Positions 1-64,000 of a stretch of DNA of 64,000 nucleotides are shown in pieces (position 1 is the stretch's first letter; each line of letters opens with the position of its first letter). The notes below the pieces were generated by a model that saw nothing but the letters and a program-made list of their open reading frames with translations, did no database searches and was not told the DNA's origin. Both the position numbers and the translations under genes were made by a program. Source of the DNA: Felis catus (Eukaryota); NCBI RefSeq assembly GCF_018350175.1, contig NC_058368.1, positions 82,152,001-82,216,000 of the forward strand, in the 5' to 3' direction.

Positions 1-3000
1 GCTCTCTGCCACTGGGAATGGGGCTCCTCTAGGGGCCCCAGGGGAGTGGAGTCCCACAAGATTTGCCCTTCTGTGACAGGCTTGTTTCTGTGGACAGGTG
101 GGTCCGAGCACCACCCCAGGCGGTTTTCAGTACTTCCAGCCCATTCAGTCTTTCTGTGGTGGGAGGTGCTGAGGACAGAGTCTAGCTGGTTATCCTTCCC
201 TCTGAGCCTGTCCGACAGGTTTCTGGCTGGGCTGCCTGGGGTGCGGAGAGGGAGCCTCTCTGCCTGGGGAAGGAAATGGGGATCAAACGTGCTCAGAGGC
301 CCCGTGGGCAGCCGTGGGGTGGGAGAAAGTGGGACAGGAAAGGCCCCCCGGAGCATGCCAGCAGGACGTGCCCTTTGCTAGAACCCCAGAAAAGGAAGCA
401 TATTTACAGAAGCCGGTGTCTGTGCACAGCCCGCTGGGCGGGTTTCCCAGGAGCGCGTCTACACCTGGGAGTGGGTTCCCCTCCCACAGCGAGTGTGAGG
501 ACTGGGTCGCAAGCCGAGAGGGCTGACAGAATTTGGGGCGACGGAAGAGTGCCCCTCCCCCCCTCCCCCGTCCTGGGCCGAGGGAAGGTGGCGCTGATGA
601 GACTGTGGTCCTTCATGCAGGGGACCCGTGGCGTGAGTGTCTGTGCACCTCACACCGTGAGCCCCTCCTTACCCAGGAGGCCCAGGGATGAATGGGGCCC
701 ACGCCATTCTCGCAGACGAGAGTGCAGGCCGAAGGATGAGGTTCCATCCAGGCAGGCAGGGAACCCATGAAGGACATGTCCGGCAGCGAGGATGAGGATT
801 GAGGGGCCCGCTGGTCAGCACCGAAGTGCCAGGCCACCCCTGTCACCCCGAGAGCTCCTGAAGCCACAGTTTCTCAGGGAAGGCCCTGGCTGACAGACGC
901 TGGAAGGTCCAGCCAGACCCGCCCTTGTCTAAGAGACCATAAGGAAAGCATCCTTGGTGACACAGACATGACCCCATCCTGCCAGGAGATTTGTGATAGG
1001 CGACATATTTTATTTCTGTTTTTGAAATTATTTCCAAGTGAATAAAGTTACAAACACAACAAAATACAGTTAGTGTTTTTTTTCCCAACAAACCTATTTT
1101 AGAGGTTTGTATACAAAAGAGAAAAAAGAGAACATTGAATTAAACGGCTGTGGGTTATCACACAATCACATAATTAAAAGATCATAACTCAAGTGGCAAA
1201 GGTGCTTTCATAAAAGACTAAGGAAGTGATGCTGAGTTTGTACAACCCTGACCGTTGGCATTCGTGGGTGGAGATCTGAGACACGAGAGCACTCCCGAGA
1301 TTTTTCACCAACAGATACTTCCTGTGGGAGCCCCACCGACTGGGCTCCCAGATGGATGTGTAAACACAGAAGGAGCTGTAAAATCTGAAGCAGGTCTAGG
1401 CTTCTAGCCTCTAACTGTGCAGACATGCAGACCCCACCCTGTGGGCTAACAGGCTCACACAGAGACGGTTCCTCCCACCCCCCCCCCCGCCACCGTGGGT
1501 CTCATTTACAAAGCCCAATGTCTGCTGGCTGCCAACCTTCTGCAAGGGGTGTTTCCACACGGGGTGCCTGCGGGCCTGCCTTGTGTGGAGGCAGCGGCCG
1601 TGTCCACCATGGAAGCACCTGCGTCCGTGGGGTCCTTAGACTCCACAGTCTTCACATAACATGAGCACATGCTGACCACCGAAAAGTACCCTCGGAAAAT
1701 CACCCTCAACTGCAAGCTTCCCATAGGCAGGGGACCTGCGGCCGCATTTGGTGAATGGGGAGAGGGCCAACCCCCCTGCCCCGCAGGTCACAGACTCACC
1801 CCCCACCACTTGCCAGATGTTGGGAGGACCTGGGTGTACGACCTCCTTGAAGCTGCCATCTGGAGGAGATTCTGGTCGATTCTCCCACCACTTGGGCTGA
1901 CACCACTCTGCGTTCTCCAGTGGACTTTCTGGTCTATTTAAAAATAGCACAATCCTACTCCTCGTTTTAAAAAGGGAACACTCGGTGAACATAGTATTTT
2001 TCTCTCCTCTGTCTGTCGTCACATTCTTTGCCAAACGTGGTCTCAGCCCCACTTCTGAACAAAGTATGAAGAAGGAAGGGGCCGGTAAGCCAGGTGGTAC
2101 CCGTCCAGCCCCCGCCAGATGCCTCTGCTGCCCAGGCGCCCCCTGGGGTTGTGGCTCCAGGAAGCTAGCCGCAGATGAGGCTCAGCCTTCCCGAGACACC
2201 TGGGTCGGGGGCACTGGGCCCCCAGCAGGGGACACACCGTTCTGCGGCAGAGGACCCCAAGTTTGAGCCACACATGGCAGATGGGGCATCGCCCAAGGGC
2301 CCCCTCACCCATGGTTGGGGTCCACACCCAGGAGCCCAGACACGGGCCGGGCAGCCCCGTGTGCACATTCACAACTGTCACACACCCCAGGTCCCGCTGC
2401 GGGGCCCTCCCGGTGCGCCCCCAGTGTGGTTCCTGCTCAACTGGGGGCCCCACACCACCATCCAAGCCTGGCACATTCTGGCACCTGCTCAGGGCTTGTG
2501 GGCTCTGGACACCCCAGCTGTGGAAGGTGCCACTCTGCGGCCTGGAACCTGATGGCCCGAGTGGGGGGCAGGAAGTGAGCCCACCCCAGGACAAAACACA
2601 CCGTATGCCTCCTGCTTAGCCCTTCCAGAAGCTCCGCACACCTGTCATCTCAGGTGGCCCTGGGAGGAGGCGCCCCGCCTTGCACAGGATGAGCCTGGAC
2701 AACCCAGTTCTCTCTGAGCACTTTCCCTGCACGGACATTGCAGGCAGAGGATCAGATCACGGCACGCATCAAGGAAACTTCTACAGGACGGGTAGAGATG
2801 GTGTAGACGACTGTCCTGACAGGCAGCAAGCAGCAAGACGTGTCTGAGGAGCGGGAGCCCCCCATGAGGGGGGTCACGAGCGTGGGGTGCGTGGGCCAGC
2901 GGGCACAGCCTTCCCCCGCTGTCGGCTCTCACGAGCTGCTTCATGGCCCAGAACACGTGCGCTGTGACGTTGAGAGTTCTAGACTGTACATGAGGTGTGA

Positions 3001-3091
3001 CCCCAATCGTGGCTGTGCCTTAGAGACACTGAGGGAAAAGCAGCCCACAACAATAACAAGCTATCTTGAGGTAACGTGATTATCAGTGGTT

Positions 3092-3097
3092 TTTATT
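3092..3097 (-). terminator. Candidate polyadenylation signal for long ADPRHL1 isoform
   Basis: Minus-strand AATAAA about 820 nt after the exon 8 stop. Confidence 0.5.
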
Positions 3098-3911
3098 TCC
3101 TTCCTCCCACTTGTACACAGACTCAAATATTCTAGCCGCAAACGGATGGTCTCAGTGACCGGAAAGCAAGGAACAACACACAACGCCCCAGGCAGAGTGG
3201 CAAGACTCCTGTGTTCTCAGGACACAGCAGGACAGGCAGCTGGGGATAGGGGGGGACGCGGCCCTGTGGCCTCTCACTGTCCCCACCACTTGGTGCTGCA
3301 AGAACGCCCCTGCAGGACTGCGCGTTTGAAAACAGTGCTGAACGCAAACTCCCATCCCTGTGCTCCGTCCCTTCCTGTGGGACAGTGTCGGTGGTCTGTC
3401 CTGCTCTGGCCCCGAGGGCACATCGAGCCAAGCTGAGGGGGCAGTGCAGGGGGTGCTGGGCCAGTCAGGGGCCGCAGCCTGACACCCGCCCTGTTGGTTG
3501 GTGTCTGCCGAGGACTCCGCAACGGGAAAGGCACCCTCAAAGTCCGGGCCGGCCAGAGCCACCAAGACAGGACAGGAGAGACACACACAAGGCTGAGCAC
3601 CAAACCTTTAAAGAACTAAAACAACACAGCTCAACACAGAGACAGAAACGTGTGCCTGGATGCCTTAAGCACAGTAAAGAAAGGGACTCTCAGGGACAAG
3701 CGTCTGGATGTCCTGAGGGCCTCCCTCAGCCACATGGTTCCAGAGTGCAGACTCCCCAGACTGGTCACCGGAGACTGAGAGGGACCGCCACACAGAGCCC
3801 TGCACGCACGTGTCCGAGGCCATGTATTTGGAGGCAGGAAAACAGTCTAGAGCCTGGGTTAAGGTGTGGAAACCGACGTGCCAGACGTGTCAGAGGTTTG
3901 GGGGCCGGGCC

Positions 3912-6900
3912 TCACTTCGGAAGCTCAAACGTGTCGCTGGCCCTGATGGTTGTGGGTCTGAAGGACAGATCGAAGGACCTCTGGTCGCTGAAGCTCTGGG
4001 CTCTATACTTTGCGAAGCTTGCCAGCCTTCTGTGGTGCTCATGCTCCACCGCACCTCTCCCTGCCACAGGGGTGTGTGAGGGCCCCTCCTGGGCTGGAGC
4101 ACGGGGAGCGGGCACCACGGAGCCCTGCGCTGGCTTGGGGCCGGAGGGCCACGGCCTTTCTCCCACCCGGTGTGGTGTTCCAGGCCCTCCCTGGCCACCC
4201 CTGGGGCCCGGTCCCTGGGACATCCTGCTTGGATCTGTAGTGGCCACTGCTTCTGAGGAGCTTTTGGGGGGGCCCACCGAGCTGCGGGACACCATCCTGC
4301 CAGCCTGGGCACTGTATCCCAAACGGGGGCTCTCTGCACGCCAAGCCTGCTGCCCCTGCACACGTTCTAGGCCCTTCTTGGGGTGTTGACCAGTCTCCAT
4401 CTTGGTGGCCCCCGTGTCCGGACCACTGCCCACCTGGACCCCCCAGGGCCATTTCTGACCCTCTTCAGCAGCACATGGCCCAGGCTCCTGACCCCGGAGA
4501 GCTACCCCCTTCTCCAGGGGACCACCGAGCCTCATGGGCCCTGCGGCCCTCTCCTCCAGTGCCCCCAGGCCTGCCAGAGGTTGATGTGTGCCCCTGCTGT
4601 CCTCCACTCCCTTTGGGACGCCAGACCTTAGGAGGGATGCAGGCGGCAGGTGCGCCTGGAGGTCTGGGCACTTCGGGGGCACCTGGCCTGCCCGCTGCCC
4701 TTCTGCTGCCGCGGGAGAAGCCTCCACACTGGGAGGCACCTGCTTTTCAGGCAGGATGCACTTGTCTTCCTTGCTCGGTTGGTTCTGGGGAGGCCCCACG
4801 CCAGCACTGCCCTGGGTCGTGGGGTGAGACCAGCCTGGAACTGTGGACAGGTCGCCCTCGCATGGGCTCCCGTGTCTGGCTGTGGCACCTCTGCCCCCTG
4901 CCCCTGTGCTAGCTTCGCTCTCCGCCTCAGCGCGCGTGCACAAGGGGACCCCCGCCTCCGGCAGGGCCGCGGCCCGAGCCTCAGGGGTCCCCCCCAAGCC
5001 TCCACAGGCACCGCTCCCGGTTGCTCCGAGCCCGTGGTGCCTCCAGGACACGACTGGCACGGAACCGAGCGGGTGGCTGGCGGCCGGGGCACGAGCCTCT
5101 GCTGCGGGGCTGCAGTGAGGTGACGGGGGTCGGCCCTCTGCCTCCCGCACAGGCTTCCGCTCTCCAGCCACGACGTTTACCGGGCTCGGGGCGCTACCGG
5201 GCGCTGCCGCGGTGTGACTCTCCGCGGCCCCTGGGACCTCGGTACTCGGTTTGGGGCGTTCACTGAGGGAGGTGGGTCTGTCCCCACCCAGGCCGGTGCT
5301 GGAGCGCCCTGCGGCCCGCAGGCCGGACCGGGCTGAGCCCCTCCGTGGCGGCCCTCCGGGCTCTTGCTCGCGCAGGCCGTTCCCGTGCGCGGAGGCCGCG
5401 CTTTCGGACTTAGTCCCGCCGCGGCAGGGGGCCCAGTGGCCGTCCCCTCCCCACTGATTCTCCGAGGCCGTGGGATGATGCGATGGGGCGTCCTCGCCAC
5501 GGGCGTGCCCGTCACCTGCTGCTGGCGACGGATGCTTCTGACAGGCGGGCTCAGGCGCGTCCTGCCCCGCCGGTCCCTCAGGATGCCGGAGACAGAGCGC
5601 GTTTCGGTCCGCAGCGCTGCGCGTGTTTTCCTTTCCCCGCGTGGGACTTTGCTGCCGACCAGCCGCTGACAGGTCCCGACCCACGCTGGCGGCGCCCATT
5701 TCAGGCGAGACACTCAGGGTTTCCAGGGAGCCCTGCCGTGGCCCCGCCGACCCTTTGCGGCCCGCGCTGGCTGCTCTGGTGGCCTCGCTGCCTACCGGCG
5801 CGGGATAAGGCTCTGGAGCACTTGCAAGCCCACCCCAGCACCCGGCCCCGCCCCCACGCATGCCCCCGCCTACATCCCCGCCCTCGGCCACACGCCCGCT
5901 CCCAACCACGCCCACACGCCCGCCCCCAGCCCCACCCACAGCCCCGCCCACACACCCGCCCCCGGCCTCAACCCCGCCCCTCGCCCCACTCGCGACCCCG
6001 CCCCCAACCCCGCCCACACACCCACCCCCGACCCCAATCCCGCCCCCAGCCCCACTCACGACCGCGCCCACACGCCCGCCCCCAACCACATCCCCTCCCC
6101 TAACCCCACTCACGACCCCGCCCCCAACCCCGCCCACACCTCCGCCCCCGCTCACATGCCCGCCCCCAACCGCGCCCACACTCCCGCCCCCAATCCCGCC
6201 CACGTCCCCAGCCCCACTCACGACCCCGCCCACACCCCCGCCCACATGCCCGCCCCCAACCACGCCCACACTCCCGCCCCCAATCCCGCCCACGTCCCCG
6301 CCCCCAGACCCACTCACGACCCCGCCCCCAACCCCACCCCCAGTCCCTCCCATGCCCATACCCCCTACCCCCCTCCAACCCGCGATCCCGACCCCGCCCA
6401 CACCCCCGCCCTCGCCCACATGCCCGCCCCCAATCCCGCCCACGTCCCCGCCCCCAGACCCACTCACGACCCCGCCCCCAACCCCGCCCCCAGTCCCTCC
6501 CATGCCCATACCCCCTACCCCCCTCCAACCGGCGATCCTGACCCCGCCCATATCCCCGTCCGGGCTCACGCCTCCACCCCAGCCCCCAACTCCGCCCTCG
6601 CCTCCGCCCCCACTCACGCTCCTGCCCCCATTTACTCTCCCATCCCAAGCCTTAGGCCCAACCCCAACCCGGCCCCCAGCCCCGCCCCCGCCCCCACTCA
6701 AGCCCACACCCTCACCTCGGCCCCCGTCCCCGCTCCCTCCGCCGCCCATGCCCCCACCCCCATTCATGCCTCCTCCCCCACCCGCACCCCTGCCCGTACC
6801 CACATCCCCACCGCTCCGAAGACTAGAACCCTTGTCTCCACCACCTGGTGCCTTTGGCAGCGCGGCGGGAGGCGGCATTTCGTGCACGAGCGGCCGCCTG

Positions 6901-8367
6901 ACCGTTATCTGCGGAGGCTCGGCGGCCGGCTGTGCGCGCCGCAGGGCCTGAACCGCGGGCACCGCAAGTGGCGGGACACGTCCCGCTACCTTCTGTTCCG
7001 GGAAAGTCTGCTGCACGGCGAACAGGGGATCTCGCTCCGAGCCTGGGGTCGCTACTTCTGTTTCATCCTCAGAACTGCAAACTGTCAGGGCCACCTCGGG
7101 GGCCACCCCTGCTTGCGCCCTCGGGGGCCCAGGCCACAGGCTCGCCCTGGCTCCCCCCGGCCCCCAGGTGTACTGTGCAGAGTCCCCTGCGGGGGGGTCC
7201 CCCATCCTGTCCTCTCTTGCTGCCCCAGCATGCCAAGGGCTGGCTGGTTTGAGTGGGGCCACCCTGGGCTCACAGCCAGGAAGGGCCTCACCCCTGTGGG
7301 AGGCAGAAGCGGGGTCTGGTTTGGAAACAGGCTTGGGCCCCATACCCAGGAACCCGGCTTCCAGACTGTCCCCAGGAGCCGTGGCACTGGGTGCTGGGGG
7401 CTGTTCGGGGTGCCCACCAGGCTGCCCCCATCCCACTGTTTTATTCTCCCTGGATGCCGCGTCCCCTGCGCTGGACACGTGCCCCCGGTCGGAGTGGCCG
7501 ATTTTGGCGCAGTGGGACAGCCAGCTCCTGGGGCTGCAGACGACCGTGGCAATGTTGAAGGCCAGCACGGGCTCAGCGGTGCAGGCCAGGAAGCGGGCTA
7601 GTGGCGTCCGGATGCAGGTGCTGGCCATGGTGGCTGTGCAGAGCACACGGGCCTCTGGTCGGTGCGTCTTCCTCCTGCGCAGGCCCTTCTTCCTCCCCTC
7701 CGTGCGGAGCGGCAGCACGCTGGCCTCGGAGCAGAGACAGCCGCTTTGCTCAAACTTCGCCCGCAGCCTGGACAGGACAGAGCCCCTCTTGCTGGCCGGC
7801 TTTGGCAGGGGCCCTCTGGCAGCTTCCGGCTTCTCACACACGTTTTTCTCCTCTGCCGCCAAGAATATCTTCAGAATGTTCTTCACGGTGCCCTTTCCCC
7901 CGGTGGGGAGGCCACGCCGGGACTTCTCGTTGCACAGCGGCTCCCCATCCTGCGCCGTGCGGCCGGTTCCCTCCCGGGCCTTGTCCAGAAGTTTGTTGAT
8001 GGTGGCGGTGACCAAGATCCTGCTGGGGCCCTGCTTGTCCTTGAAGATCAGCCTCCCCACCTCCCGGGTCTTCTTGAGGCGGGGCTCTCGGCCAGTGCCC
8101 ATGAACTTGGCCTGCAGCAACTGAAAGCATGTGGGCCGCCGGTGGGCATCCTGAGTATCCTGAGCGCGGCTGACCCTGCTCTCCCTGCGCTCTGACCCCC
8201 GGGTAGGAGGAGGCCCTGGGGGCCTGTCCTGGAGGTCAGTGATGTAGAGCAGCAGACTGCTGAGGATGGCACGGGCTGCAGGGTCACACGTCACACTGCT
8301 GACCTTCTTTCTCAGGGCTTGGGCATCAATGGGCTTCTTACCACCACAAATCTTGCCTCGCTTGGAG
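3912..8367 (-). CDS. ADPRHL1: ADPRHL1 large alternative terminal exon 8 (4456 nt coding, mostly low-complexity)
   Basis: 1460-aa ORF extends without a stop to a tttttcctacag| acceptor at 8367; phase matches the GAGAA|GTAAAG donor at the end of exon 7. Confidence 0.85.
5840..6810. repeat. C-rich (plus) / G-rich (coding strand) degenerate tandem repeat within exon 8, encoding a Gly/Val-rich tract
   Basis: Recurrent ccgccccca units and a 150-nt near-perfect duplication (cccccagacc at 6301 and 6451). Confidence 0.9.
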
Positions 8368-11300
8368 CTGTAGGAAAAAAGAAATCAATTGTCATAGATT
8401 TTAATCATCGTTTTTCCCACGGTGACTCCATCGAACATTTCAAATACCCCAAGAAGTCCAGGAGGAAGGACAGACAGAGGAGACTAGGAGACATGAGGGA
8501 TGCCCATTGCCTCTCGGGCCAGTGTCCCCTGCCCACTCCTAACCCACTATCCCATCAAAGGCTTTGGGACGCTGGTGTTAAATAGCTCTGTGGCAGCACT
8601 TTGGAAAACTAATGTGCATGTGCAAAGTATTTGAGTTTTTTAAAAATGAAGCATAGAGAATTTATATTTTCTGTGGGGTTCTTGCATATCTAACTTTAAT
8701 TATGGGGAATGAAACTAACACCACTGGTATATCCGACTCCCTCCCAGTGCTGAGTCCCTGAGAGCAATCTGGAAGACTGCAGGCCCCAGGCGGGATGAGG
8801 GTCCCCTGGAGCCAGAGGAAGTGGTCTTTGCTGCAGAGTGGGAGGTAGGCTGGGGCGCCCGCTGAGGCCTGCATTCCTGAGCCCCCAGAGAAACCTTGAG
8901 GCTGAGGGCCCTGAGCCCCTGTCCCTTGCAGCCCTGTCCCCAGGAGATGCTTCTCAGCACCTCGGCCACAGTCCCCACACCTCAACCTAGCCACTGACAA
9001 GTCTGGGGTGTCTGGTCCTCGATGGGGCTTCTCTCTCCTGAGCAGCCTGGCACTGGAGGTCCCCCCCCACCCCCAGCCCCGTGGGCACAGCCATTCCAAC
9101 CTCTCCAAGTGGCTCCTCTGTGAAGACACACCCAGAATACAGCCCAGCCATTCCCAGGAGCCCACAAGGATGCAGAGCAGGGACCATGACACACTGCTGT
9201 TTATGACACCAAAGACTCAGAAACGTTCTAAGCATGCACCCCCCGGGCTGCCCAAATTCGGGCATGGCCCTGTGCAGCGAGAGCTCCGCCCACACAGGGC
9301 GGTGCTCACTGAGTGGCTAGAAACGCGGCTGCAGAGCTGTGTGTGGACTTGGGCCCAACCATGTTGTCCGACTGAAACTGGATGGGAAGGTAACATACAA
9401 AGACTTTTCTTTTCAGCCTTTATGTATTTCCCAGAAAGGAGCGCTCTGAAGGCAGAGGCCACACGCACACGTGCTTGTAAACAGCGGTCAGGAGCCTGGT
9501 GAGCCTGTGTGCTGGGGTCGCGGGCGGTCCATCAGGTGGCAGCCTGACCCCAGGCCGCGCTTGGGGCGCCGGTGCCTGGCAGCGGGTCCTCTCCAGGAAC
9601 AAAACCTCGGGCACCTGCCCCCGCAGGCTCCCCAAACCCCTAGGTCACCTGGCTGCAGTCAGTTGGTGCCGAGTGGCCACTTTGCTGTTGTGGGACGCCA
9701 GAGGACTCGTGAGAGCAGAGTCCGGCAGCTCCACCGCCGTGTCTGACTCCGGTGGCTGCCAGGGGCCTGGGAACCTGCCTCTCCGGCTGCCGCTGGCCCA
9801 GGCCTCCCCTTGCCAACGCCTGAGACAGTGGGGGCTCCTTCCTAGACTCAGACAGCTGTGGGCTTGGACAGCTGCCCTGGTGAGCCAGGCTCCTGAAACA
9901 AAACTGAAACCCGAACCCAGGCCCAGGCCAGAGGCCAGCCGGCTGGCCACAGGGGACAGGTGCTCAAAGCACCAGGGGAAGCCAGGCTGCGGCTGCGCGG
10001 GTCCGGCGGCAGGAGCGAGGGGCTCTGGGGCATACTGGGAGCTGCGACCCCCAAGAAGGCGGTGCCCTCTCCACGGGTGGGGCACCCAGGACACCCACAC
10101 CCCGGACCCCAGGATTAGGGGCCGCAGAACAGCAGGCCGACTCCAGTGTTGCTGGGGCGGCGTTTGGCCCCTCCTGTTCCCTCGGAGAAGGCCGGCAGTC
10201 TCCAGCCGCGTGTGCCAGGACCCAGCCGTGGCTTGCCCCACCGCCCGGGGGCCCCTCTCCCTCTACCCTCTGCAAGGTCACCAGACACCTCGCTTTACCT
10301 GTGGAGGTAGGTTGTCAGAGGCCAGCTTGGGGCTTGGTGGTCCAGGCTTCCTCCAGAGCCCGCGAGCCTCCTCTCCCCGCCTTGCCAAGGCAGTCCCCCG
10401 AGTCCCAGACCCGCCAGGCCGCTCTGATCCACGCCGTGGGCATTGCAGCCTGGCGGGTAGCTCGGTTGGCGGCACCTTTTAGTTTGGCAGAGGCGCACCG
10501 ACCTCGGGCGGCCCTGGGTCTCTTCACGGCCGATCAGCCTGAAGCCCCAGCCACTGTCCCCGCCACTGCCCCGGCTTAGCTCGCTCTGCCTGGTTCTCGC
10601 TGCCGCCCTGCAGGTACCCATGCGGAGGACGCTCGGGGGGCCCCACAGTGCAGGGGCCTCAGGGTCCGGCCAACACTGGATCTCCCGGGCACGTGACACA
10701 GGGCTGACACCCCTCCCCACACACACAGCCCACGGCCATCCACCCCCATGTTCCTCTGCGCCGCCAGCACACTGCGTGCGTGGATCTTGCGTCGGCATTG
10801 TGGGGACTCGGCTGTTTCCAGAATGGGGGGCAGGCAGGGACGGGCTCCTGCTGCGGGCGAGGTGTGGCCCTGCCTCTGCACCCACATCTGGTGCCGTCCA
10901 CGCTTGTGCCCCTCCTTCAGGGACCCTGTCCACCCTCTGAGGACACGGGGAGCCCGGCCCCACCGGAGCCCGCTCCGCACTCCCAGCAGGACCCCAGGCC
11001 GAGCGACCCCGGCCTGTCCACGCGGTGCCCAGTGAGCGTCTGCGAAGGGTCCACGTCTGGCTCCGAGCCCGACGCCGGCAGGGCCTCGGTCAGTGCTGAA
11101 GAACTCCATGCTGTGGCCAAGACACCGCCTGTCACTGTCACCGTACGCTTCCATCAGTGGACCTTGAGTGGCCCCTCAGGGAACAGTGGCCTCCGCAGTG
11201 CCTGCCACCCGCACCCCATGCAGGGGCCTCTGGGCCCAGGAGGGGCCTGGTGGGGGTGTGGAGATGAGGCCCTTCTGGCTGTGCCAGCCACCCCCTGCTT

Positions 11301-13001
11301 GGCCTTTCCGGTCACCTTTGTGACTGCGGGTTGAGTCATTCGATGGCTAAAATAGCTCTGGGGACATTCTGACATGTGAGCACGGCCCCCTGAGGACCTG
11401 CCATGTGGCCTCCTCTGCCCCTCCACGTTCCCTGCCTCCGGGTACTGTGACCCCACAGTCCAACAGAAAGACGGAGAATTGGGCTGGCATCAGGTTTGTG
11501 CCAACTTCCCATCTGAACCCAAGGCGGCTCTGGAAGGGGGTCAGAGTGACAGAAAGCTGGATGTGGACCGCGCCCTATTTCTCTGCCATTGGCCTGCAGG
11601 CACCGGGGTCACCGGACGCCTCCCTCCAAGATCTCCAACCCAGGGGGTGCGGATGGCCCCTCCGTGCTGGGAGGCGCCTTCATGACAGCAGGTGCGGGCT
11701 CCAGCCCAGGGCTTCTGGCCATACCACGTTTGCACATTCTCACGCTGACCGTGTCATCCAGGCGCCACTTGGCCTCTTGCTAAGCTCCAGCCCCCTGTAC
11801 TCATTACGGCTGGCTTTTACCTACCAGCCCCCACCCCACCCCACCCCCCCGGCAGGGCTGCGACCAGCTTCCTGCTTCCACTGCCACCTAAGAACGGTTT
11901 TCACTCCCAGAGATCCAAGACGTACAGGCTGATATGCAGGGGATTAGCCAGGACCACACGGTCCTTTTTCAGGCAAGCCCTGCCTTGCCAAGGTGGCCTC
12001 ACCTCCAGCCGGACGTGTGCAAGATTCAGGAGAAAGACCCCGGCAACAGACGCAGAAGTGTGACTGCATGGGCAACAGCCTCCATGAACACAATACCTCT
12101 CCTCTGCTCAGCCTGCTTCCGGCCATCTCTGCTCTCCTGCCCTCTACCCCAGAGAAATGCTGAGCTCTGTTTGCAGGATGCTTGTGTGGTGCATGTTCAC
12201 GACACAGCTGAGCTGGGCTCCCGCCCTCCCTGCAGGGACACGCCACCTGGTGCCCAGGCCATGAGCACTGGCCATCGATTGGTTCCCAGCTCATTCCTAC
12301 CCCAGGGCCTTTGCACAAGCTGTTCCCTCTGCTTTGCACAGTCTGCCCTCCTGAGGTCACTATGCAAGCTCACGACCCACCGTGCCCCAGTGTACCGCCT
12401 GAGGTTTCCATCCCTCTAGCAGTCGTCACTGCCTGAGACTCCAGCGCAGTTTCAAGCACACTCATTTGTCTGCCTGCACGTCGGCAGGACACCCATCTGT
12501 TCTGCACCCCTCTGGGGCTTGCAGCGAGGTCTGGCAGGGCCCCTGCCATTCGAGGCTCTGGCTCACCCTGCCGTTGTTGCCGGGGGTGAGGGATGCAGGC
12601 CTGTGCACCTCGAGTGTCACCTGGCAGCTCAGCTCCCGGCTGTGCTCTGTCCCAGCCGCACACTGAGCCTTCCCACCTGCGACAGCTGCACTCCTGATGA
12701 GCTCCTATGCATCCTTCACGACCCATTTCAGGTGCCCTCCTCAGTGCAGGCTTTCCCAGTGGCCTGACTGTGCTGTCCCCACTGGTCCTGTGGATGCCCC
12801 TCTTTCACTCGAGGGGTACCTGCATGGCCCTCTGCATCCCAGAAGTCACTGAATTGGAATGGCCAGTGGTGTGAACTCTCCCGCGGGCCTGGGCATGTGC
12901 TCTTGTGGAGGCAAGGTCTCTCACTGGGGCCTTCGATGACTGCCTGACCCTGGACTTGCAGGCAGGCCCAGCACGTCCTTCTTTGGCCCCACACGCCTGG
13001 C

Positions 13002-13107
13002 CTGAAATAGCATGTGGATGGACGGTCCCCGCGCTGCAGCGAGGATAGTTGTGGCTGAAACAGCATGTGGATGGATGGTCTCCGTGCTGCAGCGAGGACA
13101 GTTGTGG
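13002..13107. repeat. Two-copy 53-bp tandem duplication
   Basis: ctgaaaYagcatgtggatggaYggt...gaggaYagttgtgg twice. Confidence 0.85.
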
Positions 13108-14779
13108 GAGCACCAAACACCAGCAGTTTGCTCCTCAAAGCCAAGCGTGTTTCCGTCTTGTCAGTGTTTTCCAAAGGCAGTCTGGGGTCTGGGCTGCTGC
13201 CCCTGCCTGTGGGTGCGGGCGGACGTCCCCGAGCCCATCCCTGGGCAGGACCAGAACACCTCTCTCCAGGGCCAGTGTAAACATCGCGGCCAAAATAAAC
13301 TCTCCTGACGGTTCCATTGGCACCTCTGGCGACCGAGAGGTCACCTGGAAATACAAGGACACTGGAGGGTCAGCATGCAGGACAGTCCCCTGGCTGAGAC
13401 CCTCCACCCCACCTGACCTCAAAAGGCCGGCAGCGGCTGGTCCCTTGGGGCTCCCAGGGGTGCCTGCCTGGCCCTCACCGTCGACTTTATCAGCAGGCAC
13501 TGGTCTGCCCTGGGCTGACCTGTGCCCCCTCTGTGTTCGTCAGCGTGTCCTGGGGCAGCAAGGGGACATCCCTAGGGCCCCGTGTACTCTTCTGAGACAT
13601 GGGGTCTCCTGGCGCGGTTGGGAAGACAGTCTGGTCCCCTGGCAGCCACCCCTCCCCACCCCTCCCACACTTCTCGTTGCGGTGCTCAGAGGCTTATACC
13701 CAGAGTGCAGAGCCCCCATGGCAGCCAGGTCTGTGAGCCATGTCCCAGGTCCCCTGTTCCTCTGTGACCTGCACTCACCCTTTCCTGCCCCTTGGAGAGT
13801 GAGCCTGGGGCCTGACCCCTCCTGCTGCCCCTACAGAGGCACTCCCTGTGGGCACTTGGTGGCCACCTCACCCAGCAGGCCACTTCTGCTGCCCGGAGGC
13901 TGCAGTCCGGCTGACTCAGGCCCTGGGGCTGACGCAGGCAGGCAGGCGCCCCTCCCCTCACGCCAGGGCACGGCCACGCTGGGAGCATCTGTGCTCTGTC
14001 CTCACTGAGAGACACTGGGCCCATGTGGCCCAATATTAATGGCAGTGATTGGCCCAGTTGGTGCGGCTGGGTGAGAGAGATCTTTGGGCTATATTGTGGC
14101 TTTTTGCCTATTTTAACGTTCTTGAAAACAAGCTATCAGAATGGGGCAGGATGGACGCAGGGCCAAGAGCCCACAGGTGGGCTCCGGGCCCTGAAGGCAC
14201 CAGCGCCCACAGGCCTGGAGGTCTCCCTGGTGTCTGTGTCCCCATGACCTCCTCGGAAATAAGGGGTATTTCCAGTTCCCTCTGTGGACACCTGTTTCCT
14301 GTGCTGTCTGGTCCAGGTGCCTGTGGGCCCAGGGCTGGGGGCAAGTCTGGCTGAACTGGGGAGGCTGGCGGGCGGCTCACAAGCAGGACCTGGGCCGTCA
14401 GGCAGGCTGGGTTCGAATTCTCCATTCACAAGGGGCTCTGACCGCCCTTGCACAATGGGCCGGGATAGCACCAGGCACTGCCTCTCTGACCTGGGGGACC
14501 CCCCCAGTGGTGGGGCTGAGGCCCGTATGCACCCGTGGGTGGCCCTTTGGCCCCTCCGAGTGGACCCTTCTGATCTCATCTCCCCAGCTGTCAGAGGGGC
14601 TCCAGTGTCTGCCAGACACACTGCCACCTGCCTTCCAGATACGGAAACATGGGGAACAATGATTCAAGATCTAAACACAAAACTTCTTCACCAAAGAGCC
14701 TGGGGACAGGAATTAATTAAATGAGCCTGAAATCTGGAAACTTGTGAGCAGAACAGAGGACCTGCTCCACCACTGGAGC

Positions 14780-15260
14780 TTTGGGTGCCTGTCTCCATGG
14801 CCTCTGTCCCCTTGGGTGCCTGTCCCTGTGGGCACCTGTCCCCACAGGTGCCTGTCTCCATGGGCGTCTGTCCTTATGGATGCCTGTCCCCGCACCCATA
14901 GGTACCTATCCCTGTGGGTGCCTGTCCCATGGCCTCTGTCCCCTTGGGTGCCTGTCCCCGTGGGCACCTGTCCCCACGGGTGCCTGTCTCCATGGGCATC
15001 TGTCCTTATGGACGCCTGTCCTTGCACCCATGGGTGCCTATCCCTGTGGGTGCCTATCCCTGTGGGTGTCTGTCCCCATGGCCTCTGTCCCCTTGGGTGC
15101 CTGTTCCCACAGGTGCCTGTCCCCGTGGATACCTGTCCCTGTCCCCATGGACACCTGTCCCCTCAGGCACCTGTCCATGTGGATGCCTGTCCCCGCCCCC
15201 CATGTGGGTGGGCACCCTGTGGGTGCCTGTCCCCGTCCCCCATGGGTGCCTGTCTCAGTG
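14780..15260. repeat. Minisatellite, about 15-16-bp unit (gggtgcctgtccccat-like) with a higher-order period near 130 bp
   Basis: Visible tandem units. Confidence 0.9.
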
Positions 15261-16235
15261 GGCACGGGGGCTGCCAGAGCGCAAACCCTTCCCTAGTGAT
15301 GGGGGCTGCTGTCTCAAGCCCGTGGCCTCTGACCCCCGGTCTCCAGGTGCCGCTCCAGCCAGGATGCCATCTACACGAGGACCCACACCTGCAGCGGATG
15401 TGCCGAGTCGGGAGCAGTCACTTCAGAAGTGAGAACCACTGAGTCACATGTGTTAGGGCTCATGAGCAGGTAGAATATCGCCAGCAGCTGGGAAGGGCGT
15501 GTGCATGTACAGCGCCGAATGCACCGTGTAGACCCCCGCTTGTACAGCTTCCAGGGGCGCTCGAGGGGCCCGGGGGGCACGACCCTGGCTGGGCACCGGG
15601 GCCTCTTGCTCTGCACCCACCAGCACACGTGGCGACAAGTCTCTAAGGCCGTGTGCGTGTTTCCTTTACAATAAGCACGAAATCACAGATGCATTCACCT
15701 CGTCACTTGTCACGGTTCTGTTTCTGTCAGTGCTTGTGTTTCTCTACAGCAGGACAGTGAGGTGGAGACAGTCCAGTGCTTCCTGTGACTGTTTATGTTT
15801 TATAATCCACCAGTAAGCAGACCCATTTCCTGATTCTCCAGGATGGATTCCTCCCAACGGAGACCAAGGAGCCCTCTTGGGGCCCGGCCGTGGCCCTGGC
15901 CTGGGACAGCACCCACCTACTTCTGCGGGGCCTGGGCTCCTGCGGGAGTGGGCTGGTCCACGCCCCCACCCCCCAGCCGGGGCCGCCCTGTGTCTGGCTC
16001 TTCCCGCTGAAAAGCATCAGCAGCAGCAAAGGTTAGTTGTTATTCAGGAAGGCCTCCTTGTGAGCCGCCCACTGGAGGCCTTCGTGCAGACCTGAGAAGC
16101 GAGGGAGTGAGCCCGGGGGCTCCGGGGCCACCGGCCTGCTCAGAGGCGGCCTTCCGTGGAAAGTGCTGCCGCCGCGGGGCCGGCCCCAGCCTAGCCGCCA
16201 AAGCGCTGTGTTAAACACGAAATACCAACTGTTCT

Positions 16236-16241
16236 TTTATT
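16236..16241 (-). terminator. Candidate polyadenylation signal for short ADPRHL1 isoform (a second AATAAA lies at 16423-16428)
   Basis: AATAAA on the minus strand about 700 nt after the exon 7 stop, followed by T/GT-rich sequence. Confidence 0.5.
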
Positions 16242-16945
16242 CACACCAGATGCTCCTTGGAAAGGACCATGTCCAAGGTTATTTTTAACCAGAGCGTGCT
16301 CTCTTATCCAAGACTCACAGACAGAGACGGCCCCGAGCCCTCAGCAGCGAGTCTGGGGGGCTCCCCTGCCCCCGGGACCTGGCTCAGACCACACAGAAGA
16401 TGCGGGTGTCACACAAGAGCCCTTTATTTCCTGGTTTTCTGTCACTTGTTCCAGAAGGGTTTGGTTTTAAAGATCTAGTGTGATTAAAAACCGTTGGCCA
16501 TGCGGCGAAGTGCCGTGCTCTCTCTCGCTGCTTCACAAGGCCCGGTGCCGGCGGCCCTGCCCTCGAGGCGGTGGCTGGGTCACGCGTCCGAGCACAGCTG
16601 TCGTGGTTAGTTGTGTGGGCGTGAGTGAGCGAGCAGCGTTAGTTTTGCACAGAGTGAAGCACGCTGATTGTCCCGGAGACTGTTTGTGCCACTGTGTGTG
16701 GAGGCTTGTGGGTAGCAGACCCCGCAAGAGGCTTTGGGTCTGGGTTAGGGAAGGACAAACATTCTCGAAGGACAAACAGGGCATTTCATTTGGCAGTTAG
16801 GGCTCTGAAATCAGGAGGAAAGAGTTAAGAGTGTGATTATGGCCGATCAGGCGTGTCGCACGCTCAGGAGGGCCGTGGCCAGCACGTGGACCCCGGGGCG
16901 CCCAGAGCTGGACGCGGCTCCCTGAAGGGACGTGGCGGGAGAGCT

Positions 16946-17179
<234 letters not shown>

Positions 17180-17665
17180 TCACCCCCAGACCCTCTTGCC
17201 AGGGGCCCGTCTCAGGGACCTCTCTGGGCAGCTCCCTCCCTCCTCGCACAGCCGGATGCACGTGAGCGTGTGCCGATGCCCGTGCTGTCCTGGGGCCTGG
17301 GTGCTCAGGGACCTCGTCTGTGGGGTGGTGCTGGCGTCTCTACCGCCTCAGCACCAGGAACTGAGGGGCTCCGATGTCCACGGATACTCCGTGCCCAGCA
17401 CGGGGTGACGTCTGCCTGGGGTCCCCTTATTTTACATCTGCGGGGGACAGTGGGCACCAAGAGGGAGCAATCCTGCCCGGCCCTGGGACAGTCCCGGCCA
17501 CCACCCGATGGCTCGAACCTGGGGCCAGCGATCCAAAGTGCTGCAGAGCTCTCTTTGGCTACAGAGTCCGTGGGACTGTGCACGGCCCGTACCAGCAGGA
17601 CCCAGTGGCCTCGAAGGAGAGGGGGCCCACACCCTGCTCCCCGGATGCCATTTCTCTCAAGCTCA

Positions 17666-17935
<270 letters not shown>

Positions 17936-18822
17936 CTAGAACAAAGAGCCAGGGGTCAGGGCATATGTGGCCACAGGAAAACCAGTGCTGCTTTGCACTG
18001 GAGCCCATGCTCCCGGAGTTCACCTGTGTTGTAGGCACTGCCCCAGGGCTGGGGGTGATGGTGCGCAGGAAAGACCCACTTCTTGAGGCTCCTATGGATG
18101 CAGACACTCCACAGAGAAAACCCGAGCCCATGTTAGGGTAGCCAAAAAGTCTGTGGGAGAGTCAGCACCCAGCAAGGGATGGAGAGCCAGTGCTGAGACT
18201 GTTAGGACACACGCCCCTGGTCTGTGCAGGGCACGGGGCGAGTGGGCGCCAAGGTTGGCTGGCGGTGCAGAATGACACCCTGCAGGTGCGCCACAAGCAG
18301 AAAGCCTGTGAGGTGGACGCTGGAAGGTCACCCCCCTGTGCCTTAGCAGCAGACTCAGCGTTGGTTTGGGGACAGCGGCACCTCCCTGTTAAGGATCACA
18401 CACCTGGGCCTTCCAGCACCAAGGGGAGGCGAGGGAGATATGTGGAGGTACACAGAGGGGCTGTGGGAAGCACCTGAGGAGGAAGGGTGGGCCCCTGCTC
18501 TCCCCCTGCACCTTCCCGACACCTGGAATGCAGACATGCTGGCTGGAGCCAGAACAGCCAGTGTGGATTACAAGCTGTGCACTCAGAATGGCAGAGCGGC
18601 CACACAGACGTGTCCTCAGCTCTCACTGCAAGCAACTTCCAGCTCAGCTCTGGGCTCCGGGGACATAAGCAAATAAGTTTCTATCATGGCTAAGCCACAG
18701 CGACTCGGGGTTTTCTCTTGTGCTACCAAACCCGATGCTGACAACGTCAGTCAGCTCTCCCAACATGAGCAATGACAGTGGTGTGCACGTGTGCACGACC
18801 TTACTCATCGGATACAACTTCA

Positions 18823-19410
<588 letters not shown>

Positions 19411-20160
19411 TTAACAGGGACTATGGTCCTTAGAAGAGCATATTGTCTTGAAACCTCTGACCCTGTATCTTCTCACCGAAGCGACACAGCCTGCAAAGGG
19501 GGGTGGAGGGCGTCTCCTTCTTGCTGCCTGTCGCCTGGCGTGCCAGCCCCAGAGGAAGGACTTGCCCACGTCACGTGGGGTCTGAGCGGCAACTCCTCGG
19601 ACACAGATGTAGGAACGTGCTCTGCCCTCCGAGAACCCGGGAGGCACCAGCGCCTGCTCGGCCCTCCCGCCGTGGCGGCCTCCTTGCCAGCCTGGTCCTG
19701 AGGGGTGCCCGGTGTGCCCGTGGGAAAGCCCCGGTTCAGGAGGTCTGCTCGTGGGCAGGAGCAGAGGACAGAGCTCCAGGGGACCAGCCGGTGGCTGCAG
19801 GCAGGCCCCAGACAGGCCCTGGGACAAGGCTCCCGGTCCTGAGGGAACCACAGGCCCTTGGAAATGCTGGCCCGACTGTGCTTCACAAAACTAAAAGCAG
19901 AGCCTACCTAAGGTTGAGGCAAGATGACAGAAAGTGAGGGAAGCAGTGGGCAGGGACAGGGCTCTGCCAGTGCACCGTGGCCTGTCTCCCAAGCAGGTGG
20001 GCCACCAACATTGGAACGAGACGTCCAAGGGTGAAGACAGGGAACTAATTTGCCAGTTGTCCTTACTGCCGATGGACATTGTCACCACTAAGCAGAAGGC
20101 CCTGCAGGAATAGAACACTGCTTTCTCTGGACGATTTGGGTTTCTGTTAAAAAGGGCATG

Positions 20161-20585
20161 TGCACCTGGGTGGTTCATTCGGTTAAGCGTCCGACTTCAG
20201 CTCAGGTCACGATCTCGCGGTCCGCGAGTTCGAGCTCCGCGTCGGGCTCTGGGCTGATGGCTCAGAGCCTGGAGCCTGCTTTCGATTCTGTGTCTCCCTC
20301 TCTCTCTGTCCCTCCCCCGTTCATGCTCTGTCTCTCTGTGTCTCAAAAATAAATAAACGTTAAAAAAAATTTAAAAAAAAAGGGCATGTGTCTGGGGAAG
20401 CTGGGTGGCTCAGTCGGTTGAGCATCTGACTCTTGATTTCAGCTCAGGTCATGATCTCGGGGTTTGTGAGTTCGAGCCCCGTGTCAGGCTCTGCACTGAC
20501 AGTGTGGATCCTGCTTGGGATTCTCTTTCTGTCTCTCTTTGCCCCTCCCCTGCTCTGCCTCTTTCAAAATAAATAAACTTTAAAA
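20161..20585 (+). mobile_element. Two tandem Can-SINEs
   Basis: tRNA-derived head, CT-rich tract and AATAAA/poly-A tail; ggcatgtg repeated before, between and after. Confidence 0.9.
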
Positions 20586-21760
20586 GAATCGGCATGTGTC
20601 ATAGGTCATGAAACTCCAGGTTAAACACATTTAAAGTTAAACAGAAAAAATAAAGTCTCCAATTTTCTGACCAATGCCTGTCCTCCCCGTCCTGTCCGAG
20701 GAGCGTCCCTGACTCCGCGTAAGCACAATCACTGCATGGCCCACAGCAGCCGCGCGTCCCCATCTCTCCCGCGGGAGGAGGTGACCCTCACAACCCAGTG
20801 ACCGCAGGCAGCCCCAACCCCTCCAGAGCCCTGAGGCAGGAGTGACTTAAACCAGTCGAAAATACGGCCAGTGTGGCGCTATGTTCTATAATTAAGTTTA
20901 TAATTAAGTTAAGAACATAAGTCTATGTTCTATAATTAAGTCTCCGCTTCTCATGGGAGCCGGGCCCTGTGGATAAGAGTTTCCCAGCGCTATCTCCTTC
21001 TAAAGTTGTTCTAGAAGCTTCTTGAGAGGCACTTAGAATGAGTCCCTGCTTGTCAGATGGTGACAGGAAAGTGATTCACTGATTGGTTCCCCGTCTCAAG
21101 ACCACAGCCTCGGGCTGCCCAGAAAGCCCACGGCCCCATTACCTCACTCACACTCGTCTCCCTCTGCCTGTGACAAACGGGTTTACTCCAGACATGCCCC
21201 TGGGCTGTCCCTCCTAGGGGTGAAAGAACCTTCTGGAGCGTAGCTGCCTGAGGAGGAAGCCACGGGTCTCCCAGTCCCCCACCTGCCTCTCGCATTTGTC
21301 TGCTCCGGGCCGTGTGGGGGAGGAGCCTGCTGAGAAACCACTGCTCACCTGGCCGCCAGCAACATCAAGGTCCCCTAGGACCTCTGCCGGACCAGCTGAT
21401 GGACACCTCACCGGTGGCCAAAGAGGGTGGGAGCCGCTTGATGGGTTTGGGATAACCAGGAACAGACAGACGTTCCTGGATGCAGATGTCCCCAGGGGGC
21501 ACAGACCCCTGTGTGGCCTTCATGGCAGCTGGCCACAGTGGGGAGCAGTGCAGACCCCGTGTGTCTGGGGAATGGACGACCAAGGACCACCCGGAACAGC
21601 GACCCGGCTGCCGTCAGAGAGCAGGAGGGTGGGGTCCCTGCAGAGGCCAGGGCGGGGGAGCAGCACTGGCATTGCGCCGGGTCTCCTGGCCAGGAGGCCC
21701 TCTGCCGGGGACGCCTTGGGCCTGCTTTGTGGGTCAGCCTGCTCACATGGGGATGCTCTA

Positions 21761-22123
<363 letters not shown>

Positions 22124-22164
22124 TCACACCCCCCTAGCAAGGCTTGTTGTGGGGACAGACGGCT

Positions 22165-22302
22165 CTTTTTTTTTCTTTTTTTAAGCAGGCTTCATGCCCA
22201 GTGCAGAGCCCAGCACGGGGCTTGAACTCATGACCCTGGGATCATGACCTGAGCTGACATCAAGAGGCGGACATGCAGCCAACTGAGCCCCCAGGTGCCC
22301 CG
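22165..22302 (-). mobile_element. Short Can-SINE
   Basis: Poly-T followed by ...atcatgacctgagctga...caggtgcccc. Confidence 0.75.
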
Positions 22303-22973
22303 GGGACAGATGGTTCTAAGCACAGGGGAGCGACCACCAGGCCAGCCTGAGGCACACAACCACACAAAGACCACGTCCACCCAGGAAGAGGCACGGCCAT
22401 CTCGAGAGATGCTCTCAGTGGCTTCTGGCCACTGTAAGGCATCAATACAGGTGGAGTGAGTGTCCAGTTCTCAAACCCAGTGTCAAACGAGGGTGTCCCC
22501 GGGGGGGGGTGGCACGGCATGGCCCTTGCAACCTCAGGGCCACGCCAGTAACAGTGGACACTGAAAGTGGCCTTGAAAGAGGGGAGCAGCTGTGAGAGAG
22601 CAGCTGGCAGCCTCTGGACTTGGGCTGGGGAGGGCGTGCGCCTGCCTTCCACCTACGGGAGTAAGACGTTCAAGCGATTCTTCTTATTTAAAATTAGAAA
22701 CTGACTGCCCTTCTAAGTCATGACTCTGAGTCAGGTGCTGGGGCCCCCGCCTGCCCTCCCTGTGTGAGGGACATACGGACACTCTCTCCTCACGCACGGC
22801 CATCCTCTTACGGGGGGGGGGGGGGAAGAGGCATGATGATTAGGTGTTCCAGCTCACACAGTCTGGCTCAGGCCCCCGCCGGGCACGGCACTGGGTGGCA
22901 AGCAGTGCCCAACACGTGTGATAGAAATTCGGGTTCCCATGGCTTTGCTCGGAGAGCTGGTGCTTTGCCTTTA

Positions 22974-23333
<360 letters not shown>

Positions 23334-24911
23334 TCACAAATGTCCTGAAAATGTACACAATGTCGTGCAGTCCCACGTTTATCGCAGCATCATTTAAGTG
23401 AATGAAAAACGAGCAGGCGACCCAGATGCCTGACAAAGGAAAACAGATCAAACAAACTGCAAAGCACCCGCACTGGAAAGTTAGTTAGGCACTAACACAG
23501 ATTTCTCGATGGCCGTGCGCTGCTGCTGGGAAAGCAGACGAGGTGTGTGTAATCGCACGTGCTCTCTTTTTAGAAACCGTTTCGTGGAGTTATAAGGACA
23601 CGTGATCAACTGCACACATTCCAGGCGTGCAAGGCGATGAGCGTGAACACATGGTGCATGCACGAAGCCCTGAGCGGAGATGGTGAGCGTATCCAGCAGT
23701 CACTCTGAATGTCTTCTTGTGCCTCCTGGCCTCCCAGCGGCCACTGGCCTGACTCTGCAGGCCAGTTTGCATTTCCCAGAGTTTTATGTAAGTGGAATCA
23801 TGCGGAATAGACTCGTTTTTACCTGGCTGCCTTCACTCAGGGTAACCCTCTTGACACTCCTCCGTGTTGGTGCAGCAAGACTGCTGTGTGGAGGGGCCAC
23901 CGCCAGTCTGGCCACTGACCCGCTGCTGCACACCTGGGTTGTTTCCGGCCGGAGGCTATCACAGACAACGCCATGGACACTCATGACCGAGTCCTTGTTT
24001 GGACATATGCTTTCTTGGGCAGACACCTCAGAGTGGATCACTTCGCTCACGTTTAAGGAGCTGCCGAACTGGCTTTCAAAGTGGTCATCACATTCTACAT
24101 CCCACTGGTGGCCCCTCTGTGTCCCGGGTGGCACTTCACGGTCCGCCTTTCAAATTCAGCCCATGCAGCGCTGTGTCTCGTTGGGGCTTCATTTTCCCAG
24201 TGACGGATGGTGTTGAGCAGGTGGCCACAGGCATCTTCCTTGGGGGATTGTTTGTTTAAATAGTTCTCTCGTGTTTGTACTGGTTGTTAGCTTTCTTTTA
24301 AGAGTTCTTTACACATTCGGGGTACTTATCAGATGTGTACTTTGCAAATATTTTCTCCCACTCTGTAATTCACCGTTTTATTCTTCTTAGCGGCCTCCTG
24401 GAGAGCAGAGCGGGTTTGGGGAGTGTGTGTTCGCTTGGCTCCCTGGAGAGCTGTGTACACTCGGTATGTCTCTTCTTCAAAGGTGTGGTAGGGTCCCCAG
24501 GGAGGCCATCTGAACCTGGGCTTTCCTTTGTGTCTTGCTGTTTAGATGCTCTCTTTCCTCTGGAGCGACCTTTGGTAGTTTCCGTCCTGCAAGGAATTTG
24601 TCCATTTTATCTAAGTTGTGGTATCTATTAGAACAAAATTTTTAATATATTCCCTTATTTTCTGTAGAATCTGCGGGAGGTTGCCTGTCCGCTGCTGGTG
24701 CTGGTACTTTCCGCTCCTTTGTCCTGATCAGTCTGGCTTCAGCTTCATCAATTTCTTTATCTTCTCAAAGAATCAGCTCTTGGTTTTGTTAATTTTCTCT
24801 ACTGTTTTCCTGTTTCCTGTGGGATTGACTTCCACTCTGACCTTCATTACTTCCTGTCTTTTGTTTCCCTTGGGTTTAATTTGCTCTTTGTTTTCTAGTT
24901 TCCTTAAAAAA

Positions 24912-25402
24912 CATTTTTTTAATGTTTACTTATATTTGAGAAAGAGACACAGAGTGTGAGCAGGAGAGAGGCAGAGAGAGGGAGACACAGAGTGTGAGCA
25001 GGGGAGAGGCAGAGAGAGAGGGAGACACAAAATCCGAAGCAGGCTACAGGCTCTGAGCTGTCAGCACAGAGCCTGACGTGGGGCTCGAACTCACGGGGTG
25101 TGAGATCATGACCTGAGCTGAAGTCGGACGCTTAACCGACTGAGCCACCCAGGCGCCCCCGGTTTTCTAGTTTTTTTTTTTAATTTATTTTTTTTAAATG
25201 TTTTTATTTATTTTTGAGACAGAGAGAGACAGAGCATGAGCAGGGGAGGGGCAGAGAGAGAGGGAGACACAGAATCCGAAGCTGGCTCCAGGCTTTGAGC
25301 TGTTAGCACAGAGCCCGACACGGGGCTCGAACTCACGGAGTATGAGATCATGACCTGAGCTGAAGTTGGACGCTTAACCGACTGAGTCACCCAGGTGCCC
25401 CC
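24912..25402 (-). mobile_element. Two tandem Can-SINEs
   Basis: Two antisense SINEC bodies ending in caggcgcccc and caggtgcccc; gttttctagttt occurs three times. Confidence 0.9.
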
Positions 25403-25747
25403 AGTTTTCTAGTTTTTTAATGTGAATATTGAGACCTTAATATGGAAATCTCTGCCCACAACTCTGGGTTTGTCAATTTCTCTTGCTGTTCTACTGGTTT
25501 TAGCTTCACATATTGTGAAGGCTTGTTGTCAGTACAGGAATGTTTGGGTTTGGTACGTCTTCCTGATGAATGGATGCATGTGTCATGATGAAATTGCCTT
25601 CTTTTCCCCTGGCAACATTCTTTGCTCCAAAACATACTTTTTGTGATGTTAATGGAGCCACGCTGGCTTTCTTCTGACTGGGGTTGGCATGGTGCACCTC
25701 TTCTCTCCCTAACCTACCTGTGCCTTCATATGTAAAGTGCACGTCCT

Positions 25748-25771
25748 GTGCTCGCTTCGGCAGCACATATA
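25748..25771 (+). pseudogene. 3'-truncated (tailless) U6 snRNA retrocopy
   Basis: GTGCTCGCTTCGGCAGCACATATA equals U6 nt 1-24; direct repeat gtaaagtgcacgtcctgtg at 25732-25750 and 25772-25790. Confidence 0.9.
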
Positions 25772-27786
25772 GTAAAGTGCACGTCCTGTGAACAACCTAG
25801 AGTTGGGACTCGTTTCTTTATCCCATTGGAGTCCCTGCCATCTATTTGGAGTCTTTAGACCATTACATTTGATGTGATCAGGATCAAGTCTTTTGTCCTG
25901 TTATTTGTCCCCTTTTCTGCCCATTTTGGGTTCAATGTTATCCAACAGTGAGGGCAGCTGCCCATCCCATGTGAAGATTTCCACCGTGTGGAAGTTGGAA
26001 GGTGGAGGATGGCGCCCACCACCACGAGAAGGAGCCCTCAGACCCTCAGACCTCAGCAGCTGCAACTTCTCCCGTCTGGAATTGCCCAGGGGTGGGGGGC
26101 ACATAACACAGGGACGCAACACGGGGTAGCACTTCCTTCCAGGAAACAAAGCCTCGCAGGGAGACCTGCGTTGGTAGCTTGCTCTGGTCTCCCATGGCAG
26201 TGGCCCCTCCTGCAGCCGAGGTGGGGCAGGGATGCTGCACACATCCCCTCGTGCTGCAGGGGAGACGAGAGCCTGCAGCTCTCCTTGTGGGGTGGCTCCC
26301 CCTGCGGGGTTGGTTAGGGTCGTGTGGTGCTCATGCTTAAGCACTACAGGGAAGGTCACTGCATGCCTAGAAGACAGGGACGGTTTCTCCTGATGAGGGG
26401 GAAGAATCCAAGGCCAAGGGACAGCCTCGCACCCGGTCTCCCCCCGACGGGATGACGCAGCCTGGGGCACTGCTTCCCCAGCAAATATTTCTAAATGATT
26501 CTACTTCTCTTTTCTTCGCTTGTTAGTTATAACTGTTTTGTTGTATTAGTGGTTGCTCTGGGGTTTTGAGTGTCTGCCTGGGACTTACACTTACCACAGC
26601 CCACCTCACACCACCACCCTTCCCAACCGGCCTCCATAAGGTAGTGTCAGACACCTGCTCATAGCATTTTATAAACCCGCAGTACCTCATCATTTTCAAG
26701 TCAATTATCTTTCAAAGAGATTTCAATAGGAAGTTAAAAATTCTTCTGTATTTACCCACATAGTTAGGATTTCCATCCAAGTTCTTTTCACAGACCCGGA
26801 TTTCTGTTCCATGTTGGTTTCTTGCTGCCTGAGGGACTGACTTCCGTTAGCCCTTCTCCATGTGGCTCTCCGGGTGACAAATCCTTTAGCTTCTGTTTGC
26901 CTGGAAAGGCTATTTGGCCACTGTTTCTCGAAGAAACTTTTTTGGAGGCAGCACTCCAGGGCGAAGTAGTTTTTCTTCTGTGCCTCAGTGACACTGCCCA
27001 CGAGCTCTCCGTGCGTCACTTCTGACAAGAGCACCCTCCTCACTTTGGCAGTCAGCAACAGAACACACGTCTCTCTCCTGATTGTTAGTTTTGAGCAATC
27101 TGACTGCCAGCTGCCATACTGTAGTTTTCTCCGCGTTTCTTGTGCTTGCAAGTTCCTGACTTTCTTGGATCTGTGGGTTTACAGTTTCATCACATTTGGA
27201 GAGATGTGGGCCACTATTTCTTCAAATCTTTTTTTGTTCCCCTGCATGCTGTCAGGGAGCCTGTTACGGGCATGTTAGGATGCAGTAGGCGTCCATGGCT
27301 CTTTTCATGATTTTGGATTCTTTTTTTCTACATGTGTCCCATTCTGGATTGTTCCTATTGTCGTGCCTTCAAACCCATTAAATTTTTCTTCTGAAATGTG
27401 CAATGTGCTGTTAATCTCAGCCAACGCATTGAGAAACTCAGGGATCTATCCTCGGTATAAACTCAGGTTGGGGGGTGTCCATCCTCCTTATAAACCCGGG
27501 GGGGGTGTCAATCCTCAGTATAAACCCAGACAGGGGGTCCAGGACCCCAGGAGCAGGTGCCCTGGAGGCAGAGACTCTGGCTACGTAAATACATCAGCAC
27601 ATCAAAGCATCCTGGAGATAGACATTTATGCTAGTTGTGTAAGTTTTCCTGATTATTTGGCAAAAAATAGCCACTTAGAGGGAAAGCAGTCGAAAATATT
27701 CCTTAAAACGAACCCCAGATTGGTGTCACACCATCAGGGAGGCCGGCGTCCTCTACGTGGAAGCCCTGGCAAGTCCCTCTGTGTCA

Positions 27787-29566
<1,780 letters not shown>

Positions 29567-30259
29567 TGGCTCCTAGACCAGTGCAGCGTGCATACAATTC
29601 ACTCTAGATTTTATTCAGAAGTCAGACATTAATTAGAGTTGGTGTATGTGCCTCATACTCTGGTTGCACAGGACAATCTAGAAAAACCCACAACCCTCAT
29701 TCCCTGCTAAAGGTTCTGTCCATGTGACGACAAGCTGGCCTGAAATCTGCCTGGTCCTCGGGCTGCTGGAGACCCACGCCTCCACGCGGCTGAACCCCTC
29801 CCATTTCCACCCCCTCTCTCGCTCCTGGAAACCCCTTGCGCTGCCCCACCAGGCACTGACTAGTCCAAACCAGACTGTGTGTGACAGCGTTTGGGGACAA
29901 GCATGTCTCAAGCCCCTTGAGGATCACAGGCATGGAGGGCAGAGGAGCTGACGCACTGGCCACCTGCAGTCTGGGGTGTCGCCCCCCGATACCGTCAGGC
30001 TCTTATCTGAAACGGTGGGTTTTACAGGGAAGGCTCCTGGGGTTAGGTTACGCAACTTGCCCAAGGCCGGAGATGGTAAACAGAGTCCGATGGCAGGCCT
30101 GAGCATTTCTATCATTAAAGTAATGCACAGCAAGAGCTAGAGGACACCTAACTCCAAATTTGGGGTCCAATCTGCCTCGTTCCATCAGAGAGCAGGGCTG
30201 GTGGCGACAGGGTCACTGTGCCAGGCCAGCTGGGCAGATACTGGGCGTTTCCAGTGTGC

Positions 30260-30427
30260 CTTTTTTGTTTTAGTGAGAGCGCATGAGCAGGGCAGACAGA
30301 GAGGAAGACACAGATTTGAAACAGGCTCCATGATCAGCGCAGAGCCCAACACAGGGCTCAAAACCAAGACCCTGAGATCATGACCTGAGCTGAAATCAGT
30401 CTACCAACTGAACCACCCAGGCACCCC
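30260..30427 (-). mobile_element. Older Can-SINE
   Basis: gagatcatgacctgagctgaa...ccacccaggcacccc. Confidence 0.75.
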
Positions 30428-31596
30428 ACGATGTGACTCTTAACAGCCACCAACAGACTAATTCTGTACCCAATCTGCATTTCAGGCCTCAGGAGCTGGG
30501 ACTGCCCCTGACTGCTCGGGGCACATACCCCAACTCTGGGGGCTCTGGAGGAGGGGAGGAGGCCGGGAGGGGGCAGGGAGACCCCCTCTCAGGCCGCCAG
30601 AGCTATGACCAGGCAGTAGAGGGGTCTTCTCATTAGGCGCCCAGGGTCAGGGTCCCACTGTGGAGGTGAGGGAGGTGCATTTGCCAAGTCTCTGCATCAT
30701 CTGGGACGAAAGGCCTCCATCCCTGCAGCCGTTAGGGCAGGTGGGCCCTCATGCCCTGGAGGGTGGACTTGGTCCTCAGTCCTTCTGTCCCTGCTTCTAT
30801 GCCCCGCATGGTTGGGTTCTGAGCAGAGGCAGAGAGTGCGCGGCCAGACCCGAGCACAGGAGGCATGGGCTCTGCGAGGTGCGGGGCCTGTGAGCCACTG
30901 GGATCCACTCAGCCCTGGGGCGCCAGCAGCACCCGTTACAAAACCTTCTTGACTCAGTCCACGGTTAGTGAGCCTGGCCTTTCCAGACCCTCTCAAATAA
31001 TTCATTTTATTCTGGAATCACATCCTTCTAAAGGGGGAAAAAACTCCTTAAAAACAAAATGTCAACATTCTTCTGTGGGTGTCCAGTTCGAATTTAAACG
31101 AGAAGCAGACTTTGCAAAGCTGCAGGGGCCAAGGAGCCTCTTGCCAAGGTTTCTCTGCTTGAAGACACGGCTCGTCAGCTCATTCTTCTCTGCCCTCACC
31201 ACCCAGTCTCCTAAGAGACAGATCTGCTCACGAAAACCCTGTGTGTCTCCCAACCAATGTCACCATAAAGAAACGGCAGCACAGCAAGATCTAGTAGCTT
31301 TGTAGTAAAAAGTCAACTTTCCAAAATGCTGTTACCGCCAGCGAGCCAGTGATGGAGGAAGAGGGAGAGGTGAGTCTGGACAGGCCTGGTCTGCTCAAGC
31401 ATGGGCTGGGCCCTGCACTCCCCTGTGGGTTATGGACCGTGGCATCTGCCACCGCCCCGATGGGCTAATGCCCCCCTCCCTCCAGTGCCGCCGCAGAGAC
31501 AGGCTACCTTGCCTGGTCCTCAGAGCAGGACATTTAGAAAGACAGACATTAACTATCGTGCCATGAGCCACCTTCCCTTAATAATTTATTAAGTGC

Positions 31597-31805
31597 AGGG
31601 GTGCCTGGGGCGGGGAGGCTCGGTCGATCTCAGCTCCTGATCTCAGCTCAGGTCCCGATCTCACAGTTTGTGGGTTCAAGTCCCGCGTCTGGCTCTGCGT
31701 CGACAGTGTGGAACTTGCTTGGGATTCTCTCTCTCCCTCTACCCCTCCCCCACTCGCACTCGCTCTGTCTCTCTCTCAAAATGAATCAAGAAACTTAAAA
31801 AAATA
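31597..31805 (+). mobile_element. Can-SINE
   Basis: ggggtgcctggg head, CT tract, A tail; TSD-like ataatttatYaagtgc. Confidence 0.8.
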
Positions 31806-32384
31806 ATTTATCAAGTGCCCATGCCGCCCCACTTGATCTCACTTAACCCTATGATGAAGGCGTCATCATCCTTAAGTACAGTGCAGGAGGGAAAGCAAGG
31901 TCAGCCGTTTTCGGGCCAGTGAGGCGTGGAGAACCAGGACTGCCAGGCTCTGGGGCCCCTGTGGCTGAGCCCCCTTCTCATCCTCGGGTGACGGGCACAG
32001 GGCCACACACGCAAGGGAGCCTCTGGTAGGTGTGCCCAGTGAGCTCATTGGGCAAGCTGCACACACTGGATTGTCCCCCGCCCTGTGTGGTATTGGACAC
32101 TGCTTCCTAAGCCAGTATCTGATCTCATTCCCAAAAGTAGGACATCCCACAGGCTGTCCCTGTCCTCGCATCACACTCACACTAGCACAACTGCATAGCC
32201 ACACGGTTGGTCGGCCTACGGCACCCAATAATGGGACTTCCTTGGAAATGCCACGCCACAGTTTCACTTTGAGAAAGTCTACCTGTCCTTGGAAAGCGTG
32301 TTGGAGAACCACCGTCCACTGGGACCCCCGAAATAGTTGTGTGGCCAGCGACTGCGGGTGGCTGGGGCAGGGCTTAAGAACTTA

Positions 32385-32512
32385 CATGTTGGAACCCAGC
32401 TATCTGGGTTCCAGTCCCTGCTCAGACTCTCGCTTGGCTATGTGGCATTGGACAAGTTACTTAACTTCTCTGTGTGTCTGCTCCTTTGTCTGTAAAACTG
32501 TAATAATGGTGT
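32385..32512 (+). mobile_element. MIR fragment
   Basis: MIR core-like ttggacaagttacttaacttctctgtg...tctgtaaaactgtaataat. Confidence 0.7.
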
Positions 32513-33978
32513 CAGCCGTCAGGGTATGCAAGGGCCAGGGGATGGTACACGTAGATTCAGAACAGCGCCTGGCCCCTGAGTGGCGCCACATCAGGGCTGC
32601 AGCCATCACCATTAATGCAGCCCAGAGGCCCCTTCTCTAGGCTACAATTTGCTATTTAGAGAAAAAAACTGGGCTGTTTGACAGCTAAATTTAAATAAAA
32701 TTTCAACTTGTATTTTTAGTGACTTGAAAAACTGTGCCTGCTTGTGCTTCTGGAGGCTAAAGTTAGGGACATCTTCACGAACGTCCCCTTGTGGATTGCG
32801 GGCCAGAGGGTGCTGTGTACCAGCACCCCGCTTCCCACAGCCAGAGGCGCGGGGTCCCTCCTTGGAAACAATGCCCCAAACACTCTCCGTGCTCCCATGT
32901 GAGGTGCTCCCACAGGCAGTGCCCCCCACATGCACATTTCGCACTGGGGTAGATGATGTCCTATGTCTGTCAGGAGGGCTCAATCTAATCTCAGAGAGCA
33001 TGACACGGTCAGGATTGCGTGACCCTGCTGGCGTCTGTCCTGGGCGCCTACACAGGCAGACACAGGCCGTGGATCCTGCCATTCACAAAAGAGACGAGGG
33101 CAAGGAGAGGACACGTGGATGGCACCAGACACACGTGGAAGGAGCGGGTGTGAGAGTGAAGGCCCGCTGCGCGCAGCTTCGGGAAGCCAGCAGGTTCTGC
33201 GTCCAGAGACAGGCCCTCGTGGGGGCGGCATCGCTGCTCTGGCTGCCAGGATGCGATTTCACACTGCTGGGTCTGCCTGGGAGCCCGGGAAACTGGGGAT
33301 ATTTGGACTCAAAGACACTTCGCCGCCTCACGCGCTGGGCGCTATCTTATCTGTGTCCTCACCCTCGCCAGAGCTATTTTGGAACGGGCTGCGGCGAGGA
33401 CGGCATTCCTGCGGAATGAGCACAGAGCTAAGCTGAGAGAGCCCACGGCTGACTCGGACGGGCACAAGGGCCCAGACACGAGGCCTCGTCTACCCAGCCG
33501 TGGCCCCAGACTTTCATTTGGCAACGGCACACTAAAAACACCTGCAGGTTTTCAGAGAGCGTGTACCTTGTAGGAAAGCTGTGCTACCCGTATGTACACC
33601 CACGGCTTCTCTGAGAATCGCTGGCACGTGAAGGATGGTCCTAGAAGCCCCCCGCCCCCACCCAGCCAATGCCACAGCATCGTCTCAAGACACATTCATG
33701 TGTACACACACATCTGAATCCTACTTTGGTAGATGGCATTCTGCCTGAGCTCATTGGGATTTAGAAGTAATCCTCAAACAATATTATCTTAATGGATCCA
33801 AATTTCAAAGGGCTTATTATTTTATGTTCTTTTGAAATAAAATCAGACATCTTAATATCTGCAGTGAAAAGTTGAACCCTCACCCCAAACCACCAAGAGC
33901 AGATTTAACTGGTTTTAACCCTAGAGACACCAGGCTCAGCCTAGCAGACGTTTTACAAACACAAATGAAGAGTCACTA

Positions 33979-35050
<1,072 letters not shown>

Positions 35051-36272
35051 TAGTTTTTGGGAAACTTTTTGATGCCTGAACGTGTTTGGTAGAGAACTCA
35101 GAAAATGCACGGTGCACGGGAGAGAAGCCCCTCTAGCCTCAAGGAGGCGTGTCACGGACCCCTCTCACCTTGCTGTGCTCTCCCATGGCCGGGCTCCAGA
35201 TGGCAGCCGTATTCAGAACCCCCCCCCCCCCACCCCGCCTCCTTTCCGCATTTGGATCCGGATCCGGAGAGGACGCTGAGGGGTAGGAGGAGGCTAGGGT
35301 GCGTGTGAATGTGCAAACTGGGCTCTGGGTTTGGAATCGGGAGTTAGGAAACTGTCCCCCTCGTGGGCCTCACTCCCCCCTTGGCCCCTGGGACCTGGTC
35401 ACTCACCAGACCAGAGTGGGCCCCATCACACCTGGACTTAAAAAGCACATGTGACAAAAACAACATTTCTTTCAGTAATAACAAGATACTGAGCTGCACT
35501 TAAGCACACAGAGCCAGCACAGAGGCCTGGGGGGTGAGGCACACTGGCTCCTTGTCCACACTGCAGCCCTCTATCCAGACAACTGCCCTTCGTGGGTGGA
35601 AGAGTGTCCTTTGGCAGAAACAGCTACTGTTGAGGGCAGAGGAGGTTCCCGGCTCATTTCTCTTGCTGACCCTGAGGCCATGGAAACCTTTCCTGAGGTG
35701 GCCAGCAGCTCCCCCACACCGTCCCTGCCTTGTCCAGCAGCACTTACCGAGCCTGGGCCGAGCTCCTCCAACCACGGTGTGCCTCCCCCCATGTGGCCTG
35801 GAGTGTTGTACTTGGACGTGCATGAAGTTCAAGTGGAGCAGTGACGTGAATACATCCCCAAGATGGAGACGGGGTCATGTCTGTTCCGGGAGACACAGGT
35901 AACATGTCTTTATTCAGCCTGTTCTATTTGGGGGACTCGTGTATTCTCTGTATATTCCTGGTTTGCATGTCCATGTGTCCTCCCGCAGGATTCCCAGCAG
36001 CTCAGGGAGATTCTGCCGGTTACAAGAGAGCTACAACTCTTCACACACAAACAACCATACTTATTTAATGCACTATGAGGTCACGAAAAGGAAACTAAAT
36101 GGCCAAGCTTTGTGTATTGGGGTGCGGCCATCTACGTGAGCAGGCAGGCTGAAAATGGGTGGGGTGTCCCCAGAGGGGCCGTTTTCCCGCTGGTCCCGTG
36201 GCATCCAGCAGCATCTGAGCAATCGAGAATAGAGTTACAAGTGCACCACCACTGCCACACCAGAGAACATAT

Positions 36273-36278
36273 TTTATT
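36273..36278 (-). terminator. Candidate DCUN1D2 polyadenylation signal
   Basis: AATAAA on the minus strand about 1.8 kb after the stop, followed by GT-rich sequence. Confidence 0.5.
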
Positions 36279-38043
36279 TCAACGTTTCCAAAGCTCTTAG
36301 CACTTTTCATGGCACGCATGCTTTAAATAAATAGAATAGAAGAAACCGCAATCTTGAAGAGCCTTTGTCCGGCCACTAATGTTCCGTTATTTACTGATGA
36401 CCAAGTGCACAGAAGCCCCTCCACTCCCACAACTTCGAATCTTAAGAACAAGGTGTCGCAGACCTACAGCCTCCTCCGTGAACACTTACACGGCAAGAAT
36501 CTGCGAAGCCTCGAAGGATACTTTAAAGCTGTTGAGGTTTTTATTACATAAAGTGCATGCTCTCTTAGAACCACAGGCTGGCAGGCAGAGACGGGCCTGT
36601 CGACCCTGTGGCAGACGGGGAAGTACAGGCCCAGGAGACACCGCGGGACTCAGTCGTGCATCTGTGTAGGGGCCAACCCAGCCCAGACTCTGGCCTGCAG
36701 GCCTCAAGCCCCCTTTCCCACCCGGACAGCCTGTGTGGCCTCTCTGAACGACTCCTCTTTGGAAGTATAAACAGTTCACACATGGCAAGCACACGAACAC
36801 CTCCCATGGGCACAGAAGCTTCCTGAAATGCTGAATCCCAATTTTGAAAGTCACATCAAACTACACATTTTAAGCACACTGCCCATTCACGGAAAGTCCA
36901 CTGTGAACTTCCTCTCCTGTGAAGTGACCCCAGTCTATCTGTCTCATAAATGGGACTGCAGACAGGGTAGTAGACACACTTGGGACGTGAAGATCTTTTC
37001 AAATATAATGCAGGTTCTGCACAGTGATTTTTAGAACACACAGGAGCTTTCCCAACAGGAGGAACAGGTAACGTCACAGGCTCCACCATCGGACAACACG
37101 GCAGAGTCCATGCCTCGCCGGACGGCCTCCTCTCACAGACGGTAATGCGACGGTCACACACTGCAGACGTAAATGAGACGGGACCTTCCTGTCTGGGCGT
37201 CTCGGGTAACGGTGTGCACTGTAGCTTCCGAATGTGCGCAACCATGCAGAGGGCCAGAGGGAACAAACTCACTCCATTTCTGAATCTATAATCCATTGCT
37301 CATAAAAGAAATACTTTTCAGGGAAAAATGTCTTTTTAAACGTAATAAAATACTTTTTTTTTTCTAAAGCATACTTTAGAGAACTTTTTCAGAAGCTCAT
37401 TCAAATGACACTGGACAGGACAGACCAGCTGGCTTGTAAACAGTACATGATAAAATGTCCCTGGAATCCCATGGTGACGGGTGCTGTCACCATGCAGACT
37501 GCAGCATGTCAGGAACCGTGAAAGCACATTCACATGAACATCTACATGAAATTAAAATAAAAACAGACCCAATAAATCCAGATGCTTGATAATTCAGAAA
37601 ACAGAAGTCTTGATTTCCTGGCAGCAAGTTTAAAAAGTGTTAGGATCTGTGTCCAGATCCTACTAGCTTTGGCCTGCAGAGAAATACAGCGTCCCACCAA
37701 GGGCACAGACACTGTTTCACAGGTAGGATTACAACGTGGCTCAGCAGGATCTGTGCGAGCCGTGTGTTCATGCGCCTTCACGGGAGCCGCCGATTCAACT
37801 GCACACTTTGCAGATCTGCAAACAGGCTCTGGGTGACTTTTTCACAAATATGATAAAAATCATGCAGAAATTTCCTAAAGCAGCAGCCACAGGACCATCC
37901 CCAGACATCCTGAAGCAGCGTCTTCTGAGGAGCTCCTTACATGTCCACTCAGCCCTTTCTGTGTGCGGGGGGAGGTCATGCGGGCGCCAGGGCTCCTGGG
38001 AGGAGGCACTTGCTCTCGGTGTCCGTGCAGTTTCACTCTCTGC

Positions 38044-38123
38044 CTAGAAAGGGCGGCGCTTACCGCCCGTCACAACTGGCCGTGCATATTCTACAAAATC
38101 ATCTATCAGAACAGGCCACGCTC
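38044..38123 (-). CDS. DCUN1D2: DCUN1D2 exon 7 ([26 protein letters not shown])
   Basis: cctgtag| acceptor, TAG at 38044-38046; DCN1 AWPxLIDDF motif present. Confidence 0.97.
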
Positions 38124-39238
38124 CTACAGGAAAGCAAACACAGATCTTTAAAAACTCACCAGTCTAGAGCAGTATTTTTATATCCAGAGCATTCTTTCTG
38201 CAGTCAATATTTGTGTTTCAGGAGCTCAAGTGAGTCGTCTCACAGCCCATCTCTCTGGAGGGATTGCCAGTGAGATCCATTCCTCTTGCTGTAGCCAGAC
38301 CCCAGGCCAGCACTGGTGCTCCCGTGTGGACGTGGCCTCTAGCGACCAGGCACTCGGGGCCGGCCAGCTGCAAGGCCTGGGCCCCTGTTCCAGGCAGTCG
38401 GGACCAGGCACAGGGCCTTCCACCTGCCCTGCAAAACACTGCACCCTTTTCTCCCTGGGCCGGTTCCCTCTCCAGGCCCAGCCTCCCCACCACCCCCAGG
38501 TAGCCTGGACCACCCCAACCCCGCTGGCCAGGAACACACTCACTGTAAGCTGCCGGCCCCTCCTCTGCAGACCAGCCACGTCTCGCCACTGCAGCCACAA
38601 TCCCTGGGCTTCTGTCTATGGTCAACTATTCACGTTATTAAGTGCCCGCTCTGTGCTGAGTGCTGGGGACGCACACAGACATGCAACACCACAGGTGCCC
38701 CAGAGCGGTTGCCTCCAAGCTGGGCGCTGAGGGAGCATGCAGCGGGCAGGCTGAGACTGTGTCCTTCCCTAAAGCGGCACAGTGCCCATGGTGGCGGGCA
38801 CATACATGCTCCCTGACCGGCTGTCCTCAAACATCTCAGGGTGGGGACCATGAATATGTGATCATGTTATACCAGCTGGAATCTTCACATGGTAGAATGC
38901 CTAGCCTGAGGCGCCACCCAGGATTACGTACCTGGAAGAGCGGCTTCCAAACCCATTTGGTCCCACGGCTCTGCCGCAGGGCTCTCTGCACATCCACTTT
39001 TGAAATGCTTTAGTTTATTTAGGGGGTTGTCCTCCTAAATTAAACTAAATACGAAGCCCTATTTTTCTCGTGTGGTTGACAAGACATAAAAAGAGGGTAA
39101 TACTGTCATCACCACCACCCCCACTGCACTGAGGGGCGGGGCCCAGAGGCAGCTGGAGCCGGTCACCACCGTCCTGCCCCCAGCAGTCTGCACATCAGCA
39201 TTTCTGGACATCATCTGAAGCACTACAACTTCCCGTAC

Positions 39239-39335
39239 CTTCTTCGTCATAGTTAGACATATCATCTGCAATCATATTTCCAAAATCTAGCAGAAGGTTC
39301 CAAGTGTCCCTTGGGATTGATCTTTTGTGATGTTC
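39239..39335 (-). CDS. DCUN1D2: DCUN1D2 exon 6 (97 nt; [32 protein letters not shown])
   Basis: attag| acceptor, AAG|GTACG donor. Confidence 0.97.
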
Positions 39336-40902
39336 CTAATACATGAGAGAAAAAAACCCACCAGACTTAAGAAACAGACGTGACCCTTGGGCATCCCAGC
39401 GGCCTCGTTACTTCAGCACACACCGCGATGGGGAAGCGGCACCATCACACGTGGTCAGAAGTAATGACAGTGTTCTGGGTATGGTAGGAGCTACGTGATG
39501 CCAATGTGCAAATACACAAAAGCACACTTGTTTAAAAGCAGAATAAACATTTAAAATAGAGATTATAATCTGTTTCACTCCAATACAAGGGCAGTGCTTT
39601 AAAGTTCCACCTAACGCCCAGCCGATTGGCATACAGTGCGGGACAGCCGGCCTGTGGCACCCAGATACATGTACTTCTCTGCACGCCAGGTGGGTCCTGC
39701 AGTGGGATGGGCCATTTTTCAGATTTCAGGTACGCCACACGCGTGGACAACACGCGTCTGTGCTGTGACTCTCAGCGGGCAGAGGGGCGCTGGCTCCGCC
39801 CCCTCCCCCCGCCCCACCCCTCCCCTTTGGGCATAGAGCTCCACACCCACGCCCGCCCCTGCACGTGTGTGGCAGAGGCGAGTATATTCACAGATGACCC
39901 AGAAGCCACCCAACCACATGTGGACTTCTGTGGCCTTCCTTGCGTACCCCGCCTGTCGTCCTGGCCTCAATTGACCTGTTTCCACTGTGCTCTGGGAGCC
40001 TTTGTCCACACTGACAGTCTTGGGCTTTTGTCCACTCTCAGGCCTAGGGCTCTGTGCTCGTCCCCAACGTGCTGCTGTCCCCACCGTGCTGCTGTCCCCA
40101 CGGTGCCATCTCTGGGCACGTGCGCAGGGTCCCTGGGGAATGCCTGCACTCGAGGGCACTGACCACAAAACTAGTGAGTGGTGGAAGCGGACTAAACATG
40201 ACATAGGCTGTGAACCTGCACATGGGCTTCCCCGTGCTGCTTTGAGGAGGACCCCACACACGGCCCCCAGCGGGAAGACGGTCCTCAGCCAGGCCTCACA
40301 CATTCGCAGAGGAGTCCATGCGGAAGATGTGGGCACACTGCCATCACGTGACTGTCTGCTCTGGAGGGGACCCTGGTGCTCCACACGCTTCAAACAGTGA
40401 CGCCTGTCTCCCTTCCCCCAGGCCGGGGGCTGCCCCACCAAGGAGGCCCCTCCAGCTCGGAGACTCTCCTGAGGGAAGCCCAGCGAAACCCTCCTTTTTC
40501 CTGCTCAGTTAGCATTGTAAACCACATCTTAAAGTGTATCAGACTGTGGACAAGCTGAACAATGGGATACAGCCTGCAGTCTGGAGCCCGTATGAGCTCA
40601 CAGGACGTGTGTCGCTGCTGCTTCGGGAAGCCTAGAGCCAGGTAGTTGGAGTTCTGCAGACAAGGGGAGGCCTGCGGGTCATCTGAAACCCCAGCCTGAG
40701 AGTCCCGCGGGGCTGCCGGGAGCCCTTCTGAATCTGGCCTTGGGTAGCCCTGCCCGTTGCTTGCAGTGGTGAAGCCCGCGGCTGCTCGCCAACTGCCTGG
40801 CAGCCACGGTACAGAACCCCCCAGTCAGATAACACGGGCGGCCACACAATGTGCTGACCCTTCACACTGGGCACACACAGCAAGAAGCAGAAGGACACTT
40901 AC

Positions 40903-40985
40903 CAATAAAAAGCTGTTCCAAAGATCTAAAAATTTAAACCTTCCAGATAACACTAAATTCCAGTATGCAACAGCCATTTCTAAAT
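40903..40985 (-). CDS. DCUN1D2: DCUN1D2 exon 5 (83 nt; [28 protein letters not shown])
   Basis: tttgccag| acceptor, TTG|GTAAG donor. Confidence 0.97.
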
Positions 40986-42341
40986 CTGGCAAAAAGAGAA
41001 AGAGCAGTTAATAAATCCCAATTTCTTTTTCCACTGCACAAAATATGACCACTTCTTAGCGCACTGGTAATCACTTAGTAAAACTCAGCACTCTTACTGA
41101 AGAGTAAGACGAGGCCCACCCCTTATAGAACGTTCCTGATACTGTGAATGATCTAATCTTCTAACTTGGGGGAAATCTCTTTAAGCGGTCTGTGCCTTGT
41201 TATTCAGACACGTACACAACTGTCCCTTAATTAACATCAGTCTGTAAGACACCGATTTCTGTATACACCAGGCTTTCTTCAAACCTCACTGATGCAACCT
41301 GGATACTGTTCTTGCACATCAGGTAGTGTCAGAACATGCTGAACTGCAAGTTAAACAACCAGTCTTGATGGAAGGGAGGCAGTGTTTTCCCAGTGGGCGG
41401 GAAGAGTCCAGCTCAGAGGGAAGCCACACGAGACGGCCGGGACCCCTCCAAATTTCTTAGGGTGCAGTCAGGACACAGCAGCCCAGGGAGGGTGCTTCCA
41501 TTGACACGCAGACATTCCCCGCCTAGGCCGGCTGCTGATCACAGCCCGTGTCCTCCATTTTCCGGGCCCAGAAGGCAGCGGTTGTGTAGTCGTGTCCCGA
41601 AGCTTCTACACAGACCTACGTACTCTGCGGGGCTCGGGTGCAGGATGAGGTCTTACAGAACAGCACCACGGAGCTGTAGGACTGCATGAGAATACCATCC
41701 TAAGCCAGAATTTCTGAAATGAGGATTCATTCTCTGCTTGGTCTAAGTTTACTATCTATTTCTCCTTGCATGCTGGATCCAGCAAGTAAACTAAGAGGCT
41801 GAGCTGAGTTTCCTTGTTAAAATTGACAGCTTTTAACGGTGTGCTTTAATCCCAAGTGCTCACCACTCAGAAAATAAAAGAACAGTTAGAATAGAACGAT
41901 TTCCTAATTACACGTTTATATATGTATGTCAGGATAAACTCATGTGAAAAGCAGGCAAATAAATATTTAAGGTCACAGATTCTTTTAAATGTAAGATGCC
42001 CAAACAACCACTTTTCAGAAAATTTTCATCTAAATCTTAGTTGGTCCTACTTGGACAAAAGTGATTAAGGTAGAGCTGTAGGGGGCCTGGCTGGCTCAGT
42101 CAGCAGAGCCTGCAACTTCTGATCTCAAGGTCGTGAGATCTCAAATTACTTCAATGATTACGTAAATAAACAAAACTTTTTAAAAAGTAGTGCTGTGACT
42201 TGAGATTTCTAGGAAAGAGCATTACTAAAACTGGATAAGCAAAGCAAGGTACAAGTAGCACCAAATTTAAATAAAACGCCTACATTCCCTGTGTTAACAG
42301 GCCGTTACAGACTTTCAGTCCTAAATACCCTGGAGTCTTAC

Positions 42342-42541
42342 TCAGAGCCGGGCAGGAAGCTTCGAGGACTGCCCATGTGGATGGCTCGCTAACCCTCGCA
42401 GCGCCTGCGCTCTAACACTGACACGAGCGGCCTGTCTCACTAAGTCTACATCCTTGTGACTTAGGAAGAGCATTAACTGAGATCTGCCCTCAACTCAGCT
42501 CAGGGGTGAGACAAGTCCCACACTGAGAAATGGGGGTGAAC
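42342..42541 (-). other. DCUN1D2: Candidate alternative (premature-stop) exon in DCUN1D2 intron 4
   Basis: cttctctttcctccccag| acceptor; reads GSPPFLSVGLVSPLS* after exon 4; donor tentative (TGA|GTAAGA). Confidence 0.55.
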
Positions 42542-42880
42542 CTGGGGAGGAAAGAGAAGTAACGTCGTATGGCAGACATTTAACCTGGGTCCTATCTTAG
42601 TCTGGTCCTGGAAACCTTTCTTAAAAGTTCCTGATTCGTACATTCATGACCAAAAGTGAAGGAACACATATTCATATTCAGTGTTATGTAAGTAAAAATG
42701 TTTACTGTCACCCTAATCGGATCCACTTGCAAAATAACAACACTAGAAAACCTCAAAATGACAGAACGTAGAGCTGGAAGCAAGGACAAGAGTGACCCCA
42801 GCAGCCGTGAGAAGATTACGACAGCTACTGCTTCCCACTAACCTCTGAGAAGTCTTCTTTCCTGAGCAAGAAAATGTTTA

Positions 42881-43094
42881 ATTTTTTTTTTCAACGTTTA
42901 TTTATTTTTGGGACAGAGAGAGACAGAGCATGAACGGGGGAGGGGCAGAGAGAGAGGGAGACACAGAGTCGGAAACAGGCTCCAGGCTCTGAGCCATCAG
43001 CCCAGAGCCCGACGCGGGGCTCGAACTCACGGACCGCGAGATCGTGACCTGGCTGAAGTCGGACGCTTAACCGACTGCGCCACCCAGGCACCCC
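42881..43094 (-). mobile_element. Young felid-type SINE (SINEC_Fc-like) with 18-bp TSD
   Basis: CpG-rich body; tgagcaagaaaatgttta on both sides. Confidence 0.92.
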
Positions 43095-43752
43095 TGAGCA
43101 AGAAAATGTTTAGAGGAAATGGTTACTCTTTAAAATTTGTTTCTGATTTAGATTTACATAATGAAAATGTCCCTTCTGTCAAAGAAGGCTTTGGGTGCAG
43201 ATATAAAAATTAGCTAATTATCGTGAAACTTTACTTCCTCAAAAATCAAGATTTCTCAAAGCCAACTGATTCCAGACTCTATCCTAAGCTTCTTACATGA
43301 AAACAAAAAGTCAAATAACTTTAATTACCTTCATTATTAGAGTGACCATCAGGTAAGGACAGGCTAACAGAACATAAAACAACCCACACAATTCTAACAC
43401 ATACGTATAAATAGACACACAAACTCGAAGAAAACGAAGAATAAATCTCTCTTTTCTTGATCAACCTTTTTGACTGGTAGCCACACTTTTTCTCAGAACT
43501 ATAGAGCACCTCTATCAACCTCTTTGATTTATATTTAATCCTTCCGAAGACACAACAACGTAAGACACTCTGGAAACTGCAACATCAATTGTTCCGCTTT
43601 GAGTACATAGGCATAAAATTATTCATCTGGCTTTATTATTTTTTAAGCCCTCAAAACCCTGGTAAAACGAGGGGACTGCACTGAATGGCCTGCACAGGCT
43701 CATGTCCTCATGAGGCTGTCACTGGGCCCTGCAGCAAACTTCCAGGAAGGAC

Positions 43753-43754
<2 letters not shown>

Positions 43755-43792
<38 letters not shown>
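43755..43792. repeat. (CA)n microsatellite
   Basis: Uninterrupted CA run. Confidence 0.95.
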
Positions 43793-43794
<2 letters not shown>

Positions 43795-46410
43795 GCTTCC
43801 TACTGCAAACAGCCTCCAAAACACGAGTCTCTGGAATATTCATGGAGAAAGAAAGACCTTTTTAAACTTTAATCGGGGACTTAGACTCTAATTGACAACA
43901 TCCTGGAAACCACTTGGAATTACAAGTGCACTTGGGTGTGGACTTCGGCGGAAGGAAGTGGGCTGGAGGAGAGCAGTGCCCCACCCCTCCCCCACCCCCA
44001 TAGCACTCCTGCCCCACACTACGGCCAGGTATCCCCCAACCCAACGCAGGCAGCACCCCACCACCTCTGCGCCCCCACCCAGCTCCACTCCTGCGAAGGC
44101 AGGAAACAGGTCAAGCTGGAACAAAAGAGGGGGGCTGGCTGAGCCCTGCCTAAATCCCGGACACCAAGGATCATGAAGAATATACAATGACTGTTGCCTG
44201 AAGCCACTGAGTTTTAAGGTACTTTGCTATAAAGTGGGTCTGGGGAACAATCTGAGAATCCGCAGTCCTGACAAGCTCCCAAGTGACACCAAGTTGCTGG
44301 TCTGCAGACCGTGCATTGCAAGGACTTGAGGTCAAACCTAACTCAGTGCCAGAGGTGGACAGGAAGGCGGCTCTTAGATCAAGAGGAGAATCACCTGGGA
44401 CCTAAGTCCCCTTGGGCGGAGAAAGGGGGATCACAGGATGGGGCAGAGGCCATAGATGCTGATGAGCTCTTTCCCCCAAGACAGACTTGATTTGGGGGAG
44501 AGCATGCCTGGAGCACTGGTCCCAGAGGCCAGCGCCCAGGCATCGCCAGTAACAATCACTGGGCTGTAGAGAAAGGAAAGGAATCTGGAGGGTGTCTGAG
44601 GCAGGACGATCCTCAGACATTGATTCAACAATTTGAGGCCAGAAGAAAGCGGGGGGGGCACAGTTAAGACCTTCTGCCCAGAAGACCTGCTCACTCCAGC
44701 ACACAGGGTGGGACCTCCCTGTGGACCCACGGGGAGGGAGGCCACGCTGCTTCCCATCCAGCGGCACCCAGTAGAGTGTTGGGCACACACGCAGGCTGCT
44801 GTTCCCACACAGCACAGAACCTTCCCAGAAATTCCCAGGACTCTTACTGCTGCCACAAGAGAGGAAACACCATTGTCTTACAGAACACTGAAGATCTGTA
44901 GTCTGGAATTTGAGAACCACTAGCATGAAGCTGTGTTTCTGAACAATCTATAAACAGTGGCTGAATCGGTATGAATGAGCACTGCTACTGACTGGATCAT
45001 GGTCCTGAAACGGCTTTCTCCAGGACCAGAAACCAGGGCTCCCTGGACGAGTGTCGGGTCCCAGGTCTGGGGCCGGTAACATGCGGCTGCCGGCAGCCTG
45101 TCCTGGCAGACAGGCAGGCAACAGCCAAACACTCCTGGGTCACATCAAAGGGATGTGGGTGCCGACCAGAAGAGGATTCCCTGGCCACAGGCTGGACGAT
45201 TATCACTGAGCTTCAAAAAGGGTCAGAACTGCAGTCCACTGGACCCTTCACATGTGATTCAACCCATGAGTTCACAATGATATGAAAGAAATAAACGCTA
45301 ATGGGCCCTTTTCAAAGGATGGTAGGGGGACGGCGCACTGTCCTGACATCTGATAAAGGCACAGAAACAAGTGTTCACCCCACCGGAGCTGGACCACACC
45401 GCTGGGTGCTGAGGCACCACCTCCTAGGATTATTCCACATAACACGTGGAACGAAATGACGGAGTTGGAGCGACACCCCACATCGCCGTCAGGTTGATGG
45501 AGGTGGGCAGTGAGCTGCAGGGACCGCAGCTGGCGTCCCAAACAGAGGACAGCCAGAGGCGCCGTCTGATCCAAGACAGCCCTCAACAGTGACGGTCTCC
45601 CTGAAGGCTGGGACCTTCACGTCACCATGTGCGGTCCAGCGGCTCTGTGTGCCATGACGCACCTGACCTGCCACCTTACGGGGTGTCACGGAGCTAATGA
45701 TGTTTTACACATTTTTCTTAGTTGTCCTAACAGAATAAAAGTAATAACACCACTTATACTGTGAAGTAAACGAGAGGCTGGCACCCTTGCCCTCCCACAG
45801 GCTTGTCACCGAGGGTCACTGCATGCCTCAGAAGCCGCCCTTCTGCGCCACGCTGCCTCCCCTGGCAGCCACTAACCCCGCCGCAGGGGAAACGGCAGTT
45901 AGGGTGGCATTCCTCCAGGTATTTGTCATTCCTGAAACAAAAACGTCTGTGCGCTGCAATAGATCAGACAAAAATAGAGCTGAGGTTGAAAGTGTGGTCA
46001 GGTGCTAGGCCCACAGAGGGTGCGAGGCAGGGGGTGAGGAGGTGAACTCATCTATTGTGTCACAGAGAGAGCAAAATCCAAGGGCTGATGTCATCAAGAC
46101 GGCACCACACACAAGGCAAGACGATGCTCTGATCCACCACCTGTTACAGTGACCTTTACCAAAGTCAGACCATGTCCCACCTAAGGTGACACTCAAGCCT
46201 TAGAGTCTGGTGGGCCTGACCACCAGGTCCCACATCTCCAGGACACGCCATGGCAGCCTCCTGAGAGCAAGAGAGCTTTTCCTGTCCACACACAGGAGCC
46301 ACTGATGGGGCACGTCACTTGACATATGGCACCAACCAGATGAAGCAATCCTACGTGAGGAATCACCATGATTTTGGTCAACATTTGGTACTTTTAAAAA
46401 AATGAGGTGA

Positions 46411-47135
46411 AGGGGGGCACCTGGGTGGCTCAGTCAGTTAAGCGTCTGACTCTTGACTTCAGCTCAGGTTATATATGATCTCATGGTTCGTGAGATCGAG
46501 CCCTATGTTGGGCGCTGAGCTGACAGTGTGGACCCTGCTTGGGATTCTGTCTCTCTCTGCCCCTCCCCTGCTCATGCTCGCTCTATCAAAATAAATAAAC
46601 ATAAAAATAAATAAATAAAACTGATACTATAGTTCACAAATCTGAAAATAAATAAAAAATAAAAAATGAGGGGCGCCTGGGTGGCTCAGTCGGTTCAGCA
46701 TCCAACTTCGGCTCAGGTCATGATCTCACAGTTAGTGAGTTTGAGCCCTGCATTGGGCTCTGTGCTGACAGCTCAGAGCCTGTAGCCTGCTTCCGATTCT
46801 GTGTCTCCCTCTCTGCCCCAACCCCATTTGTGCTCTCTCTCTCTCTCTCTCAAAAATGAATAAACATTAGGGGCGCCTGGGTGGCGCAGTCGGTTAAGCG
46901 TCCGACTTCAGCCAGGTCACGATCTTGCGGTCCGTGAGTTCGAGCCCCGCGTCAGGCTCTGGGCTGATGGCTCGGAGTCTGGAGCCTGTTTCCGATTCTG
47001 TGTCTCCCTCTCTCTCTGCCCCTCCCCCGTTCATGCTCTGTCTCTCTCTGTCCCAAAAATAAATAAAAACGTTGAAAAAAAAAATTAAAAAAAAAAGAAT
47101 AAACATTAAAAAAAATTTTTTTAATTAAAAAAAAC
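46411..47135 (+). mobile_element. Cluster of three nested Can-SINEs
   Basis: Heads at about 46411, 46669 and 46869; TSDs aaaaaaYgaggtgaa and gaataaacatta. Confidence 0.9.
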
Positions 47136-48789
47136 GAGGTGAAAGCATTTGTGCAAAAACAGAACTGAATATTTTAGAGTTTGCAAATTGTGATAGATTT
47201 TGCTCACACAGCAAAATCTTGTTCATACAGTATGAAACAAGAATATTGAGACTGAACGACACAAACTTCACGATGTGGGTCCACTGGGGAGCTCCTGGGC
47301 CCAGGGCCCATGTGAAGGTGGGTCCCAAGTGTCCTGAGAGCATGCAGGTCACAGAACAGGGCAGGGCAGAGGCAAGCACGGCAACCAGAAGGGGACAGTG
47401 GAGCCAAGACGGACTTGACCCTTCGAGGCTTGTCCGACCTTCACCACTCGGGTCCCTGGGAGTGATCTCCACCCATGTCAGGCAGCCCGCCAGGATGTGT
47501 GAACGCAGGGCACAGGAGAGGAGGGGCCCTAAACCTGCCATCGTGGCCTGTCCGCACACCTCTGACATGCACTCCATCCCTCAGCCTGTTTCCCTGTTTA
47601 CAAAACGTGGGCAAGACCACGCGTGGGCAGATGAAAGCACCTGTCTGCCACACGACAGGTGCTTAATAAATGCTAGTTTCCACCTTTCTTTCTGGTCATG
47701 AGATAAAACGTAAGAGCAGCCGCCTACGGCAGAAGCCACACTGGGTGAGGAGGCCGGGCTTGCACCTAGATGTCTGGATAGGGGGCAATGGGGGAGCAGG
47801 GGGAGGCACTGGCGTGTCCATGACCAGCTGTCCCAGCACCACACTCTACCCCTCACCGGTCAGCAATGCTGTAAGCACTCTGATTTTCCCAGGAACAAAA
47901 CACCACGAGCGCAGCTCTCCACTCTGCACCAACATGACCAGAATCACCCTAAATTCTAATGCAGCCAGGGTCCCACTGCCAGTATCTCAATCTCACCTCC
48001 TGGCACCCCTGTGGGGACACCCGGGAAGCTTGTCTCCAGGAGAGGCAGCACCCGGCTGGCAATCACAGCCTGATGTGCTCAAAATGCCCCCAACGCCCAG
48101 GGAGGTTCAGGCGGTAGTGGAGGCCACCCGGCTCCTCCTTCCCTCAGTCGGTTGACCAAGCACGGGCTGGTCCCTTCAAGGGGGTGAGGACAGACACAAC
48201 CCAGCAGGCCTGGCGTCCACTCACTCTTCCACTGCCCACGCTCCACTGTCCCTAACCAGCTCCTGCTTAGGCGGCAGGATCCCTCACCAATGGCAGGCCA
48301 TCTTTCTTCCCATGGCCCCGGCTCTCCGACACACGACAAGGTGGGGACCGTGCAAAGCCTCCACTGCCAGAGGTGGCTCGCTGCTGCCCCTTTACCCAGG
48401 GACAGGCCTGTCTGCTCACCCATTTCCTGGAACAGGAGAAAATACATCCTTAATTTTCCTGGTGGCTCTCCCACTGCCACCTTCCCAAAGTTTTGGCAGA
48501 ACTGTTCAAGTGAGCTCCTGAACGGGGCTCACACAGAGGCCCTTTCTCAGCTCCCAGGGTGGCAGGAGCATGATCCTCGAGGTGGCACACAGGGTGAGAA
48601 AGCCGTTCACAAGGCCAACTAGCCTGGAGACAGAGGGAATCTGATGAGAGACTCATCACAGTGCAAGGTACCAAGAGTAAAAGTGAACAACCACAGCACT
48701 GGAGAAAAACAAGTAAAAAGAAGAAAACCATCTCTGCCATGGGAACAAGCATAGTGCTTATGAAAGATGGCCCCCACCCCCTGCTCTGA

Positions 48790-49352
48790 GATAGGAGGGC
48801 CCAGTCCCTGACACCCCCCCATGGGAGAACTCAGCCCCTGTACCCCCCTCCCATGGGAGGGGCCCAGCCCCTGCACCCCCCATGGGAGAGCCCAGCCCCC
48901 GCAACCCCCTCTTCCAGGACAGAAAGGCCCAGCCCCCGCACCTCCCCTCCATGGGAGAGCCCAGCCCCCGCACCCCCCCTCCCACCTCCTCTGGGACAAG
49001 AGGGCCCAGCCCCAGACACCCTCCATGGTAGAGCCCAGCCCCCACACACCCCCCCATGGGAAGGCCCAGCCCCTGACACCCCCTATGGGAGAGCCGGGTC
49101 CCTGCACCTCCCCCCACCATGGGAGAGCCCAGCCCCTGCACCCTCCCCTCCTCTGGGACAGGAGGGCCCAGCCCCTGACACCCCCTATGGGAGAGCCCAG
49201 TCCCTGCACCTCTCCCCACCATGGGAGAGACCAGCCCCCACACACCCCTTTTCTGGGTCAGGAGGGCCCAGCCCCCACCCGCCCCCACCCCCACCCCCTG
49301 CCATGGGAGAGCCCAGCCCCTGAACCATCCCACCCGCGATGGGAGAGTCCAG
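48790..49352. repeat. Minisatellite, about 30-bp unit (catgggagagcccagcccctgcaccccc-like)
   Basis: Visible tandem units in DCUN1D2 intron 4. Confidence 0.9.
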
Positions 49353-50274
49353 AGCCTCAATCTGCGCCTGCATTTGACCTGCCAACAGGAGTAAGAGACA
49401 GAGGGGAGAAGAACGTTCACTGCTCACACACCTACAGACATGCACAGGTGAAATCAGGCCCCGAAATCAATTGTTTGCAGCGGATTTTTCTATCTGTGGA
49501 TTTTCAAGCCCGTTTTGGTTTCCTTCCTAAAATTGGTTATTTTATAATATTGCTTTTTATGTGTAGGAACTCTTCTTCGAAACATATTCTTGTTTAATCC
49601 CTAAAGACCATGTCAGTCCCCCTCTAAACTTGTAAAACATTTTACTGAACTAAACATGCCTGTTACATTAAACAAATAAATTATATAGCATTTAGGGGGA
49701 AAAAGAAATGAAAATAAGCAGAATAAAACCCTCAGAGAAACCAAACTCACACTAAAAAGTTAAGAATTTTCCAAACAAATTTATATTATAGCAAAACTAT
49801 ATAACTCTGAAATAAACACTAAGATGTAACCCAAGGCACATCAGAATTGTTTTCAAGTAAGGTAACTTCAAATCTCCAGACCAGGACAGGATTTATGTCC
49901 CCTGGCCGGTCCCTACAATACCATCTGCTGGACCACACACCTGGCTGATACAAACATTCTGACTGTTGGTATCAATTGCTGACTTCTCTAACCCATTAGT
50001 CAACTGTTATTAGTATGACAGAATGCGGAGCATTTGCAAGTTACTTTATATTTTGGAGTTTAAATATTTAAGGCCGGAAGTGGCGACTGACTAGGGGCTG
50101 AGTGCAAGTGCAGGTGGTACCAGGTGGCCCGCGTGGCCGTGGCACGCCCAGTGGTCAGAAGGCACCAAGGCAGGAACAGGGACCCTGTCGCAGCAGGACT
50201 GTCACCTGGCAGGTCCTGCCCACTTTTAGTCTCATGAAGATGTGGCTTCTTATGAATCTGGATTTTATACTCAC

Positions 50275-50405
50275 CTAAGCCCTTCTGCCCGGGGTTCTTA
50301 GCAAAGGTGAAGGTAAACTGATAAAAATCCTTAAACTTCGCCGTGTCCTTCAGTTCCTGCTCCAGCCTCGGCAGAAGGGCCCTCAGCTTCTCCGTGCTGT
50401 CACAC
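50275..50405 (-). CDS. DCUN1D2: DCUN1D2 exon 4 (131 nt; [20 protein letters not shown]...AKNPGQKGL)
   Basis: ggcag| acceptor, TAG|GTGAG donor, in frame. Confidence 0.97.
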
Positions 50406-51961
50406 CTGCCGAGAGACAGTGCTGTTGTGGCGGGACAAGCGCCTGACCAGCCTGGCCGCTCCCTATGGCCTGCGGGCCCCCTTCTCTAGCTAAAAGGATT
50501 CCGGTGCTCCAGAACGGATGGTGGTGGTGGCTGCACGGTGCCGTGAAGACGCCAAAACCAGACTTGTGGACTTTGAGTGGGCGAATTCTGGCCCTGGGGT
50601 CGCCTCCTTACGGCCAGGCTCGTCCACATAGGACAAAACACAACTCCACTGCTCGAGAGTCGGGCTTTCCGGGCGTGGGGTGGGGGTGGGGGGGGAAGGG
50701 GCAAGTGGGTGAAGGGATGGCACACACTTACTGTGATGAGCACGGAGGAACGCACAGAACTGCTAAGTCTGTGCACTTAGCATAGCGCTACTACTGTGCG
50801 CCTGACACTAGCATAGCGCTACATTAATTACGCTGGAATTTAAAACATACATTTGCTGAAAATGAATTAAAACATTGATCTTCCTCCAAAAAGTCAACCT
50901 CCTTTAAGAATATTAAAAAGCCTTAAAACCAGAAATCTAGAATAGCAAAACATAAAATTTGTCTTATTTTGACAACCCAGCAAGAAGATCGCAACAGCCC
51001 TTGCTTCACCAATGCCGCAGCAGAGCCCTAGGGCTTGGGAGCGAGCAGGGGAAGCCCTGCCTCAGTGGCCACCTGCGCGGTGACACAGAGGTGAGGCGTA
51101 CAGCTCCAGGGACCCACACCAAGGCTGGCGTGCTCCCCACCTCAGGCCTCTTCTCTATGGGGCCACTCCGTGCCCTCCTGTGTGCCTGCATCACTCCAAG
51201 CAAGCACTCCCTGATGGTCAGTTGCCCCATTTTTGAACTTTGTAAATGGGAGCGCATGTCTGGCTTTTGTGTCTGGCTTTCTGTGTTGACGCTGTGTCTG
51301 CAGGTTCACTTGTGCTGGCGTGTAGCTCACATTGAGTCATTTTCGTTACCATGTAGCATTCCACTGTATTCATGCTTTATGATTTATATGTTCTGCCAAT
51401 GAGAAATCCTCTGGCTATCTCTAGTTTTCTGGTAACAAAGGTTGTTAAGAACATTTCTATACATGTATCCAGGCACACAAGTAAATGTGTTAGGTTAGGC
51501 ACAAGACCAAGTGGGCCAGCTGGGTCACCGAATCTCCAGTGTTGTGATATCAAACTGTTTTCTACAGAGACTGCCCCATGTCAACCCCCTGCCAGCAGTA
51601 TACGAGAGTTCCTGTTCCTCCCGTTTTCAGTGATACAACTGTGTCTTATTTTAGCCATTCCACAGATTAAGTTCATCGTAATTTAACCTGTACTTCCTCA
51701 GTGAACAACATTGCACACCTTGTATTTTGACTGGCTATTTGGAGATGCTTTTTTGTGAAGTGCCAGTTCAAGTCTCCTGCCCGTTTTCAATTAGGTATCC
51801 TTTTCTTATTGTTTTGCAGGCTTTCTTTATATATGAACGACATAAGCTTTGGTCAGCTAAGCAGTCTACCCCAATGTGGACTGCATTTTCCCTTCTTGAT
51901 GATCGGAATTCTTATTTTTAGTATAATACACTGCCAGTCTTCTTCACGGTGTTTTTTATAA

Positions 51962-52032
51962 AATTTTTTAAATGTTTATTTTTGAGAGAGAGAGAGACAG
52001 AGAGACAGAGAGAGCATGTGAGTGGGGGAGGG

Positions 52033-52070
<38 letters not shown>

Positions 52071-52230
52071 AGGGGAGGGGCAAAGAGAGAGAGGGAGACA
52101 CAGAATCTGAAGCAGGCTCCAGGCTCCAAGCTGTCAGCACAGAGCCCAATGCAGGGCTCGAACTCAGGAACCATGAGATCATGACCTAAGCCAAAGTCAG
52201 AGGCCTAACTGACTGAGTCACCCAGGTGCC
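51962..52230 (-). mobile_element. Can-SINE with expanded (GA)n tract
   Basis: Antisense SINEC body. Confidence 0.88.
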
Positions 52231-53249
52231 ACAGGTTTGTGGTTTTTTGTTTTTTTTTTAATGTGTTCAAACTTCCCCCACTGCATGGTCATATTCTCCT
52301 ACATGATTTTTCTAGAGGCTTCTGGCTTTTGCCTTTAGCCTTTCACACTGACATCTACGATCCACTTGGAACTGATTTTTTATGTACGTTGTGAGGTAAG
52401 GATCAAGGTAAGTTCTTCTCCATGTGCCAATTCTCCCAGAACCATTTACTGAAAAGATGTCCTTTCTTCACGTCTTTGAAGGCTGCCTTTGCCATAAATC
52501 AAATGTACCTTAACACATGGGTTTGTTTCTTGGCTCCCATTCTGTTCCACTGGTCTACTGATCTCAGTAGTAGTGCCAAGTAGTCTTAATTACTGTAGCT
52601 TGAAAAGTCCTAATTATCTGAGAGAACAGATCTTCCCCTTTTGTTTTTTAAGAACTTTTGGCTGTTCTTGACTGTGCATTTTCATATAAATTTTAAATCC
52701 ATTTGTCAAACTACACATATATAAAAACTACTACTTACTGTGGTTTTGATTGAGATCACATTAAATATGTAAATTTAGGGACAAAATACTGACTGTTCCA
52801 ACCTATAATGAGGTTTATATCTCTACTCAGGCTTCTTGCCTCTTCTTAAGTTATTTTCTCTGTGGAGGTAGCACACATCTTTAATTAGATTTGTCCTAGG
52901 TGTTTTTTATTACTGATACTATTGAAAATGACATATATTTTAAAAATTCACTTTGTTTTATTGAACTGTTGCATTCAGTATTCTAAAATAAGATTGATTT
53001 TTGTTTGTTGATCTTGGGTCCTACAGTCTGGCTAAACTCACTTATTGACTCTAATATTTCACCTGTGGATCAGACTAGCTACCACCACCTGTTCAATGCT
53101 TAATAAAAGTAGGCATTCATGTTCCAGTTAAGTATAAGATTTCCTCTAGGATTTGGCAGAACGGGGGTGGAGGGGTCAGATTAAGTACTGTCCCTTCTAT
53201 TCTTGGTTTGCTGTAAGTTCTTTTTCAAAACATTATGAACAGAATTGAA

Positions 53250-53888
53250 TTTTTTTTAACGTTTACTTTTGAGAGAGAGAGACACAGACAGACAGAATCT
53301 GAAGCAGGTTCCAGGCTCTGAGCTGTCAGCACAGAGCCCTATGTGGGGCTTGAACTCATGAATTGTGAGATCATGACCTGAGCTGAAGTTGGATGCTTAA
53401 CTGAGCCTCCCAAGCCACCCAGAATTGATTTTTTTTTTTAATGCTTATTTATTTACTTTGAGAGAGAGTGTGAGCCAGAGAGAGAGCACAAGCAGGGCAG
53501 AGTGGGAGGGAGACAGAGAATCCCAGGCAGGCTCCACACTATCAGCACAGCGCCTGACACAGGGGTCGAACTCACAAACTGTGAGACTGGGACCTGAGCC
53601 TAAATCAAGAGTCGGACACTTAACCAACTGAGCCACCCAGGCGTCCCTGAATGAAATTGAATTTTATCAAACCCATTCTTTAAAATTATTTTTTAAAATG
53701 CTTATTCATTTATTTTGAAAGAAAGTGCATGCACAAGCTGGAAAGGGGCAGAGAGGGAGAGGGAATCCCAAGCAGGTTCTATGCTCAGTGTGGAGCCTGA
53801 CGTGGGGCTCAATCTCCCAACTGTGAGATCATTACCTGGGCTGAAATCAAGAGTTGGACATTTACAGACTGAGCCACATAGGTGCCCC
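53250..53888 (-). mobile_element. Three adjacent Can-SINEs
   Basis: Three antisense SINEC bodies inside L1-like sequence. Confidence 0.85.
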
Positions 53889-56800
53889 TTATCAAAGTTA
53901 TTTTATGCACTGAGATAATCCCCCCTTTTCTGTTGTTGTGATAAATTACATTGGCTTTGTAATGTTAAACAAATCTCACAATCCCAGACTATAACAAACT
54001 TTGTCATGATAAATAATCCTGGTTTTTTGGTTGATTTGTTTTGGGGGCTGGATTTAGTTTGCTAATAATTTGTCTAAGATTTTTGCGTGTTATGCATCTT
54101 TTGATTCCTATGACTGAGAGTGGACAATAATTTTTCATTCTCAAAATATCCTTTTGTGCTTGCTTCAGCAGCACTAAAATATCCTTTGCTATCCAGGTTG
54201 TGCTGGCCTCAAAACAAATTGGAAAGAGTTTCTTCCTGTACAATTCTCTAAAGAGGCTGTGTAGAGTTGGCACTGTTCTCTTTATTAAATGTTTTGTAAG
54301 ATGTGCGCCAATCGAGGCCAAGAGTTTTTTCTCTTTGAGAAGATTTAAAATTATGAGTTCACATTCTTTAAAAGAGTTATGGAACTATTTATATGTCCAT
54401 TTCAGCAAGTCACATTTTTAAGAGAATTTTTCTTTGGCATCCAGGTTTTCACGTTTACTAGCATAGAGTTGTTCATAATACACTCTTCACCTTTAACATC
54501 TGTAGGGTCTATAGTGATGTCTCTCTTTTCATGCCATATTGTTTATTTGTTCCTCACTACTTTTATAAGTCTTTTCAAACAGCAAGCTTCTGGCTTGTTT
54601 TCTGGCTTGATTCTTTCTATTGACAACTTCTTTTCTATTTCCTGAAATCACTGCCTGTTTAAAAAAGTAATTCCTTCTCTCTACATTCTTTGAGTTTAGT
54701 TTCCTGCTTTTCCTTTTTGAGATAGATACTTTGCTTACTGATTTTTAACTCTTCTTTCCAAAATATACTTTTAAGAAGCTGAATCCTGCAAGTTTTCATA
54801 TGTAGTGTTGTCATCATTCAACATACTTTCTAATTTCCATGGTAACTTCTTTCTAATCCAAAAGCTATATCCACATGTATTTCAACTGACTGAGTTATCC
54901 TTTTGTTATATTTCTACCTTAATTGTGTTATGGACTAAAAATACACTCTATCACTTCAATCCTTTGAAATTTGTTGCAACTTCTTTTATGCCTCAGTTTG
55001 TGGTCAACACTTACAAATGGTCTACTTGTCTTCTAAAAAGAGTACATATTCTTCAACATCAAAGGGTATATTCTAAATATGTCCATCAGGTCACTTGTTG
55101 TGTTGCCCAAATGTCCTATTTCCTTACTGATTTTTCATCTGCTCTTTTCATCTGGTAAGATGTGTGTGAGAATTCCCCATTGTGATTGTAGATAGATTTC
55201 TCTTTTTAGTGTTTATTTTTGCTTTAAATAATCTATTGCCTTCCATGTGAAATAAACCCTTCCTCATTATGAAATGTCCTTCACTATCTCTAGAATTATT
55301 CTTTGTCTTAAAGCTTATTTTAACATTAACATACCCACACCAATTTGTTTTGGTTAATGTTTGCAAATTACATCAACCTCTACCCCTCAAATTGTTCTGT
55401 GCCCTTATGTTTTAATCATACCTACTGTAAACAGTGTACACAGTGGTTGAATTGATGTTCTACAACCCACCCAATACTTAGTTCACTTACACTAAATTAA
55501 TTATGGAAATGCCAACACATTTTGCTTTCAATCCTCCATTTTATCACGCGCTCGCTATTTGTCCTACATTAAGTAATTTTCTTTGTGTTCTTTTTTCCCC
55601 ACATTCTTTTAGATTGAATTTATTACTTTCTTCTTGCTCCATCATTTAGGAATCACATATAAGTCACGTCCTCTACCATTTTTATCATGACTGTAACATA
55701 CACAAAGAAAGCAAGTATTTCTCCCACCGTTTTGTCTTTTTAACACTATCTTTCATTAAGCAGAGCTCTTACCTGTGACGAAGTCCAATTTATCAGTTTT
55801 TTTGCTTTGATGGCTAGTGCTTTTCACATCTTCTCTAAGACAATGTCCCTTAATCTGGGTCTTAACAAAGAGCTTCTCCCGTGATTTGTCTAGAATTCAC
55901 AATTCTAAGTTTCCTGCATGGGCATGTAAGCCCCCGTCCACCTCAAGACATGGCCTGTGGCCTGATGCGGGCCCCAGGGAGACGTGGTCTCAGGCTGACC
56001 TGGCTATTTCAGCATCAGTCATGGAACACTCTTCTTTCCCTGCTGATGTAATAAAAATTGACCAACAATCTTGAGGCAGATGAAAAATAAGAAGACTTCA
56101 TTAGTTCCTTTCAAGACTTACCTAATGCCACAATAATGAACACTATGTGCTTCAAGGTTAAGGATAAACAGACCCACAAAATATGACAGCGAGTCCAGAA
56201 ATAGATCCACAGTATGGCCAATTTCTTGTTTTGACAAAGATGTCAGGGGATTTCATGACGTTCACAAAGCACATTTACCAAGCCTCCAGCCCCCGATGAA
56301 AGGCTGTAGGGTTAACAGCTAGAGGCCAAGTGTTCTAGCCACCGGGAGAGTTAATAGCCAGGAAAAAGTGTGAAAAACAGTAATAGAGCGGATCAAAAAC
56401 CCAAACCCAAAGTGCTTTTTAAAACTTAGTGCTGCTCAGACTACAATAGCCTTTTACATCCCTAAAAGCACTGAGGTTATCTCTGCAGTACAGGTGGCTG
56501 TCACATCACTAATACTTCCATCTCATAGACGGCACTTGAATGCTGAGTACTTTCCCTTGTAACCACTCTGTGAGATGTGATGAGTGGCACCATCGGCCAG
56601 CACTGACTTATAACCTCAAGTCACCTGTATCCACCGCATAAGGAGGCATGAACTCATCTAACACTTTGGGAAGATTCACACTCAAAATCTTTAAAATAGG
56701 TTCTTTAAGATATAGCACGTATTAGGATAACAAACAGGAATTTTAAAAGTTCATCTAACACATTTCTAGATAATGCTTAAGAAATGCTAGCAAGTGTTTC

Positions 56801-57838
56801 TGTAAGAAGCACTTATTTCCAAAGTATCCTATTTGGGGGAGGTTTTAGCAGATGGATGAGTGTAGTACAGCGGCAAGAGAATGCTTCTTTAGTGTGGCTT
56901 TTCCATTTTCTTGAGTGCACAGAACATGGAGTGATATGCTGTCACAACCACTGTCCCAGTGATGTCTTCTGCTGGCTTTTACACAACCGCCAGCAATAGG
57001 GTAAGTCCTGTAGAGTTTATCATCGAAACAGACCAGGCCGATAAATGTAACAGATTCATCAGCTTAGTGGAAAACACAAATGTTCCATTTTCCCTGGGGC
57101 CCCGGGGTTAGCTGTAAGTATGCACCTTATGAACAAATGCTCTGTTTTTCCCCAGGGATGTGGGAAGTATGCACCTTCTGAACATATTCACCTTGGGCTG
57201 TCAAGCTCCTTCAGCAACTAAAAATAAGCCAGCTTAAGTTGTCAACACTACAATGTCACAGTATCAGCAAGTCAAGAGAGTTAGCCTTCATACCAACCCA
57301 CGAAATAGCTCAATAAGCCTAATGATTAAACGATATTTACGTTATGTGCTTTCATTTAATTGTCTGACTTATCTGATAAGTGAGAACCATCTTAAGTTAT
57401 TAATGAAGCCTTTATCCTAACCCCGGAGGTAGAACAGAGAAGTGTTATAAGCAAAAAACAAAATAATAATTTATTGATATTTACTATAGAAACACAATAA
57501 ATTATACAATTAGTATACAATATTACGAAATAAATTCAATGGCTGAAAACAAACAAAAACACCCTGATAGTTACTGTCAATTCAAAACTGGTAGGATAAA
57601 AATTAAAAAGAAAAAAGTAAGTTACAAAAGGGATTAATCTGAACAAAAATATTAAGTGAAACTTTATTTGAATTTAAAGGAAACTAAAGGCTTAATAGAG
57701 TACAGGTACAAGAAATGTGTAAGATACACACAGAACGTAAATGAATTTGAAACTAATATTTACAAGCTGTTGAAAAATAACTAATGTTGAAGGCAGCTTC
57801 CTTTTTGCAAGAATTTAAACTGAGACCAACTTACTTAC

Positions 57839-58007
57839 CCGAGCTCTGTCATGCCATCTACAAATTCCTTTTTGGTAAATTCACATTGCGTCGCTGCCCT
57901 GAATTTCCACGCAATGACCAAAACGCTGACGCTGGCAGGATCCAGGCTTAAGTCATCACAAAACTGTTGAATCCCGTCAATTCCAATTTTATTTTCATCT
58001 TGTGGGT
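57839..58007 (-). CDS. DCUN1D2: DCUN1D2 exon 3 (169 nt; [20 protein letters not shown]...GMTELG)
   Basis: tgtag| acceptor, GG|GTAAGT donor, DCN1 PONY domain sequence. Confidence 0.97.
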
Positions 58008-58375
58008 CTACAGTTAAAATCAAGAGAGAGAGAGAGAAGTTATGCTATTTTGAAAAATAACAAAAATGGGGGGTAAGCATCATAGCTCTATGAGATGGCT
58101 CTACCAAGCATGTTTCAAATACATCAATCAATAGACCACAATTTTCTACTGTATACGAAATAGCAACAAATGGTAATTTATCCAGAAAAAAAAAAATCCC
58201 TATTTAAAAAATCTAGGTACTGGAGTTTAGGAGAAGAAAAAAAAGACCATTGCAACCTCTTTGAGAAGATGTCATCGTTAAGAAAAAATTTAATTTCCAT
58301 AAAGAAAACAAAAACTCAAAGTTTACACAATTCTAGTTTGCCCAAAGACAAACTGCTACACAGAAATACTGCATT

Positions 58376-59167
58376 GTGGGTCGCCTGGCTGGCTGGCTCA
58401 GTAGGGGGAAGCATGTGACTCTCTGATCTCAGGGTCGTGAGTTTCACCCCCATGTTGGGTATGGAGATTACTTAAAAAAAAAAAAAATCTTGGGGCTCCT
58501 GGATGGCTGTTGGTTGAGAGTCTGACTTCGGCTTGGGTCATGATCTCATGGTTTGTGAGTTCAGGCCCCACACCCATTGGGCTCGCTGCTGTCAGCACAG
58601 AGCCTGCTTCAGATCCTCTCTCCCTCTCCCACTCTCTCTCTGTGACCCTTCCCCGCTCTCTCTCCCAAAAATAAATAAACATTAAAAATAGATAAATATT
58701 CTTTAATTAAAAAAAATACTGCATTGGCAAAGTGTTTACAATATTATGAGTTTTGGGGGAGACTGGGTGGCTCAGTCAATTGAGTATCCGACTCTTGATT
58801 TCAGTTCAGGTCATGGTCCTGTGGTAGGGTCCCCTCCCTAAGAAATGTGGTGAGAAAAAAGCCCTCAAGGTAAGGGAAGGCAACCTGGCCATGTGCATAC
58901 ATGACATCCCTAACGACCCTGTAACATGAGAGCACCCAATCAGACTGTATGTCTATACGTTACCCGTATTTGGGAGACAAGGAAGTAGAAAATGCATAAA
59001 AGGCTACATGGGTACAAGCCCAACTGAGCGGTCCCGGCAGGAATAAAGTTGCTTCCTGGAAAGAAAAGCCTTGGTGTCATGACTCTGCGAGACCCCTGCT
59101 ACAATCCCAGGGTCATGGGATTGAGCCTCACATCTGGCTCTGCACTGAGCACAGGGCCTGCTTAAGA

Positions 59168-59199
<32 letters not shown>

Positions 59200-59240
59200 T
59201 CGCCTGTCCCTCTCCCCGTTCGTGCTCTCTCTCTAAAAAA
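58376..59240 (+). mobile_element. Can-SINE cluster (three copies, the last split by an LTR)
   Basis: Heads at about 58376, 58490 and 58755; A-rich tails. Confidence 0.85.
58820..59103 (+). mobile_element. Solo LTR (284 bp) inserted into a Can-SINE
   Basis: TG...CA ends with imperfect inverted repeat TGTGGTAGGG/CCCTGCTACA, AATAAA at about 59042, near-4-bp TSD gtcc/atcc, SINE resumes on the far side. Confidence 0.8.
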
Positions 59241-61222
59241 AAATTTTTTTTAAATATTACATATTTTTATCTCAATCCTGCCAAAGCAATAGAGAAACTC
59301 TTGTTTTTTTTAAGGTGATTTTGTTTGCTATAATTTTAATGCTACTATACAGTATTTAGTTTTCAAAATCGTTTAGTTCATGCATCCACATTTAACAGCT
59401 TAGAAATTCAGGCTTCCCTCTGTCCCTATTTCTGGTTTAGAAATGAAATTAAGGAACTTAGCATTTCTTCATCAGGAAATCTAATAAAATCTACTAGAAA
59501 AATCTCAGTAAGACCTCACCAAACCAGGTCTAGTAATTTCCAACAAAGTGCGTGTATACTAAGATGCCATCACAACGTGTGTGTTAATTCTGTTGGTTTA
59601 GGAGGCACAACTAGAAAATTTGTAGCCTCTTTGCTCCAATGAAGATTAAGCATGATAAAATTCTTCCATGACACAAAATCCAACTTTGGTCACTTCAGTA
59701 CTATATACTATATTTTCATAGACATCTTGTTATTGAAACGAAATGAAAATTTGAAAAAAAGAAAAGAAAACAAGTACATAAAATAAAACGAATGCCGTAA
59801 TCAAACAAGCGGAGGCCCAGGCTTCCTCCCGGGCTTGCTCTCCCATATTAATGAGGGAGCAGCTGTCCCGAGGGCTCCTGGTTCTCACCCCCCTCCTGTC
59901 AACGCTCCCAGTGCTATACAGATCCCCAGGGTGAGAGCACAGTGGGCCTGCACTGCCCTCACCTACAGGAACACTGACTATTTTAAAGTCACTCTGCAAG
60001 GACTCACTCATATGTATACATTAGTCCTAACAAGGTTGTGTCTGTCAGGGCCTTGGAACAGCACGTCTCTGCAGAGCCCACAGGGATCCCACAACGTGTC
60101 TACTTGAAAGGCCCAGAACTGCACGAGTAAAGGACGTGAGGGTTAGGTCTCCACTACAGAACGACCCTCACAGGGAGGAACTCTCTCACAGGTGGCTGGA
60201 CATGTCTGAACACCTCCAGCCACCTGCACGGTGTGTGACCTCCGAGACAGGCCCCATGACAACCTCAGCCAGAGTAACTTGGAGCGCATTACAGCTTATT
60301 CAAAATGATGACTTTTCACTTTCAAAACCACTGTTTGTTTTCCAAATACAAACCTGGTTTTTCTACTACAGAGTATGTTTCTGTGCCATGATTAAAAAAA
60401 AAATGCAGTTTTAAATCTGTTTTCAGATCTAAATAGATTAAAATACACATACAGTATTTTCAAAAGTGAAACATGAAAATAATACGTCAACAAGAATTTA
60501 AAGCCAAGCGAGTTATTCTGTTTAGGTTAATACTTGGTTAAATGAGTGTTTTGTGGTTTTTTTTTTTTTTTTTTTTTTTTTAGGTTTTGGAAATACAAGA
60601 TTAGCCTTAGAAACTGCTAGAAAGGAAAAGTAAGTCAACTCTTGACTAGTGGCTGCCTCTGTGATGACAGCACATACCTGACACCCGATATGAAATCTGA
60701 AAGGCTGCTGAAATCTGAGCCGTCTGGATGTGTACAGACCTGTCACCAGACTTGGGCAGCGTGACCGAATCCACACAGGGAGAGTGCCGCTCTAAGCACT
60801 GGTGTTCCTAACAAACCACCATCCCCAACCTGTAACACAAAAGTCTCTTCACCAGGAGTGGCCCCTGAAGCCGCCCCAACGGCCAGGTGGCTCCAGGACC
60901 ACCGCACAGCCACGCTGTGCGAGCACAAGAGGACGTGTACCCACAGATCCGACTTTCTTCTAGGAGCTGGTCCTGTTCTTCAATAGCCCTCTCGCCACCA
61001 GGGTGCCAGCTTACCCGGCAGCGCTGGGGGGAAACCGGGGTCACAGCCCGGCCCGCCACCCCCCACCCCGGCCCGGGTCAGCTACCGGGTGAGGTTCCCC
61101 GGAAGCGCAGGGGCCTCTGCGGCTCAGCATCAGCAGCTCAGGAGGCAGAAGGGTCCCGGGCGCCCCAGAGACAGAGGCGGGCTGCCCGCGGCCGCTCTTA
61201 CCTCTATGCTTGTCGCTCTTAC

Positions 61223-61277
61223 CTCTGTACCTGTCGTACAGCTGCTCCAGCCTCCTCCTGTCCACTGTGCTTCTCAT
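61223..61277 (-). CDS. DCUN1D2: DCUN1D2 exon 2, intact 3' part (MRSTVDRRRLEQLYDRYR)
   Basis: Resembles the DCNL2 segment before the PONY domain (human MRNAVDKKKLERLYGRYK, recalled); GAG|GTAAG donor in phase with exon 3. Confidence 0.85.
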
Positions 61278-61434
61278 GGGGCCCGCGGCAGGAGCGACGG
61301 CGCGCGGGGAGTCGGCGTGGTCACCTCTGGCGTCTACCTGGCCCGTGCTCCGCAGCACATGGCACCACTCCGGCCAGCCTGACAAAATGCCACAGGCTCA
61401 GGACCTTGTCCCTCGGAGACGGCTTACGTGTACG
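61278..61434 (-). pseudogene. DCUN1D2: Degenerate 5' part of DCUN1D2 exon 2 (UBA-like domain remnant)
   Basis: RTRKPSPRDKV and QAGRSGAMCC resemble DCNL2 HKLKSSQKDKV and QAGERTAIYC but lie in different frames; all three frames contain a stop. Confidence 0.7.
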
Positions 61435-63074
61435 CTCTGGGACGTGAGAGCACGAGGAAGGCCAGGCGGCTGGGACGCGGCTCCGCTTCAGTTTCCCACC
61501 GCCACTGCCGGTATTTGCACTGGACCTCGTGCTTCCTCGCTGGCTCCCCTTCTTCGCGGGGCCCCGGGCCACAGCATCACATGGCTCCGTAGTCAGGAAG
61601 ACCGCCCCGTCCTCTGAAAACCGGGATGACGGCATCTATCTGGTGATAAACATGCCAACGACTGTGAGAATCAAGCTTTTACACAAAATACGCTGTAATC
61701 TCTAACCACTTCAATTTGCATAAAACCCTTTATTCCCTGTCCCCTTTCCCCACCCCCCTCACCCCCAACCCCACCCCCCAGTCTCAGGAAAATCCCTCTT
61801 TTACACACTGTAGCTCTCTGATGCAGTGAGGCTGGGTGTCTGACCCCAGGCATGACCACATCACCACGGCCTATGGCGGGGGAGGGGGGTGGTTCTCTTT
61901 AGTCCCAGTTAAGTTCAGGATCTAATGAGGGCTGTACAGTTTGGAAACATCATTTAGATTTTTCCCAGTTTAAAATCAGCAGAGTCACACTGATGAAAAC
62001 ATATACAGGTAACTAAGAATAGTGTTAAGCATAACTTACTAAAGTTCCAAAAGCAGCCACAAAAAGCCCGTTATGACTAAATGAATCACAAACAGATCTG
62101 TGTACCTGAGCCAGAAATTAAAAATGGGAACACAGTGCAGAGGCTGGGGCAGGCAGAAAATAGCAAACCAGCCAGTAACCACGCTATATATAGTATGTAA
62201 GGAAACAAAATAGCATTCTAGCGCTTCCAGGCAGGGGTCGGCTAAATTTCTACTTATCTAAGGTAACCTGATGAAGAGGGCACCAGAAATGAAAGTGAAT
62301 CACCACCTTCAGTGAATCACCACTTTCTGTAAATCAACACAGACTCTACAATCTACTGGATGCTAATGCTTTACACAAATGCTTTACAAAATAACAGAAG
62401 GGGAAGTTTCACGTAAAAGGAGGGATTCTTGATCTTGTGCTAAAAAGGATGAGACAGTTTATAAAAACACACAGAATAAGTTCTACCTTCCGGAAACCTG
62501 TAGTGGAATACAACATGGAGCCAGGGAAACTGAGGAGGAAAAAAGGAGAGTCAGGGATGAGATTCAGACATGCGCACCAGACACAAGAGCTGGAAGCGGG
62601 CTGAAATTCGGTTCAGCCTCCCGGCCGCCAAACCACAAAAGAAAACAGGATTAGTTAGGAAATCTGTTTTCGTAAGATTTAAAAACCTACCAGTGGCCCA
62701 GCAGTGGCCTGGCTCCTCCTGGCACGGAACCGCGAAAGAGCAGCCTCTGTGCGGCTCACAAAAGGGTAACTGCAGCGTGTGTCCTCTGTCCCAGACCGAC
62801 TCCTCCCCCCAACGCCAAGGGTAAACAGCAGCACGGTGGCCAGAGCTGCTTAGCTTCCTCCGGCCTCCCTCACAGCGTGCTGAAGCCAAAACAGCAGAGC
62901 GCAGTTCAGCAGAATGACGGCTCCAACACATGGCTCTCCAGGTACAGTCTGGACACCCCAGGCTCCCGAGACTGCACAAGGGTTCCACCAAGGACAAAAC
63001 TACCTTCGCAACAACCCCAAGTCATTATCTGCTTCTCTCACTCTCACTGGGGTGAAGCAGAGGCCACATGACTT

Positions 63075-63157
63075 GCTGATGTGGGGTTCAAACTCATGAA
63101 CCATCATGACCTGGGCCAAAGTCGGACGCTCAACCGACTGAACCACCCAGGCACCCC
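63075..63157 (-). mobile_element. Partial Can-SINE
   Basis: catgacctgggccaaagtcggacgctcaaccgactgaaccacccaggcacccc. Confidence 0.75.
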
Positions 63158-64000
63158 AATTTTTTAAAGCGCATAGGGGACTAGAACTAATTAAGTCTGA
63201 GAACTGCTGATCTAGTGTAACATGGGGCACTGGCCTTTTGGCTACTTAGAACAATGACTGTTGATGATTTGGGGTCTTGGGTCCCTTCTGGAATCTGGTG
63301 AAAATCACAGATCGTCTCTCCAGTAAAGCATGTGGTTTTGCATAAAATTTTGGGGTTTTCACACATCATTGGAGCCCATTAGTTCCTCAGAGGGTAAGGG
63401 AAGGTGAAACTCAGGTTACAAGGCCCAGGGAGCTACATCAGGGGTCACTGGTCTCTGTTGCAGCTACTCAGCTCTACAGTGTGGATGATGGACATGCTCT
63501 GCACCAATAAAACTTTACTGACACACAGGCAATGTGCCTGTGGGCTGTGGCTTCCAGTCCCAATCTAGATTCTAGGGGAATATACAGAATGTATACCCTG
63601 TATGCTATTTCCTGAAATTGAGCCACTTAAAAAACTAGACAAAGAGCCTGGGGTTATATCTTCTGGTTAAGATAAAATTTAGCTAAATTAGGGCAGCCCC
63701 CATATGCTTTGACAGTGAGCTGACAAAAGGTAAAACATCTTTTTTGAAGGTGATGGGCTCCCCAGGGGAGGGTGGACAAAGCCAAGGGTTCCCTCAGAAA
63801 CTAAACTGGAGACAGATGTCTGTCCCCCACCTGGCGCATCACTAGAAATGCTCGTGACATCTGTATCATGTAAATCGCCACCAGTGCAACATTTTAAAAT
63901 TGTCATGGTTGTAAAATAAAATAAAATAACATACAACGAACTCTGACCATGCTACGACAGGGATGAACCTCGGAAACATCACACCAAGTAAAATAAGTCA

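Follow-up and report, generated by a model that had tools for sequence, protein, structure and literature searches.

Does the cat gene DCUN1D2 still encode an N-terminal UBA domain, and if that domain has gone, how and when was it lost and what does the gene make now? These questions are raised by the window (the whole stretch of 64,000 nucleotides of Felis catus DNA analysed here), for which a preliminary description had proposed that the UBA-coding part decayed within exon 2. The UBA of DCN proteins is conserved from yeast to humans and is not needed for neddylation; its role has been called undetermined, and knockdown of DCNL2 left cullin neddylation unchanged in cultured cells (PMC4886823). 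Later work links it to coupled monoubiquitylation and CRL remodelling (PMC6393609), such that the domain is dispensable for neddylation in vitro and needed for ubiquitin binding and for ARIH1/ARIH2-coupled monoubiquitylation (PMC6393609, PMC4886823). Additionally, DCUN1D2 was able to substitute for DCUN1D1 in mouse testis lysate (PMC6336273), and PMC10721184 deals with mouse exon 6 skipping.

DCUN1D2 lies on the minus strand of the window in six coding segments, all of whose borders read AG/GT. Spliced translation from the ATG at 61277 joins 55 + 169 + 131 + 83 + 97 + 80 = 615 nt into 204 aa with one terminal stop, bearing out the sum and the intact PONY domain given in the preliminary description. 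The coding part of exon 2 (61223..61277, 55 nt) runs from this ATG, the equivalent of Met56 and in weak Kozak context, to the GT donor, and is followed by the PONY exons 3 (57839..58007, 169 nt, supported by translation and an RNA joint), 4 (50275..50405, 131 nt, with a loose end of exons 3-4 in sequencing run X4), 5 (40903..40985, 83 nt) and 6 (39239..39335, 97 nt), the last two placed by translation, and by the coding part of exon 7 (38044..38123, 80 nt up to the TAG). All three residues of the DAD patch for cullin binding (D211, A235 and D241 in the numbering of PMC6393609) are present, Asp211 in exon 6, Ala235 and Asp241 in exon 7.

The identity of the gene is supported from several sides. 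Its ORF agrees with the cat RefSeq protein XP_044912113.1 (isoform X2) in 178/178 residues, with the tiger in 177/180, and with both the striped hyena and panda DCNL2 in 194/204, and the cat, tiger, hyena and meerkat RefSeq models have in common a start Met that corresponds to the ATG at 61277. The Cullin_binding domain (PF03556) is recognised at 97 bits in P0206, which equals the window ORF over 178 aa, and at 129 bits in the full-length hyena protein (204 aa). Among solved structures the best match is 4GAO, a crystallised human DCNL2 PONY construct whose first residue lies six past the cat Met; it scores 369 bits and the best DCNL1 chain 354, which places the cat protein nearer DCNL2 than DCNL1. 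Furthermore, the exon 2 donor and the relic of its acceptor align with an intact fish locus (L001), and exons 3-5 match that locus by blastn. The gene of the window is thus an orthologue of DCUN1D2 by descent. Its PONY domain is identical to that of macaque at 176/186 positions, and the 10/186 differences compare with 8/186 in bat, 11/180 in pangolin and 14/184 in horse.

Upstream of the start ATG the picture is one of decay. Frameshift-aware alignment and an RNA contig delimit, at 61278..61434 of the minus strand, the relic of codons 2-55 of the ancestral exon 2, which once coded for the UBA and is now a transcribed leader. Aligned with residues 2-55 of pangolin, the relic attains 39, where shuffled sequences average -30 (sd 10, maximum 4) and 0/200 come up to its score, and across five references (pangolin, horse, bat, pig and human DCNL1) and three penalties both the set of lesions and the start of the relic exon at 61434 stay the same. 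The first lesion, seen in protein and DNA alignments and likely common to Carnivora, is a 1-nt frameshift in codons 13-15 (61395..61401), placed at 61401 by four references and at 61395 by pig. A TAG stop occupies the conserved UBA Trp35 (61334..61336), placed identically with all five references and three penalties; this Trp-to-stop change is found in the cat only. Between 61279 and 61309 lie a lost codon near 61309, in the Phe44/45 region, and a second 1-nt frameshift near 61282; the DNA alignment with L001 has a gap at the first frameshift too and agrees that 5 nt are lost overall (relic acceptor and donor enclose 212 nt in the cat, and exon 2 of L001 measures 217 nt) but sets the later gaps elsewhere, so the positions of these two lesions are approximate. 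By frame reading, a TGA at 61398..61400, which lies 41 codons ahead of the start ATG, closes the main frame.

The three frames read as the preliminary description had reported: the frame RTRKPSPRDKV runs from 61434 to a TGA at 61323, the frame QAGRSGAMCC ends at the TAG at 61336, and the third frame is stopped at 61400 upstream of the ATG. Pfam finds no UBA in any of the three leader frames, and of the ubiquitin-binding residues F15, M16, F44 and F45 (PMC6393609) the relic has, out of frame, Pro, Val, a lost codon and Pro. Cat DCNL2 accordingly lies outside the UBA-PONY class, that is, proteins with UBA_4 in frame with PONY, and loss by decay inside exon 2, through frameshifts, a lost codon and a stop, is the reading that these results support.

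Could these lesions be errors of assembly, or could an intact UBA exon beyond position 64000 supply the N-terminus? Of 26 words sampled from 61200-61480, a share of 0.96-1.00 is present in every one of the 20 indexed runs that contain this stretch, which come from 13 studies. Reads were placed on the window for four of the 24 listed runs (X1, X4, X21 and X24), among which X1 leaves exon 2 uncovered and X21 covers very little of it. The library type of X4 is not on record, but its joints are exact GT-AG ones; it yields an unbroken contig over 61223-61639 at depth 1686, with 0 other letters and 0 gaps, where most intron pieces reach about 5-11. The joint from exon 2 to exon 3 (61223 to 58007) is present at depth 2070 in X4, in 5 reads with 4 starts in X24 and in 1 read in X21. 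The decayed frame is likewise joined to exon 3 in P0002, a felid-like record, and P0122 (6 contigs) equals the frame of the window. Twenty runs from 13 studies together with an exact spliced contig mean that the lesions are not an assembly error, an explanation already largely refuted by the raw-read check that the preliminary description had called for. What might still speak for an N-terminus supplied from elsewhere is that, by rough arithmetic, about 17% of the depth of exon 3 in X4 is left unexplained once the exon 2-3 junction, with about 83%, is allowed for. Against it, a tblastn search of the 64-kb window with five intact UBA segments returned the relic and noise (best E 0.14), hence no second copy there, and 0/34 of the carnivoran entries listed have a UBA. 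Given that share of the junction and these UBA-free entries, an intact exon beyond 64000 is unlikely, and artefact and relocation taken together are extremely improbable.

Two minor features of the exon 2 donor region may be recorded here. X4 also has a minor GT-AG joint from 60678 to 58007; its depth of 47 is some 2% of that of the main joint, and it likely marks a longer form of exon 2, which would meet a stop. A 21-nt tandem duplication (61193-61236) spans the donor and places another donor-like sequence 21 nt inside the intron; this sequence was not seen in use among the joints listed for X4, X24 and X21.

The decayed stretch is thus transcribed and spliced to exon 3, and the feliform models start at the Met of 61277, so the 5' part of exon 2 has become leader, as had been proposed. 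Where this exon begins had been foreseen less exactly: the AGs named at 61435-61438 do mark the relic acceptor, but the acceptor in use in run X4 is a CAG ending at 61640, about 205 nt upstream, so that exon 2 starts at 61639 in that one run and the former intron 61435..61639 now lies inside the exon. Among the joints listed for X4, one with GT-AG ends leads from 62691 to 61639 (depth 547, about 1/3 of exon depth) and defines an upstream untranslated exon (62691..62718), whose donor at 62691 is observed and whose length of 28 nt is estimated from depth arithmetic and a polypyrimidine-AG at 62718. A G now precedes the ancestral AG, and a CAG competes with it from two bases upstream; the shift of acceptor may be due to this. 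Among the joints listed, where SINE reads take up many places, no exon feeding the other two thirds of the transcripts at 61639 appears, nor any acceptor in X24. In X24, where read numbers are low, depth falls from 8.8 over 61287-61497 to 1.8 over 61498-61708, which may reflect another acceptor or 5' fall-off. Whichever acceptor is chosen among those seen or considered, the UBA is not restored, since the breaks sit inside the exon. X4 contains in addition a weaker contig, 62691-63131 (depth 39); this segment is transcribed, reaches a short piece of a SINE (about 63076-63166) and may be an alternative first exon.

Ahead of the main ATG the leader contains four others, whose predicted uORFs span 61321..61635 and all terminate before 61277: uORF 1 (ATG 61635, 104 codons, stop ending at 61321), uORF 2 (ATG 61582, a start-stop), uORF 3 (ATG 61577, 29 codons in the main frame, stop ending at 61488) and uORF 4 (ATG 61360, 8 codons, stop ending at 61334). 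The main ATG, with C at -3 and A at +4, stands in a weak context. This spontaneously gives rise to the thought that such a leader silences the PONY ORF and that the mRNA gives little protein, a thought to which the DCNL2 knockdown without neddylation change in cultured cells (PMC4886823) would lend itself as well. We consider it very unlikely: the PONY domain is unbroken over six exons, its DAD patch is kept, its rate of evolution does not exceed that of species whose UBA is intact, and the spliced mRNA is abundant in X4. The integrity of PONY across 20 carnivoran species argues for continued selection on the protein. On these grounds the 204-aa protein is likely made from the ATG at 61277, and cat ribosomes would reach it by leaky scanning or by reinitiation past the four upstream ATGs; with these to pass, its output would probably be modest.

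How far does the loss reach beyond the cat? Among the 34 carnivoran entries listed, which are named entries from 20 species with isoforms of one species not independent, none has UBA helix 1 or an intact core; 32 include exon 2, and 12 start at the Met56-equivalent. Outside the order, the core is kept in 30/30 pangolin, horse and bat entries and in 9/9 suid entries listed. Pfam UBA_4 is matched at 40-42 bits in full-length models of pangolin, horse and bat and at 31.6 in pig, and finds no match in the bears, panda, sea lion, seals, walrus, canids, otters and feliforms tested. At residues 16-55, bears, pinnipeds and canids differ from macaque in 18-26 of 40 positions, bat, horse and pangolin in 5-8 and pig in 12, whereas PONY differs in 8-15 of about 185 positions across the same caniform and outgroup species and pig. 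Divergence of residues 16-55 without that of PONY means that the N-terminal part was released from constraint while PONY was retained. The loss proposed for the lineage of the cat is therefore real but wider than had been thought, being seen across Carnivora and possibly again in ruminants.

Two candidate signs of loss were rejected in this comparison. A start at Met16 is insufficient by itself, for horse, bat, rabbit and pangolin, all intact, have models with this start that still score 27-31 bits for UBA_4; and pig, with a full-length model at 31.6 bits, is not a case of UBA loss.

The age of the loss has to be read from proteins, since the single match of a metagenome scan for mammalian exon 2 DNA was the intact outgroup locus L001 of a fish, and no carnivoran or ruminant exon 2 DNA came to light; a 50% representative search likewise added nothing from carnivorans or ruminants for the part ahead of the start Met. 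In the walrus, model P0136 includes residues that precede Gln14, and these fit the contiguous cat DNA, which is the -1 frame (P 0.001-0.002 for three lengths). They fit the fish DNA in its -1 frame as well (P 0.002-0.019) and do not fit the ancestral frame, while the controls pangolin, horse, pig and bat fit the unshifted frame. In the caniform ORF P0234 the exon begins in the ancestral frame and, after an equal codon count, shows four shifted residues identical to those of the cat. Over 17 aa its distance to the shifted register of the cat is 12 against a null of 26.8 (0/30000), and it agrees with the cat in the two residues that are the first in the exon to be changed. Because walrus and P0234 are both in the shifted register of the cat, the first frameshift is likely older than the cat-dog split; these two peptides, one from a gene model and one from an ORF, point to its likely occurrence in the carnivoran ancestor. 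As a separate observation, four N-terminal residues of P0234 match the former intron of the cat at 61465-61454, just upstream of the relic acceptor; with P 0.10, not significant alone, they give a hint that the upstream shift of acceptor may be common to cat and caniforms.

Alternatively, the UBA might have been relaxed early and broken separately in feliforms and in caniform families, bears and sea lions making a 244-aa protein with a degenerate N-terminus. The bear, panda, sea lion and grey seal models have indeed an open frame from Met16, the upstream peptide of the dog model gives no clear fit to a single shift (P 0.16-0.22 against cat DNA), and the Trp-to-stop change is confined to the cat. 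Such parallel decay is nonetheless unlikely in view of the register and the changed residues common to walrus or P0234 and the cat, and Met16-start models are just the remnant expected of a frameshift at codon 13.

In ruminants, a UBA is present in 0/13 entries listed for cattle, yak, buffalo, deer and reindeer (protein entries such as P0052, P0101, P0109, P0111, P0216, P0231 and P0232), 9 of which start at the Met56-equivalent; UBA_4 had no match in four ruminant entries in one Pfam test and in two in another. With pangolin, horse, bat and pig intact, this absence would amount to a second loss, and an independent one is possible, as judged from protein models, in which a missing domain can be an annotation gap. 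A bolder proposal, which we put forward tentatively and hold to be somewhat doubtful, is that the UBA was shed twice in Laurasiatheria, by a frameshift shared from the stem of Carnivora and again in ruminants, with restart at the same internal Met and selection on PONY; the outcome would be that, of two co-E3s bearing a UBA, one became a feedback-free form that escapes Ariadne-coupled monoubiquitylation, its dose in the cat set by the exonised intron and the four uORFs.

Taken together, we regard it as quite probable that in the cat the UBA part of DCUN1D2 is broken and transcribed as leader beside an intact PONY, that the gene likely makes a 204-aa co-E3 predicted not to bind ubiquitin, and that this state arose by a stem-carnivoran frameshift followed by drift. 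The most likely cause is relaxed selection under redundancy with the paralogue DCNL1, whose UBA is kept (as seen in human DCNL1 only) and would have permitted the decay in DCNL2. Presumably a 1-nt deletion near codon 13 severed the exon 1 ATG from the frame in the carnivoran ancestor; translation would then have moved to internal Mets, to Met16 in bears and some pinnipeds and to Met56 in feliforms, otters and elephant seals, and the sequence so released would have drifted, most severely in feliforms.

What such a protein might do can be gauged from its relatives. Compared with its orthologue, vertebrate DCNL2 (DCUN1D2, SCCRO2; 259 aa, UBA_4 plus Cullin_binding), the cat version is alike in PONY and DAD patch and differs in having no UBA in any frame, a start at the Met56-equivalent and an exon 2 extended upstream with uORFs. 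The nearest functional parallel is the engineered DCNL1(PONY), residues 59-259, whose boundaries are nearly those of the cat protein and which keeps co-E3 activity in vitro and loses ubiquitin binding and monoubiquitylation (PMC6393609), with the difference that it is an overexpressed laboratory truncation of the paralogue, and the cat form a natural fixed DCNL2 allele. By analogy, the cat protein would still promote cullin neddylation, which DCN-type co-E3 ligases stimulate with acetylated UBE2M/UBE2F, and would escape ARIH1/ARIH2-coupled monoubiquitylation, a working but unregulated co-E3. Natural mammalian PONY proteins without UBA are known as well in DCNL3, DCNL4 and DCNL5 (PMC4886823); their N-termini carry membrane or nuclear targeting signals, whereas the cat protein has almost no N-terminal extension.

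One may go further and suppose that the loss was adaptive, freeing DCNL2 from ubiquitin feedback for a distinct role on unneddylated, CAND1-bound cullins, with the new leader setting the dose. In cells DCNL1(PONY) does differ, with more CAND1 and less CSN bound, modest effects and a dominant-negative character (PMC6393609), and the loss may have occurred twice, if the ruminant models are right. We nevertheless find an adaptive origin quite unlikely, for the erosion is graded (mild in pig, severe in cat), the pattern that relaxed selection produces, and the cell results come from overexpressed DCNL1.

The short protein itself is already predicted by RefSeq in feliforms, otters, elephant seals and ruminants; the models of cat (XP_044912113.1), tiger (XP_042836553.1), striped hyena (XP_039077554.1, 204 aa) and meerkat (XP_029792270.1) share their start Met and have no UBA, but they are automatic predictions in which the loss, the lesions, their age and the structure of the leader are unstated. 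Literature searches, which left subscription journals mostly outside, found no published statement of UBA loss in DCUN1D2, although comparative-genomics tables could list the gene; an order-wide UBA loss in a well-known family is thus real and apparently unreported. That a redundant paralogue loses a domain and its translation restarts at an internal Met is, as a general process, ordinary. The interest lies rather in a whole mammalian order, and perhaps a second group, with a UBA-less DCNL2, where feedback is dispensable and PONY is not. Pig, bear, dog and cat offer natural alleles at several stages of decay, suited to direct tests of the role of the UBA, and the dog and cat proteins are unlike the human one, which matters for neddylation or DCN1/2 inhibitor studies in these animals.

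Some observations concern the rest of the window. A neighbouring gene on the minus strand, which we take to resemble ADPRHL1, has a 1490-codon open stretch at 3915-8384 with a long Gly-rich tandem repeat, and further exons near 34209-34557 and 27787-28188. Finally, 27937-29603 and 48453-49320 are long tracts that resemble tandem repeats, in which GC skew is strong and CpG low.
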